Source: a virus (lineage: Duplodnaviria; Caudoviricetes). Taken from it: 64,000 bases of DNA. The notes beneath the pieces are model-generated. The model saw only the letters and a list, made by a program, of their open reading frames with translations. It ran no database searches and was not told the DNA's origin. This document shows positions 1 to 64,000 of this stretch, piece after piece. Position 1 is the first letter of the stretch. Every line of letters starts with the position of its first letter. The stretch is taken from positions 128,001 through 192,000 of the IMG/VR virus record IMGVR_UViG_3300048861_000178; one strand, 5' to 3'. Both the position numbers and the translations under genes were made by a program.

Positions 1-8623: not shown

Positions 8624-9220
8624 ATGGCAACCACACAAAACAGCAGCACCAATAAGACGCTGGTCTTCGCGCTCCTGGGCGTACTTGGCGTCATCGTCCT
8701 GGCCGTCATGGTGGTCGGCGGCACGCTAGTCGGCGCGTACAACTCCGGTAACCGTTTCGAGCAACACATCGACGCGGTCTACCAGAACAACCAGAACATC
8801 CTGTCCAACTACACGCAGAAGGTTCAGGAAGCCGCGCAGGTGACCGACATGCAGAAGTCGGACATCAAGGAAGTGATTACGGCGGCGCTCCAAAACCGCT
8901 ATGGCAAGGATGGCGCCAAAGCGGTGTTCCAGGCGATTCACGAACAGAACCCGCAGATCGACTCGAGCGTCTATCGCAAGCTCCAGGAAATCATCCAGGC
9001 AGGGCGCGATGAGTTTCAGAACAACCAGACGGCGCTCATCGATGCCACACGCTCCTACAAGACAGCACTCGGTTCATTCCCTGGTGGGGTGGCGATGCAT
9101 ATCGTCGGCTACCCGCATCTGGACCTGGACAAGTACAAGCCGCTCGTGGACGGGGACGTTTCGAAGCAATTTGCTACTGGCAAGTCGCACGCCGTTAATC
9201 TCCGACCCGCCTCGCAATAA
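8624..9220 (+). CDS. LemA-like membrane-anchored helical protein
   Basis: N-terminal TM, QAIHEQNPQI, YRKLQEII, YKTALGSFPG pattern. Confidence 0.7.
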   Translation: MATTQNSSTNKTLVFALLGVLGVIVLAVMVVGGTLVGAYNSGNRFEQHIDAVYQNNQNILSNYTQKVQEAAQVTDMQKSDIKEVITAALQNRYGKDGAKAVFQAIHEQNPQIDSSVYRKLQEIIQAGRDEFQNNQTALIDATRSYKTALGSFPGGVAMHIVGYPHLDLDKYKPLVDGDVSKQFATGKSHAVNLRPASQ

Positions 9221-9221
9221 C

Positions 9222-9416
9222 ATGCTGAACGATCCACTCAGTAAGCTTCGCGCCAAGCAACAGAAAGGCATCGAAGCGGCGGTACGGGACAAGCTCAAGC
9301 ATTCCAATCGCGATCCGCACAACGGCCCCATCATCCGCTTCGCCCTAGGGGTGATGGCGACGGTCGTTGCTATCTGTGGCGTAGTGGGCTACGCCATCTA
9401 CCACTTCATGAAGTAA
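9222..9416 (+). CDS. small membrane protein
   Basis: C-terminal TM; tiles between neighbours. Confidence 0.6.
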   Translation: MLNDPLSKLRAKQQKGIEAAVRDKLKHSNRDPHNGPIIRFALGVMATVVAICGVVGYAIYHFMK

Positions 9417-9428
9417 GAGGAGCACGTA

Positions 9429-9971
9429 GTGCGTATTCAGAATTGTGGCATGGAAACGCCGCTGGAGAAGCAATTCTTCACGCGGCTCTTGCTAGACATC
9501 GAGCGTCGTGAGCTGCCCGATTGCGGCCTCTATTTCACGAACGGTGCACTGCAGTGGAATGGCAAGCCCATCGAGACGCTCTCGTGCAAGCTGGCCGAAG
9601 AAGGTCGTGAGCTGCATGCGTTTGCCGCCGCCAAGCAAGGCGCGCCCAATGGCATCGTGCTGATGGTGGTCATGATGCTCAACGGTGAAGCCAAGTGGTC
9701 GCAAGAGTGGGCCGTGGACATGAAACGCATTGCCAATATCTCCTTCGAACTGGTCAAGCGTTTTCTCGAACTCACGGGTCACATCAAGACCGACCGTCAA
9801 GGCATCGAGCTGATGTATCCAGCCTATGGCCTGCGCGTACCGGAATTGGTGGTACCTGAGCCCAATACCATCGATCCGAACCGGGTCAAGTCCTACGCCA
9901 GCACGCCGCTACCGGATGTGCCTGAAGACGACGATCCTCAGTCCAACGAAGGCGCGCCTCATCCTGTGTGA
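9429..9971 (+). CDS. hypothetical protein
   Basis: GAGGAG SD, GTG start. Confidence 0.7.
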   Translation: MRIQNCGMETPLEKQFFTRLLLDIERRELPDCGLYFTNGALQWNGKPIETLSCKLAEEGRELHAFAAAKQGAPNGIVLMVVMMLNGEAKWSQEWAVDMKRIANISFELVKRFLELTGHIKTDRQGIELMYPAYGLRVPELVVPEPNTIDPNRVKSYASTPLPDVPEDDDPQSNEGAPHPV

Positions 9972-9990
9972 GGAAACAAGGAGCGCGAAT

Positions 9991-10416
9991 ATGGCAGCAG
10001 GTTTTTGGAGCAAGGTGCCGCGTGACGGCTCCTTGGTGGCAACCGATGTGGCAAGCTTTTGGAACGATCTGATTACGTACTCGGATCAGACCACGCTGAC
10101 AGGCTGGCAGGCACGGGACAGTTATTACCGTTTCGTCTCGTTTGCGCAGCGTAAGTTTGCTGAGCACAACCAGGTCTTAACGCCCGAGCAGTTCGTCATG
10201 TACTACACGAGTGATCCGTCGCTGGACCTCGCTGTGATTGCGTCGGCTGTCGCGTTGGATGCCACTGCGCTTAAGCAACCACGCTATGCACGGATGTCGT
10301 ACAAGCTCGATCCGACGAGCGGCATGATTGCGGACTTTGGTGTGCATCTGTTTTCCCGCTGGACCTTTGGCAGCGTAGGGGTGGTGCATCCTGCCCCGTC
10401 AGTACCCTACGAGTAA
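9991..10416 (+). CDS. hypothetical protein
   Basis: AAGGAG SD before ATG 9991. Confidence 0.7.
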   Translation: MAAGFWSKVPRDGSLVATDVASFWNDLITYSDQTTLTGWQARDSYYRFVSFAQRKFAEHNQVLTPEQFVMYYTSDPSLDLAVIASAVALDATALKQPRYARMSYKLDPTSGMIADFGVHLFSRWTFGSVGVVHPAPSVPYE

Positions 10417-10479
10417 CACCGAGAGGACCTTCGGGTCCTCTCTTATGCCGGTCAATTTTTTACCCTCAGCACTTATGAG

Positions 10480-11082
10480 ATGGCAAAAAATTTCGGAGCA
10501 GGTAGCATGATTGCAGTAACTCAAGAAGAAGCCGAGAAGATTAAATCCTGGATTGTGCGTGCTGCTAAGCTGCGCGCTAGGGATGTCGGCAAAGATCAAT
10601 ACACGCATCGCCAGTACCGCGACCAGATTACCCGCGAATACTACGGCATAAAACTCTACCGCGAGCTGTGCACTTATCTGAAGGAAGGCTTTTGCCCCAC
10701 ACGGATCAAAGCCAGTAAGAGCGGCGGTGTGTACGACTTGCGCTCGGTGCAAGGAGAAACCCATTCGTACCAGGAGATTTTGAATCTCCTAGGCCCCTTC
10801 TGTAAGAACGAGGCAACTCAGCTAAAACTCGCTCGCAAGATGGACGAGATGGGGGAGGTCCAGTTTGAAGGTATGGCGAACCTGCGAGCCCGCAACGCCG
10901 CCTGGCGGATCGGGCGTGACATCTTCGATCGTGTCTTTGTGGTGCTGTTTGACTTCCCTGCTGGCCAGCGTGTCACGCGCGAGCATCGTGCCTGCGCGCG
11001 CCTGAATCTGGATGTGACGGCCGCGGGACTCATTCGGGGCATGGAAATCTATCGGACCACCGTCCAGACTGAAGAGACTTAG
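10480..11082 (+). CDS. hypothetical protein
   Basis: 200-aa ORF flanked by hairpin elements. Confidence 0.65.
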   Translation: MAKNFGAGSMIAVTQEEAEKIKSWIVRAAKLRARDVGKDQYTHRQYRDQITREYYGIKLYRELCTYLKEGFCPTRIKASKSGGVYDLRSVQGETHSYQEILNLLGPFCKNEATQLKLARKMDEMGEVQFEGMANLRARNAAWRIGRDIFDRVFVVLFDFPAGQRVTREHRACARLNLDVTAAGLIRGMEIYRTTVQTEET

Positions 11083-11166
11083 CACGACGGGACTTCGGTC
11101 CCGTCTTTATGCCGGATAGTGTTTTTGACCGCACTGACCCATCAATTGAAATAGGGAGGAAGTACC

Positions 11167-11634
11167 ATGAAAATCGAACGCGCAGCGTTTTACAGTTGGG
11201 TCGAAGATAGGCTCTTGTACGAGCTCAAGCAGATCAAGAGCGAAGCGGTGAGTGCGTTGAAGCTCACCTATACGCACGTCGAAAGTCATCCGTGCCTGGT
11301 TATTCAGGCCACCGAGACGCAAGCCATTATCCGCATCTGGCAAACGAACGACGAGTGGGATGCGATCAAGATCGCCATCACTCGGGTAGCTAAAACATGG
11401 ACGACGCGCCAGGCCTTCTTCTTCCGAGTGCCGACACTCTCGCTCCCGGCCTGGGGTACGCACCATTTGGCTAAGTGGTTGGTGATCGTGGCGGAGCACA
11501 TCACTCGCGACGACACCGACGAAGTTTTCATGTCGAAGATGCGCGAACTCGTGGAACTCACGGAAAACGAATCGCCTGTTGCCGCGCAGTTCGGCGAGTT
11601 CGATCACTTCGATAACCGAGAGCAGTACGTTTAA
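11167..11634 (+). CDS. hypothetical protein (paralog of 11650)
   Basis: LAKWLV..DDTDEVFMSKMREL. Confidence 0.7.
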   Translation: MKIERAAFYSWVEDRLLYELKQIKSEAVSALKLTYTHVESHPCLVIQATETQAIIRIWQTNDEWDAIKIAITRVAKTWTTRQAFFFRVPTLSLPAWGTHHLAKWLVIVAEHITRDDTDEVFMSKMRELVELTENESPVAAQFGEFDHFDNREQYV

Positions 11635-11649
11635 ACAGGAGAGTACAGC

Positions 11650-12111
11650 ATGCAGATCCGCCAGTCCAGTCTGATTCAATTCGGTAATATCTTGGTCCGT
11701 AACATGGTCGCTGCGGGCGAGCAGGATCAGGATATGAAGTATTCGCTGGACTACATGCATTCGCGCTACGATAGCAAGAAGGTCTTGACTCTTATCTCGC
11801 CTGAGACTGGCGGGATGGTGCTCCTGGGTCACGAAGAGCCGCACGCGCCATTTACGATTACCATCACCGCTAATCGCGTGGTGCCGGGCGACACCCTCTG
11901 CTGGTGGGCGGAACTGCCGCAGATGGGAATTCGTCAGTCCCAGCGTTTTGCCCAGTGGCTGGTGGGCGTGTTTAAGATGTTGAGCTGGATGGATACCGAC
12001 GACCAGTTCAAAGACAAGATCAATCAGCTTTTTGAAGACTGCAAGCCACTCGAGATTCAGTTCGCGGCACGGCAGTTTAAAACTTTCCAACATCAGTTGT
12101 TCGACATCTAG
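11650..12111 (+). CDS. hypothetical protein (paralog of 11167)
   Basis: FAQWLV..MDTDDQFKDKINQL. Confidence 0.7.
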   Translation: MQIRQSSLIQFGNILVRNMVAAGEQDQDMKYSLDYMHSRYDSKKVLTLISPETGGMVLLGHEEPHAPFTITITANRVVPGDTLCWWAELPQMGIRQSQRFAQWLVGVFKMLSWMDTDDQFKDKINQLFEDCKPLEIQFAARQFKTFQHQLFDI

Positions 12112-12113
12112 CA

Positions 12114-12617
12114 ATGAACATTCAAAACGCACAAATCATCACGACCATGCACCGGTTGCTCACCGACTTGCAGCTGCGTCACATCGGGGGTGACCTCTTC
12201 GTGGAGTCGGCGATGCCGCCGATCCTCTCGCGTACGCCGTTGGGACCGAGCTTTATCCTCTTTGACATGGAGCGTCGTTTTGCGGTCTCCATTCAGGAGA
12301 AGATCGAGTTCTTGAACAACCGCTACCAGGTCACGGGCTTGCTCTTCTCGCCGATCATCTTCGCCGAAACCGCTTCGGTGCATACACCTGAGCCGAGCCG
12401 GGTGCTGTTGCTCAAGCACAGCGAAATCAAGGAGATGTCGCTTCTCACCGCGTACTGGTTCTTGCGCGCCAAGAGCGACATGGGCAAAAAGGCGGTCGAG
12501 CAGTTCCTGAAGACCACCTACGGCGACATCGCACCCGTGCAGTGGGGCAACATGGCCGAACCCATGGAAGACATGGAGCGGTTCCTGCGCACCCTCAAGG
12601 TTCCCGTCGCCGCTTAA
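12114..12617 (+). CDS. hypothetical protein
   Basis: ORF tiling. Confidence 0.7.
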   Translation: MNIQNAQIITTMHRLLTDLQLRHIGGDLFVESAMPPILSRTPLGPSFILFDMERRFAVSIQEKIEFLNNRYQVTGLLFSPIIFAETASVHTPEPSRVLLLKHSEIKEMSLLTAYWFLRAKSDMGKKAVEQFLKTTYGDIAPVQWGNMAEPMEDMERFLRTLKVPVAA

Positions 12618-12628
12618 GGAGAGTCGTG

Positions 12629-12991
12629 ATGTATGTGTTGCGTTTTAAGCGTCACAAGCGAAACCCCTTGTACCTGACTGTAGCGGAACATAGTCGGGAC
12701 TGGGATCTCACGGTACACGTGGGTCATGCACGGGCCTTCGGGTCAGTGGAAGCAGTTAAGCAGACCATCGAAGCGATTCAACGGCTCGTTATCCCGAAGG
12801 ACGTCTTCGCGTTCAATGAGCGCACGCTCTTTCTGATCCGACTCTTTGGATCGACCTGGGATGACCAGGTGGAAGGAATGCTGGTGGACATGGACGACGT
12901 TATCAAGGCCCAGGTTGTGCACACGCACGCGCTCACTGTCCAGGAGACCGTGCGCTTGCGCAATCCGATCTGGGAGACACACTACGCCTAG
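12629..12991 (+). CDS. hypothetical protein
   Basis: AAGGAG SD before ATG 12629. Confidence 0.65.
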   Translation: MYVLRFKRHKRNPLYLTVAEHSRDWDLTVHVGHARAFGSVEAVKQTIEAIQRLVIPKDVFAFNERTLFLIRLFGSTWDDQVEGMLVDMDDVIKAQVVHTHALTVQETVRLRNPIWETHYA

Positions 12992-13000
12992 GAGACAGCG

Positions 13001-13345
13001 ATGAGCCTGATGATGTACGTGAATGAGGAGATTGACGAGCGTCGTGGGCTAGAGTACATCCGTCGAAACTGTGTCAGTAGTGCCGTGTTTCATCAAGTGT
13101 TAGGTCATGTGTGGGCTGGTCAGTCCAAAGCGCGGGAATTCACTCCGCGCGGAGAACTTCACTTTGACATCGCGTTCGAGCTCGTTTACACCGGTAAAGA
13201 GAATCGCCGCATCGTTCGAGTGCGACAAGTGACTGCCCCGTCCACTCAGAAGCGTTTTACAGTACACCACCTTTCAACCTTTCTCATCACGCTCGATCCG
13301 CAAGGTTGTATTGATGGGGCGTACTTCGATAGTCTGAAAGATTAA
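13001..13345 (+). CDS. hypothetical protein
   Basis: AGGAG SD. Confidence 0.65.
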   Translation: MSLMMYVNEEIDERRGLEYIRRNCVSSAVFHQVLGHVWAGQSKAREFTPRGELHFDIAFELVYTGKENRRIVRVRQVTAPSTQKRFTVHHLSTFLITLDPQGCIDGAYFDSLKD

Positions 13346-13366
13346 CCGGCTTACCTCAGGAAGATC

Positions 13367-13723
13367 ATGCCAGTTAGAGAGACCAAAAGGTCCAAGAAAG
13401 TCATTATCGCCCTCGTCGTGGTACTGGTGGCGATAACGTTGTTGGCGATGAAGTATCACCGGTACACCCAGTTTAAGTATGCGGTGACGCATCAGTACGA
13501 CAGTGTGGAGGCGGTACTGTCGGATGTGGAGAAACTGGGTGGCCAATTGGTGCACTGCCAAAGGGGTGAGTGCCGTGATCGCAAGAGCGGCAAGCGCGTA
13601 GACGTGGAGGAGCCAAGCGATGGCAACTACATTGTCTATCCCCCTGAGGCGGACGTACCGGCAGAAGTGATTGAGCATCAGAGTGAGGAGATTCGGCGCC
13701 TCACCGCGAGTCGTCACCTATAG
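13367..13723 (+). CDS. membrane-anchored hypothetical protein
   Basis: N-terminal TM. Confidence 0.65.
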   Translation: MPVRETKRSKKVIIALVVVLVAITLLAMKYHRYTQFKYAVTHQYDSVEAVLSDVEKLGGQLVHCQRGECRDRKSGKRVDVEEPSDGNYIVYPPEADVPAEVIEHQSEEIRRLTASRHL

Positions 13724-13789
13724 ACTTAGAGGCGGGCCTACGGGCTCGCCTTTATGACGTCGATTCTTTTTTGGTTCGATCCTAGATTT

Positions 13790-13806
13790 TTTCAAGTATA
13801 TATTCC
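13790..13806 (+). promoter_or_regulatory. putative early promoter
   Basis: tttcaagta-TATATTCC. Confidence 0.45.
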
Positions 13807-13869
13807 GCGCATGAGTTCAAACCAGTATCGAACTCAAAACCCTCTACTAAATCCAACTAGGAGTTACAC

Positions 13870-14223
13870 GTGAGCAAATTCGAAATGGTCGTGACAGGTC
13901 TGATGGCGTACAGCTTTGCGTTCCACGTAGTCGTGTTGATGATCGGCGCGCTCGGACCGATGGAGCATCCGGCTACCGTTTGGTGTCGACGGGTGATGTT
14001 CATCGTCCCCACGCGGCGCATGTTGGAACTGTGGCAAGACATCGGGATTCCGCTGGCTTATTTTGCAGCTGCTGCGCTGCTGTTTCACTTCGGCTGGAAG
14101 GCAGCAGCCGTATTCACCTTCTTGGGTGCGATCGCTTGTCATGCACGTACCCTGCTGATGCGCATGAACCCGGCCCGCAACTTTAAACCGAAGCAACTGC
14201 ATCCGCTGTGCCACTGGATGTAA
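13870..14223 (+). CDS. small membrane protein
   Basis: 3 TM segments, AGGAG SD. Confidence 0.7.
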   Translation: MSKFEMVVTGLMAYSFAFHVVVLMIGALGPMEHPATVWCRRVMFIVPTRRMLELWQDIGIPLAYFAAAALLFHFGWKAAAVFTFLGAIACHARTLLMRMNPARNFKPKQLHPLCHWM

Positions 14224-14299
14224 GCGAGTAAGCATCAGGGGGCTTAGGCTCCCTGGTCTGGAATCTCTTTGAGCCCACCCAAAAGTGGATTGAAAAAGA

Positions 14300-14316
14300 T
14301 TTCAAACCTATATAAC
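14300..14316 (+). promoter_or_regulatory. putative early promoter
   Basis: tttcaaacc-TATATAAC. Confidence 0.45.
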
Positions 14317-14370
14317 CGACCTGAACTGAAGCAAATAGCTTCTACCCAAACACCTGAAAGGAGCGTCACC

Positions 14371-14715
14371 ATGTTTGCAGCTATCATTTTCGCCATCATC
14401 GTTGTTGTCATGTTCTTTCTGGCCTTCATCCAAATGGGCCAGCATATTCGCCACCTCGGCCGCACGAGCGCTGCCGAAGCGGTGATCAAGAAGTTCGACA
14501 ACAGCGTTTTCGTTTTCTTCGTGCTGTCGATTCTTTTCGTCGTGCTCGGCATCGCGGGCGTGAGCGCCGGTTCGTTCCTGGCGGTCCTGCCGCTGGTGTT
14601 CTTCTCAGCCACTGCTGAAGTCTTCGGTGCTGAGATCCTGATGCTGATCGAAGCCAAGTACGTACTCTGGTACGATGCGAAGTTTGCTAACCAAGCAATC
14701 GCAACGTCCGCCTAA
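14371..14715 (+). CDS. small membrane protein (TM-linker-2TM family)
   Basis: AAGGAG SD before ATG 14371. Confidence 0.75.
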   Translation: MFAAIIFAIIVVVMFFLAFIQMGQHIRHLGRTSAAEAVIKKFDNSVFVFFVLSILFVVLGIAGVSAGSFLAVLPLVFFSATAEVFGAEILMLIEAKYVLWYDAKFANQAIATSA

Positions 14716-14733
14716 CTCTTAAAGGACTCCATC

Positions 14734-14913
14734 GTGGAAATCCTCGGTTTCCTGTTGTTCCTGATGCTCATCATCTTGGCGATTCCCGTGAGCGTTTGGC
14801 TCACGTTCCAAGTCGCTTTCTTCATGATTCACCTCGCCGTGGATTACATCGACTACACCGCCACGATGCTGTTCCGTGATGGCGTCATCTACGATTCGAC
14901 CGCGGTCGCTTAA
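14734..14913 (+). CDS. 59-aa membrane peptide (not in ORF track)
   Basis: AAGGA SD, GTG start, MEILGFLLFLMLIILAIPV... Confidence 0.65.
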   Translation: MEILGFLLFLMLIILAIPVSVWLTFQVAFFMIHLAVDYIDYTATMLFRDGVIYDSTAVA

Positions 14914-14940
14914 GCCCGCAATTATTACAGGACAACAATC

Positions 14941-15318
14941 ATGATCGTCCTCTTTGCCCTCTTTGTCATCGCAGCGCTGCTGCTCGTGCTCTTCGCTTTT
15001 AACATGGAAGAAGCCAAGAAACTGCTGGCGGTGCAATCGCAGGAATTCTGCGAGTCGTACATCGAGATCAAGAAAGTGCGCCTGGCTGCGAAGGGTCTGT
15101 CGGTGCAGATCGACAACGATCCGCTGCCCGATGCGAGCTACTTCATGATTGCTGCCGCGCTCGCTCTGGTGTGTGCGATGGGTGGGTTCTCGCTCATCTC
15201 GCTTTTCTTCACCTTCTGCTTTGCCTGCTGCTTCGCGGATTTCCTGGAACAACTCAAGGACATCCACCTGATTCGCTTCTGGCAAACGGGTCGTGGCTTG
15301 AACGTCGCGGCTGCTTAA
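14941..15318 (+). CDS. small membrane protein (TM-linker-2TM family)
   Basis: hydrophobicity pattern, AGGA SD. Confidence 0.75.
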   Translation: MIVLFALFVIAALLLVLFAFNMEEAKKLLAVQSQEFCESYIEIKKVRLAAKGLSVQIDNDPLPDASYFMIAAALALVCAMGGFSLISLFFTFCFACCFADFLEQLKDIHLIRFWQTGRGLNVAAA

Positions 15319-15347
15319 CCCACCTCACTGATTACAAGGAACCCATC

Positions 15348-15713
15348 ATGTCCGTCGCTCTCTTCGTCGCAGTTATTGCTCTTCTCATCCTCGTCATCGG
15401 CACGATCAAAGCGCGTGGCGCGATCGCGGCGTACAAGAAGTTCCTGAAGAAGGACGTAGCCGAACAAGCACGCGAAATCGAGCGCACCAAAGAACGCCTC
15501 TCGGTAGCGGGTTCGATCGACTTCGATCTGGGCTTCGCCTCGTTCTTCTTTGTGTTCGGCGTGTTCCTCGGTCTGGTGGGCTTTTACGGCGCCGCTGCGC
15601 TGTGTGTCTGGTATGCGGGTGATGCGACCTCGGCGCTGATCCGCAAGCTGCTCATGCAGCGCGTCGTGCGTCACAATGACGCTGTGGATCAAGCAGGCGT
15701 GTACGCGTACTAA
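15348..15713 (+). CDS. small membrane protein (TM-linker-2TM family)
   Basis: AAGGA SD before ATG 15348. Confidence 0.75.
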   Translation: MSVALFVAVIALLILVIGTIKARGAIAAYKKFLKKDVAEQAREIERTKERLSVAGSIDFDLGFASFFFVFGVFLGLVGFYGAAALCVWYAGDATSALIRKLLMQRVVRHNDAVDQAGVYAY

Positions 15714-15747
15714 GTCACTCACTCTTTCGTTGGTCTAGGAGAACATC

Positions 15748-16125
15748 ATGGTCGCACTCGTCGTCTATTACTTTGTGGTCTACGTTATTCTCGCGGTGAT
15801 CTTTGCCTGGAGCGCCATCACGGCTCTCAATAAGTTCAAGAAGGCACCGATTCACAAGCGCGTGGTGGAGATCGCAGCAGCGAACGTCAAGATGGATCGC
15901 GAGCAATTGCGTGACCGTAAGTTCTCCCCGGAGTTTATGCGGGCCGCTGTGCTGTACGTCATCATGGGCCTAGTCCTCGCAGCAGGCTGGGCCTTCACGG
16001 CCGCGTTCATCGGCCTCTTTGCTGCAGGCTCGCTCGCGCGCGGTATCGAGCACGCCATCACGATGCACATCGCTGGCAAGAACGCCGTGCCGATGGATCT
16101 CGCAGCCGAAGCTGCGGTTGCTTAA
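15748..16125 (+). CDS. small membrane protein (TM-linker-2TM family)
   Basis: AGGAG SD. Confidence 0.75.
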   Translation: MVALVVYYFVVYVILAVIFAWSAITALNKFKKAPIHKRVVEIAAANVKMDREQLRDRKFSPEFMRAAVLYVIMGLVLAAGWAFTAAFIGLFAAGSLARGIEHAITMHIAGKNAVPMDLAAEAAVA

Positions 16126-16152
16126 CTTCACTCGACCCTAAGGAGGGTTATC

Positions 16153-16530
16153 ATGAAGCATATTTTCCGTGCCTTGAAAAAGGTAGTAGTGCGTGTCGCC
16201 ACCTGGCTGGGCTTGATCAAGTCCGAAGACGAAATGTCCAACGAAGAGCTCGCTCGTCGTTACGCCAGCGCCCAGAAGAACCTGGAGGACTACAACGTGA
16301 CGCGCCGTCCGTCAGTACTCACCACGTTGCTGCTCATGGTGCTCTTCGCAGGCGCCGTGTACGTCGAGCTGCATCTGCTCGCCATTTTCCTGGGACTGGC
16401 ACTGGTGTGCTGTCTTATCTCCTACGTGACGATTCAGAACTGGATCGATATTGCGGAGCGAGATGTCGACCATCAACCGAATGATCCCCCGGCCTGGCAC
16501 TGGCCGAAAGGGGAAGACTTCGCGCAGTAA
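16153..16530 (+). CDS. small membrane protein
   Basis: amphipathic N-terminus, 2 TM. Confidence 0.75.
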   Translation: MKHIFRALKKVVVRVATWLGLIKSEDEMSNEELARRYASAQKNLEDYNVTRRPSVLTTLLLMVLFAGAVYVELHLLAIFLGLALVCCLISYVTIQNWIDIAERDVDHQPNDPPAWHWPKGEDFAQ

Positions 16531-16587
16531 AACATCGGGGCGGTTATGAGACGCCCTTCATTCCACATCGCTTAAAGGAGAACACTC

Positions 16588-16923
16588 ATGTTCGAAACCC
16601 TCTTCATCGTTTTGCAAATCATCGGCATGATCTCGTTCGCCATGGGCGTGTGGTACAACTTCCACACCCGTTCGGCGAAGAACCCGAGCGTGGAGCGCGT
16701 GCGGGCTTTCTTCCACAACGCACAGAAGACCGCAGGCGAAAGCGAAATCTTGAATGCGGGTATCGTGGGCGCGGCGATCATCTCGCTCGTGCATGCGGAC
16801 TATCGCATCTTCGCTGCCGTCATGGGTTTCACGGTCGTGGTGGGCGCCGTGATGGTACTTAACCGTAAGCTGGGCGAGCTCAAGGACACGGCGTCCAAGA
16901 AGTTCGCCCGCTTCTCCTTCTAA
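16588..16923 (+). CDS. small membrane protein (TM-linker-2TM family)
   Basis: AAGGAG SD. Confidence 0.75.
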   Translation: MFETLFIVLQIIGMISFAMGVWYNFHTRSAKNPSVERVRAFFHNAQKTAGESEILNAGIVGAAIISLVHADYRIFAAVMGFTVVVGAVMVLNRKLGELKDTASKKFARFSF

Positions 16924-16932
16924 GGAGCCGAG

Positions 16933-16986
16933 ATGCGCAAGATTCTCTTTCTGGCAGCACTCATCTACATCTTGATCGTGATGTAA
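16933..16986 (+). CDS. 17-aa hydrophobic micropeptide MRKILFLAALIYILIVM
   Basis: TAAGGAG SD; fills the gap between genes. Confidence 0.5.
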   Translation: MRKILFLAALIYILIVM

Positions 16987-16988
16987 TC

Positions 16989-17183
16989 ATGGACAAGATG
17001 ACTGATCAAGAAGCGCTGGATATGCTCAATGCACCTGCCGATGAAGTCTACTGGTTTGCCAGCGCGAACGACAAACCAGCCTGGTACGGTGAAGCCGGTA
17101 AGGAAACCATCTCACTGGATGGTGACTTCACTCGTGAGCAACTCCTCGCAATTCTCCATTTCCACCCTAGCAATAAGGGGTAG
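16989..17183 (+). CDS. hypothetical protein
   Basis: ISLDGDFTREQL motif; tiling. Confidence 0.6.
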   Translation: MDKMTDQEALDMLNAPADEVYWFASANDKPAWYGEAGKETISLDGDFTREQLLAILHFHPSNKG

Positions 17184-17186
17184 GTC

Positions 17187-17273
17187 ATGGCCAAGAAACG
17201 TAGTGGCAAGTGGACCGTCTTTGTGGTTCTGACCTTGCTGGTCTGGTTTTCGCTGATGACTCGGCGACAGTAA
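17187..17273 (+). CDS. 28-aa membrane micropeptide MAKKRSGKWTVFVVLTLLVWFSLMTRRQ
   Basis: not in ORF track; similar to 32878-32967. Confidence 0.55.
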   Translation: MAKKRSGKWTVFVVLTLLVWFSLMTRRQ

Positions 17274-17345
17274 GCACGTCGCGTAAGAGCGTGCACCCCC
17301 GTAGTACAACAGGCAGTTACTTTAAACCGTTATAGGAGCTTTACC

Positions 17346-17552
17346 ATGAATCAAGCACTCGCAATCAAGATCGCAATCATCGCTGGTGGTGTTATCGGTG
17401 GCGCAGGCGTCGGCTTCGGTGGCTACAAGGGCATCCAGGCTCTGCGTCGCCGTAGCGCGGCAAAGAAGGCCGCCAAGACCATCGACTCGAAGATGTCGTC
17501 GGTCAAGGAAGCGGGCAACAGCGCGGGCGGCGCACAAGCCGCGGCGGCGTAA
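17346..17552 (+). CDS. small membrane-anchored basic protein
   Basis: AGGAG SD, Gly-rich TM. Confidence 0.7.
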   Translation: MNQALAIKIAIIAGGVIGGAGVGFGGYKGIQALRRRSAAKKAAKTIDSKMSSVKEAGNSAGGAQAAAA

Positions 17553-17647
17553 GCAGTAGTAGTTCAGTAGTCCTGTAGTACCCGCAGGGGAGTTCGGGCT
17601 CCCCTGCGTTTTCCATGAGTTGATCAATCTTTGTCAGGAGTCCTACC

Positions 17648-17986
17648 ATGTTGAACTTCATCCACGCTCACGTCGCTGAATTCGCTCTGTCAGGTGCGCT
17701 CGTCATCATGTTCGGTTACGTCATCTACCTGAACGTCTCCTACGCCAACGAGAAGAAGGCTGAGGCGCAACGACGCGACACTACGCCGATTCATTCGACC
17801 TGCGAACTGGACACCACGTTGCAACAACGTGAGCACGCGCAAAAGCTGATGGATGCTGCGATACAGACTTCGATGGCGATCGGCTCCTCGCTCTTTGCAG
17901 CAGGGCTCCAGCGTCTGTACCACGAACAGGCAGAACACTCGATCAGCCTGCCCCAGTCGGAAGCCGACTCCCCCACTCTTCACTAA
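17648..17986 (+). CDS. small membrane protein
   Basis: AGGAG SD, N-terminal TM. Confidence 0.7.
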   Translation: MLNFIHAHVAEFALSGALVIMFGYVIYLNVSYANEKKAEAQRRDTTPIHSTCELDTTLQQREHAQKLMDAAIQTSMAIGSSLFAAGLQRLYHEQAEHSISLPQSEADSPTLH

Positions 17987-17994
17987 ACGCTATT

Positions 17995-18351
17995 ATGACC
18001 ATCGCATACGCAATCGGTCTGGTCGTCTTCGTTGCGCTGGTCGTGTTCTGGATCGTGAGAGCGTTTGTCTCGCTCACGATCCAAGACCCCCAAAGCAAGC
18101 TGACGGTCTGGCTGCAAAAGTCGTTCCTCTCGGCCAACCTCATCCCCGGTACAGAGATGGTCATCGCGGTGCTCGTCTACACCTTCCTCGCCTTTGGCGC
18201 CTGGTTCGTGGGCCTGCCCATTACCGCGATGGCGGTGCTCGGTTACATGTGTTTGCAATGCATCCAGTGGCTGTATGCAGCGCAAGACACCGTGGCGCGG
18301 CGCTTTAATCACATCCTCTTAGGCCAGGAGCTTTGCTGCATGCCAGCGTGA
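17995..18351 (+). CDS. small membrane protein (TM-linker-2TM family)
   Basis: hydrophobicity pattern. Confidence 0.7.
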   Translation: MTIAYAIGLVVFVALVVFWIVRAFVSLTIQDPQSKLTVWLQKSFLSANLIPGTEMVIAVLVYTFLAFGAWFVGLPITAMAVLGYMCLQCIQWLYAAQDTVARRFNHILLGQELCCMPA

Positions 18352-18453
18352 GCTTCATTCTGTGAGTCAGATGCCTTCGGGTGTCTGGCTCGCCTCCTCT
18401 TACCCCATCTTTTTTTTTTTGGCTTTATGGCGTCGCAGTATGGACGGAGGATC

Positions 18454-18843
18454 ATGACTGACTCGAAGAAGTTGCGCTGGCTGGTCGATTCGAAAGATCC
18501 AAATCATCGAATCGGAATTGTTCACTACTGTCCTGCGTGTGATATGAACCATGTGGTTTATATTGCGCAGCAGCTTCAAGCCCACCCACATCCCGTCTGG
18601 ACGTGGAATGGTCAATTTAACGAACAACTTACCTGCCATCCGTCGCTGCTGCTACGGTATACGCGACGCTTTGACGAGCGGCTCGACTTGCCCACGCGAA
18701 AGCCCGATCATTATGAGCAAATAGTGGATGTGGTATGCCACTACTTCATCACAGGCGGCTATCTCGTGTACTGTGGTGATTCGACCCATAAGCTGGCAGG
18801 AGTCACGATTCCGCTCGAGGACTTTCCGCCGGACGATCAATAA
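18454..18843 (+). CDS. Cys/His metal-binding protein (DUF6527-like)
   Basis: CPACDMNH, WTWNG, PSLL, CHYFIT.G..CGDSTHKLAG. Confidence 0.7.
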   Translation: MTDSKKLRWLVDSKDPNHRIGIVHYCPACDMNHVVYIAQQLQAHPHPVWTWNGQFNEQLTCHPSLLLRYTRRFDERLDLPTRKPDHYEQIVDVVCHYFITGGYLVYCGDSTHKLAGVTIPLEDFPPDDQ

Positions 18844-18854
18844 AGGAAACTAAC

Positions 18855-19199
18855 ATGAGCGCCAAATTCCTGGCCTTCTTGAAATGGCTGCGTGACAAGC
18901 TCACGATGAAACAAACGCGCGCCTTGATCGCCAAGACCTTCGGCGACATGTTCCAGAACTGGAACGGTGACTACGACCCGGCTCGTCTGGTTGGTTACGG
19001 ATTTGTGCTGCTGTGTGGCTTTGTCTTCATCGCACTCACGATCTACGACACGCTGAAGAATCACTCGTTTAACAGCCTCGCCTTCTCGGGTGGCTGCGTG
19101 GCGATCTCGGGCCAAGCACTTGCTGCGGCTTGGGGCGTGAGGCTGAAGCAAAACTCCGAAGTCCCCATGCCGCCGCCTGAGTTTCGCGGTGGTCAATAA
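18855..19199 (+). CDS. 2-TM membrane protein, holin-like
   Basis: two TM helices with charged termini. Confidence 0.55.
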   Translation: MSAKFLAFLKWLRDKLTMKQTRALIAKTFGDMFQNWNGDYDPARLVGYGFVLLCGFVFIALTIYDTLKNHSFNSLAFSGGCVAISGQALAAAWGVRLKQNSEVPMPPPEFRGGQ

Positions 19200-19211
19200 A
19201 AGGAATCTGAC

Positions 19212-19313
19212 ATGTCTTTCATGACGTACGCCATGCTGATGAATGGCGTCACACAGCGCGCCATGCTCCAATCGATGGCGCTGTTCAACCCGTTTCTGCT
19301 CTGGGGGATCTGA
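19212..19313 (+). CDS. 33-aa Met-rich peptide
   Basis: AAGGA SD; TGATG overlap with next gene. Confidence 0.5.
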   Translation: MSFMTYAMLMNGVTQRAMLQSMALFNPFLLWGI

Positions 19314-19774
19314 TGGGTGCACCGACAATCGGCCAAGCGGTTCAGTTCTATCCCGAACGCGGTGGTCAACTGGCTGACCTCAATGCAATCGAGCCGATCA
19401 CACCGCTGAGCGCTACGATTCGCTATGTGGGTCCGACGCTCAAAGTAAACCTGACGGTCACGGGTCCGACGGGTCGCCAGTACATGCTGAAGAACGTACC
19501 GTACTTCGATAGCGAATACGCGACGCGTCCCTACACGAATATCATCCCTGGCGTGGGTGGTTATTGTGTGGACCCGAACGACGCTCCGGCTTTCCCGCCG
19601 CCCAAGACGGCGCCGTATCAAAAGGCAGGCTGGAACATGCCGCTCTCACCGATCAATCCCCCGGCCAACCCGGAAGACACTGCGCAGCCTTACGTGCCGG
19701 TCAAGATCATGGCCGACGAGACGGGTACGCCCGTCGAGGCTCCGGAAACCCCGGTCGCGCAAGATCCGAACTAA
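19313..19774 (+). CDS. hypothetical protein (paralog of 19832)
   Basis: QFYP..PLSATI..VNLTV..KNVPY. Confidence 0.7.
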   Translation: MGAPTIGQAVQFYPERGGQLADLNAIEPITPLSATIRYVGPTLKVNLTVTGPTGRQYMLKNVPYFDSEYATRPYTNIIPGVGGYCVDPNDAPAFPPPKTAPYQKAGWNMPLSPINPPANPEDTAQPYVPVKIMADETGTPVEAPETPVAQDPN

Positions 19775-19831
19775 GCTTTTCGGTTCGGCACACATGCAGT
19801 AGCCTTTTCCCTTTCTTAACTGGAGTCATCG

Positions 19832-20191
19832 ATGCCCGCAGTCAATAACACCGCAGCCAAGTTCTACCCGCAACACACTGCACCCGCCCTCGGCTTGGAC
19901 GGCAGTGGCAATACCGTCGTGAACATCGCGGCGCTGCCCTGCACGATCATCAAAGTCCTGACCGGTGGTTCGCGTGTGAGCGTTGCGGTCGAGAATCCGG
20001 CTCAAGCGAAGCAAACCCCGTCGGGCGCCTGGGCGACCAACAACGTCCCGTTCGTCGACGCGGGTGAAGCACCTCCGGCCACGGGTCCGTTCGTGACGGC
20101 AGTCGGCTACGTGGTTCCGGCCGATGGCACCACGCACGCTGCCAACGGCACGCCGTCCTCGGAAGGCGGCGAAGCACAAGCAGGCGCTTAA
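19832..20191 (+). CDS. hypothetical protein (paralog of 19313)
   Basis: KFYP..ALPCTI..VSVAV..NNVPF. Confidence 0.7.
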   Translation: MPAVNNTAAKFYPQHTAPALGLDGSGNTVVNIAALPCTIIKVLTGGSRVSVAVENPAQAKQTPSGAWATNNVPFVDAGEAPPATGPFVTAVGYVVPADGTTHAANGTPSSEGGEAQAGA

Positions 20192-20285
20192 GCGTCTCTG
20201 ATAAAGGCGGGGCTACGGTCCTGCCTTTATGCCGTAATAACAGCGATTCATTAAGGAAAACAATAGAATAGGAAAACTTACTGAG

Positions 20286-20615
20286 GTGCGGCATGATCTG
20301 GAAAGAGTCATGCTGTTCAGATCAAACAGGATAATCGTGAACGACAACAACTTTAAACCGATCGAGTATTCCCGTGCTTATTCGGAAGCACTGTGGATTG
20401 CGATTGAAACGACGCGCTCTGAAGCGTATCAGCTGCGCACGTCGCTGGAGTCCGATGAGAAGTGTAAGGGCTCGGTGGCAACGGTCATTGAAAGCAAGAT
20501 GATCGAGTGCTTTGAAGCGGCTGACCTCTTGGAAGGTCAACTCAAGCGTCACGGACATCGCGATTTTCTGAAGCGCATGCGTGAAGCAGACAATCCCATT
20601 TTCCGGGTTGCCTAG
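20286..20615 (+). CDS. hypothetical protein (start uncertain)
   Basis: ORF following a hairpin element. Confidence 0.55.
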   Translation: MRHDLERVMLFRSNRIIVNDNNFKPIEYSRAYSEALWIAIETTRSEAYQLRTSLESDEKCKGSVATVIESKMIECFEAADLLEGQLKRHGHRDFLKRMREADNPIFRVA

Positions 20616-20619
20616 TAAG

Positions 20620-21095
20620 CTCTCTGATGAGCCGTGCAAGTCGGCAACGGTTATCAATCGTCCATCTGTTAAGACACCCTTCTCAAGGGACGATTGGTAA
20701 TTCGTGGGTGTAACGCCCGCGAAAGGGGGAGACTCTCACTCCCCCTCAGAGCAAAAGGTTCACGATCCTTTTAGGAGGTGAGGTGTCGCCCGTCGGGCGC
20801 CTTCGCACCAGCGAGATACCGCCAAGTTGATACGCTGACTCAAATCGTACGGCTAAGACTTACGGTGCTACCGGAGTCAAGGCAAGTTGTACCCTGAAAC
20901 GAAAAGGCGACGTAAGGTTGGACTCGCAAGCCAACGATAAGTCGATGACTAAGTAAGGGACGCAGCCTGCAGAAAGTTCTTTGGTCCAAACGACACGTCC
21001 TCACGTGTCGACGACTCTGTTGAGGACTACCGCTTTAATCGAAAGAAGGACGGTAAGACAGAGAAGTGTCAAAGAGCGATCTGTGGAGTGCGTCA
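20620..21095 (+). ncRNA. putative large structured ncRNA
   Basis: no credible ORF; many nested stems (see findings); strand assumed from neighbours. Confidence 0.5.
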
Positions 21096-21120
21096 CTAAA
21101 ACCAAGAAGAAGGATAGTAA

Positions 21121-21879
21121 ATGGAAGCGCAACAATTCAAACGGTTCCGTGGAGTACGGATTGTTCCCATCGTGCGGCCGGAAGCGACGGACTACATTGT
21201 AGCGGATCTGCAGCATACAGCGATGATCGATGACGAGACGGTTTTGACTGCGCCGTATCGTTTTGGAACGACGTTCTCAGTGCTGGGATTGGGACAAACC
21301 GAAGCGCTACTCGAAACAGCCCTCCTCGGCGTGACAGACCACATCAGTTACAAAGCGATGCTGGAGAGCGTCTATCTGAAGGTCGGCGAACAGTACGTGA
21401 AGGCTCCGGTCAATGAACCGCTGCGGCCCGACCCGGTGTCGACGTACCGCTGGATTGGTCTGGCCGACCATAAGCTATCGGTCGGTCTGAACAGTTACAC
21501 ACGGGATGTGGAAGGCAGGACCCTGAGCCTTTTCGATCCGTTCACAGCCGCTGGGATTCACATCGCGCTCGAATCGTTGCTCTCGGGCAGCGTGAACCTC
21601 GAGCTGTCCGACACGTGTTTCTACACGACACCCCTCACGGTCCGCTTGAGCTTTTCGGACGCACCGTCGTTGCAAGACGAGGAAATCCGTCGCAAGATCA
21701 AGCAGGACCTGACGCAGCTCGTGAGCGATCGCGTTGAATTGGTCGGCTACGATCTGGACATCGATCGCGTAAACGCATTCAGTGCACCGAAATACGTGTC
21801 GCAAAAAGAGCTACAGACGGCGGCCGCCGACGTGCTAGTCGCGCGCTATCAAGAGCCGCCGCTGTATCATCAAGTCTAA
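21121..21879 (+). CDS. stand-alone homolog of an internal major capsid protein domain, copy 1
   Basis: IVPIVRPE, TAP..G..FSVLGLGQTEALLET, GSVNLELSDT, VGYDLD all match MCP 55652-57856. Confidence 0.85.
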   Translation: MEAQQFKRFRGVRIVPIVRPEATDYIVADLQHTAMIDDETVLTAPYRFGTTFSVLGLGQTEALLETALLGVTDHISYKAMLESVYLKVGEQYVKAPVNEPLRPDPVSTYRWIGLADHKLSVGLNSYTRDVEGRTLSLFDPFTAAGIHIALESLLSGSVNLELSDTCFYTTPLTVRLSFSDAPSLQDEEIRRKIKQDLTQLVSDRVELVGYDLDIDRVNAFSAPKYVSQKELQTAAADVLVARYQEPPLYHQV

Positions 21880-21927
21880 GGTCGCTTGACCCTAGACGTA
21901 CCCGCTTAAGAAGAAGGAAGAAAACAA

Positions 21928-22683
21928 GTGGAAGCACAACAATTCAAACGGTTTCGGGGTGTTCGTATCGTTCCGGTTGTACGTCCGGAAACAGAAGACC
22001 TGTTGGTTCCGGCATTAGCACGATTCGTGAACATCGATGGCGCGCCGGTTCATACCGCGCCCCTGAAGGTCGGCCAGAAGCTCTCGATTCTTGGTGTCGG
22101 CCAGACGCAAAGCCTGCTGGAAACGTCGATTCTGGACAGGACCGATCGTCTGAGCGAAAAGGCGTATCTGGAATCAGTTTACCTGAGTCTGGGTGAGCAG
22201 CACGTGAAGCTCGACCTCGGTCTGCCGTTCATGCGCTGTCGCAACTGGGAAGAGCGTCGCCTCATCGAAGTGTATCACTCGCAACACAAGGTCACGATCA
22301 ATACGAACACGCGCGCCATTGACGGCTCGAAACTGGTCATGTTCAAAGAGTTCCTGGACGCCGGAATCGAACTCGAACTGCACCTGCATGTGAGCGGCTC
22401 GATCAGCTGCATGACAGCTGAAATGAGGCTGGAAGTGCTCCTCACTGGCATCGTGCCGAAGTTCCCGCATCACAACTCGCTGCAAGACGAGCAGATCCAG
22501 TCGGACATTTCGGCGGATATTGGCCGCACGCTGCTGCGCGTTCAGCCGGTTGGTTACGATCTGGACATCGACCGTCTGAACGACCTGGACCGGCCGATCA
22601 AGACCGAAGAAGTCGATCCGGCGGTCGCGGCCCAAAAGCTCGCGGCGAAATACGCAGAAGCACCGAACGGCGTGCCGCGTTAA
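21928..22683 (+). CDS. stand-alone homolog of an internal major capsid protein domain, copy 2
   Basis: same N-terminus MEAQQFKRFRGVRIVP; TAPLKVGQKLSILGVGQTQSLLET; VGYDLD. Confidence 0.85.
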   Translation: MEAQQFKRFRGVRIVPVVRPETEDLLVPALARFVNIDGAPVHTAPLKVGQKLSILGVGQTQSLLETSILDRTDRLSEKAYLESVYLSLGEQHVKLDLGLPFMRCRNWEERRLIEVYHSQHKVTINTNTRAIDGSKLVMFKEFLDAGIELELHLHVSGSISCMTAEMRLEVLLTGIVPKFPHHNSLQDEQIQSDISADIGRTLLRVQPVGYDLDIDRLNDLDRPIKTEEVDPAVAAQKLAAKYAEAPNGVPR

Positions 22684-22729
22684 TCAGCCTCTCGGCCACA
22701 CGCTACACTTACAACCATAACACCTCGTC

Positions 22730-23485
22730 ATGAAACACGTCCTATTCGAAACCAACAAGGGTAACTTCCTCGTCGAGCTCGACGATGAGCGTGCTCCCAA
22801 GACTGTCGCGAATTTCCTCGCTTACGTGCACAAGGGCCAGTACACCAACACGATCTTCCATCGCGTGATCGATGGCTTCATGGTCCAGGGTGGCGGCTTC
22901 GAACCCGGCATGAAGCAAAAGACGGTGGATGCACCGATTCGCAATGAAGCGGACAACGGTCTGAAGAACATCGCGTACTCGATCGCGATGGCACGCACCA
23001 ACGATCCGCATTCGGCGAGCGCGCAGTTCTTTATCAACGTGCGCGACAACGAGTTCCTGAACCATACGTCGGCCACATCTCAAGGCTGGGGTTACTGCGT
23101 GTTCGGCCAAGTCGTGGCTGGTCAAGAAGTGATCGACGAAATTCGTCGGGTACGTACCGGCAGCAAGGGTTTTCACCAGGACGTGCCGCTGGAAGACGTG
23201 ATCGTCACGGTCGCGTACGAAACGGATGCGGAAGCCAATCATCGTCAAGGTGATCCGGCCACGGAAGAAGCAGCCGAAACAGGCACGCTGGGTCGTCTGG
23301 TCCAAGGCGCTGATGTCGAACGCGTTGCAGCAAGCCTTTTGGATGACGAAGGTCTTTCCGATGAACAGATCGAACAAGGCCGTACGATCGTCAAAGAAGG
23401 GCTGTTGCGGATTCGCCATCAATTGGGAATGCAATTGAATTTGGAGTTCGACGAACTTAATCGTCGGTTCCCGAAAGAGCGCTAA
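22730..23485 (+). CDS. ppiB: cyclophilin-type peptidyl-prolyl isomerase with C-terminal extension
   Basis: [51 protein letters not shown]. Confidence 0.95.
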
Positions 23486-23488
23486 GGC

Positions 23489-23794
23489 TTGGCCATGAAC
23501 ATCAAGTTCGAAGACCAGCCGGATGCCCTGCTGGTGTTGGTGCAAAAGAGCATCGAAGAAGCCCTGGCACGATACCCGGCTGAGAAAGTTCGCGAGATGT
23601 CGAAGTTCATGTGCCAGTCTTCACCGAATCCCCAGGGCGTTATCTGGTCAATGACAGTCATCGATCCGTATCGTCAGTTCGAGATCCCGGTGGCGGTGCA
23701 CGTGCGTGAAGATGGCTCGTACGGCGTTAATGTGTCGGGCACAGATGAGCAGTGGAAGTTCTTGTTCCGCGATCCGGGCTTTGTGAGGTCTTAA
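23489..23794 (+). CDS. hypothetical protein
   Basis: ORF tiling. Confidence 0.6.
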   Translation: MAMNIKFEDQPDALLVLVQKSIEEALARYPAEKVREMSKFMCQSSPNPQGVIWSMTVIDPYRQFEIPVAVHVREDGSYGVNVSGTDEQWKFLFRDPGFVRS

Positions 23795-23864
23795 AGGTAG
23801 ATGGCGGCGACGACAGGGAGGATGAAATCTTGTGTAGTTCATCCTCTCTTTCAAGGACACGATC

Positions 23865-24197
23865 ATGGGTACGGCTTGGCAACAGATGTTTGTAGGAAAG
23901 AGCGCGCAAGTGCTCATGCAACTCACCAATGCGAATATTGGCGATCCGGATACATTGCTCAACGAGCTCTGTAGCTTGCCGGGTATTCCGGATACTGCGC
24001 GTCAGGCGCTCACCAAGCCCTCCACTCAGAATACCTTAGGCGGACTGGCTCCGATTGAGTACCTGGCGTGTGGGCTGCTCAAGCACAGTAAGTCGCACCC
24101 TTCGCCTCAGATCCTGGCCGACTGGAAAATGGGCGCAGCGGGTACGAGCATGCGCATTAACCGGATTCGTTTACTGGCTGTGCAATTCTTCGCCTAA
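23865..24197 (+). CDS. hypothetical protein, possible Xre/MbcA/ParS C-terminal-like motif
   Basis: LTKP..TLGGLAPIEYL. Confidence 0.55.
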   Translation: MGTAWQQMFVGKSAQVLMQLTNANIGDPDTLLNELCSLPGIPDTARQALTKPSTQNTLGGLAPIEYLACGLLKHSKSHPSPQILADWKMGAAGTSMRINRIRLLAVQFFA

Positions 24198-24205
24198 GGA
24201 GGCAC

Positions 24206-24577
24206 GTGATGAGTGTGGCAATGGGTCTTTTCATGCATTCGGTTTTTGAAGACGGCACTTTGGCGGCTGAACAGTCGCCTGAGGTATTGCTCGAGACACT
24301 GAACCGGCACGATAAACGCGTGGAAGGATCAAATGCGTTCTTGGTCACTTCGTGCGATGCGCTCAATGAACTCTCGCCGGTCGAAGTGCTGGCGGGGCGC
24401 TGGTTCAAAGCGCGTCAGGATGCACCGGGTCGCACCGTGTGGGGTAATGGTAAGGCAACGGTTGTCCCCTACACCGAAGCGGACATTGCGGCGCATCGTC
24501 GCATACTCGAATTGCCCGTCGAAGAACGTGCGGCCAAAGTCATTGCGGCGGCAAAGCGCTGGCAGGTGAACGATTAA
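24206..24577 (+). CDS. hypothetical protein, possible Xre/MbcA/ParS C-terminal-like motif
   Basis: FLVTSCDALNELSPVEVL; AAGGAGG SD. Confidence 0.55.
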   Translation: MMSVAMGLFMHSVFEDGTLAAEQSPEVLLETLNRHDKRVEGSNAFLVTSCDALNELSPVEVLAGRWFKARQDAPGRTVWGNGKATVVPYTEADIAAHRRILELPVEERAAKVIAAAKRWQVND

Positions 24578-24980
24578 CTTTCGGGTCGCTGTCTTTTGCA
24601 TGCGGCTGTAGTGCTGTAGTAGACTGTTCCTCGTTTGTTTAATTGCAGAGGTCTCCTCTCGAAGGCCAGGCGGTTCGGCTTCTCTCCTCCTGCCTGCTGC
24701 TTGGCCTTCGCTTTTTCTTACCCGTTCTTTGACGGGAGAGACTATCAGCGCTGGTCTGTCCAACACCGGATCAGAGTCTCTCCTGCTTTTTGTTTGTCCA
24801 CGGGGTAGCAGACAGCAAGCTCGTTCTCCACCGATACGCGAGCTCTGCTACCCCGCTTTTTATACTCTAACCAGAATAAAAGATGTCCAGAGCAGGTGCT
24901 CTGGTTTATGCCCTAATGAAACCAGTTTGGGCGACATATTACTTCTCTGAGTCGTACCAACATGTCTTTAACAAGGAGAA

Positions 24981-25751
24981 GTGAAGATGCAGCAGAAGAA
25001 TAACGGTGCTTACGAACAGTACCAGGCATTCAGAGGTGGTGTGCGGTTTGACTTCGCCACGCTCGCGGCGCTCTTTAGTGCGGGCAACAAGAAGTACGTC
25101 TGGAACGACAGCGTGAAGCTGATGGCGGTGATCTGGAACCTCTCACACGGTCGCCCCACAATGCCCACTCTGGTGGACGCAATCGTGACCGAACGCGATC
25201 GCGAGAATCTCAATACGCTCTACCAGTACGCCATTCAAGAGCTCCCGGTGACGAATCCGGACTGCTGGAAGTTCCGGGTGCTGATTCTGCCGCATGGCTC
25301 ACCTGAACCGTTTGCCCATTTCGATGCGACCATGGTGGCCGATCGGGATGTGAAAACGCCCTGGTACGTGGACGGCATCGACGCCCTGTCGCTTAAGGTG
25401 CACAGCATCGCTGAGCCCGGCTTCACGTCGGGCGTATCGACTGCTGATCGCTTCGGCAGCTACACCATCTTCGACAACCTGACGCAGACAGTCGAACTGA
25501 TGGAAGTCGGCACGCTTTACCTGCAATGCCTCGAAGAACAGGTCGAGGAGTTTGCGGGTAAAGACACGGCGGATCTGTTTCACAAGTTCCGCGCCTACGC
25601 TGACTGCATGCTGGAAATGCACGACGAGTATCAGTGCGACGTGTCGTACAAGCAAGTCGAGCAGGACCTGGTCCACCTGCAGGTGGCTGTCTACAAAGAC
25701 CGCCATACCTGCATCGTGCAGTTTGACGAAATCATCAAGAAGGTGAACTAA
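24981..25751 (+). CDS. hypothetical protein
   Basis: AAGGAG SD; CATATTAC at 24935 upstream. Confidence 0.75.
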   Translation: MKMQQKNNGAYEQYQAFRGGVRFDFATLAALFSAGNKKYVWNDSVKLMAVIWNLSHGRPTMPTLVDAIVTERDRENLNTLYQYAIQELPVTNPDCWKFRVLILPHGSPEPFAHFDATMVADRDVKTPWYVDGIDALSLKVHSIAEPGFTSGVSTADRFGSYTIFDNLTQTVELMEVGTLYLQCLEEQVEEFAGKDTADLFHKFRAYADCMLEMHDEYQCDVSYKQVEQDLVHLQVAVYKDRHTCIVQFDEIIKKVN

Positions 25752-26242
25752 TGGGCAAGATCTATTGTGATTTCGAATTCAACAGCCATAAAGGCGAGTT
25801 GATGAGTATCGGTCTGGTGAATAGCATGGGGGTGGCGTTGTATAACGTCTTTCCCAAGCCGAAAGCACCGATCGATCCGTGGGTGCAGCGCAATGTAGTC
25901 CCGTACCTGGACGCGGCTACACCAAACGGTATCTGGCCTCTCCACTTGGACGTGGAAGAGTTCCAAAAGGTTCTGCAGGCGTATTTGCAGAAAGAAGAGG
26001 GCGAGATTCGGATCGTGACCGACTGGCCGGATGACGTGAGGTATTTCAGCGAACTGCTGATCACAGGTCCGGGCACGATGGTGGACATTCCCGGCATCGT
26101 CTTCGAAGTACAGCGTGTTGATCCGTACGTTCAGGATCGGGCGCTGCAGGGTGCAGTACAGCATCACGCACTGTGGGACGCATTGCAGCTTCGACGATGC
26201 CTTACCGGCTTCTCGAACTACGAGGCGTTTCGCACGGCCTAG
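25751..26242 (+). CDS. DEDDh 3'-5' exonuclease (DUF5051-like)
   Basis: IYCDFEF, LMSIGLV, DWPDD, HHALWDA. Confidence 0.8.
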   Translation: MGKIYCDFEFNSHKGELMSIGLVNSMGVALYNVFPKPKAPIDPWVQRNVVPYLDAATPNGIWPLHLDVEEFQKVLQAYLQKEEGEIRIVTDWPDDVRYFSELLITGPGTMVDIPGIVFEVQRVDPYVQDRALQGAVQHHALWDALQLRRCLTGFSNYEAFRTA

Positions 26243-26272
26243 CCCTAGCAAGGCATCACCACCAGGAGATCA

Positions 26273-26791
26273 GTGATGAGTCGTGAAGTTCGTAAGGTAG
26301 CTGCGGGATGGCAACACCCGAAGTTGAACGACAAGCTGTTTGTCCCCTTGATGGACGGGAGTCGGTTTGTATCGGACTCTCAGCGGTATGAAGAAAGTCG
26401 CAGAATGTGGGAGCTCGGGATGGTACGGGACCCGCTGGATGCGAAAGAGTGGATCACTCGGCGAGAAGCAGGTATCTGTCAGACATGTTTCTACCAGTAT
26501 TACGGCAACGAGCCCCATCAGGACCAGTACATGCCGGTATGGAAACCCGAGGAAGCCACCCAGTACATGCTGTACGAAACGCTCACGTTGGGCACGCCGT
26601 TATCTCCGGCGTTTCCGACAGAACACGAGTTGGCGGATTGGTGCGTGACACACAAAGTCACGCTCTGCCCCACTCGGCGACTGACTTTTACCGGTTGGTT
26701 ACAGTTGTGCCAAGGCTTTACCTTTGGCCAGCTGATGCGCGAGAAGATCAACACCATTCTCATTGAGGATGCGTTGCTCCAACCCGCATGA
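26273..26791 (+). CDS. hypothetical protein (paralog of 28450 N-terminus)
   Basis: REVRKV..WQHP..FVPLMDG, YMP.W..EEAT..YET..GTPLS. Confidence 0.75.
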   Translation: MMSREVRKVAAGWQHPKLNDKLFVPLMDGSRFVSDSQRYEESRRMWELGMVRDPLDAKEWITRREAGICQTCFYQYYGNEPHQDQYMPVWKPEEATQYMLYETLTLGTPLSPAFPTEHELADWCVTHKVTLCPTRRLTFTGWLQLCQGFTFGQLMREKINTILIEDALLQPA

Positions 26792-27591
26792 TGGTAGATG
26801 TAAATCGCAGTAGAGCACTTTTGGCGAGGGGTTACACCCTCGCCGTTTATGACCTTGGCGTCCAAGCCCGCTACGAATGCGTGCGTGACCCCACTACAGA
26901 GAACGTTACAATGACTGCAAACGCAAATCCGATCACGTTGGAAAACTCCTATTGCAAGTTCACTTTCATCGCGCTTCCCAAGCAGGTGAAGAAGGTAGCG
27001 GAGCTACCCAACTGGTTCATCACGCTCGGCGACAAGAAGACCAACAAAGCCGTCAAAGTTTATTTGCAGATGACTCACTATGTCGAAGCCGGACCTGTGG
27101 ACATCCGCGATGCCGAGAATACAGTCGATTACATCAAGGCGATGTTGACAGACGAAAACTTCATCGCACAGTTCGGTGAACTCGACCTCAATAGTTGGAT
27201 GCAGAAAGCACCCAATGAGTCCGAGAACTACCGCGTAGCAAAGGAGTTTCACAACTTCTTCCAACGGCGCGGTCGTCATGTCGAAAGCCGTATCGGTGCA
27301 GCGGTCAAGAAGTGTACCCCGATCACGCTCGCAATGGATTCGGATGTGGTCTTTACCACTGACTGCCAGTCTAAAACCACCTCTCGTCGGCGAGGCATGA
27401 CAGGTGAAGTCACGATCTTCGGTCAGCATCATTACTTCTCGTTGCAGCACCCGCTCTTTGATCTGTCGCTGATGATGACGGGCACGGACGCACGCAAGAA
27501 CGTCACGCAGGAGCTGCGCAAGGCCTTCCCCTTCATCCAGACCACTGACATCAAGAACTGGTCGTTCGATACCCACGTACAAGGAAAGTGA
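26788..27591 (+). CDS. hypothetical protein (start may be ATG 26911)
   Basis: long ORF, overlapping stop/start. Confidence 0.7.
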   Translation: MMVDVNRSRALLARGYTLAVYDLGVQARYECVRDPTTENVTMTANANPITLENSYCKFTFIALPKQVKKVAELPNWFITLGDKKTNKAVKVYLQMTHYVEAGPVDIRDAENTVDYIKAMLTDENFIAQFGELDLNSWMQKAPNESENYRVAKEFHNFFQRRGRHVESRIGAAVKKCTPITLAMDSDVVFTTDCQSKTTSRRRGMTGEVTIFGQHHYFSLQHPLFDLSLMMTGTDARKNVTQELRKAFPFIQTTDIKNWSFDTHVQGK

Positions 27592-28055
27592 GCATGTCCG
27601 CATTCAAGGAAAACACCCGTTACGTCGCCGTCGATGCAGAAGCCTTGCGTACCCTCTTGCGGGCCTTGAACGGTCCGGAGCACTACATCCGGGAATTGCA
27701 AGCGACACGAGACATTGATCGCTTGCCGGGACAAGAGCGCAACCCGATCAATGTCCTGCAGGAGCAGTTCGAGATCCAGATGAAACATCCGGTGCGCTCG
27801 CATGTGGAACTGGAAACGACACGGGGTGCCAAGCGGGTGTTGTTCAAGGACTTTTACGGTCGGGACAGCAGCCTGCAAGATAGTCGTGTGTCGGGCACGC
27901 ACGCGGTCTGGCTCGGGATTGATCCGGAGCAACTCAAGCGCGACATGGCGGCACATCCGAATACCGAACCGCGTTCGCGCATGCAGCTGACAGAAGAAGA
28001 GGTCTCGAATCTGCTACCTTACCTGCTACGGTTCTTGGCTCAAGGAGAGCTCTGA
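27588..28055 (+). CDS. hypothetical phage protein
   Basis: FKDFYG..SLQDS..VWLG..RMQLT..LLPYL. Confidence 0.75.
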   Translation: MSMSAFKENTRYVAVDAEALRTLLRALNGPEHYIRELQATRDIDRLPGQERNPINVLQEQFEIQMKHPVRSHVELETTRGAKRVLFKDFYGRDSSLQDSRVSGTHAVWLGIDPEQLKRDMAAHPNTEPRSRMQLTEEEVSNLLPYLLRFLAQGEL

Positions 28056-28450
28056 TGTTTATCGATAGCGCTCAGAATACCTTGAAGATGGCTGAGGATG
28101 AGCATCAGGTCTTTATCGTCAATGCCCGCTGGCAACAGTCATTGGAGCTCCTGAACCACCGCTACATGGTGGTGCCCGATGAAGCGTACGCGGAAGTCGC
28201 CGAGCTCTGGTCCGAGGAAGCCAAGGTCGATTTGCTGCCAGCACAAGCCGAACAGATCCTCTCACTTTACATCCGTGAGCGAACTGCGCTGGTCCTGGCA
28301 GGCTCGATTGACACGATGATGCGCGCTGAGATGTTGGGCGTGCTCACGCACTTCTTTCTCGGGTGTTCGTGGCCGACGTATGGTGACCACGTCCGGCTCG
28401 ATCGCTTTATCGCCCTTTTACAACATCAAGTTAAACAGGCAGGTTTCTAA
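28055..28450 (+). CDS. hypothetical protein
   Basis: TGATG coupling. Confidence 0.7.
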   Translation: MFIDSAQNTLKMAEDEHQVFIVNARWQQSLELLNHRYMVVPDEAYAEVAELWSEEAKVDLLPAQAEQILSLYIRERTALVLAGSIDTMMRAEMLGVLTHFFLGCSWPTYGDHVRLDRFIALLQHQVKQAGF

Positions 28451-29331
28451 TGGGTAAGATTGCATACCGTCGTGTGGCTCCCAATTGGGAACATCCCCGT
28501 GACGCGAACGGTCGCTTCATCCCGCTGATGGATGGCACCCAGTTAGTGGCGCACCAACAGCACTGGGACGAGTGCCGTAAGCGCTGGGAAGAATCCAACG
28601 AAGTCTACACCCTGATCGGGGTGCGCTCGGATGGTCGAGATTTGTATGGGTGGACCAAACGGGATGGCCATGCGCTGGACATGAGCATGGAGCATTACTA
28701 CGGGGATCGTCCCGTAGCGACGGACTATACGCCTGCCTGGACGATACAGGAAGCCACTGCCTGGCGGGTGTACGAGGAAGTTACCCCTGGCACCCCCATC
28801 TCCGAAATCTATCCCGATCTCGATACGATGGCACGCAAGATTGCTCATCTTTACGGGCACAGCTTCGGGGCGATGAAGGCCAAGATCCTGGCGAGTGTGA
28901 ACGAGGGCAAATGGTACGTGCCGGTGAAGGAGTTCGAGCCAGGTGGTACTCACTACGAAGACGTCAACACGAAAAAGGAGGCAGGTATGTTCGTTTTGCG
29001 CTTGGTATTGGAAAACACGGTTCTTTACTTTGCGAGTCTGGAGTTTGATCCCGACAATCCGCAAAAAGACACGGTGCAGTGGGTCAAGCTCGGTAATCGA
29101 CTCCAGTCGTTCGTGGATGCAGAAAGTGCGAAGCGCACCCTCGATCAGATTCTCGGCGGTGTATTTCACTACGTCGAAGTCGATGACAGTGAGGCGAAGA
29201 TTGCGGGTGCCCAGTACGTGCCACCGGCAGTCAAGATCGGCTCGCACTGGCAGTTCCAGATCATCGATCTCACGGACATGTTGGTCAATCACAGCCACAT
29301 GTGCTTCGACCCGGACTACGACGTAAAGTAA
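28450..29331 (+). CDS. hypothetical two-domain protein
   Basis: TAATG coupling; N-terminus similar to 26273. Confidence 0.75.
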   Translation: MGKIAYRRVAPNWEHPRDANGRFIPLMDGTQLVAHQQHWDECRKRWEESNEVYTLIGVRSDGRDLYGWTKRDGHALDMSMEHYYGDRPVATDYTPAWTIQEATAWRVYEEVTPGTPISEIYPDLDTMARKIAHLYGHSFGAMKAKILASVNEGKWYVPVKEFEPGGTHYEDVNTKKEAGMFVLRLVLENTVLYFASLEFDPDNPQKDTVQWVKLGNRLQSFVDAESAKRTLDQILGGVFHYVEVDDSEAKIAGAQYVPPAVKIGSHWQFQIIDLTDMLVNHSHMCFDPDYDVK

Positions 29332-29456
29332 GTTTTTACCGTGTCTGAGCATGTATTAGAGAGGGTGATGCTTGCACAAGCTTCCTAACCAGAAGCCTGT
29401 GTGAACGTCGTGCGTGTCCTCCACGCCCTCTCTACCCAATTTGGAGACAACTAAGC

Positions 29457-30188
29457 ATGCCCTTGGTATTGCCTAATTTAAACGAATGGGTTCTGCAAGA
29501 AACCAAGAACAAAGATGGTAAAGAGTTCATGCTGATCACCCACTTGAAAGAGTCGGGTAATACTCACGAGCTTCGCCCTTTGGAACAGTTCAAGCAGGAG
29601 ATGGAAGATGGGGAACCTTTCCCCCTCAACTTGATTATCGAGGACGGTGAGATCCGTAAGCGGACCGCCACCGACCCTTTGCCTCACAATGACGCAGAGC
29701 CTGTCAAAGGGCTGGAAGATTATTTCATGGTCACACGGAACGGGGATTTGTATTCCGTGCGCACCAATCGCGTCGTTTCGCAGAACATTCTCGGCAACGG
29801 CTATCTCGGCCACGTCACGAAGATTGGCGGGCGAGAAGGGCAGAATCGTGCGATTAAGACCAGTCGCGCGGTCGCAGAGGCTTTCATTCCTAATCCGGAT
29901 AATAAGCCCGTCGTCAATCACCTCAGTGGGGTGAAGCTCGACAACCGAGAAACAAATCTTGAATGGGCAACCTATCAAGAGAATTCGATTCACGCTGTGG
30001 AAACCGGACTCATTAAGTTTCCGCAGGGTCCCGATATGCATAATGCCAGATTTACGGCAGAACAAGTGCGCGAGATTCGTGAATTGCGTCAGACGAAAGG
30101 TCCTCGTGAACTTGGTCGAATGTTTGATTGCGACCATACCACGATAATGGATCTGTGTAGCGGTAAGACCTACGGCAACGTAACGTAA
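29457..30188 (+). CDS. HNH homing endonuclease (NUMOD4-HNH type)
   Basis: RAVAEAFIPNPDNKPVVNHLSGVKLDNRETNLEWATYQENSIHA; C-terminal HTH. Confidence 0.9.
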   Translation: MPLVLPNLNEWVLQETKNKDGKEFMLITHLKESGNTHELRPLEQFKQEMEDGEPFPLNLIIEDGEIRKRTATDPLPHNDAEPVKGLEDYFMVTRNGDLYSVRTNRVVSQNILGNGYLGHVTKIGGREGQNRAIKTSRAVAEAFIPNPDNKPVVNHLSGVKLDNRETNLEWATYQENSIHAVETGLIKFPQGPDMHNARFTAEQVREIRELRQTKGPRELGRMFDCDHTTIMDLCSGKTYGNVT

Positions 30189-30206
30189 TATATATGCACC
30201 GGTTTT

Positions 30207-30288
30207 GGGGAGGTGCCTGAGTGGTTAAAAGGGCCGGACTGTAAATCCGGTGGCTCTGCCTTCGTGCGTTCAAATCGCACCCTCCCCA
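30207..30288 (+). tRNA. tRNA-Tyr(GTA)
   Basis: ggggagg/cctcccc acceptor, ccgga-ctGTAaa-tccgg, long variable arm, TTCAAAT loop. Confidence 0.92.
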
Positions 30289-30306
30289 CAATCCTGTTTC
30301 ATCTGG

Positions 30307-30382
30307 TCCGAAATAGCTCAGTCGGTAGAGCGGCGCCCTGTTAAGGCGTAGGTCCCTGGTTCGAGCCCAGGTTTCGGAGCCA
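30307..30382 (+). tRNA. tRNA-Asn(GTT)
   Basis: tccgaaa/tttcgga, gcgcc-ctGTTaa-ggcgt, encoded CCA. Confidence 0.95.
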
Positions 30383-30408
30383 AGAATTCTGTTGTACCTG
30401 TTTCAATG

Positions 30409-30541
30409 TCCAGCGTAGCTCAGTTTGGAAGAGCGCCCGTAGTTCCCCCGGTTCGAATCCGGGCTTCCCAGTATTGGGAAGTGGTGGAGATGGTATACAC
30501 AGACGGGAGGTCACACGTTCGATTCGTGTCGCTTGGAACCA
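30409..30541 (+). ncRNA. double-elbow tRNA-like RNA without anticodon
   Basis: tRNA body with CCA whose anticodon loop is replaced by T-arm, capped acceptor and D-arm. Confidence 0.75.
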
Positions 30542-30565
30542 TCCTTTTACCGTTGTACTTCAGTG

Positions 30566-30691
30566 TCCGCAGTAGCTCAGTTGGTAGAGCGCCGTCACCC
30601 GAGTGGGCCCACCTACCGGCCAGGTAGGGTGGACTCTCCCACTCACCAACCAGACGGAGGTCGTTGGTTCGATACCAACCTGACGGAACCA
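30566..30691 (+). ncRNA. tRNA-like RNA with a long hairpin in place of the anticodon loop
   Basis: D arm gctcagttggtagagc, ccgtc/gacgg stem enclosing ~56 nt, T arm gttgg-ttcgata-ccaac, CCA. Confidence 0.75.
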
Positions 30692-30708
30692 GTTTTAGTA
30701 GTAACTGT

Positions 30709-30790
30709 GTCCTGTTCGTCTAGCGGCCTAGGACCTATCTTCACGATGAGTGAAGAGAACAACGGGGGTTCGAATCCCTCACGGGACCCA
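30709..30790 (+). tRNA. atypical tRNA-Glu-like RNA with distorted anticodon arm
   Basis: gtcctgt/acgggac, Glu-type D arm gtctagcggcctaggac, 7-bp tcttcac/gtgaaga stem with 5-nt loop. Confidence 0.6.
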
Positions 30791-30804
30791 AGTTTTGTTG
30801 TACT

Positions 30805-30881
30805 GTAGTCGGGGGTCAGCCGGGACTGACGTCGGTCTAAACCACCGGAGACGCAGGTTCGACACCTGTCCGACTACATCA
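30805..30881 (+). tRNA. atypical tRNA-like RNA (8-9 bp acceptor, loop CTAAACC)
   Basis: gtagtcgg/ccgactac, gtcag/ctgac D stem, tcggt/accgg, gcagg-ttcgaca-cctgt. Confidence 0.6.
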
Positions 30882-30934
30882 CGTATTTAGAGTGAATCGA
30901 CTTGCTGTAGCAAGATTCAGGCGAGTTTCGCCTG

Positions 30935-31314
30935 TGACTCCGTGACTCACGATTAGCGGAGGTACCTACGTGTGGACGAGATCGCGTTTGCGCGCGAAGG
31001 GTGCCACGAATCGTACGACTGGTGACGCAAACACCAGTAAGTTGTTTGTTTCCAGTACCGATACTGCGTCTAGTCTCGCTTCTTCGCGATTCGTTGGTAA
31101 CCGGGGTAACCCGACGTGCCAGCCCGGAGTTGTTACGCCCGTCTTCCTTGTGCGGCCGTTACGGGACTTGTTCGCCTAGTGGCGCCTGCGGTTTTCACCG
31201 CGGCCGCTGCGTCTACGTCGGACTGGGAATGCGCAGCCGGGTGTACTTACTTGCTGGGATGGCCACCCTGTCTGGTAAGTATAGTCGGAAGTGCATTCGA
31301 GTCGCATAGAGTCA
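30935..31314 (+). ncRNA. putative ~380-nt structured ncRNA
   Basis: ends pair (tgactc-cgtgactc with gagtcgc-ata-gagtca); internal stems; no credible ORF. Confidence 0.5.
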
Positions 31315-31368
31315 AAGCTTTTGCTTATCCCTGTCCACAGGACTTTGCAATCGACGCTTCAGGTATCG

Positions 31369-31398
31369 GAGGAGAGCTTCGGCTCTCCTCTTATGCCG
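31369..31398 (+). terminator. hairpin + TTATGCCG element
   Basis: gaggagagc-ttcg-gctctcctc-ttatgccg. Confidence 0.7.
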
Positions 31399-31549
31399 TT
31401 CTTTCGAGCACGGCGAGAAAATGCCGTTGTTTCGAGGGAATGTGATTTTTACGCACTGGGCACTTCGTATGGGTAAGCTACTACCCGCACATGAGAGGGC
31501 GCAAAGCCCCGCATTAGTCGTTACTCTACAATTGTTACAAGGAACTGAA

Positions 31550-31975
31550 ATGGCAAAGAAGATGGACCGTGCGAAGCAGTACATCGACGAGATCTACGAG
31601 AAGTACGAGAACAGCCGAAAGTACGTGCAGATCACGATACACAAATTCCTCTTTCTCAAGCTTGTCGTCGTTCAGGTTGACAAGAGCTACGACGCCAAGC
31701 TCTTTCGCAATGGGGTGGAGGAGTTCACTTACTGGATGGCAGTGGAGCCACGGCGAGCGTTTGTCGCCAAGATGATGAAAGCAGGCATGAAGCAGACGAT
31801 CATCGCCAAGTGCTTCAAGCTCTCCACCGGCACCATTACCAAAGACGTGGCCTGGTTGCGGGATAACCAACCGTGGCTGCTGGAAGGTGTGAAGCTGCGC
31901 CCACGCAGGGGTGAGGAAGTGGTGACGCCGCGGCGCGTGAGCCGGACCAATCAAGCCGGATTGACGTTGCAGTAA
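31550..31975 (+). CDS. HTH DNA-binding protein
   Basis: GMKQTIIAKCFKLSTGTITKDV; AAGGA SD before ATG 31550. Confidence 0.7.
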   Translation: MAKKMDRAKQYIDEIYEKYENSRKYVQITIHKFLFLKLVVVQVDKSYDAKLFRNGVEEFTYWMAVEPRRAFVAKMMKAGMKQTIIAKCFKLSTGTITKDVAWLRDNQPWLLEGVKLRPRRGEEVVTPRRVSRTNQAGLTLQ

Positions 31976-32039
31976 ACGAGCACTGACGGGAGAGGCGCGG
32001 AACCTCTCCCGCTTATGACATCAAACAAGGAGCAATAAA

Positions 32040-32489
32040 ATGCAAGCAGCGATTGACACTGTACTGGCGCGAGTTGAAAAAGAAGAGGATGTCACGGTCG
32101 AGCATCTCGTACCTATCCTCACCTATCTGCGCGATGACGCGATTCTGAATAAGTTTCTCTCGGAACTAGCCACGGAAGACGGCCACCGCCCTACGGTAGA
32201 TGGTTACTGGGATATTACCGATGAGATCGTGGCGAAGTTCCCCGAGTACGATCCGCGCATCCTGAACGCCATTCAAGGTTATATCCAGAATACCTCGATC
32301 TTCGTCACGGCCCTGGTGAAGGATCACGACGAGCGTTTCCAGCTCGAACATGCCGCGATCAAGCGCCTCAAGGACGAGGGCATCGACGTCTTTATTGACT
32401 TCGACGAGTACGATGACGGCAGCGAGTTTTCCGGTGAACTCTACGCCAACGTCACTTACGTGTTCGAGACTTTCGATCTGCAAACCTAA
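32040..32489 (+). CDS. acidic hypothetical protein
   Basis: AAGGAG SD. Confidence 0.75.
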   Translation: MQAAIDTVLARVEKEEDVTVEHLVPILTYLRDDAILNKFLSELATEDGHRPTVDGYWDITDEIVAKFPEYDPRILNAIQGYIQNTSIFVTALVKDHDERFQLEHAAIKRLKDEGIDVFIDFDEYDDGSEFSGELYANVTYVFETFDLQT

Positions 32490-32491
32490 CC

Positions 32492-32881
32492 GTGCGACAG
32501 GGACTGTGTAAAATGGTAAAGAAGAATTTGGAATACCTGTCGAACACCGATAGTCACACGCTGGACGAGATGTATCAGCAGCTGCGCGATTATGGGGCGA
32601 CCGACGAGATGTTCGAGCACCTGTGCGATACGGTGAAAGCTCAACACGATCGTTTCGGCGAACTGAAGATCAGCCAGGGCCTCGGAATCGATCGCACCGC
32701 CACGGTTACCCACAGCGAGACGGGCGAAGACATTGCGTGTGAGCTGATCGTCTTTCACATGGACATCTCCCGCGCCAGTGAGCCTGAGGTCATGGTCAAT
32801 CGCGTCGTGGTGGGCTTCATGCTCAAAGACGGCAAGATCGACCAAATGGTCCAGATGGATAGCGAACAGGTGGCTTCATGA
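32492..32881 (+). CDS. hypothetical protein
   Basis: ORF tiling. Confidence 0.65.
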   Translation: MRQGLCKMVKKNLEYLSNTDSHTLDEMYQQLRDYGATDEMFEHLCDTVKAQHDRFGELKISQGLGIDRTATVTHSETGEDIACELIVFHMDISRASEPEVMVNRVVVGFMLKDGKIDQMVQMDSEQVAS

Positions 32882-32967
32882 AAAAGCGCTCTAGTGGCAA
32901 ACTCTGGCTCTTCGTGGGCTTTCTGATCCTGGTGCTGGTCTGGGGTAACAAGTATCCGCCGCGATAG
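32878..32967 (+). CDS. 29-aa membrane micropeptide MKKRSSGKLWLFVGFLILVLVWGNKYPPR
   Basis: ATGA overlap; similar to 17187-17273. Confidence 0.55.
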   Translation: MKKRSSGKLWLFVGFLILVLVWGNKYPPR

Positions 32968-32975
32968 GGGGCATA

Positions 32976-33395
32976 GTGGAACAAGTAGAAATCGATCGAC
33001 GACTGAAGGTCTTCGATGCGGCCGAAGAAGCCAAGCACAAGCTCGCGATTATTATCAAGGGCAATCCGAAGTATCTGCGCAACTTTCGTGTCAAGCGCCT
33101 GGCTACTTTGTTCTACGCGGAGATCCGTCGTATTCTCGAGGAGAAGGGCTATGCGGTCGAGTTCGATGACGGTAAGCCCTACACCTCCCCCAAGGTGTTC
33201 GCGGCCGTCTGGGTGGCTCATAGTCGCGGCATAGACCGTTTACGCTTCGGTCCTGACCGGATCATGAAAATTGCCCTCCAAACCGAGGACCATGACAAGG
33301 AGTTCGAGTCCAACGACGAGCGTGGTTTGTCGCGCATGCACTACATGCTCTCGGACAAGGATCGTCAAGTCCTGGATGCATTACCCAACGTATAG
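32976..33395 (+). CDS. hypothetical protein
   Basis: ORF tiling. Confidence 0.7.
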   Translation: MEQVEIDRRLKVFDAAEEAKHKLAIIIKGNPKYLRNFRVKRLATLFYAEIRRILEEKGYAVEFDDGKPYTSPKVFAAVWVAHSRGIDRLRFGPDRIMKIALQTEDHDKEFESNDERGLSRMHYMLSDKDRQVLDALPNV

Positions 33396-33416
33396 CGAAT
33401 CTTAAAGGGGAGCACT

Positions 33417-33848
33417 GTGCCCAAATACGTCGTACTATTTGAACATCCGGATCATCCTGAGCGTCGTCGGTTTCTTTCGGCAGAACGTCGTAATTCGACG
33501 GACTGGCTCACGGACTGGATCTATGACGCGGAACGTTTCGATACGCCTGAAGAAGCACGGAAATACGGTTTACAGCTGGCCAGCGTGTCTCTTGATGATC
33601 TCGAGAACCCGCTTTGGTTAGCAAAGTTTCGCATGCTTCACCATCAAACGCTGCCCTTCGGTCAATATGGCAGCTATGTGTTTGCTGCTGCGATCATTCG
33701 CGACTACGAAATGAACGTCTGTGAGATGTACGACCGTGAGCCGCCTGGACCCAATGTCGATCCCGAGTGTCACGAGCCGACTTGGGATGTGGTTCGACCA
33801 GCAGTCACCACTGACTTCATGACTTATCAGGGTGTGTCAACCGTCTAA
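33417..33848 (+). CDS. hypothetical protein
   Basis: GGGGAG SD. Confidence 0.7.
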   Translation: MPKYVVLFEHPDHPERRRFLSAERRNSTDWLTDWIYDAERFDTPEEARKYGLQLASVSLDDLENPLWLAKFRMLHHQTLPFGQYGSYVFAAAIIRDYEMNVCEMYDREPPGPNVDPECHEPTWDVVRPAVTTDFMTYQGVSTV

Positions 33849-33866
33849 CCAGGAGACCGAGCAAGC

Positions 33867-34178
33867 ATGAAAGTAAGTTTCTTCGAACGCCACTATTATG
33901 CGTTTCTGAAATGGTGGGCCAAACTGCTTCCTGGTCCGACGGGTACCAAGACTTACCGGTTTATCGAAACGCTCGTGGAGTTTCGCGAAGCCACCAATCA
34001 AGCCCTCGATAGGAAGTACCCGGACGCGCAAAGCTATAGCGCGGTACTCAATTACGTGGATAAGGGCACGCTCGCGGTGCGGGATTTCAATGGGGAGCTG
34101 GTGCGCTACTATACGCGTCAGCTAAAGGCGGTGCTGGAGCAGTATCCCCTGCCCAACAAGGAGAACAAGCGTGCTTAG
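33867..34178 (+). CDS. hypothetical protein
   Basis: AGGAG SD. Confidence 0.65.
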   Translation: MKVSFFERHYYAFLKWWAKLLPGPTGTKTYRFIETLVEFREATNQALDRKYPDAQSYSAVLNYVDKGTLAVRDFNGELVRYYTRQLKAVLEQYPLPNKENKRA

Positions 34179-34230
34179 TATCTGGAAGCACGCCATGCGC
34201 TCCTAACCTTAACCTAGAATTTTTTGGTCC

Positions 34231-34238
34231 TATATCAC
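34231..34238 (+). promoter_or_regulatory. phiKZ-type early promoter
   Basis: TATATCAC upstream of 34298. Confidence 0.55.
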
Positions 34239-34297
34239 CGCCTCGAGTTAAAGCAGCGGGCTTTGACTCTCCCTCTACTGAAACAAGGAAAACTATC

Positions 34298-35200
34298 ATG
34301 TACTACGAATTGCACAAAGACGTCCGTTCCATTTCTTTCGCCGATTATGACATGCCGAACCTGCCGATCGTCACGATCATGCCGGTGACGATCGATCCGG
34401 AGAAGAAGTTCCACAGTCTGGCTGATGTGCCGCAACACCGTATCGATCTGGTCGACGAAGCGACGGCTGAACGTGTCGCGCTGTGGCTGCGCTTCTCGGA
34501 CTTCACGTTCGATGCCACGAAGCACGACTTCGAAGGCATGTTCCGTCTGTGCGTCCGGTGGGTCGATAAGCTGCTCGAAATGTACAAGAAGAAAGGTCGG
34601 GAATATATCCTGATCGAAGAATCGAACGTAGGTAGTCCGCTGCGCTTCAGTGGTGACCGTAACGATCCGAAGCAAAACGCAGCGCGTGAACTTTGGTCGG
34701 CGATTCTGCGCGCATGCCAGCCGGGCGGTATCAATCAGTTCGGCGGCGAACACGTCGAAGGTGCATCGCTGTACTCGCGCATCGAGAACAACGAGCATTA
34801 CTACGAGCTCACGCTGCATGCGGGCCAGGGCGTGAAGTTCTACTTGACGAAGGCTGGCAAGATGGGCAACTTCTTCATGTCGAACAACGGCTATATGGGT
34901 GTGCCTGACGCCGAGGAAGGTATCGTAGCGCACGGTACGACGTGGATTCATGGTCAGGCGCACGACTTCATGTTCTCGCATCCGCTGCTCGGTCAGCAGC
35001 TGCTCGATCGCGTTTCGAAGAACGCGCTGACACAGCTCTACACAGCGAAGCTCAAGCAGCACCTGCCGTTCCTGTTCCAGAACCGTCAGAACAACGACTT
35101 CGAACTGGACTGGAACGACAACATGAAACCGTCACCGCTGCGCGTCGCGCGTCAGCAGTACCCGATGGCCTACAATCCGGGCAAGGGCGCACGTTGGTAA
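34298..35200 (+). CDS. hypothetical protein
   Basis: AAGGA SD, 300 aa. Confidence 0.8.
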   Translation: MYYELHKDVRSISFADYDMPNLPIVTIMPVTIDPEKKFHSLADVPQHRIDLVDEATAERVALWLRFSDFTFDATKHDFEGMFRLCVRWVDKLLEMYKKKGREYILIEESNVGSPLRFSGDRNDPKQNAARELWSAILRACQPGGINQFGGEHVEGASLYSRIENNEHYYELTLHAGQGVKFYLTKAGKMGNFFMSNNGYMGVPDAEEGIVAHGTTWIHGQAHDFMFSHPLLGQQLLDRVSKNALTQLYTAKLKQHLPFLFQNRQNNDFELDWNDNMKPSPLRVARQQYPMAYNPGKGARW

Positions 35201-35326
35201 GGAGAATCGCAGTGTTTAGTATCTGGAAGAAAGCGAGCAGCAAGTACTGTCAGGTGTGTCAGTGCGTGCGCTGGCATACCGCCGAGGGCGACTGCGTCGT
35301 CTGTATCAATCTGTTTGGAGACGACT

Positions 35327-35545
35327 ATGGTAGCCGAGACTAAAGCTCCGCCGTTGGGATTGCGCCCACGCTTTATCGTCGCTGAGCTGCGTGCGCAAGA
35401 AATCGTCGATGCGATGGAGCGCTATTTCGCTGCCAAGAAAGAGATCCCTCAGGACTGGCATGACGAGCTGGCCGAGCTCAATGAGTGGCTGTCGAACAAC
35501 GGCTACACGACATTCGAGGGTTTCACCTCTGTGAAGGTAGGGTGA
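35327..35545 (+). CDS. hypothetical protein
   Basis: PPLGLRPRFI..R..EI..AMERY..EL motif. Confidence 0.7.
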   Translation: MVAETKAPPLGLRPRFIVAELRAQEIVDAMERYFAAKKEIPQDWHDELAELNEWLSNNGYTTFEGFTSVKVG

Positions 35546-35602
35546 AAAAAAGAAAAGGATTATCTTGTGCAGTATCCTGGTAATCCTTTCCTCGAGGTCA
35601 AC

Positions 35603-35926
35603 ATGACGCAACTCGCCAGCTTGTCTCATCTGGTGTTCTTTGTGGTCTTGGCGGTAGTGGCGCTGCAATTCTCCGACGCCATCGGGCAATATGCGATTCT
35701 CAGTAAGAGCATGGAGTCCGCATCGGAATGGATGCAGAAGGCGGTTGCGAAGTTCGGTCTGGCACCGACCATCATTACGACGAAAGTCGTGATCGTGGCC
35801 GTCGTGCTGGCATTGTACTTCCTGACGTCACTGCCGCTGTGGCTGTGGTTGGCTGCCGCTGTCTATTACCTGTATAAAACTGGTCGTTGGGCGGTAGTCT
35901 GGGCGCTCTTGAAAAAGAACGTCTGA
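35603..35926 (+). CDS. small membrane protein
   Basis: 3 TM; GAGG SD. Confidence 0.7.
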   Translation: MTQLASLSHLVFFVVLAVVALQFSDAIGQYAILSKSMESASEWMQKAVAKFGLAPTIITTKVVIVAVVLALYFLTSLPLWLWLAAAVYYLYKTGRWAVVWALLKKNV

Positions 35927-35953
35927 TGGCAGGGGAGCTTCGGCTCCCCTGTT

Positions 35954-36558
35954 ATGATCTTGAGTAGAAAGGAAATGAACGACAAAGTTAAAACGGTGGT
36001 AGAAAATGGCTACCCCGAAGAACAGACGCCTGTCTGGTGGCGGAAGTACCGACGGCACAAAGACCATGCGAAAGACCGCGGTTTAAGCACGGAACTGTCG
36101 TTTGATCAGTACGTGGGAAAAGGCAAAGAAGCAGGCCTAAAGGGTCCGGAAGAAATCGGCGTAAAGATGGGTCAGCACCACTTGAGTCGACACGGTGATG
36201 TGGGTCCCTATCGAGACAATACGTGCCGTTTCATTACCGGCAGCGAAAATTTGATGGAAGCTCATGCCAACGGACGAGACATGACGTAAGCTTACAGTTT
36301 CGCGAAGGCATTACAAAAGAAACAGATCCTCGCGTAGCTTCCATGGCGGAAAAGAAATCCAAAGACTTTGTACTCTTTGCGCCGGATGGTACTGTCCACG
36401 AAGGACGGAATCTTTATGTATTCTGTCAGGCTAACGATTTAAATACTGGCGCCGTTTCTGGCGTGTGCAGAGGTGTGCGTCCCCAGTACAAAGGTTGGAC
36501 AGGAATGTACGGTACGCTTGAGCCTGATCTCGTTGGATATTTCGACCATGACGGCTAA
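35954..36558 (+). pseudogene. frameshifted HNH-type homing endonuclease
   Basis: HHLSRHGDVGPY..CRFIT..EN in one frame, NUMOD-like C-terminal domain in another; break near 36275. Confidence 0.65.
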
Positions 36559-36699
36559 TCATCGTGTGGGCGCTGCTGAAGAAGAACGCCTAATGGCGGA
36601 CGTGCGGGGGCCTTCGGGTCCCCGTTTATGCTGTCAATCTTTTTTTGACACGATGAGGGCATCTATTGTAGGCGTGCTTTGACACTAGGATAACAAGCA

Positions 36700-37125
36700 A
36701 TGAAAAAGACCAAAATAGTAATAGCGGGGTTTATTCTCACGATTATGTTTGCCATGCTGGTGGGCATTCCGCTAGCATTCGCACGCGGTGGTGGCGGAGG
36801 CGGTCACGGGGGCGGAGGACATGCGAGTGGTCACGCCGGTGGGGAAGGGCACAGTTCAGCCCATATAGGCTCGGTGCATGAGAGCGAAGGCGGCCACAGC
36901 AGCAGTTATCACGAAGAAACCCACGTGGTACCGAACACGTATTACGTCGGACACGGCAGCAGCTATCATGACCTGTGTCCGAACGGGGTCGAGAAGACAG
37001 AAGAACAAGGGGCGAGTGACGTAAGCGTCACCTGTAAAGGGGACTCCGGCGTGGCATCCATCCTGGGGGCATTCGTTGTACTTGGAATTCTTGCAGTCGT
37101 GCTGGCTTGGCTGCTTCCCTTCTGA
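36700..37125 (+). CDS. Gly/His-rich membrane protein
   Basis: signal/TM, GGGGGGHGGGGH tract, C-terminal TM. Confidence 0.75.
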   Translation: MKKTKIVIAGFILTIMFAMLVGIPLAFARGGGGGGHGGGGHASGHAGGEGHSSAHIGSVHESEGGHSSSYHEETHVVPNTYYVGHGSSYHDLCPNGVEKTEEQGASDVSVTCKGDSGVASILGAFVVLGILAVVLAWLLPF

Positions 37126-37135
37126 TTCAAACGAC

Positions 37136-37152
37136 TTTCAGCCCTATATTAC
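37136..37152 (+). promoter_or_regulatory. phiKZ-type early promoter
   Basis: tttcagccc-TATATTAC. Confidence 0.65.
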
Positions 37153-37204
37153 CCGTCAGAGCTAGATAAGAAAGCATCATCTAGTAGACCAATCTGACTA
37201 TGAG

Positions 37205-37792
37205 GTGATTACCATGAGCGTCGTCGCAACCAAAGCCATCAGTGCCAAACTGTTCGTAGGAACGCTTGAACTCCACTCTCACCTGGTGGATCACACAAGC
37301 GAAGAGATCGCTGCCGACATCATCTCGGAAGTGAACAAGGTGATGGAGTCGTATCAGGCGCGTAATCCCCGCGAACCCTACGGTGCACCGCGCTTTGCCT
37401 TCGGTCGAGTGGAAGGTAGCAGCGAGAAGATTGACCTCTACGTGATGGCACCCGGTACGCCCAACACGCAAATGGGTACGGTCCATCTGAAGTGGAAGAA
37501 AACGAGCGAAGTCACCGAGCAGCTCGTGATTCGTAAGCGTGTGCAACAAACCGCTGCTATGAATGCCCACTTCACTCTCGCTGACCTGAAGACGGCGCTC
37601 AGTATTCGTCACGTATCGCTGAATAACCCGAAAAATGACCTGCTCGCGCACAGCCTCGAGTACTTCGAGATGTTGCACCGCAAGTATCCGACAGCGATCA
37701 CCTTTGATTTGGAATTGAACGATGAAGGTCTCACGATCATCGCGTACAAAGATTTCCAGCGCCATAGCGTCATCACGGCGTTCACCCAGTAA
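37205..37792 (+). CDS. hypothetical protein
   Basis: GAGG SD. Confidence 0.75.
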   Translation: MITMSVVATKAISAKLFVGTLELHSHLVDHTSEEIAADIISEVNKVMESYQARNPREPYGAPRFAFGRVEGSSEKIDLYVMAPGTPNTQMGTVHLKWKKTSEVTEQLVIRKRVQQTAAMNAHFTLADLKTALSIRHVSLNNPKNDLLAHSLEYFEMLHRKYPTAITFDLELNDEGLTIIAYKDFQRHSVITAFTQ

Positions 37793-37817
37793 ACCATCAA
37801 ACAACAAGGAGCATGTA

Positions 37818-39059
37818 GTGTCCGAGCAAGAAAACAACAGCATCAAGTTCTACACCCGCGCAGAGCTCGATGAGTATCTGCGTGAACATTCGGCGAACGA
37901 CGAACTGGTGGATAACCTGAAGTTCGTCGACGAGAAGACGGCCGTGTGGTCCAAGCATCTCGCGCTCCATACGCACAAGAAGCAAACGCTCGACACGCCG
38001 CGCTACTCGATCGAGACTGGTCCGAACATCGTGACCATCACGCTGGAGCGCTCGGATCTGGATGAAGGCGAGCGCGCCCCGAAGTTGCAGATGATCTTTG
38101 CCGACTACGGCAAGGACGGCATCGCTGTGCGCCCGCGCGTGGAAGGCGCCATGGTCACGTACCGCATGCTCGATAGCTTCGACCAGATCACGAAAGAACT
38201 GCAGATGGGGCAGCCCGTGATCTTCACGACGCTCGAGCAGATCGTGACCTTTGTCACGCATGTTGCCGACGAGGGCAGCACGGTCAACGCTTTCCGTCAT
38301 GAGCTGGGTGATCCGCAGCAGGCGCTCGTCGAAGCCGGGGTGCCGAATCCGGCCGTGTACTTCCGCATGCAGAAGAAGGACGACAACGAAGTCGAAGTCG
38401 AAGCCTGGGGACGGGGTGATCCGGGCGAAGTCGACACCTTGCTGAAGCTCCTGGTGTTGAGCGTCGAAGTGCACAACGGCGGCTTTGCGCTGGGCATGAC
38501 GCGTGAAACCCTGCTGGCCTCGATCGAGCGCGGCAAGGAGCTGAGCCAGCGTTCGGAAGCCTGGCAGGAAGTGCGTAGTGTCGAACCCACGCCGGACGAA
38601 GCAGTTGGCACCACCACCGAAGAAGCACGGGCGCTGCTGGCACATGCCGAAGAACTGGTGGAAGCCCAGTCGCCGAGCGCGGTGCTGGTGGAAAACGCAC
38701 TGGATAACATCGTGCATGCGCAGCCGATTCGCGCGATCAAGGACGTCGAAGTCATCGGCAATGACGAGTACATGCTCGATCATTTCATCGAGCGCTTGCT
38801 CGTGTCGTTGATTAGCGAGCGCGACAAGCGTGCGCTCATCGCGTTCCGTCAGTACATCCTCGATGGCGAAGGTCTCGCTAACGTGGAAAACTGGGCGTTC
38901 CATGCTGCCTTGGTGCGCGACGGTGGCGCACATCCGTCGCAGAGCTTCCTGCGCGAAGGCAACAACGCGTATATCGCGGTCTACGATCGGGCGGTCAAGC
39001 TCGACCAAAATCAGTCACCTGCACTGGCCATCTACCAGTGCAAGGTTGACGTCGAATAA
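37818..39059 (+). CDS. hypothetical protein
   Basis: AAGGAG SD, GTG 37818. Confidence 0.8.
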   Translation: MSEQENNSIKFYTRAELDEYLREHSANDELVDNLKFVDEKTAVWSKHLALHTHKKQTLDTPRYSIETGPNIVTITLERSDLDEGERAPKLQMIFADYGKDGIAVRPRVEGAMVTYRMLDSFDQITKELQMGQPVIFTTLEQIVTFVTHVADEGSTVNAFRHELGDPQQALVEAGVPNPAVYFRMQKKDDNEVEVEAWGRGDPGEVDTLLKLLVLSVEVHNGGFALGMTRETLLASIERGKELSQRSEAWQEVRSVEPTPDEAVGTTTEEARALLAHAEELVEAQSPSAVLVENALDNIVHAQPIRAIKDVEVIGNDEYMLDHFIERLLVSLISERDKRALIAFRQYILDGEGLANVENWAFHAALVRDGGAHPSQSFLREGNNAYIAVYDRAVKLDQNQSPALAIYQCKVDVE

Positions 39060-39147
39060 TAATTCGGGGCGATGGGCGAAGGGAGGTAACTCTCTTCGCT
39101 CTATGCCGTCGTTACAATTGAAACCAAGAAAACAAGGACGGAATGAA

Positions 39148-42126
39148 ATGATTACCCTCGAACAAGCCCACGAGCACGGACATACCAGTTTTCCGATCGT
39201 CGCGAATCCGGGCGAGGAACAGACGCTCGGTGACTGGATCAAAGCAAACACGTATCTGCGTAAGAGCGTCGTCGCGGACCATGTCGCCGAACGTATCGTC
39301 GCGAGCAAGGTGGCACCCAAGAATATCGCGGCGGTTGTCTATCATTGCTATCGCCCGCAAGCAGAGTCTGATCTCGCCGGTATGTTCATGATTGAAGTGA
39401 AACGTATTGGCAATGACAGTCCAGCTGAAATTCTGGACCACATCACCATACGGACCATGATGGTCGATGGCAAGGAATACATCGTGTTCGGCACGGACTA
39501 CGACATCAAGACGATCGACATGTCGGAGTTCTCGAAAGAGAACGCGGCCACGCTCGACGATCTGCGCATGTGGATGTCGGTGTATCGCGGTGACGGCGAG
39601 CAAGGTGAGGTACTCTTCAGGCAGTTGCGGGACTTCCTGAAATTGCACAACCTCACGCCCCAGCAAGTGGAATTCGTGCGGGGCAATGCACTGCGTCATC
39701 CGCGCGAAGGCCGTGGGGGTCTCATTAAGCTGGACATGCGTCCCAAGAACGTGAACGACATGGTGCTGGCGACCCTGCGTTTCGAAACCAGCTTTCTGGT
39801 CTTTGATCAGCGCCAGATTCTGGAAGCTGAAGGGTTCAGTATCGAGGCGACGCGTCTGTTGTACGAAATGAATACGCCGCCCACACCCACGGACACGGAA
39901 GCACAAACCGAACAACCTGCTCAGGAGGCAGAGATGGTACTCGAAGAAAACAAGGCAACGGTAAACGACACGAAGGCAGACGAGGCTGCTCCCCAACAAC
40001 CCCGGCAAGAAGCGCCGCGCGCTCAGCCGGAACAAAAGAAAGAAGAACCGGCACCTGTGTTGGTTGCGCTCGAAGGTGGCGGGCCGGTACCACTGGAGTA
40101 CGCACTCGAATGGCTGGAAGGCCTCTCGGTGCAGCGTGCTGATCGCGAGTACTTCAAGGAGCTGCTCGAGAAAGTTTGCAAAACGCACGATGTTGAACCG
40201 GAACTGGTCCACTTCGCCTTCGCGCCGGTTAAACATGCAAGCTTGCTCGGTACCAAGAACACCCACTCGGATGAACTCTCGTCGGAACTGGGTCTGGTCG
40301 ACACGGCTGTGCTCGTACCTGTCGTGGGCAAGCCGCTCGGCATGATGCAGCTCGGCAGTTTGCTCACGTTCACCACTACCGCAGAATGGGAAACCCATGT
40401 CCGAATCGGCAGCGAGCCCAAGCAAGTGGAAAAGCTCCTGTATCTGACGGACCCGACGCTGCGCCAGACCCAGTACCTGGCGGTCAATCGTGTCGACTCG
40501 CTGAATTTCGGCGCCAGTGCACTGATGGTGCTCACGAACACGGTCAGCGCGCGTGAAGTCGAGTACATCGAGCGGCTGTGGAATGACATCCAGCGCCGCT
40601 ACACGTTCAACCGGGATCTGGATCGTCGTCTGGCGAGCCAAGTGGTGATCAAGTTCGAACGGATCATCTCGCCGAGCCTGCGCAGTAACCACACGTTGGA
40701 GCGCGGCCACATCAAGGGCTACGTCTATTCGCCGGGTGCGGATTCGAAGCTGTTGTTTGGTTTCGATGTGTACACGGAGCTCGAATCGATCGACCAAGGT
40801 AAACTCTCGGAATGCATCGGTGCGTTCGAAGTCGAGATGCCGAAGATGGGACCGGCGCCTGTCTTCGAACCGCTTTCGGCCCGTACTAAAGCGATGGGTG
40901 GCAAGAGCGTGGATGTGGGGTCGGCCGCCAATCCGATTCCGGACACGGAAGCTCCGAAGACTGATCCGGCTACGCTGAATTTCGGTGACCGGAAGGAGGC
41001 TCAGGAACTGCGTTACGCGGAAACCCCCTACGGAATCATCGGCTTCACCGAGTTCAAGGTGTGGTTGCATAAGAACTTGGCGGGTGATGTGCAGATCAAC
41101 GTGACCAATACGATGGCGTCCCTCAAGATAACCGAGTCCTGCTTCTTCGAGATGAAGAGCGTCAAACACGCCGCGATTCCGAAAGAGCACAACTGGATCA
41201 CCGGCACGCCGGGCAGGATCGATGTGCGTGCTGTCGGTCCGGACATCTTCGGTCCAGAAGCGAGGTTCACGCTGAAGACCGAGGTACGTCCGACGCATGA
41301 TCCGAAGCAGTATGTCGAACGGGTTACCGAGATCGTGGTCGCATCGAAGTACGAAACGCCGACTTCCAAGAAGTCGATCAAGGCATTCGGCGAATCGGAA
41401 ACCATCCGGCAACCAGTGATCGTGCGCCAGAACTGGAAAGAAGGTCCGAAAGTCGGCGAAGCCCCTGCAGTTAACATGATGCAGGCCGGGGTTTCCTTGC
41501 GCTTCATCGAGCTGTTCCAAGACGTGGTGGGCTTCGAGGAGTTCGGGCACTGGCTCGATAGCAACGTGCACGAGGTGCTTCAGTTCATGGAGAAACGGAT
41601 CACCAAGTATCACTTCTTCGAGATCGTTCGGCAAGAGCGTCCCGTGATGGGAGCACGTGACACGCGCCCGGAGCACGTGAAGCCGGGTGTCTATGTGGTA
41701 CGTGCGTTCGATCCGGCTCGGGCCAATTCGGAAGTGATGTTCCAGTTGCGCAGCGTGGTGGTCGAGAGCACGGACCCGATGGTGTGGCAGGAGCGCATCA
41801 TTCAGATCGCCTTGGCGGGCAGCCCGGAAGTGAAAACGCCTCCGGCACCTCCAGCAGTGCTCGATCAGACCACGCTCATCGACACGAACCTCTGGATCTT
41901 CTTCAACCTCGCGATGGGCGGTATCACCGAGCTGCTCAGCAACGACGACGATAAGGATCGGGTCCGTGACGCAGTCCGGTACATCGACGGCCTGTATCAC
42001 TGCAAGGGCGAGAACACCGAGCGTTACGAGGCGATGTATGATCCGTCTCGGGGTGTGCTCAACATGACGGTCGTGGAAAAGCGCAATAACAAGAAGGTCG
42101 TCGAGATCGAGTTGCAGGTTGTTTAA
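39148..42126 (+). CDS. large multi-domain protein with internal repeated domains
   Basis: AAGGA SD; duplicated GF.EF..WL..ITxxxFFE..PG..VRA..DP..ER..I domain. Confidence 0.85.
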   Translation: MITLEQAHEHGHTSFPIVANPGEEQTLGDWIKANTYLRKSVVADHVAERIVASKVAPKNIAAVVYHCYRPQAESDLAGMFMIEVKRIGNDSPAEILDHITIRTMMVDGKEYIVFGTDYDIKTIDMSEFSKENAATLDDLRMWMSVYRGDGEQGEVLFRQLRDFLKLHNLTPQQVEFVRGNALRHPREGRGGLIKLDMRPKNVNDMVLATLRFETSFLVFDQRQILEAEGFSIEATRLLYEMNTPPTPTDTEAQTEQPAQEAEMVLEENKATVNDTKADEAAPQQPRQEAPRAQPEQKKEEPAPVLVALEGGGPVPLEYALEWLEGLSVQRADREYFKELLEKVCKTHDVEPELVHFAFAPVKHASLLGTKNTHSDELSSELGLVDTAVLVPVVGKPLGMMQLGSLLTFTTTAEWETHVRIGSEPKQVEKLLYLTDPTLRQTQYLAVNRVDSLNFGASALMVLTNTVSAREVEYIERLWNDIQRRYTFNRDLDRRLASQVVIKFERIISPSLRSNHTLERGHIKGYVYSPGADSKLLFGFDVYTELESIDQGKLSECIGAFEVEMPKMGPAPVFEPLSARTKAMGGKSVDVGSAANPIPDTEAPKTDPATLNFGDRKEAQELRYAETPYGIIGFTEFKVWLHKNLAGDVQINVTNTMASLKITESCFFEMKSVKHAAIPKEHNWITGTPGRIDVRAVGPDIFGPEARFTLKTEVRPTHDPKQYVERVTEIVVASKYETPTSKKSIKAFGESETIRQPVIVRQNWKEGPKVGEAPAVNMMQAGVSLRFIELFQDVVGFEEFGHWLDSNVHEVLQFMEKRITKYHFFEIVRQERPVMGARDTRPEHVKPGVYVVRAFDPARANSEVMFQLRSVVVESTDPMVWQERIIQIALAGSPEVKTPPAPPAVLDQTTLIDTNLWIFFNLAMGGITELLSNDDDKDRVRDAVRYIDGLYHCKGENTERYEAMYDPSRGVLNMTVVEKRNNKKVVEIELQVV

Positions 42127-42184
42127 CGTAGTACGGAGTCCTGTTACCGAACAGGACTCTTTCTTTAACCTCAAGGAGAGTATC

Positions 42185-42589
42185 ATGAGCAACGATACAG
42201 TGAAAGCACTCTTGGCTGGTACCAGTGAAGCGGCAGCACTGACGGGTGGTGGCATCTTAGCCGACAATTTCCGTCGGATGTTGCTCTCACTCCAGGTCGA
42301 CGAGCAGAAGTGGGACGAACTGATGGCGAAGTTCGTGCAGCAGGAAATGCAGCTGGTCGAGAAGCCCGACGAAACCACGCGGGATGCACTGACCGCGAAT
42401 GTGACAAAGGAGCTCACGGCACCCTCGATGACCTGGAAGACGTATCTGATCGGCCTGCGTTTTCTCGGCCTCACTGCGGCTAACATCGTCGTGACGGGCA
42501 CGATCAACGGCAAGGAGCTGGTACCGATCCCGAGCCGGATCGACTGGACCGGCCCGCGCAAGCCCGATGCGGAGGATGCAGGTGTCTAA
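42185..42589 (+). CDS. hypothetical protein (paralog of 42576)
   Basis: LADNFR..KWDELM..PSMTWKTY..LRFL. Confidence 0.75.
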   Translation: MSNDTVKALLAGTSEAAALTGGGILADNFRRMLLSLQVDEQKWDELMAKFVQQEMQLVEKPDETTRDALTANVTKELTAPSMTWKTYLIGLRFLGLTAANIVVTGTINGKELVPIPSRIDWTGPRKPDAEDAGV

Positions 42590-42950
42590 AGCGCACGTGA
42601 TTGAGCAGTTGATGGAGAGCCTGGAAGGATCGGCGATGGAGCCGGAGCAGATGCTGGCTACGCAGTTTCGCTCGCTGGTCCGCGGGCTCAGGATGACGCC
42701 CGAGAAATGGGAGCAACTGATGGATGCTCACATGGGTCGGCACGAGCTGAAACACCTGATGGACCCGGATATGGTTAAACTGGAGCGCGGTAATTTTGAA
42801 CGCGCACTGTTGCAACCCACCATGTCGTGGAAGATGTACTGCAAGGCGTTGCAGTTCCTGAACGTCAATCACGCCACCATCTTTACCAACATTATCACGC
42901 ACGACGGCAACGCAGTCGCCACCGTAATGAACTTTGATGTGAAGAAGTAA
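42576..42950 (+). CDS. hypothetical protein (paralog of 42185)
   Basis: LATQFR..KWEQLM..PTMSWKMY..LQFL. Confidence 0.75.
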   Translation: MQVSKAHVIEQLMESLEGSAMEPEQMLATQFRSLVRGLRMTPEKWEQLMDAHMGRHELKHLMDPDMVKLERGNFERALLQPTMSWKMYCKALQFLNVNHATIFTNIITHDGNAVATVMNFDVKK

Positions 42951-43023
42951 GCAGTCCCCCCTGCAGTTACCCTGTAGTTAAACAGCGTAGTTAAATATAA
43001 ACTCGTTACAAGGAAACAAGGTC

Positions 43024-44430
43024 ATGAACGCTAAGAAGATCATTCAAAAGAAACCGGCTACCAAGAAGCCTTCGCGTACGTCGGTTGCGGTGAAGCGCAC
43101 GAAGGCGACGAAGGAAGCGAAGCCGCGCGCTACCGTCCAGTTCAGCACGCAAGTGTTGGACCTGCCGATGATCCCGCGCTCGCACCACGAGGCGTTGAAC
43201 TTCATCCATCGCAATGTGATGCCGCCGTTTGGCAAGCTCAGCAAGAACATTGACATCAAGAATACGATGTTCAAGAACGCGCTGGGCGAACACTTCGGCA
43301 AACATCCCGATCCGGACGGCGAAGGCACTTACGTCTTCCAGCGTCGTGGTGATGAAGTGCTGGTCTATCAGATCGTGCCGGGTCGTGCCGATTCCGCTTT
43401 CGTGTTGAAGGTCGATACGGTGCGCCGGGGTCCGAAGACGATCGAGTACTTCGCGGGCGTGCGCGAAGCTGATGCCAAGGAACGCAATCAAGCGATCCAA
43501 GTCGGGCTGGGGGTCGACGCGAAGATGATCGAAGCGACTGCGCCTGCGGAAACTGTCAGCAATGAAAATCTGACGATTCCGAACATCTTCCACAAGCCCT
43601 GGCCGCAAGCCTATGAAGTACTGCGTGCGCACATCACGATTCCGGCGGTGAACGACAAGCTGCTGCAAGCCGTGCGGCAGATGACGGTCCATGTCTGGAG
43701 GCGCGGGACAGAGTCGACAGACGATCTCATGAACCAACTCGACTGCGTGGTGCAAACGCAAGTCGGCATCGCCACGACGGACTCCTCGGCGCAAGGCTCG
43801 GTGGATTTGCAGCTCTTCGTCGGCGCACGCGCTGGTGCGATTCCGGTGGGGGTGGTGCATCTGACGACCAAGCGCAATGCGGGCGGCTACGATGAGATCG
43901 TGGAAGTCATGCCGGAACTGACGGTGTCCGCGCCCTTGGGTGGCGGTCATCCGCAGCGTCGGGGTACGCCGTCGGGGGTGTGGGATAACAGCGGTCGTCA
44001 GCAACCGCTGCGGACGATGCCGCCGATGGTGGGTATCGGTGAACCGCGGGCGGCTTGGGGTGCAGACATGACGGAACCGTTCGGTCGTCCGGACCAGGGC
44101 GGTCTCTCGCCCTACGGTAAGGCACCGGGCCTCTACGGTCAACGTCCGTCGCCGTCCTATCCGGGCGGCTATCCGGAAAAGACCATCTTCACCACCAACT
44201 CGTTGTCGCGCTTCTCGGCGTACATCGGGATGATGATGGAAGACGAGCTGCTGCCGATGGCACGCGCTTCGGCCGATCAGGTCTTGCTGCAACTGAACAC
44301 CAACTTCCGTAACGCGGGAGCCGGTGTGATGAGCTTCGTCGCCGAGTACGCGCCGGGCAAAGCACTGGTGTTCCAAGTGCGTAACGGTTACGGCGAAGTC
44401 ATCTTCGCGCAACCGATCTTCCTGAGCTAA
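43024..44430 (+). CDS. hypothetical protein with Lys-rich N-terminus and Pro/Gly-rich linker
   Basis: AAGGA SD, 468 aa. Confidence 0.8.
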   Translation: MNAKKIIQKKPATKKPSRTSVAVKRTKATKEAKPRATVQFSTQVLDLPMIPRSHHEALNFIHRNVMPPFGKLSKNIDIKNTMFKNALGEHFGKHPDPDGEGTYVFQRRGDEVLVYQIVPGRADSAFVLKVDTVRRGPKTIEYFAGVREADAKERNQAIQVGLGVDAKMIEATAPAETVSNENLTIPNIFHKPWPQAYEVLRAHITIPAVNDKLLQAVRQMTVHVWRRGTESTDDLMNQLDCVVQTQVGIATTDSSAQGSVDLQLFVGARAGAIPVGVVHLTTKRNAGGYDEIVEVMPELTVSAPLGGGHPQRRGTPSGVWDNSGRQQPLRTMPPMVGIGEPRAAWGADMTEPFGRPDQGGLSPYGKAPGLYGQRPSPSYPGGYPEKTIFTTNSLSRFSAYIGMMMEDELLPMARASADQVLLQLNTNFRNAGAGVMSFVAEYAPGKALVFQVRNGYGEVIFAQPIFLS

Positions 44431-44537
44431 ACGGCTCAAGAGCATAGACGGGAGAGGCTTCGGCCTCTCCCTATGTCCCGTGCTCTTTTTTTTTGTTGAT
44501 TCGGCTTATTGCATGAACCAACCAAGGAGGAAAGTTC

Positions 44538-44894
44538 ATGTCGACCACGACCACCCCGACACCCATCGTAGTCCCGGAGACCGCCGTGGATCTCGACGGC
44601 CTGCGTACTTGGCTGCTCGCCAACACGCAAACGCAAACCACTGCGTACTCGATCATGGCCTTGATCAAGTACACCTTTAACCTGTACATCAAGATCGTGC
44701 AGGTGCGTCTTACGACGTTGCCTTACCAGAACGACCCCTCGCTCGCTCCCGGCAAGCAGGGACGAATTGACATCCTGATTTCCGACGGCAGCGACCCAGA
44801 CTGTTTGTATCAACACATCGTCCTGGACTGCGCGTTTGACTTCACCAATACGCGTGAGTGGATCGTGACGATCAGTCCACTGACCCCGCAGTAA
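44538..44894 (+). CDS. single-domain relative of the repeat in 39148-42126
   Basis: VDLDGLRTWL..GRIDIL..REWIVTI. Confidence 0.7.
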   Translation: MSTTTTPTPIVVPETAVDLDGLRTWLLANTQTQTTAYSIMALIKYTFNLYIKIVQVRLTTLPYQNDPSLAPGKQGRIDILISDGSDPDCLYQHIVLDCAFDFTNTREWIVTISPLTPQ

Positions 44895-44896
44895 TA

Positions 44897-44936
44897 GCGT
44901 CATAGAGGCCAGGGAAAACCCTGGCCTCGTATGCCG
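44897..44936. terminator. bidirectional hairpin element between convergent genes
   Basis: cgtcata-gaggccaggg-aaaa-ccctggcctc-gtatgccg. Confidence 0.7.
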
Positions 44937-44954
44937 TTCTAGCGTCGTTTACGC

Positions 44955-46277
44955 TTAGCCCATGTCGGTTTGCATACCAGCGGCTTGTTGCTGCGCTGCC
45001 AGTTGCGAACCATCGGTAGCCATGCCCATCAATGCCGAACTACCGTTGCGCACGATTTCTTGCAGCGAGGCAGCATCGCCCCCGTGCTGAATGGCCTTTT
45101 GCGCCACCACCATCACGTACTTCATGATGGTCTTGCCCGAGCCAACCACGAACGAGTAGTAGTTGTTGATCAACTGAATCATCGAGACGCACTGATGCAA
45201 CGTCGAAATGATCCGATTGACTTCCTTCATGTAGATCTGCTCGATCCACTCCTCGCCCGCTTTGGCCCCGCCATGGTCGTTCATCATCGGCTCTTGATAC
45301 GCCTTCTGCCGAATCGACTCCATCTTCTTGACCGCTGAGTCGAGGGACTTGAAGACGTCGGTCAGGGCCGAACCCATCTTCTTGTAGCCTGACTGGTCGT
45401 AGATGCGCACGCCGCGCGCCATGATGCCCGAGAGATCGGTACCGAGATGGAAGTTCGGATCGAACTTCAGTTTCCGACGCGCTTCCACAGCCGTCTGGTA
45501 GCTCTCCAGGCGGATCTGCATGAGCTTGGTAGCCATGGAGGTCGCGTGCTCCAGATCGGTCTGAGCGTCCTTCTGGAAGCGTTCCAGCTTGTCCTGAAGC
45601 GCATGGGGATCAGCCCCTACGTTGTCCTGATCAAACTGACGTCCCGCAGGCAGCCACTTCTCATGCCACTTCACCAGCGTCTCGACGACACTCGCCACAT
45701 TGAAGCCATCGAGCGCCGGAATCATGCGCTGCACTGCCTGATGGTACGGACCTTCGTTGTAGATGTCCATCTCTTCCGGCGTGAGCTTGCTCACGAACGC
45801 TTCGTTCAGGCCTTCCTCGCGGACAGCCTGGATGATGGCAGTGCGTGAGCTCGGAACCCGTTCGGCTTTTTGCACCGGCATCACAAAGGACTTGAACTTC
45901 TCGTTCTCGCGAGCGAGCGCTGCTTCGGTCATGGGCTCGCCATTCACAAAGAGCTTTTGCAGCCACTTCCAGACCTTGACGATCATTTCCCACAGCAGGT
46001 CCATCGCCTTCTTCAGCAGGCTCTTGGCTTGCTCGTAGAGGCCTTCCTGAGCCACTTTGAGCTTCTGTTGCTTGCCGAGCGTGCTGTAGTAGGTATTCAC
46101 CAGGCTATTGCTACCGGTGAGGGCCTGATGTTCGAGCGCCACGTCGACTGTCAATTGACCGTCTGCTTGCAGTCGCGTGCCCAATTCACCCAGCTTATCG
46201 AGCGCATCGTTTAAGCGATTGCATTCGACGTCATCACTCAGGGTGACGATCGTCGCTTCTTGATTGACTTCTTCCAC
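44955..46277 (-). CDS. phiKZ-type internal head protein
   Basis: acidic propeptide with ALE/AQE protease sites followed by an amphipathic helix. Confidence 0.65.
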   Translation of the reverse strand: MEEVNQEATIVTLSDDVECNRLNDALDKLGELGTRLQADGQLTVDVALEHQALTGSNSLVNTYYSTLGKQQKLKVAQEGLYEQAKSLLKKAMDLLWEMIVKVWKWLQKLFVNGEPMTEAALARENEKFKSFVMPVQKAERVPSSRTAIIQAVREEGLNEAFVSKLTPEEMDIYNEGPYHQAVQRMIPALDGFNVASVVETLVKWHEKWLPAGRQFDQDNVGADPHALQDKLERFQKDAQTDLEHATSMATKLMQIRLESYQTAVEARRKLKFDPNFHLGTDLSGIMARGVRIYDQSGYKKMGSALTDVFKSLDSAVKKMESIRQKAYQEPMMNDHGGAKAGEEWIEQIYMKEVNRIISTLHQCVSMIQLINNYYSFVVGSGKTIMKYVMVVAQKAIQHGGDAASLQEIVRNGSSALMGMATDGSQLAAQQQAAGMQTDMG

Positions 46278-46289
46278 GAGGGACTCCTT

Positions 46290-47525
46290 TTACTGATCGA
46301 CTTCAATGCGACGCATCGACTTCTCGACGTAGCTCAACATCACCTTCACCAGGTGATTGCTAAAAGCCGTCGGCAGGAAAGTCGTGTCGTGCTGCATGAT
46401 GAGTTGGCCCCAGGCATACAGACGCGAAGCGAGTGTCTGGTCTTCGCGCGACAGCGACTTGAAGTTGCGATAGCGATACGCGAACTCGTCCAGCGCGTCC
46501 AGATAACGATCGATGATGCGACCATCGAAGGTCATGGAAGCCAGATGCGCTTCGATCTTTTCACAGATGTCGAGCACTTGCTTCATCTGGGCCTTGGTCA
46601 ACGCCGGGAATTCACCCCCGCCGACAGCCTTCATCGACTTCATGCGCTGGATTTCAACAATCCCGCCCGGTGCGTGGTTGTCTTCTTCTTGCGAGATCTC
46701 AAAGACGCACCACTGACCCAGGAAGAACGGCGAATGCTTGTCGATGTACTCCTTGCCCTTGAACTGGACCGGCTTGTTAACCGTGAGCCACTTTTCGGCG
46801 CCTTGCGGACGCGTGACTTCCCACATCTTCTTCAGATTCTCGTTGGCCTTCTTCAGGTCCGTCTCGCCGAGCTTCCAGATCTGGTCCGCCACGAACTTGT
46901 AGCCGTCGAGCCAGGCTTTATCCAGATTGCCCGACCATTGCACGAGCTCGTAGACGCGTTGCAGTTCACGAATCAGTCGCGCCGGGTCGGTGATGTGTTT
47001 GCCGTCGATCGAGAGCCACTTGGCGTACCTGCTGATCGTGACGGTGTCCGCATCGCGGGTGACTTCACCCGCGCGCACTTGCAGCTTGGTGCGCAGGCGC
47101 GCAATCGCTTCGAGGTTCTCTTTGGTGGCTGTGTGGCCATCTTCGAGTTCCTTCTCGCGATGCATGAAGAAGTCCTTGACGTTCTCGAACTTCTTGCTGA
47201 TCCAGCCTTCCTGGGCGATGTTCTGCGCGTTGATCGCATCGTGCTCAGCACTGCCTTCCGACTGCGGCTCAAAGGCGCGACGGTCTTGCTCGATCAGGAC
47301 GACATCATCCAGATCCACCGGACGCGTGTCGATCTTCTCAGTGCCTTCAGTAGCGACGTTTTCCGTATCGGGCACCGGATTCTGACCGGGCTTGGCCATA
47401 CCAGAGAGCGTCGTGGTGTCGCCGTCGATCTGGCCTGCGTCCGGCGCAGGCTTGGCGGTGTCTTCCAGATCTTGGTCTTCGATCGGGCGCGCTTCGAGCG
47501 CGGCGCGCATGTTAAAGGATTTCAT
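46290..47525 (-). CDS. phiKZ-type internal head protein
   Basis: acidic propeptide with ALE, ATE, AQE. Confidence 0.65.
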   Translation of the reverse strand: MKSFNMRAALEARPIEDQDLEDTAKPAPDAGQIDGDTTTLSGMAKPGQNPVPDTENVATEGTEKIDTRPVDLDDVVLIEQDRRAFEPQSEGSAEHDAINAQNIAQEGWISKKFENVKDFFMHREKELEDGHTATKENLEAIARLRTKLQVRAGEVTRDADTVTISRYAKWLSIDGKHITDPARLIRELQRVYELVQWSGNLDKAWLDGYKFVADQIWKLGETDLKKANENLKKMWEVTRPQGAEKWLTVNKPVQFKGKEYIDKHSPFFLGQWCVFEISQEEDNHAPGGIVEIQRMKSMKAVGGGEFPALTKAQMKQVLDICEKIEAHLASMTFDGRIIDRYLDALDEFAYRYRNFKSLSREDQTLASRLYAWGQLIMQHDTTFLPTAFSNHLVKVMLSYVEKSMRRIEVDQ

Positions 47526-47587
47526 GTTGGTCCAATGTGAAAAGGATTAACCCTTGACGGCAAGGGATAGGCTGGTTTTCTTATTTC

Positions 47588-48328
47588 TTACCACTGCTGA
47601 TGGGGTGGAGGATCTTTGAATCCCAAGAGGTCGGCCGCTGCGTTCTTGGCGGAGAGGTAGTCGTCCTTGTCGATGGGAGTGACCACATAGCCGCTATCGT
47701 CTTTCCAGCTGGCGACATTTTCCTGCACGGGTCCAACCACGCGGTAGTAGCCGGGATTGAGGAAGTGGGACTTACTAAAACGAAGCCCGTCTTCTTTTGT
47801 AACTTCCACATACAGCTCCATCTCCCCGGCAGGCTTCTTGCCTGAGCGACCGATCAGGCGCAGCGACCGGTAGAACATCTTACCTGCTGCTTGCGGGATG
47901 TACTCGTTGGTTTCCCGTGAGTACGACACCAGCCAGTGCTCGTCGCTTGCTTGCGCGTCGTACACCATGCGTGCATTCGGTTTTAAGGCTGCCTCGAAAG
48001 GGAGCGCGTAAATCTTCCAACCGCCTTTGTAGTTACCGTGTTCGGGTTTACCCGTGGAATGGTACTCGCGAAAGTCATGGTCGGCCTTCGCGTAGCCGAT
48101 CAAGCACCCCAGCAGCGTCGGGGCCACCGTTACGCGCGGGACAGTACGATCCTCGCTATAAGCCTGACGGCGCCCAATTAACGGGATAAACTTCTTGATG
48201 TTCGTGGCCGTAGAAATGTGCAGGCAGAAGTCTTGCTTGACTTCTGTCGGGGTCACAATCGTCACGTTCTTACGAACTTTTTCGGGCACAGTCTCGAGCC
48301 ATTGTGCCAGCTCGTCGGTTTGGCTCAT
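47588..48328 (-). CDS. conserved jumbo-phage protein (probable virion protein)
   Basis: LHIS..FIP..EDRTVPRVTVAPTLLGCL..EHWL. Confidence 0.7.
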   Translation of the reverse strand: MSQTDELAQWLETVPEKVRKNVTIVTPTEVKQDFCLHISTATNIKKFIPLIGRRQAYSEDRTVPRVTVAPTLLGCLIGYAKADHDFREYHSTGKPEHGNYKGGWKIYALPFEAALKPNARMVYDAQASDEHWLVSYSRETNEYIPQAAGKMFYRSLRLIGRSGKKPAGEMELYVEVTKEDGLRFSKSHFLNPGYYRVVGPVQENVASWKDDSGYVVTPIDKDDYLSAKNAAADLLGFKDPPPHQQW

Positions 48329-48451
48329 AGTGGGACCAATAAAGGGTTTGAGAGAAGTTCTATAAGATTCAGCACGAGGCGATAAAACTACGGCATAAGA
48401 GGGAGCGAGCCCTCTCGAGCCGCTCCCTCCGCATGCGTTAACTGCTGAATG

Positions 48452-50431
48452 TTACTTGCCTTTCTTCTGATGCCAGGCGATGAAGCGATCGACCATGATG
48501 GCAATGAATGCCTTCAGATCCGGTGCGACCACATAGCGACCATCGTCGTCGTGTGCGAAGGCCACGATCTGACCCTTCTTGCCCTTCGGACCAGGCTTCA
48601 TGTCCACACCGAAGAAGTCACCCGAACCCGACTCCGTGAATGCCAGCCATTTGCGGTTGCAGAATTCCGACGCATCGAGCTTGCCGTCATCATCGTCCTT
48701 GCCTGCGGGCAGGTGACCGCTGTCTTGCATCGCCACGTCGTGCGCATGTGCCTTGATAATCTCTTGGCACGCGAGCAACGTATCACCATTCAACCAACCC
48801 GGACCCTTCACTTGACCGTTGCAAAGCGAGTAAAGCTCATGGAACTCGGCAGGCAGGCGTTCGCCGAATGCCTTCTCGACTGCGGCGATTTGTTTCGGAT
48901 CAGCCGGACGGAACTGCAGGTCGATGCCGTGCTGCTGAGCATACGTCGTCAGCTTACCGAGACTTTCCTTAATCGAAGCATGGGAGACCGGGACTTCTTG
49001 CTTTTTGCCGAAGAACTCCAGGGCCATGGACTCCTGGGCAATTGACTCCATCGCCGCTGACTTCGCCGCCTTCAGCGCAGCTTCGAGCAAGTAGCAGTGG
49101 AACTTCGCTGCCCGCACCGCGCGATGCGCTTCGTGGCTACCCGGCGCAACCACCGAGTCGGAGAAGTTCTGCACCACCATCAGGATCTGATCGTAGAGTG
49201 CAGCACGGCGCGTCACGTCACCCGTACCCGAAGTCTGCCAGCTGATTTCCACGGCATCTTCGTCCGCTTCATCACCGAGCGTGATCGAGTAGTCCGTCAG
49301 ATCGAAGTCATTCCAGATCATCTCGAGCGATTCGTCGATGCGATGAAAGATCGGCCAGCTATTATGGTAGTTATCCATGTAGCTGCGCGCACCTTCCAGG
49401 TACGTCTGACCGGCCTTGATCAGGTTCTCCAGATCGTTCTCGGTCAAGCGCACGTTGGCCTTGCTGCCGTTCACGAAGAGCTTCTTCATGCCGTGCAAGA
49501 ACGAGCCGTACTCGCGCACATGGAACGGCATCGCCATCTTGGCGAGCTTTTCCATCGACACGCCACCGATCGCTACAGGCCGCGGCACGCGACCTTGGTT
49601 GGCGTAGATACCGGTCACCGACAGATAGGGCTGCTCACCCGAGACACACATCCACTTGTGGTCCAGGTACATCGAGGGAGCTTCGAGCTTTTCGAGGTCC
49701 AGTGCCGTGCGCTTGGCTTCTTCGTCGGAGTTACCTTGGCCGGTATGCAGCGCTGACTCCAGCTTGCGCAACTGAGCCATCGCTTCCTTGGAGAAGTCAC
49801 CGAGGATATAGCTCGAGAACGCCAAGTCCTCCTGCACCTTGTGCATGAAGTTGTTGTGAATCGGACCGGCGTCGTTGGAGAAGTGCTGCCACAGCCCCGA
49901 GAGATTCACATCGAGCGGCCCACGGACGATCGTGCCATTGAGTTCCTGCTGCAGCTCAGCGAGGCGGGCCTCGTACTTCTTGATGAGACCCGGCATGGTG
50001 CGCCAGCCATCCTTCCAGCCCTCGAACATCTTCTTAAAGCGCCCGTGCAGCTTGTTCTTAGCCACTGCCAGCTTGTTGCTGTCCTTGGCTTCGAGCGACA
50101 CTTCATTGCCGTCATCCCACACCGACGTCGCCGCCGTTGCCGACTTGATCAGCGCGTCGAACTCATCGTCGTCCACCACGATGGCGTCAGCTTCCAGCGC
50201 CGAGCGGATCGGAAAGCTCGGCTTGAGCATGGCGGCCGCTGCGCGCTCACGGAACTTCTCCGCTGCGTAGTTCTCCGAACCACTGAAGGGCGATTCGTTG
50301 TAGCCTGCGGTGATGAGGGGCTGTTCCGGGGTTTCACCCTGCATCATCGGCTGAACATTGCCCGTGGGGGACGAGTCGAAGGATTCCATACCCAGAGCAG
50401 CGATGCTCTCCAGGCTCATGCGTCTTTTCAT
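48452..50431 (-). CDS. internal head protein fused to a C-terminal SMI1/KNR4 (SUKH) domain
   Basis: SLE/GME/ALE sites; AMESIAQESMALE linker; IAAVEKAFGERLPAEFHELYSLCNG, GSGDFFGVD..GQIV. Confidence 0.8.
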   Translation of the reverse strand: MKRRMSLESIAALGMESFDSSPTGNVQPMMQGETPEQPLITAGYNESPFSGSENYAAEKFRERAAAAMLKPSFPIRSALEADAIVVDDDEFDALIKSATAATSVWDDGNEVSLEAKDSNKLAVAKNKLHGRFKKMFEGWKDGWRTMPGLIKKYEARLAELQQELNGTIVRGPLDVNLSGLWQHFSNDAGPIHNNFMHKVQEDLAFSSYILGDFSKEAMAQLRKLESALHTGQGNSDEEAKRTALDLEKLEAPSMYLDHKWMCVSGEQPYLSVTGIYANQGRVPRPVAIGGVSMEKLAKMAMPFHVREYGSFLHGMKKLFVNGSKANVRLTENDLENLIKAGQTYLEGARSYMDNYHNSWPIFHRIDESLEMIWNDFDLTDYSITLGDEADEDAVEISWQTSGTGDVTRRAALYDQILMVVQNFSDSVVAPGSHEAHRAVRAAKFHCYLLEAALKAAKSAAMESIAQESMALEFFGKKQEVPVSHASIKESLGKLTTYAQQHGIDLQFRPADPKQIAAVEKAFGERLPAEFHELYSLCNGQVKGPGWLNGDTLLACQEIIKAHAHDVAMQDSGHLPAGKDDDDGKLDASEFCNRKWLAFTESGSGDFFGVDMKPGPKGKKGQIVAFAHDDDGRYVVAPDLKAFIAIMVDRFIAWHQKKGK

Positions 50432-50433
50432 GG

Positions 50434-50988
50434 TTATTTCTCGAGAATGGTGAACTTGATAACTGCGGGCGGAAACATGATGACTTCTTTTTGTGTTTCC
50501 GGACGAATATTGCGAAGCTGGGAGACGAGCACCGAGAGTTCGTCCGTGATGACAAGACCCAATTCCTTAGAAGGGTCCACTACCGTTCGGATCACCGTCG
50601 AACCAAAAGCTTGGGCGATCGAGAGCTCCGTACTAAAAGAGAGCGGATTCTCGAGCACGTAGTCATGTCGCTGTCCGATAGCGTAGTTCTTGGGCATGCC
50701 CATGATGTCTTGATACGTACTCGACGGATCAAAGCCTCGGTAAAGCGGCATCTCGCGGAACTTGTAAAGGTCGTTGACAATCTTGGCCAAAGCACGCAAC
50801 GAGGGCAGGAGCGTCTTGTCCGGATGCAAGATCCAACGATCGAGCTGCTTGAGCAACTCAGTGTGCTGGGAGAGCGCTGCGAGCTTATCGTGATCGATCT
50901 GGGTAAAGTCAATCACCTGGGCACCGTCCTTGAGCGCTTTCCAGAACGCCCACTCCATCGCAGGCGTGCGTTTTGCTATGAAATGCAT
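50434..50988 (-). CDS. ADP-ribosyltransferase-like protein (R-S-E clade)
   Basis: LYRG, LSFST, QKEV. Confidence 0.65.
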   Translation of the reverse strand: MHFIAKRTPAMEWAFWKALKDGAQVIDFTQIDHDKLAALSQHTELLKQLDRWILHPDKTLLPSLRALAKIVNDLYKFREMPLYRGFDPSSTYQDIMGMPKNYAIGQRHDYVLENPLSFSTELSIAQAFGSTVIRTVVDPSKELGLVITDELSVLVSQLRNIRPETQKEVIMFPPAVIKFTILEK

Positions 50989-50995
50989 ACCTGCC

Positions 50996-53089
50996 TCACA
51001 CGTTGGACCACGACATCCAGTTGGGTTGAACGATGATACTGCCAGTCTCGACCTTCTCGGCGTCGCCTTCGGTACCCCCGTCGTTAAACGTTTCCATCGC
51101 CAGCTCGTACCGATCGGCCTTCTGTTGCAGGCTGTAGGCTTCCAGCGCCAGATCCAGCCCTGCGCTACTCGTGCCCATGATCGAATCGACCATTTCCCGC
51201 GACCAGTTCAAGATGTCATTCGAACGCGTCGAGATGTTCGGCACACCCTTGGTATCCAGAAACACATTCCAGATCGTGCAGGGGAACTTCTGACCAATCC
51301 GATCGATCCGTGCAATCGCCTGCTTGTACTCGTAGTCCCGAAACGGCGCGTTCAGGTTGATCATGGTCGAGGCGGAGAGCACCGGCACAGCGGTCGACAA
51401 GGAATCGAAGGTCGCAATCAGCGGGTTCAGATCCTCGTCCTCATCAAAGCGCTTGATGATGCCCTTCAGGTCCTTGTTGGTCTCGCCGTAGACGAGCAAG
51501 GGCTGGTAGCCTTCCTTCTGCAGATACTCATCCGCGGCTTTGACCACGTTCACGTAGGACGTGAAGATCAGCGTCTTGGACATCGAGCCATCAATGAGCT
51601 CCGGCATCCCCACGTACGGCAACATGTCAACGTGACACTGCGCGCGCAGCTTACCCAAAATCCGCCCCAAGGCTTCGCCCTGGACTTTCAAGTCCATGTA
51701 CTTCACCACCGAGCGCGCATCCAGGAACGAGATCTTTAGATCCCGTGGCAAACTCGGAGCGATCTTCTGCTTCTCGAACTTGTTACAGAACATCACCATG
51801 TCCTTCATCGTCTTCGGGTCGTACCCTTGGATGATCTGGCTGATGTAGCCCTGGTACTTCTTGTACTCGTTCCTGGCAGGACCATCACGCAGCGTGCGCT
51901 CGTAGATCCCGCAGGCCGTGTAGTAGATGTTCTGGAAGCCCTTGAAGTTTGCCTGGTAGTAGGCCATGCGCTCGGTAATGAACGCCTTCATGACGTCCTT
52001 CACCGCGTCAAGCGTATAGACGCCTCCATTGGGCATCTCGACGTTCTTCTGGATCTCCTTGCGGTTGTTATCCACCACGTTGTCGACCTTGTACATCATC
52101 TGTCCAAGGCGGTTACGCAGGATATCATTCGCGCGCACGGAGTTCTTACCGAAGATCTCCTTAAAGCGCAACTGGGCGTCCTGATTGAAGTCCGTACACA
52201 GCACCGTGAGAATCGGAATTGCCTCAGCCCCGATGGCTTTCATCGGTGTACCTGACATCGGCAACACATGCTGGCAGTCAATCACCTTGCACAGATCGAT
52301 CCACAGGTTCGTACGCAGGCTATCGAGCTCATTCAGGTTGTGGGACTCGTCCACGATCATGAACGGCTTACGCAGCTTGTGCTGGTGTTGCTTGAAGAAC
52401 TCGATCGCCTTCGGGAGCTGCTCGTAGTGGAACACGTAGTGGCGATAGCCCCACTCAAGCGGCTTACCGGAAAGCGTGGTCCAGTACTTGTGGTTCTCTG
52501 GCTTCTTAAAGAGCGCGCGCAGCGTCTTGTCCCACACCTCATCTACCGCGGGCTTCGGTACCAGCTCGATAAACACATCGGCATTCAGTACACAGCCAAG
52601 CGCAATCGAGTTAATCGTCTTACCCGAGCCAGGGGCGGCTGCCAGTACGTAGCCTTTCAACTTCATGCGTGGCACCATCTCGTTATAGAGCTGGAGGAAC
52701 TCTGCCTGATGGGGGAGCAGGTTCACATTCAGTTCATCGAGTTGGCTGAAATCCAGAATGGCCGGGTGCGAGGTTTCCCGCACACTCTTGAGCCAGGTGT
52801 TCTCGTACATCAGGTCGACGATCTTTTGCAGCGCACGGTTGTTATAGTTACGGCTACGCAGCTTGATGATCGTCTCGAAGGTGTAGACGATGTCAGGGGC
52901 AAAGAACTTGTTGAACGAAACGCTTGAGCGTCCCATCTTGGTGAACATGAACATCGCGATCTTGCTGGTAGACCAGATTTTCGTGATGTCGCGGGCAATC
53001 ACATCGGCAGGCAAGCCTTCGATATGGATGAGTTTTTCATCCTCGAAGACGTCGATGGAGCCGATTAGGCGTTTAAAACCGGAAAACAT
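50996..53089 (-). CDS. SNF2/DEAD-like superfamily 2 helicase
   Basis: APGSGKT, VDESHN, SGTP, QAIARIDRIGQ. Confidence 0.9.
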   Translation of the reverse strand: MFSGFKRLIGSIDVFEDEKLIHIEGLPADVIARDITKIWSTSKIAMFMFTKMGRSSVSFNKFFAPDIVYTFETIIKLRSRNYNNRALQKIVDLMYENTWLKSVRETSHPAILDFSQLDELNVNLLPHQAEFLQLYNEMVPRMKLKGYVLAAAPGSGKTINSIALGCVLNADVFIELVPKPAVDEVWDKTLRALFKKPENHKYWTTLSGKPLEWGYRHYVFHYEQLPKAIEFFKQHQHKLRKPFMIVDESHNLNELDSLRTNLWIDLCKVIDCQHVLPMSGTPMKAIGAEAIPILTVLCTDFNQDAQLRFKEIFGKNSVRANDILRNRLGQMMYKVDNVVDNNRKEIQKNVEMPNGGVYTLDAVKDVMKAFITERMAYYQANFKGFQNIYYTACGIYERTLRDGPARNEYKKYQGYISQIIQGYDPKTMKDMVMFCNKFEKQKIAPSLPRDLKISFLDARSVVKYMDLKVQGEALGRILGKLRAQCHVDMLPYVGMPELIDGSMSKTLIFTSYVNVVKAADEYLQKEGYQPLLVYGETNKDLKGIIKRFDEDEDLNPLIATFDSLSTAVPVLSASTMINLNAPFRDYEYKQAIARIDRIGQKFPCTIWNVFLDTKGVPNISTRSNDILNWSREMVDSIMGTSSAGLDLALEAYSLQQKADRYELAMETFNDGGTEGDAEKVETGSIIVQPNWMSWSNV

Positions 53090-53264
53090 TCGCACCCCTG
53101 AGAGTCGGTGTATAGTTAGCGGACCAAAAATGGATTCATAACTATTTCGGCTCGATTCTTTTACTGGCATTGAAGCGGCATAAAAGGCTAGGGCAACACC
53201 TGGGCTGGTCAGGCCCAAGTGTCACACCTAGCGGTACTACAGGGGAGGTACTACAAGGAAACAG

Positions 53265-54818
53265 TTAGAGTTGCAAAGGGTCATCGAGCGCTGCAAACCA
53301 CGGCGTTTCATCAGTACTACCAATCGGACCGCCACCCACCTTACGGCGCGTCGTGTCCGGCCCGTTCAGATCGTCCAGAATACCCCCAACCGGCTGGAAG
53401 GGCAGCACACAGTACTGATCAATCAACGGGGTCTGTCCCACAATCCGGTGCTTACCACGCTGCACCGTGAGCCAGGACTGGCCATTCACGATTTCAATGT
53501 GAATGTAGAGCTCCAGATCCACTTCCTGGTCAATCTGACGGCTACCTGCGTAGTAGCCCTTGTTCGCGATTTCCTTCACGAAGTCGGTCTTACCGTCACG
53601 CACCAATTGCTTGGCCTCGGTGGAGAGCTGGTGCGGCGTGATAAAGGTGATCTTGCGCGGGTTGGTGAAGTTACGCATGCGACGGAACATGTCGCGCACG
53701 TCGTGACCGGCCGGGCCTTGTGAGCAACCGGTGGTCGGCACCATGTACAGGTAGTCGACGATGAGCGCATGGATTTCGTAGCCGTCCGCTTCGTACTCGA
53801 TGAGCTTGTTGCAGATGTCCATGTACGACCACTTGGTCGGGTCCACCCGCAGCATGTCAATGTGATAACCATTGACCCCCATCTTCTCCTTCACGTACGC
53901 CGCAATCTCTTGCGGATCGGCCCCTTCGAGTTCCTTATCGGTTACCGCGACGCCGGTCTCGTTTTCCTTGAGCGACGTATAAAGGAAGCGCATGTTGTTG
54001 TTGATGTCGTCCTCAAACGAGATCCGCAACAGCAAGGGCTTCTTGGTCGGATCAATCATCTCCGGCACATTGTAGAGCGCCAGGTGTTTGAAGATCGACA
54101 GCGTAAAGCCCGTTTTGTACTTGTGCTGCAACGCGCCGATCACCACCTGCTCGCCACGGCGGAAGCCGCCGCGCAGCATGCGGTTAATGCCCTGCCAGCC
54201 GGTACGCAGAATCGAGTTACCGTTGGACTCTTGCTGAATGTCCTTAAACACTTCGGCCATCGAGTCCAGGTTGCTAAACGAGACGTGTGAGACAATCGCC
54301 GGATCTTTGGTGACGGCGTCTTGCTGATAGGGTTCCAGCTCGGCACACACCTCAGCGACGAATTGCTTCATGTCCGTGATGTTCTCACGGTTGAACTTCA
54401 CCGCGACGCCTGCGCGGTGCAAGATCTCTTTGACCTTCTCTTCGCGGAAGTAATTCTGCAACGTACGGCGAATGTTCAGGCAGGTACGCTTCAGCGAGCC
54501 TTCTTGCAGCTCCGAGCTAATACCTTGTTCAAACGCTTCATACATCGCTTGGTCTTCCCCACAGACCACCTTCATGCGCTGCATGATTTCGAGCGGCTCG
54601 TACTGATGGTCCTGGGGCGTGTCGCACATTGCCAGTGCGCAGCTCTTCAGACCCGCGAGCGTCTCGGTTTCGGGATCAAGCGTGAGGTTCACCTCAGGCA
54701 TCTTGATGGTGGACACAATGTTGCGCACCAGATTCTGGCTACGCTCCATCGTCGGTGGCAATTGACTTTCGCGGTAAAGCAGGGTGATTGCATTCACCAA
54801 AAGGAGTCGGTTATTCAT
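53265..54818 (-). CDS. dnaB: replicative DNA helicase DnaB (phiKZ gp118-like)
   Basis: TGWQGINRML.GGFRRG, ALQHKYKTG, IVDYL, TPHQLS, RGKHR; divergent from the capsid operon as in phiKZ. Confidence 0.9.
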   Translation of the reverse strand: MNNRLLLVNAITLLYRESQLPPTMERSQNLVRNIVSTIKMPEVNLTLDPETETLAGLKSCALAMCDTPQDHQYEPLEIMQRMKVVCGEDQAMYEAFEQGISSELQEGSLKRTCLNIRRTLQNYFREEKVKEILHRAGVAVKFNRENITDMKQFVAEVCAELEPYQQDAVTKDPAIVSHVSFSNLDSMAEVFKDIQQESNGNSILRTGWQGINRMLRGGFRRGEQVVIGALQHKYKTGFTLSIFKHLALYNVPEMIDPTKKPLLLRISFEDDINNNMRFLYTSLKENETGVAVTDKELEGADPQEIAAYVKEKMGVNGYHIDMLRVDPTKWSYMDICNKLIEYEADGYEIHALIVDYLYMVPTTGCSQGPAGHDVRDMFRRMRNFTNPRKITFITPHQLSTEAKQLVRDGKTDFVKEIANKGYYAGSRQIDQEVDLELYIHIEIVNGQSWLTVQRGKHRIVGQTPLIDQYCVLPFQPVGGILDDLNGPDTTRRKVGGGPIGSTDETPWFAALDDPLQL

Positions 54819-55032
54819 TTCTGCGCGTTAATGGTAGTTATCCCCAAGAGGCTTGGTCCCCGTCAACCACTATCATCTCTATGAAAATGATTATGTTGTG
54901 GCAGAACGACTAATCTCGGGTAAAGGAATTCTTGCGTATGCCTGCTGTCGAGGGATCTGCTTCGTCCCCTGTACATACTCTAGGCACACGGCTTCAAAAT
55001 TAACATCTGACCCATCATTGGGAGCATCAACC

Positions 55033-55602
55033 GTGGCCGAAAAAAAGATTGTGGTGGTCCCTTACTGGATCGCCGATTCCATTCATCGTAACAAGATGAA
55101 TCTGGCGGACATGCTCGATTTCGAGAAGATCCGTCGTGTTTGTGCGCCCGCCGATATGGCTGGCCTCCTGATTGTGCAGGAATTTGCTACCCATCTTGTG
55201 GGTGGTGATCTTCACATTGGGACCTGGGGAATCCACCAGGCGTGGTATGAATCACTTCGTACGGAGGAGAGCCGAACCTTTTACCAGAACACGGTCATCC
55301 CGCTAACCTGCGATGAGTCGTTCGTCAAGGACGCGAAAGATCGCTTGTTTGGCGAAGACAGTCGCACTGAGCGTCACAGTGAACCTTTTAATTACTATGA
55401 CATAGCTCCTGCCGTTGGCGCGATGGTCATTAGTCCGGGCTTCTATACTGCCAGTGCTCCCGATGAGCTCTACCTCGCTACGGTGGAAGCAATTCTAAAA
55501 GCATTGTATGTGTACACACCGCCTAACGAGGTGGCTCGAACACCTTGGTTCAAGCGTTGGCTGCAACTGCTGTCCAAGAAAAAAGTAGCAGTGGCGGCCT
55601 AA
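55033..55602 (+). CDS. conserved protein upstream of MCP (phiKZ gp119 position)
   Basis: GGAG SD, GTG 55033; synteny. Confidence 0.7.
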   Translation: MAEKKIVVVPYWIADSIHRNKMNLADMLDFEKIRRVCAPADMAGLLIVQEFATHLVGGDLHIGTWGIHQAWYESLRTEESRTFYQNTVIPLTCDESFVKDAKDRLFGEDSRTERHSEPFNYYDIAPAVGAMVISPGFYTASAPDELYLATVEAILKALYVYTPPNEVARTPWFKRWLQLLSKKKVAVAA

Positions 55603-55651
55603 ACGGTTTCAGCCCCAATAGCAACTTCGTTTAACTCAAGGGAAACAAAAG

Positions 55652-57856
55652 ATGTCTTCCAAACTGTATCAAATCGGCAACGCTGGCCAGGACGGCACGA
55701 TCAACTCGCTGGTTGCGAAGGTCCAACATGCTGTCAACCGCAGCGGCCCGCACATCGAAAAGCGCCTGGCATCGTCCGTCGTTGCGATGGAATCGCTCGA
55801 CGCAACCACGCAGCTCGAACTCGAAGGCTCGGTGAAGGGTCTGAAGACCTCGCTCGAATCGATCAGCTCGCAATTCGCGGCTGAACTGAACGCGAACGAC
55901 GGCCTGATCAAGGGCAAGCACACCGTCGCGCAAAAGCAAGCAGGTCTGGTCGCGGCAATCGTCGCGGGCGACATGGCTGGCTTCCTGAAGGCACCGGTCG
56001 CACGCAAGGTTTCGCTCGAAGGCCACACGTTCATCCCCGCGATGGGCAACGGCGCGATGGATCACCGTCAGTCGAAGGCGCTCGAAGCCTACGACGAGCG
56101 TGAAACGAAGTCGGCTACCGTGTACTCGGTGGCGTACAACCTGCAAGCTGCACGTCAAGACGAATTCGGCGAAGCGTTCTTCCCGACCGTCGTCGTCACG
56201 CCGGACCAGTACGGCTACACCGTGTCGATTCGCCTCGTGCAAGTGTACGACGAAGTTCGTCGCACCATCGACGGCGCGCTGAGCAAGAACTTCGGCAAGA
56301 AGAACATCATCCAGGCCCTGATCGATCCGACCATCCTGCGCAACGACCTCTCGAAGATCGTCCCGGTCTATCGTCCGGAAAGCGCAGCGAACTTCGTCGC
56401 GACCAGCCTGGTTCCGGCTGCCGACATCGAACACGAAGGCGTGTCGATCAAGACGGCGCCGCTCGCGATCGGCAAGTCGTTCTCGCTGCTCGGCATCTCG
56501 CAAACCGACGCGCTGCTCGAAACCGGCATGCTGGACTCGACCGACGCAATCGACCCGGCGATCAAGCTGAGCTCGCTGTACCTGCAAGTCGGCTCGGGCG
56601 GTTCGGCCGAAGTCATCAAGTTCAAGTCTGTTGCCAACATGCAATCGGGTACGTTCACGTACTCGGTGCAGAACAACTACCGTCTGATGACGCTGAACTT
56701 CATCAGCAACGCGCTCGTGCTGAACGTGAACACGAAGAAGGCCGACGGTTCGGCTTCGACGGTTCTCGCGCCGATCGTGCAAGGCAACTACGAAGTCAAG
56801 CTGTCGGTGCAAGTGTTCGGCAACGTGAACCTCGAACTCGCTGACACGCAACTGTCGGCTGGTCAAGTGTCGATCTACGAAATCCGTGACGAAGACGGCA
56901 ACATCGTCGATCCGACCACGGGCGCAGGCGCAACCATCGCTACGGCGCTGGCTGGCGCATCGATCGTCGGTTACGACCTCGACGCACGTCGCACCAACAC
57001 GAACCGTCGTGAACGCGGTCAGCTGCTCGACCTCACGTTCTACAACATGGTTTACGGCGTGCCGCTGCTGTCGCCGATCACGATTCCGCGTCCGCTGACG
57101 CTGGGCGACCAGAACGACGCAAGCGATCTGGCTGCACTGATCACGGCAACGCACATCCGTACGTCGAATGCTGCAGTGGCGAAGCTGCTGGACGTCGAAA
57201 CGGCGCTGAAGGAACTGGTCACGGCCAACGGTGGTCTGTATCAAGGCGATCCGGAAATCCTCGGCGTGGCGCGTTTCCTGGTGACTCCGTTCTACGAGCA
57301 CCAAGACTACAGCGCACCGGCAGTGGTGGACTCGATCAAGTCGCACGAACGTGCGGCCGACATCCAGGCCTCGCTGATCAACATCCTGCGCGACATGGCT
57401 TACCGCATGTACCGCGACTCGGGCTACAAGGCTGCTGCAGACGCATTGGCTGGCGGCATCGCTGCTACGCCGACCGTCATCATCGGTACGGACCCGGTCA
57501 TCGCGCGTTACCTGCAAGTCACGGGCGACTTCCGTACGCTCGGCAACGACTTCAACGTGAAGATCGTGTCGACGCTGAACATCAACATGCGCGGCAAGAT
57601 CCGCATGTCGTTCGGCGAATTCGGTGAAGGCAAGGAAGGCGTGCCGAACCCGATGCACTTCGGCAACATGGCATGGAAGCCGGAACTGACGCTGATTCTC
57701 CCGCTGCACCGCAACGGCGCAAACAGCAAGGAAATCACGGTCCAGCCGTCGTTCCTGCACGTCGTGAACCTGCCGATCATGGGTTCGATCGACGTGAGCG
57801 GCATCGAAGACGTGGTGACGGCGAAGGTTGCTGTCAACATGCACACGGTGTCGTGA
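55652..57856 (+). CDS. major capsid protein (phiKZ gp120-like)
   Basis: 734 aa; propeptide with AME/SLE/ALE; RQDEFGEAFFPT; strongly biased codons; synteny. Confidence 0.92.
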   Translation: MSSKLYQIGNAGQDGTINSLVAKVQHAVNRSGPHIEKRLASSVVAMESLDATTQLELEGSVKGLKTSLESISSQFAAELNANDGLIKGKHTVAQKQAGLVAAIVAGDMAGFLKAPVARKVSLEGHTFIPAMGNGAMDHRQSKALEAYDERETKSATVYSVAYNLQAARQDEFGEAFFPTVVVTPDQYGYTVSIRLVQVYDEVRRTIDGALSKNFGKKNIIQALIDPTILRNDLSKIVPVYRPESAANFVATSLVPAADIEHEGVSIKTAPLAIGKSFSLLGISQTDALLETGMLDSTDAIDPAIKLSSLYLQVGSGGSAEVIKFKSVANMQSGTFTYSVQNNYRLMTLNFISNALVLNVNTKKADGSASTVLAPIVQGNYEVKLSVQVFGNVNLELADTQLSAGQVSIYEIRDEDGNIVDPTTGAGATIATALAGASIVGYDLDARRTNTNRRERGQLLDLTFYNMVYGVPLLSPITIPRPLTLGDQNDASDLAALITATHIRTSNAAVAKLLDVETALKELVTANGGLYQGDPEILGVARFLVTPFYEHQDYSAPAVVDSIKSHERAADIQASLINILRDMAYRMYRDSGYKAAADALAGGIAATPTVIIGTDPVIARYLQVTGDFRTLGNDFNVKIVSTLNINMRGKIRMSFGEFGEGKEGVPNPMHFGNMAWKPELTLILPLHRNGANSKEITVQPSFLHVVNLPIMGSIDVSGIEDVVTAKVAVNMHTVS

Positions 57857-58058
57857 AGAACACGCTTGGTTGATGTAACTGACCTGGGTGGATTTCAGAT
57901 CTACTCAGGTTAGCCTTGAGCCATGCGTCGGTGCAGCTGTTGGGGCTGTGTAGGTCTCGCCCAGGGGGTCCTGGGCGAGGTCTATTTATGCTGTCTATGG
58001 TTACATGGCCAGGCACAACACCCATGGGAACATGGGCAGCACCGTTTGCAGACATGAG

Positions 58059-58087
58059 GCCCGAGGGAAACCTCGGGCTTTATGCCG
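58059..58087 (+). terminator. hairpin + TTATGCCG element
   Basis: gcccgagg-gaaa-cctcgggc-tttatgccg; same stem as 2363-2382. Confidence 0.65.
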
Positions 58088-58271
58088 TTCTTGCCTTCCC
58101 TTCAGAAGGTGAGTCGCTGACGTCAAAACTGCTGGGCGTATTTTTGTACTGAGCTCAGGTATCTATTGAGGAGGAAACGGCAACGGGACTTCCTTAATCC
58201 GAAGGTGGGGGTAGCCTAATCAGCTACCCTCGCTGGGTGTTTTATGCCGTTGTTCAAAGAATCTTCAGCGA

Positions 58272-58279
58272 TATATTAC
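58272..58279 (+). promoter_or_regulatory. phiKZ-type early promoter of the nvRNAP operon
   Basis: ttcagcga-TATATTAC. Confidence 0.6.
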
Positions 58280-58354
58280 TTAACTGGCATCAGAATGAAT
58301 AGGCCAGCTGAGATGCGATGTACTCGGCTTAACTTTCACGCAGTAGAGGGACTT

Positions 58355-59533
58355 ATGTCTTATCCCCCGATGAGCAGTCCGACGTTCTTCGGTGACGTCG
58401 CGCCTGGCGACGCCGTGGGCGAGGCATGGGGTGGGAATTTGATTCATGCGTGTCGTCGGGTCTCCTTCATCAACAACACCAGTGTGCCGATTACGGTGGT
58501 GCAAAGGTCTGGTCTTAGGGTCTCCATTCCCCCTAAACCCAGCTTTCGCAGCAGCGGCTTTGTCATACGTGCTGAGTGGGCGATTTCTGCAGAAGTAAAA
58601 GAAAACGTGCGCGCAGTATTAAATGGAGTTGATGATCGTTCGTCTCAAGAGCTGCAGTTGCTCAAGAAAGCGCTCCAGGAATCTGACGAAAAACAGGGGT
58701 TTTATGCCCCTGCAAAATTAATACTGGACCACCCAATCAGTGTAGAGCAAATTAAGAGCCACGGTCGAAGCGTGTATCATCACGAATCGGACTTGGTGAT
58801 CAGTTTGCTAAGTGTGCAGGCCGCGCCGTTACACCCCTACAGCGAGGCAGGCCGCAATGCAAAGATGATGGTGGACACCCCAGTACGGGTAGGAGGTTCG
58901 AGCTTCGGTTACTGTGTAGAGATTGTGGATAACACCGGCAGGTTCGGTGACCGCTTTCTCAACATCGTGAACACAGTGTATCGTGTTCGACCGATTCGTG
59001 ACCCGACCCGACGCAATGGAATCTACATTGGCTCAAGCACACCGGACACAGGCGTCTTTCAGCCCGGTGAGTACACAGTCAAGTTCCTTCCGCTCGATAG
59101 CCCAGACCAAGACCAGTACGGCCTCTTTAAGAGTTACGAGGAGGCCGAGCATTTGGGTGATCTGTCTGGCGCCCGGAAACGGGAGTTAGCAGAGATCGAG
59201 CACGCCACCGCTCACCTTCGGCGAGAGAACGATCAGCTGAAGCAGCAACATGCGCTAGAAATTAGTGAGTGGGAGTTCAAATTGAAGCACGCCGAAGCTC
59301 TTCAGAAGGAGGCAGACTTTAAGCGCGAGCGCCGAGAGTCTGAGTTGGAAGAGGAGAGAAAGCGTATCGAGCACTTCTTAGCGCTTGAGAAGCTGAGGAT
59401 GAAGGACCGCTACGAGGAGCGCAGCTTGGACAGGAAAGACCGCAGTGAAGTAGTAAAGATGTTACCGACAATCATAGTCGGAATCGGGGCAGCCATCCCA
59501 ATCGTCATGAAACTGTTCGGCAAGAGCAGCTAG
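58355..59533 (+). CDS. conserved jumbo-phage protein with C-terminal coiled coil and TM (start uncertain)
   Basis: lies between MCP and RNAP subunit; coiled coil; hydrophobic tail. Confidence 0.75.
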   Translation: MSYPPMSSPTFFGDVAPGDAVGEAWGGNLIHACRRVSFINNTSVPITVVQRSGLRVSIPPKPSFRSSGFVIRAEWAISAEVKENVRAVLNGVDDRSSQELQLLKKALQESDEKQGFYAPAKLILDHPISVEQIKSHGRSVYHHESDLVISLLSVQAAPLHPYSEAGRNAKMMVDTPVRVGGSSFGYCVEIVDNTGRFGDRFLNIVNTVYRVRPIRDPTRRNGIYIGSSTPDTGVFQPGEYTVKFLPLDSPDQDQYGLFKSYEEAEHLGDLSGARKRELAEIEHATAHLRRENDQLKQQHALEISEWEFKLKHAEALQKEADFKRERRESELEEERKRIEHFLALEKLRMKDRYEERSLDRKDRSEVVKMLPTIIVGIGAAIPIVMKLFGKSS

Positions 59534-59588
59534 TGACGCTAAGAGGATGCAGTTAAATGCGCAAGATTGATAGGATTGACCAAAGCGA

Positions 59589-61289
59589 ATGGACCGCGAA
59601 CTTTCTCGGCTAATTGATCAACACACCCCCAAATTGAATCCGGATTTGGCGGGCGGCTTAGCACAGAAGCACATGCAGGAAGCTGAAGGCTGGGTTGACT
59701 CGGTATTCCGAGCCGTGGCTAAAGGCTTTCCGGATGGCTTCACCTACGTGAGAGGAGAGCGCTGTACCCCACAGGAGGAATTCGACGAGGCAACTCGGAA
59801 GAAGAACAACAAACGGATGTTCGATGTGGCCAGGTCGGACATTTACATGATGAAGTACATCTTTCGCCATACCGACAAGAACGGTAAGACGGAGGAGATC
59901 AAGCGGTACATGTATCTCCCGTTTGTGTCCGATGCTGGTGTGATTTATCTCGGCGGCTCACGCTTTGTGATCTCGCCGATTTTGGCCGACCGAGTGATCT
60001 CGAAGGGGGAAGACTCCATCTTCGTGAAGCTCATCCGTGCGAAGCTGACGTTCCAGCGCGAGCAGCAGCATTATCTCGCAAACGATGTCACGGGGCGTGA
60101 TTTCCGTGAGACCGTTCACGTGGCCTGGTCCTTGGTGTACAACAAGAACCAGAAGATGCAAAAGCTCAAGCCCGTCATCAAGGCGAACACGACGCTGGTC
60201 CACTACTTGCTGTGTAAGTATGGATTTGCGGAAATGTTCCAGCGCTTCGGCGGTACCGTGCCGATCGTGGGGGATGCGAGCACCATTAGCGAAGCGGAGT
60301 ATCCGCCAAGCGACTGGGTGATCGTGAAGACCAATACCCACACCCGGCCTGCACGCACGTATACGCTTAAGCAGTATACGCCGACGACGATTCGCCTGGC
60401 TATCCGCCGGGAGGAATACACGCCGATGGTCAAAAACCTGGTGTGTGGGTTCTTCTACATCGTCGATCACTTCCCGAGCCGCGTCCAGCCGAAGTATCTG
60501 GGCACGATCGATGCACCCAAGCCTCGGGAGCGTGCTTTGTGGATGATTCTGATGGGTCATCTGCTGTTCTCCAGCAACGTCACCGAAGGGAAGCTGGAGG
60601 ACGACATCGCTGAGCACATCCGCAGTCTGGATGAGTACATCGATGAGGTGATGAAGATCAAGTTCCGCGACATCGGGATGCCGATCGAGGACATTTACCA
60701 GCTCTTCGGTATTGTGCTCGAGAACTTCCAGGACTGGATTCTCGCGGCGCGTGATCACGTCAGTAGCATGTACGACAAGGAATTGTCGGTGCTGTATTAC
60801 GTGCTGGACGAAATCACCAAGCAAATCAACAAGTTCTACTTCAAGCTGAAGGCGGCTTCGAAGAAGGAACTGAACACGAAAGAAATCACGACCATGATGA
60901 ACCAGACGCTCCGGACCGGTCTGGTGTACTCGATCACCAAGAAGCACGGTGAGGTTTCGACGATTTCGTGTCCTGGCGACAACAAGGCGTTCAAGACGAC
61001 CGCCCAGTTGGTGCCGCAAACGAGCTCCAGTCGCCAAACGGGGCGGAAGGACAACGCAGCAATCAGCGACCCGACGAAGAAGATCCACATTTCGGTGTGT
61101 GAAGTCGGCGGGTATGCGAATCTGCCGAAGAGTGATCCTTCCGGGCATGCACGCTTGAATCCGCATCTGCATACGGACTCCAAGGGTGTCGTGCTGCGCG
61201 ACCCAGCTCTCATTGAGTTGCTGGACTCCACCCAGGTCAAGCTGAAACCCTACGGTAGTCGGGTCCGTCAATTCAGTGCGTCTCACTAA
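59589..61289 (+). CDS. non-virion RNA polymerase beta-like subunit (phiKZ gp123-like)
   Basis: YLPFV..GVIYLGGSRFVISPILADRVIS; LPKSDPSG..RLNP; synteny. Confidence 0.8.
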   Translation: MDRELSRLIDQHTPKLNPDLAGGLAQKHMQEAEGWVDSVFRAVAKGFPDGFTYVRGERCTPQEEFDEATRKKNNKRMFDVARSDIYMMKYIFRHTDKNGKTEEIKRYMYLPFVSDAGVIYLGGSRFVISPILADRVISKGEDSIFVKLIRAKLTFQREQQHYLANDVTGRDFRETVHVAWSLVYNKNQKMQKLKPVIKANTTLVHYLLCKYGFAEMFQRFGGTVPIVGDASTISEAEYPPSDWVIVKTNTHTRPARTYTLKQYTPTTIRLAIRREEYTPMVKNLVCGFFYIVDHFPSRVQPKYLGTIDAPKPRERALWMILMGHLLFSSNVTEGKLEDDIAEHIRSLDEYIDEVMKIKFRDIGMPIEDIYQLFGIVLENFQDWILAARDHVSSMYDKELSVLYYVLDEITKQINKFYFKLKAASKKELNTKEITTMMNQTLRTGLVYSITKKHGEVSTISCPGDNKAFKTTAQLVPQTSSSRQTGRKDNAAISDPTKKIHISVCEVGGYANLPKSDPSGHARLNPHLHTDSKGVVLRDPALIELLDSTQVKLKPYGSRVRQFSASH

Positions 61290-61344
61290 AAGCGCTCGGT
61301 AGACGTATCGAGTGTAAGCAAAAAACAAGGAAAGGAAACAAACC

Positions 61345-63417
61345 ATGGTTATGTCAAATGCGGGTCTGCCTGCGGACCCTTACAATCCAGAACGCGCTCC
61401 ACTGCCTATCGCCATCAACAATCCGCCCTGTGTCCCGCAGTTTCCGCATCCGGGATTCATGGCTGACTTGGTGCCGGTGATTTCGGCAGCAGTCGCGCTC
61501 GATTTTCAAACGAATGCGCCCAATAGTCCGCCGCGGACAATGGCGTACAACGTGGTGTCCCGTAACGGCTACCAAAACGAGGTGTTCGCAGGTCTCGTGA
61601 TGGGTGTCGTCGACTGGGTGCTGCTCGGGTTAGCGAGCAACAAGTTCCAGAATCCGGAACAAGCTGCGCAGGCGCTGATTCCGAAGATGGTCGAGATGTA
61701 TGTGGCAAACCAAGTGGTGCAGTACGCGGAGCTGCAACAAGGGGTGCCGCCACAGATGCAGGCGCATATCACCGGTCTCGTTCAGATGGCAAACGACATC
61801 CAGAACGAAATCAATGCGTTCAAGAACAGTCCCGTTTACGCGCAGATGATGCAAGGCGGCGCGCCGCAAGGCGGGGCAGGGGCAGGCTGGGGCAATCAAG
61901 GCGGTGGCAATCAGTGGGGTGGCGCACGTCAGTGGGGCAACTCCGGTGGTGGCCAACAATGGGGGAACCAGCAGCAACAGTCGCGCTGGGGCAACCAGGG
62001 GGGCGGTGGCTGGAATCAACAACGTCCTCCTGCGCGGCAGTTTGCCGGTTCTCTGAACCAAGGTGGAACGTCGGGCCTGTTCTCCGGGGGCGTGCAGTAT
62101 GGCGAACCCGCCCAGGAAAGCGGCAGCTTTAACACGAGCCGTTTCGACAAGAAGCCGGGTGACAACCAAGGACCTTCCGTGCCGAACGTGAAGACGTCCT
62201 GGGTACCGCCAAGCGAACGTAGTGAGTCCGCGCCCACAGCCAAGCCTGCAACGCAGGTGGAAACGAAACCGGCCGGTAACGAGCCGGAGCATATCGACTC
62301 CACGAAACTGGTGTGGAGGCCGTCGGTGCGTCAACCGTATGCACTGGCGTACAACCCTCGTACCAGTCTGTTGTATCTGCAAAAGCAGGCCGACGGCACT
62401 GTCTTCCAACTCGTGAAAGAAAGGACGGACTCTTCGATGGACCGTGAAAAGCATCGCCTCCCAACTACATTCGGCAGCGTGCCGAAGTACATCGATACCA
62501 ACAAATCGGCCCAGACGCTCACGCGCATTGCGGCCGGGGTGAAGGAACTGACCGAGAAGGTCGGCGATGGGGAAGCGGGCGAAGCACCGCCGAAGAAGCC
62601 GCTCGTGCAAGTGGTGGAAGACATCTGGGTGTTGGAGCCGACGCTGGATCTGGCGTGGCTGCAAGGCACGCTCAAGTGCATGGCGGTGACGAAGGACAGC
62701 GAGCAAGTGCCGGATGTGTATCGCATCCGTGCGCAAGTGGCTGAGCCCTTTGTGTCGCTGAAGGACGAAAGCGGTGCATTGCAATCGTTCGCGCAAGCGA
62801 AGAGCTATGCAGAACTCGCGGAAATGATGAAATCGGTCGAAGGCGTGATGAATGGTTCGCTCTATGGGGCCATCAATCGCAAGCTCACCGAGATGATCAA
62901 CCGCGTGCTCGCGCAGTCGCTCTCCATCGGCGACATTCGCATCCACAGCTTCGCGGAAGATGTCGCGGATCTGCCGGGCGTGATCGAGAAGTGGTACGGT
63001 GAAACGTTCTCGGTGGTCTTCCTGGGTAACCAGACGAAGAACATTCGCGCAGCGTTTGCCGAGTTCTTGCATCCGGATGACGAAGCCGCATTGTCGGATC
63101 TGTTGCTCAGCGAGCGCGATTATTCGGGCGATCGTCCCCCGAAGCTCACGTATCTCACGTCGAACTACACGTTCACGTACCTGAGCGCAGCGGCCGTGGA
63201 GCTGGAACTCGAACTCGATCCGAAGGACCGGATCGCGTCGTTGATCACCAGCGACATGCCGGAGCTGTACAGTCTGACGGAAAGCATCTTCCAAGCGACG
63301 AGCGGCATCGATGATAACTTCTACCGGCATTTCATCCGCACGGCAGATGACCACATCCTCGAAGTCACCCTCGGCTACTTGGGCAGTGATGCGTACCTGA
63401 TCCGCAAGATCCGTTAA
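61345..63417 (+). CDS. conserved jumbo-phage protein with G/Q/W low-complexity region
   Basis: repeated WGNQGGG-type units; AAGGA SD. Confidence 0.8.
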   Translation: MVMSNAGLPADPYNPERAPLPIAINNPPCVPQFPHPGFMADLVPVISAAVALDFQTNAPNSPPRTMAYNVVSRNGYQNEVFAGLVMGVVDWVLLGLASNKFQNPEQAAQALIPKMVEMYVANQVVQYAELQQGVPPQMQAHITGLVQMANDIQNEINAFKNSPVYAQMMQGGAPQGGAGAGWGNQGGGNQWGGARQWGNSGGGQQWGNQQQQSRWGNQGGGGWNQQRPPARQFAGSLNQGGTSGLFSGGVQYGEPAQESGSFNTSRFDKKPGDNQGPSVPNVKTSWVPPSERSESAPTAKPATQVETKPAGNEPEHIDSTKLVWRPSVRQPYALAYNPRTSLLYLQKQADGTVFQLVKERTDSSMDREKHRLPTTFGSVPKYIDTNKSAQTLTRIAAGVKELTEKVGDGEAGEAPPKKPLVQVVEDIWVLEPTLDLAWLQGTLKCMAVTKDSEQVPDVYRIRAQVAEPFVSLKDESGALQSFAQAKSYAELAEMMKSVEGVMNGSLYGAINRKLTEMINRVLAQSLSIGDIRIHSFAEDVADLPGVIEKWYGETFSVVFLGNQTKNIRAAFAEFLHPDDEAALSDLLLSERDYSGDRPPKLTYLTSNYTFTYLSAAAVELELELDPKDRIASLITSDMPELYSLTESIFQATSGIDDNFYRHFIRTADDHILEVTLGYLGSDAYLIRKIR

Positions 63418-63626
63418 CGATCGAGCGGCATAGCGCCTGGGGAGTGATCCCCAGGCCTTTCTTTTTTGTTCATCGACAGCAGGCCAAACGGACCCCCTGA
63501 CCATGATTGCGCAGCGTAACGTGTTTCTTAACGCGGGTGGTGACGGGGCCTAAGGCTCATCCATAACGAGACAAGGATTTTTTTCCTTGTCTCGGTTTAT
63601 GCCCTAACGATAACCAGGAGAGTGTT

Positions 63627-64000
63627 GTGACGGTAGAAAGTAATCGTCCGTTTGCGGACTTAATCACGCAGTACGTGGTGTTTCGTCAGGCACTCACGGG
63701 TTGCAAAGTGAAAAACTCGCTCACGAAAGTTCTCGTGACCCATAAGGACGATGCGGAAACGGGCGAGCACCATACCGAGCTGCTCATGGCTGAGCTCGTC
63801 GGGCAAGAGCCGCTGGATCTGAAAGGCTACCTCAGCGTAATGGAGCGCGAAGGTTTGCGCATGGCGCGGGTGAAGGTGATGCGTCATGTCGTCGGGGCCC
63901 GCAATGACGACATCGAAGTAGCGGAGCTGTGGGTGAATGCGGAGAACATTTCCGACTACCTGATTCGTTTTTACCTCTATTTAGCAACCGACTTCTGGGA
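63627..64000 (+). CDS. hypothetical protein, runs off the window
   Basis: AGGAG SD, GTG start. Confidence 0.55.
   Translation, partial: MTVESNRPFADLITQYVVFRQALTGCKVKNSLTKVLVTHKDDAETGEHHTELLMAELVGQEPLDLKGYLSVMEREGLRMARVKVMRHVVGARNDDIEVAELWVNAENISDYLIRFYLYLATDFW

What the first reader, a model, noticed from the sequence alone, without database searches (positions are those of the whole stretch)
30409..30541. Double-elbow tRNA: a circularly permuted tRNA module inserted in place of the anticodon loop
Seen: the outer tRNA has acceptor tccagcg/cgc(t)tgga-A-CCA, D arm gctcagtttggaagagc, stem cccgt/acggg and T arm acacg-ttcgatt-cgtgt. Inside that stem, in permuted order, lie a second T arm (cccgg-TTCGAAT-ccggg, 30447-30463), a 7-bp acceptor-like stem closed by a GTAT loop (cttccca/tgggaag) and a second D arm (gtg-gagatggtata-cac). 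The RNA has two elbows, one CCA end and no anticodon. Established: the T-arm, capped-acceptor, D-arm order is the layout of the tRNA-like domain of bacterial YrlA Y RNAs. Inference: a non-decoding tRNA mimic, possibly a decoy for anticodon nucleases, tRNA-sensing defences or modification enzymes.
Basis: partly seen in the sequence, partly recalled or inferred. Interest (0 to 1): 0.8.

Follow-up and report, generated by a model that had tools for sequence, protein, structure and literature searches.

The report
Two-headed, anticodon-less phage tRNA mimic
A giant soil phage makes a 133-base RNA built as one complete tRNA with a second, back-to-front tRNA body where the anticodon loop should be. 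The design is conserved in many phages, almost certainly cannot read codons, and keeps the bases that the valine-charging enzyme recognises, so it probably works by imitating a tRNA.

Summary
Window 30409-30541 (+) folds into the described double cloverleaf as its minimum-energy structure.

- **Conservation.** Compensatory changes support the fold in eight relatives (98% of cells paired, 20 of 36 pairs changed on both sides, 0 of 500 shuffles as good). A second, unrelated lineage of 16 sequences also supports it. Relatives include Burkholderia phage FLC9 and other nucleus-forming jumbo phages.
- **Context.** It lies in the phage tRNA operon, with the same spacers as the real tRNAs. Next to it is a sister RNA that carries a hairpin instead of the inner tRNA.
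- **Not a known family.** It fails the Rfam tRNA and YrlA models. The phage has no Ro60, and I found no paper describing the design.
- **New detail 1.** All anticodon-less RNAs of this clade share a 1-2 nt bulge in the 3' acceptor strand.
- **New detail 2.** They keep an invariant A-C exactly where tRNA positions 35-36 would lie, plus A73 and G45. That is most of the valine identity set. U33 and purine-37 are not kept.

My reading is a non-decoding, valine-type tRNA mimic that engages ValRS or another tRNA-body binder. The structure is near certain; the function is inferred. A defence decoy is the main rival and a spliced intron is unlikely.

This scan had already flagged similar two-headed RNAs in other jumbo phages (AI notes, unchecked).

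The parts
30409..30415 (+). outer acceptor stem, 5' strand (TCCAGCG)
   Evidence: Pairs with 30530-30532 and 30534-30537. 4 of 7 pairs change on both sides among homologues.
30418..30434 (+). outer D arm (GCTC-AGTTTGGAA-GAGC) with A14, G15, G18 and G19
   Evidence: The stem is paired in 100% of cells.
30436..30440 (+). shared 5-bp 'anticodon' stem, 5' strand (CCCGT)
   Evidence: Pairs with 30503-30507. 3 of 5 pairs change on both sides.
30441..30446 (+). inner variable loop (AGTTCC); its last C is the inner position 48
   Evidence: Inner 15:48 is G:C or A:U in 12 of 13 double-elbow RNAs read.
30447..30463 (+). inner T arm (CCCGG-TTCGAAT-CCGGG)
   Evidence: Nearly unchanged in the two orthologues, identical in L009 and differing at one T-loop base in L444.
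30464..30481 (+). inner acceptor-like 7-bp hairpin (CTTCCCA / TGGGAAG) capped by GTAT
   Evidence: 5 of 7 pairs change on both sides. In the closest relative the closing pair changes A-U to C-G and the cap changes to GTTA.
30484..30500 (+). inner D arm (GTG-GAGATGGTATA-CAC) with A14', G15', G18' and G19'
   Evidence: 16 of 17 bases are identical in L009 b1.
30498..30502 (+). CACAG, in the register of tRNA positions 34-38; A35 = 30499, C36 = 30500
   Evidence: N-A-C at this register is invariant in 14 of 14 a/b/c RNAs of the clade and 9 of 9 in other jumbo-phage lineages.
30503..30507 (+). shared stem, 3' strand (ACGGG)
30508..30529 (+). outer variable loop AGGTC (G45, C48) and outer T arm (ACACG-TTCGATT-CGTGT)
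   Evidence: 4 of 5 T-stem pairs change on both sides.
30530..30541 (+). outer acceptor 3' strand CGC-T-TGGA with bulged T at 30533, discriminator A at 30538, encoded CCA at 30539-30541
   Evidence: The bulge sits at the same site in all a/b/c RNAs of the clade. It is absent from the ordinary tRNAs.
30566..30691 (+). sister RNA ('type a'): the same bulged tRNA body, with a hairpin where the inner tRNA sits in b, and AACCA at positions 34-38
   Evidence: Conserved in FLC9, RP12, FLC1-1B, L009 and L444.

Best explanation
**What it is (shown).** A genuine, selected, non-coding RNA of about 133 nt. It sits in the phage tRNA gene cluster, separated from its neighbours by the same kind of short spacers as the tRNAs, so it is presumably made and trimmed with them by the host tRNA-maturation enzymes. 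It folds as two tRNA 'L' shapes that share one 5-bp stem. The outer body is complete and has a free ACCA end. The inner body is circularly permuted and its acceptor end is closed by a tetraloop.

**What it does (inferred).** It does not decode. It acts by molecular mimicry of a tRNA body. The whole clade of anticodon-less RNAs keeps A35, C36, A73 and G45 while U33, N34, N37 and N38 drift. The partner I think most likely is therefore the host valyl-tRNA synthetase. The RNA is either charged with valine or binds the enzyme as a poor substrate. The clade-specific acceptor bulge and the second head would keep it out of normal translation.

**Likely origin (inferred).** A tandem tRNA dimer that lost one anticodon stem-loop. 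This would explain why the loop remnant lies on the 3' side.
For: **Structure**
- The minimum-energy fold equals the proposed structure.
- Both modules are called tRNA by ARAGORN (relaxed 90% threshold) after de-insertion or un-permutation.
- Covariation in 8 homologues, and in an independent lineage on a sequence-only alignment: 95.4% of cells paired, 13 pairs changed on both sides, 0 of 500 shuffles as good.
- The inner tertiary 15:48 pair switches between G:C and A:U.

**Selection**
- The orthologue in a phage whose DnaB is only 52% identical keeps the inner module almost letter for letter, while the outer helices change by compensation.

**tRNA-operon context**
-.

**Non-decoding**
- No 7-nt loop with U33. 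The triplet is buried in the inner D stem.
- Neither ARAGORN in normal mode nor the Rfam tRNA model detects it.

**Valine signature**
- ARAGORN with introns allowed reads Val (cac, tac or aac) in 5 of the 8 double-elbow RNAs it called; G003 b1 came out Phe(gaa), L444 b1 Gly(ccc), and two FLC9 RNAs were not called.
- N-A-C is in register in 23 of 23 RNAs of these lineages while the neighbouring positions vary.
- A73 is present throughout the clade.
- The valine identity set is A35, C36, A73, G20, G45 and a regular acceptor helix (PMC9976931, read).
- ARAGORN found no ordinary tRNA-Val in the tRNA regions examined of the window, FLC9, L009, L444, RP12 and FLC1-1B, and the phage has no class Ia synthetase of its own.
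Against: - There are no expression, processing or charging data.
- In this RNA the CAC is base-paired in the inner D stem, so A35 and C36 may be inaccessible.
- G20 is absent.
- The acceptor bulge lies near base pairs 4-5, where E. coli ValRS is sensitive to irregularities (PMC9976931). Charging may therefore be poor.
- Similarity of the outer body to known tRNAs is not specifically valine; Asn, Met, Ile, Thr and Val score alike.
- Other double-elbow lineages (d-type, L337, L012) lack the A-C signature, so the architecture itself does not depend on it.
- The A-C could be read by another protein or serve a structural role.
Confidence: 0.4

Rival explanations
1. Decoy or pseudo-substrate for a host tRNA-targeting defence or toxin. 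Candidates are an acceptor-end nucleotidyltransferase of the MenT/AbiE kind, a T-loop or acceptor-stem tRNase, or a nuclease that docks on the tRNA body. The RNA would offer two T-arm/acceptor heads and one CCA end but no cleavable anticodon loop, and would soak up the enzyme.
For: - Most members of this 'tRNA' cluster are non-decoding mimics; only Tyr and Asn are normal.
- The ordinary tRNAs these phages carry include Tyr, Asn, Asp and His, the set cleaved by colicin E5-type nucleases (own knowledge).
- Several diverged paralogues exist per phage, and the region is mosaic and fast-changing, as expected in an arms race.
- A weak RNA-ligase-like gene is present in the phage (RLIG1, 28.8 bits).
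- RNA mimics that trap defence proteins are known, for example RNA anti-CRISPRs (own knowledge).
Against: - No target is known.
- Nothing in the sequence points to a particular nuclease.
- Decoys of turnover enzymes must be very abundant.
- The invariant A35-C36 is not explained unless the target is specific for tRNA-Val.
Confidence: 0.25
2. Y-RNA-like scaffold. The inner permuted tRNA module works as in YrlA, recruiting or gating an RNA-decay or RNA-repair protein other than Ro60. The outer tRNA merely gives stability and processing, as a natural 'tRNA scaffold'.
For: - The module order is the same as the YrlA tRNA-like domain (PMC4201824).
- The inner module is the most sequence-conserved part in two lineages.
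- tRNA scaffolds are known to stabilise inserted RNAs (Ponchon and Dardel 2007, own knowledge).
Against: - The phage has no TROVE/Ro60, RtcB, Rnl2 or CCA-adding enzyme.
- No conserved RNA-binding gene lies next to the stand-alone d-type copies.
- No YrlA match covers the inner module, and the best in the region score 21.9 and 16.1 bits against a cut-off of 69.
Confidence: 0.12
3. An intron-bearing tRNA-Val. The 55-nt tRNA-shaped insert is cut out and the exons are rejoined, giving a decoding tRNA. This would resemble the 'enigmatic' tRNA introns reported in Lak megaphages, one of which may itself encode a tRNA.
For: - ARAGORN with introns allowed predicts Val with the insert at position 33.
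- The paralogues b2 and c have a canonical-looking 7-nt remnant, AUUACAA or GUAACAA.
- ARAGORN found no ordinary tRNA-Val in the tRNA regions examined.
- Precedent in print: PMC6784885.
Against: - The inner module is permuted and capped, so RNase P and RNase Z have no ends to cut at the insert borders.
- There is no group I intron hit and no bulge-helix-bulge motif (the latter read by eye only).
- U33 and purine-37 are not conserved. This RNA would give UACACAG, and the type a RNAs have C33 and C37.
- The insert itself is under structural selection.
- No RtcB, Rnl2 or T4 Rnl1 ligase was found; the Rnl1 search was uninformative because its control found no match in any control genome.
Confidence: 0.07
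4. A neutral by-product: a decaying tandem tRNA duplication or recombination scar with no function.
For: - The architecture can arise from a tandem tRNA dimer by two small deletions (inference). One member, L476, still looks like a near-perfect internal duplication.
- The region is mosaic and lies next to an HNH homing endonuclease.
Against: - Compensatory changes occur in all seven helices.
- It is retained across phages with 52% DnaB identity.
- There are independent lineages, and stand-alone copies in small phages that have no other tRNA.
- The inner tertiary pair covaries.
Confidence: 0.04

Closest known systems
YrlA (Y RNA-like A, Rfam RF02553), the tRNA-mimicking Y RNA of bacteria and some phages (Chen et al. 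2014, PMC4201824)
   Same: - It contains a circularly permuted tRNA-like domain in the order T arm, loop-capped acceptor-like stem, D arm.
- It keeps the elbow nucleotides and a covarying 15:48 pair.
- It is non-decoding.
   Different: - In YrlA the 5' and 3' ends form a Ro60-binding helix, and the gene sits beside rsr.
- Here the permuted module is closed by the anticodon stem of a complete second tRNA with its own CCA end.
- The phage has no Ro60.
- No YrlA match covers the inner module, and the best in the region score far below the family cut-off.
Lak megaphage tRNAs with 'enigmatic introns', one predicted to encode a tRNA (Devoto et al. 2019, PMC6784885)
   Same: - A phage tRNA gene interrupted in the anticodon region by a tRNA-shaped insert.
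- The insert sequence is highly conserved.
   Different: - The Lak host tRNA keeps a normal anticodon and was read as an intron-bearing tRNA.
- Here the insert is permuted and capped, and no canonical loop remains.
- The structure as a whole is under selection.
Valine-accepting tRNA-like structures of tymoviruses (TYMV TLS-Val; PMC9976931)
   Same: - A viral, non-decoding tRNA mimic.
- It keeps A35 and C36 of a valine anticodon and a CCA end.
- It tolerates large inserted stem-loops.
   Different: - TLS-Val is a pseudoknotted 3' end of an RNA virus genome of plants.
- This is a free small RNA of a DNA phage with true acceptor, D and T arms plus a second tRNA body.
- Charging has not been shown here.
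Engineered tRNA scaffolds (anticodon loop replaced by a cargo RNA; Ponchon and Dardel 2007, own knowledge) and T4 stable RNAs C and D in the T4 tRNA cluster
   Same: - A tRNA body carries a foreign structured insert at the anticodon position.
- It is a stable RNA of unknown role encoded among phage tRNAs.
   Different: - The scaffolds are artificial.
- T4 rnaC and rnaD do not fold as double cloverleaves.

Membership tests
tRNA (Rfam RF00005) | Cloverleaf with acceptor, D and T arms and elbow nucleotides | tested here: met
   The outer module has all of them. The de-inserted outer module is called a tRNA by ARAGORN at a relaxed 90% threshold.
tRNA (Rfam RF00005) | 7-nt anticodon loop with U33 and a free anticodon | tested here: not met
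   A 62-nt insert lies between the stem strands. The last 7 nt are UACACAG, with A at position 33 and the CAC paired in the inner D stem.
tRNA (Rfam RF00005) | Detected by the family model or a standard tRNA finder | tested here: not met
   There is no RF00005 hit at the gathering score or at E<=10, and no ARAGORN call in normal mode. Some other double elbows do pass RF00005 as a tRNA with an insert.
YrlA (Rfam RF02553) | Permuted order: T arm, capped acceptor-like stem, D arm | tested here: met
   Inner module 30447-30500, compared with the YrlA consensus printed.
YrlA (Rfam RF02553) | Score at or above the gathering threshold (69 bits) | tested here: not met
   No hit covers the inner module. 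The hits of 21.9 and 16.1 bits each span the T arm of one gene and the D arm of the next.
YrlA (Rfam RF02553) | Ro60-binding helix formed by the RNA ends, and a neighbouring rsr (TROVE) gene | tested here: not met
   The ends form a tRNA acceptor stem. PF05731 is absent from the 315-kb phage record, which is 98% complete.
Intron-containing tRNA (group I, bulge-helix-bulge, or Lak-type) | A recognisable splice motif, and a canonical loop restored after excision and conserved among orthologues | tested here: not met
   No group I match. No bulge-helix-bulge motif was seen by eye; no dedicated search was run. The restored loops lack U33 or purine-37 in most members. The insert is permuted and capped.
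Valine-identity tRNA or tRNA-like structure (functional class) | A35 and C36 in register with the anticodon stem | tested here: met
   Bases 30499-30500. Invariant in 23 of 23 RNAs of these lineages.
Valine-identity tRNA or tRNA-like structure (functional class) | A73 and G45 | tested here: met
   A at 30538. The variable loop AGGTC gives G45. A73 is present in all clade members.
Valine-identity tRNA or tRNA-like structure (functional class) | G20 and a regular A-form acceptor helix | tested here: not met
   The D loop has A at position 20. The acceptor 3' strand carries a bulged T between the third and fourth pair from the T-stem side, that is between 5:68 and 4:69.
Valine-identity tRNA or tRNA-like structure (functional class) | Aminoacylation with valine | not testable with these tools
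   Needs an in vitro charging assay or acid-gel northern blots.
tmRNA | G3:U70 alanine identity and a tag reading frame | tested here: not met
   The 3:70 pair is C:G. There is no ARAGORN tmRNA call.

The most novel reading that the evidence does not exclude
Jumbo phages encode a dedicated class of chargeable but non-ribosomal 'two-headed' tRNAs. These would be valine-identity mimics that the host ValRS loads. Their bulged acceptor stem and second tRNA body would exclude them from EF-Tu and the ribosome. They could then serve as an aminoacyl carrier for a phage process, or as a regulator or sponge of ValRS or of tRNA-sensing defences. That would make them a DNA-phage counterpart of plant-virus TLS-Val.
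Probability: 0.25. Interest if true: 0.85.

Novelty: new variant of a known kind. Interest (0 to 1): 0.7.

Why it matters
- **Unexplained phage RNAs.** Phage tRNA clusters are usually read as codon-usage helpers or as spare parts against anticodon nucleases. Here four of the six 'tRNA' genes cannot decode. One of them is a precisely built double tRNA that recurs in many phage lineages.
- **A new architecture.** If it is a functional mimic, it adds one to the short list of natural tRNA mimics (YrlA, tmRNA, viral TLS, T-box ligands).
- **A testable handle.** The valine identity bases and the bulged acceptor stem point to which host tRNA-binding machine large phages manipulate.
- **A tractable system.** Phage FLC9 on Burkholderia glumae is cultured and carries two such RNAs.
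- **Annotation.** These genes are currently missed or mis-called by annotation pipelines.

Tried and rejected
- **Ro60/YrlA system.** No TROVE gene, and no YrlA match covers the inner module.
- **RNA-repair context.** No RtcB, Rnl2 or CCA-adding enzyme. The T4 Rnl1 search was uninformative because its control found no match in any control genome. Only a weak partial RLIG1 hit turned up at G000 101,226-101,804.
- **Phage-encoded ValRS or other class Ia synthetase.** None.
- **T4 rnaC and rnaD as homologues.** Different folds.
- **phiKZ.** No double elbow with model R1.
- **Protein partner by gene neighbourhood.** Around the stand-alone d-type copies I found only SSB, a DNA methylase, HNH and unknowns.
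- **Cellular homologues.** The pattern hits in CPR bacteria are a tRNA-Ile followed by a duplicated 3' half, which looks like an attachment site, and not double elbows.
- **Isotype from body similarity.** Ambiguous between Asn, Met, Ile, Thr and Val.
- **Fold energy as evidence.** Not significant (z = -0.82).
- **Orthologue-specific metagenome pattern.** No hit.
- **Cultured-phage BLAST.** It finds only the ordinary tRNAs.
- **'ACCA-end mimic' reading of the type a linker.** I first read it this way, then replaced that with the simpler positions 34-38 register.
- **Literature.** No description of a tRNA-in-tRNA mimic beyond the Lak 'intron' remark.

Full report
**1. What is in the sequence**

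Window 30200-30880 (+) is a compact RNA gene cluster that follows an HNH endonuclease ORF (29457-30188; Pfam HNH_3). It holds:
- tRNA-Tyr and tRNA-Asn;
- the flagged RNA 'b' (30409-30541);
- a second odd RNA 'a' (30566-30691);
- a Glu-type body with a closed anticodon arm (30709-30789);
- an odd cloverleaf (30805-30878).

RNAfold returns exactly the proposed double cloverleaf as the minimum-energy structure. The energy is not unusual for this composition (z = -0.82), so the case has to rest on comparative evidence.

Seven T-loop cores lie on one strand within 600 nt for six genes. The extra one is the inner T arm. ARAGORN (run at a relaxed 90% threshold) calls both modules a tRNA when the insert is replaced by a filler loop, or when the inner module is un-permuted. 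It does not call the native RNA. Rfam gives no family at the gathering score or at E<=10.

**2. The genome and its relatives**

The window is part of a 315-kb IMG/VR phage record. Its DnaB-like helicase is 96% identical to that of Burkholderia phage FLC9. It is 52% identical to that of a 324-kb IMG/VR phage (locus L009), and 48-49% identical to Ralstonia phages RP12 and FLC1-1B.

I built a covariance model (R1) and searched with it. Double-elbow RNAs turned up in several places:
- two near-identical phages (L214, L215);
- L009, with three paralogues (b1, b2, c);
- FLC9, with b and c;
- a metagenome contig, L444, with b1 and c.

Window b is the orthologue of L009 b1 and L444 b1. Between these phages the inner module is almost unchanged. 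The outer acceptor, the shared stem and the outer T stem differ by compensatory changes. In the closest relative four substitutions cluster in the inner cap and keep the pairing: A-U becomes C-G, and GTAT becomes GTTA.

**3. Covariation**

On the eight b/c sequences:
- 98.2% of cells are paired;
- 20 of 36 pairs change on both sides;
- no shuffle out of 500 reaches the observed values;
- sliding the partners drops the score from 0.517 to at most 0.10;
- every one of the seven helices, including the inner acceptor (5 of 7 pairs), has compensatory changes.

One caveat applies. This alignment was fitted to the model, and some rows are paralogues.

An independent lineage ('d-type') has 16 distinct sequences. 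On a sequence-only MAFFT alignment it gives 95.4% of cells paired, 13 pairs with double changes and 0 of 500 shuffles as good.

The inner tertiary pair 15':48' is G:C in eight RNAs, A:U in four and mismatched in one. Chen et al. used the same argument for YrlA (PMC4201824).

**4. How widespread it is**

A restrictive DNA pattern found double elbows of several designs in IMG/VR and metagenome contigs.
- Many lie inside the tRNA clusters of 120-440-kb phages.
- Some have a fully canonical inner D arm (145-178 nt; L345, L336, L482).
- Some are stand-alone in 20-60-kb phages with no other tRNA.

Hits in bacterial genomes were a tRNA-Ile followed by a duplicated 3' half, not this RNA. Within these limits the design looks phage-specific. 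The only cultured carrier I found is FLC9. phiKZ has none.

**5.

*(a) The acceptor bulge.* All anticodon-less RNAs of the FLC9/L009 clade (types a, b and c) carry one or two extra nucleotides at the same place in the 3' acceptor strand, after the third pair from the T stem. The ordinary tRNAs of the same phages and the other double-elbow lineages do not.

*(b) The valine-type signature.* With introns allowed, ARAGORN reads five of the eight double-elbow RNAs it called as tRNA-Val (cac, tac or aac) with the insert at position 33; G003 b1 and L444 b1 came out Phe and Gly, and two FLC9 RNAs were not called. I tabulated the five bases just 5' of the stem's 3' strand, which correspond to positions 34-38.
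- They read N-A-C-N-N in 14 of 14 a/b/c RNAs of the clade.
- They read the same in 9 of 9 double elbows of other jumbo-phage lineages.
- Positions 32, 33, 34, 37 and 38 vary.

A73 is invariant in the clade, and the variable loop AGGTC supplies G45. A35, C36, A73, G20, G45 and a regular acceptor helix are the valine identity set (Giegé and Eriani 2023, PMC9976931). A35 and C36 are also the determinants of the TYMV valine-accepting tRNA-like structure. ARAGORN found no ordinary tRNA-Val in the tRNA regions examined of these phages, and this phage has no class Ia synthetase.

Several points count against over-reading this:
- G20 is missing.
- The bulge lies where E. coli ValRS dislikes irregularities.
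- In window b the CAC (30498-30500) is also the 3' strand of the inner D stem.
- Body similarity is not specifically valine.
- The d-type lineage lacks the A-C.

**6. Interpretation**

*Shown.* This is a conserved, structured, tRNA-operon-encoded RNA with two tRNA bodies, one CCA end and no usable anticodon loop.

*Inferred.* It is matured like a tRNA and acts as a mimic. The partner best indicated by the sequence is ValRS, through charging or binding. The bulge and the second head would keep the RNA out of translation.

*Rivals.*
- **A defence decoy.** This is attractive because the cluster is dominated by non-decoding mimics, the paralogues diversify and the locus is mosaic.
- **A Ro60-independent Y-RNA-like scaffold.**
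- **A spliced intron.** This is unlikely. The insert is permuted and capped, U33 and R37 are not kept, and no splice motif was found and none of the RtcB, Rnl2 or Rnl1 ligase families.
- **Junk.** This is contradicted by the covariation.

A plausible origin is a tandem tRNA dimer that lost one anticodon stem-loop. That would place the remaining loop bases on the 3' side, as observed. One member (L476) still looks like an internal duplication.

**7. Comparison and novelty**

The inner module has the topology of the YrlA tRNA-like domain, but the RNA fails every other YrlA criterion. [quoted passage not shown] Three recently described bacterial tRNA-mimic families are different RNAs. Searches of PMC and bioRxiv found no description of this architecture.

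Earlier AI notes of this same scan had already flagged similar two-headed RNAs, and a valine-type reading, in other jumbo phages. I treated them as leads and tested them on this family. I classify the finding as a new variant of a known kind (natural tRNA mimics), with high confidence in the structure and moderate-to-low confidence in the proposed partner.

Noticed in passing
window 30566-30691 (+): Sister RNA 'type a'. It has the same bulged tRNA body and ACCA end, but the anticodon loop is replaced by a long hairpin followed by a single-stranded ACCAACCA. It is conserved in FLC9, RP12, FLC1-1B, L009 and L444, always with N-A-C at positions 34-36. L444:1740-1819 is a minimal version with an 8-nt loop, TTGCCACT.
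   Followed up: partly
window 30709-30789 and 30805-30878 (+): Two more aberrant tRNA-like genes. One is a Glu-type body whose anticodon arm is a 7-bp stem with a 4-5-nt loop; its relatives in FLC9 and L009 are normal tRNA-Glu. The other is a cloverleaf with a non-canonical D arm and a CTAAACC loop. Four of the six genes in the cluster cannot decode normally.
   Followed up: partly
window 30150-30400 compared with L214 and L215: The locus is mosaic. The Tyr and Asn genes are visibly more diverged from the otherwise near-identical phages than the adjacent b+a block, which is almost unchanged. The window alone has an HNH endonuclease ORF (29457-30188) at the junction, which suggests homing-associated gene conversion.
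   Followed up: partly
window 30185-30200; L003 2470-2487: A motif (A/G)TATATGCA lies about 10 nt upstream of tRNA-Tyr. It is kept in the window, FLC9 and G003 although the flanks differ, so it is a candidate phage promoter for the RNA operon. No sigma-70-like promoter was found. Spacers before each RNA share a GTAGTA/TTGTAC-like motif.
   Followed up: no
window 30890-31400 (+): About 500 nt without a convincing ORF lie after the RNA cluster. The stretch ends in a GC hairpin followed by TTATGCCG (31361-31400). The hairpin plus TTTATGCCG recurs at the same place in FLC1-1B, RP12, L009 and L444.
   Followed up: no
L019, L021, L024, L033, L038 and many others: Many viral contigs carry tRNA-like genes in which the D arm is joined almost directly to the T arm, with no anticodon arm at all. 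This is another unexplained class of truncated tRNA mimics.
   Followed up: no
L337:1111-1231 (same sequence as L460:1056-1176): One double-elbow RNA, from a 271-kb phage contig, has a G3:U70 pair and A73 in its outer acceptor stem. That is the alanine identity set, so at least this member could be charged without an anticodon.
   Followed up: no
L343:679-976 (-): A permuted (two-piece) tmRNA (Rfam RF04321, 64 bits) lies directly beside a double-elbow RNA (L343:527-648) in a 123-kb phage contig.
   Followed up: no
L539 6208-6343 (phiKZ 269557-269692): The 89-nt 'tRNA-Asn' annotated in phiKZ is preceded by what looks like the 5' half of another Asn-type tRNA. It may be another composite tRNA-like gene.
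   Followed up: no
L371, L372, L374, L389, L397, L402 (Saccharibacteria/Patescibacteria contigs): A tRNA-Ile(TAT) is followed, after about 25 nt, by an exact copy of its own 3' half. This looks like an integration scar that recurs in CPR genomes.
   Followed up: no
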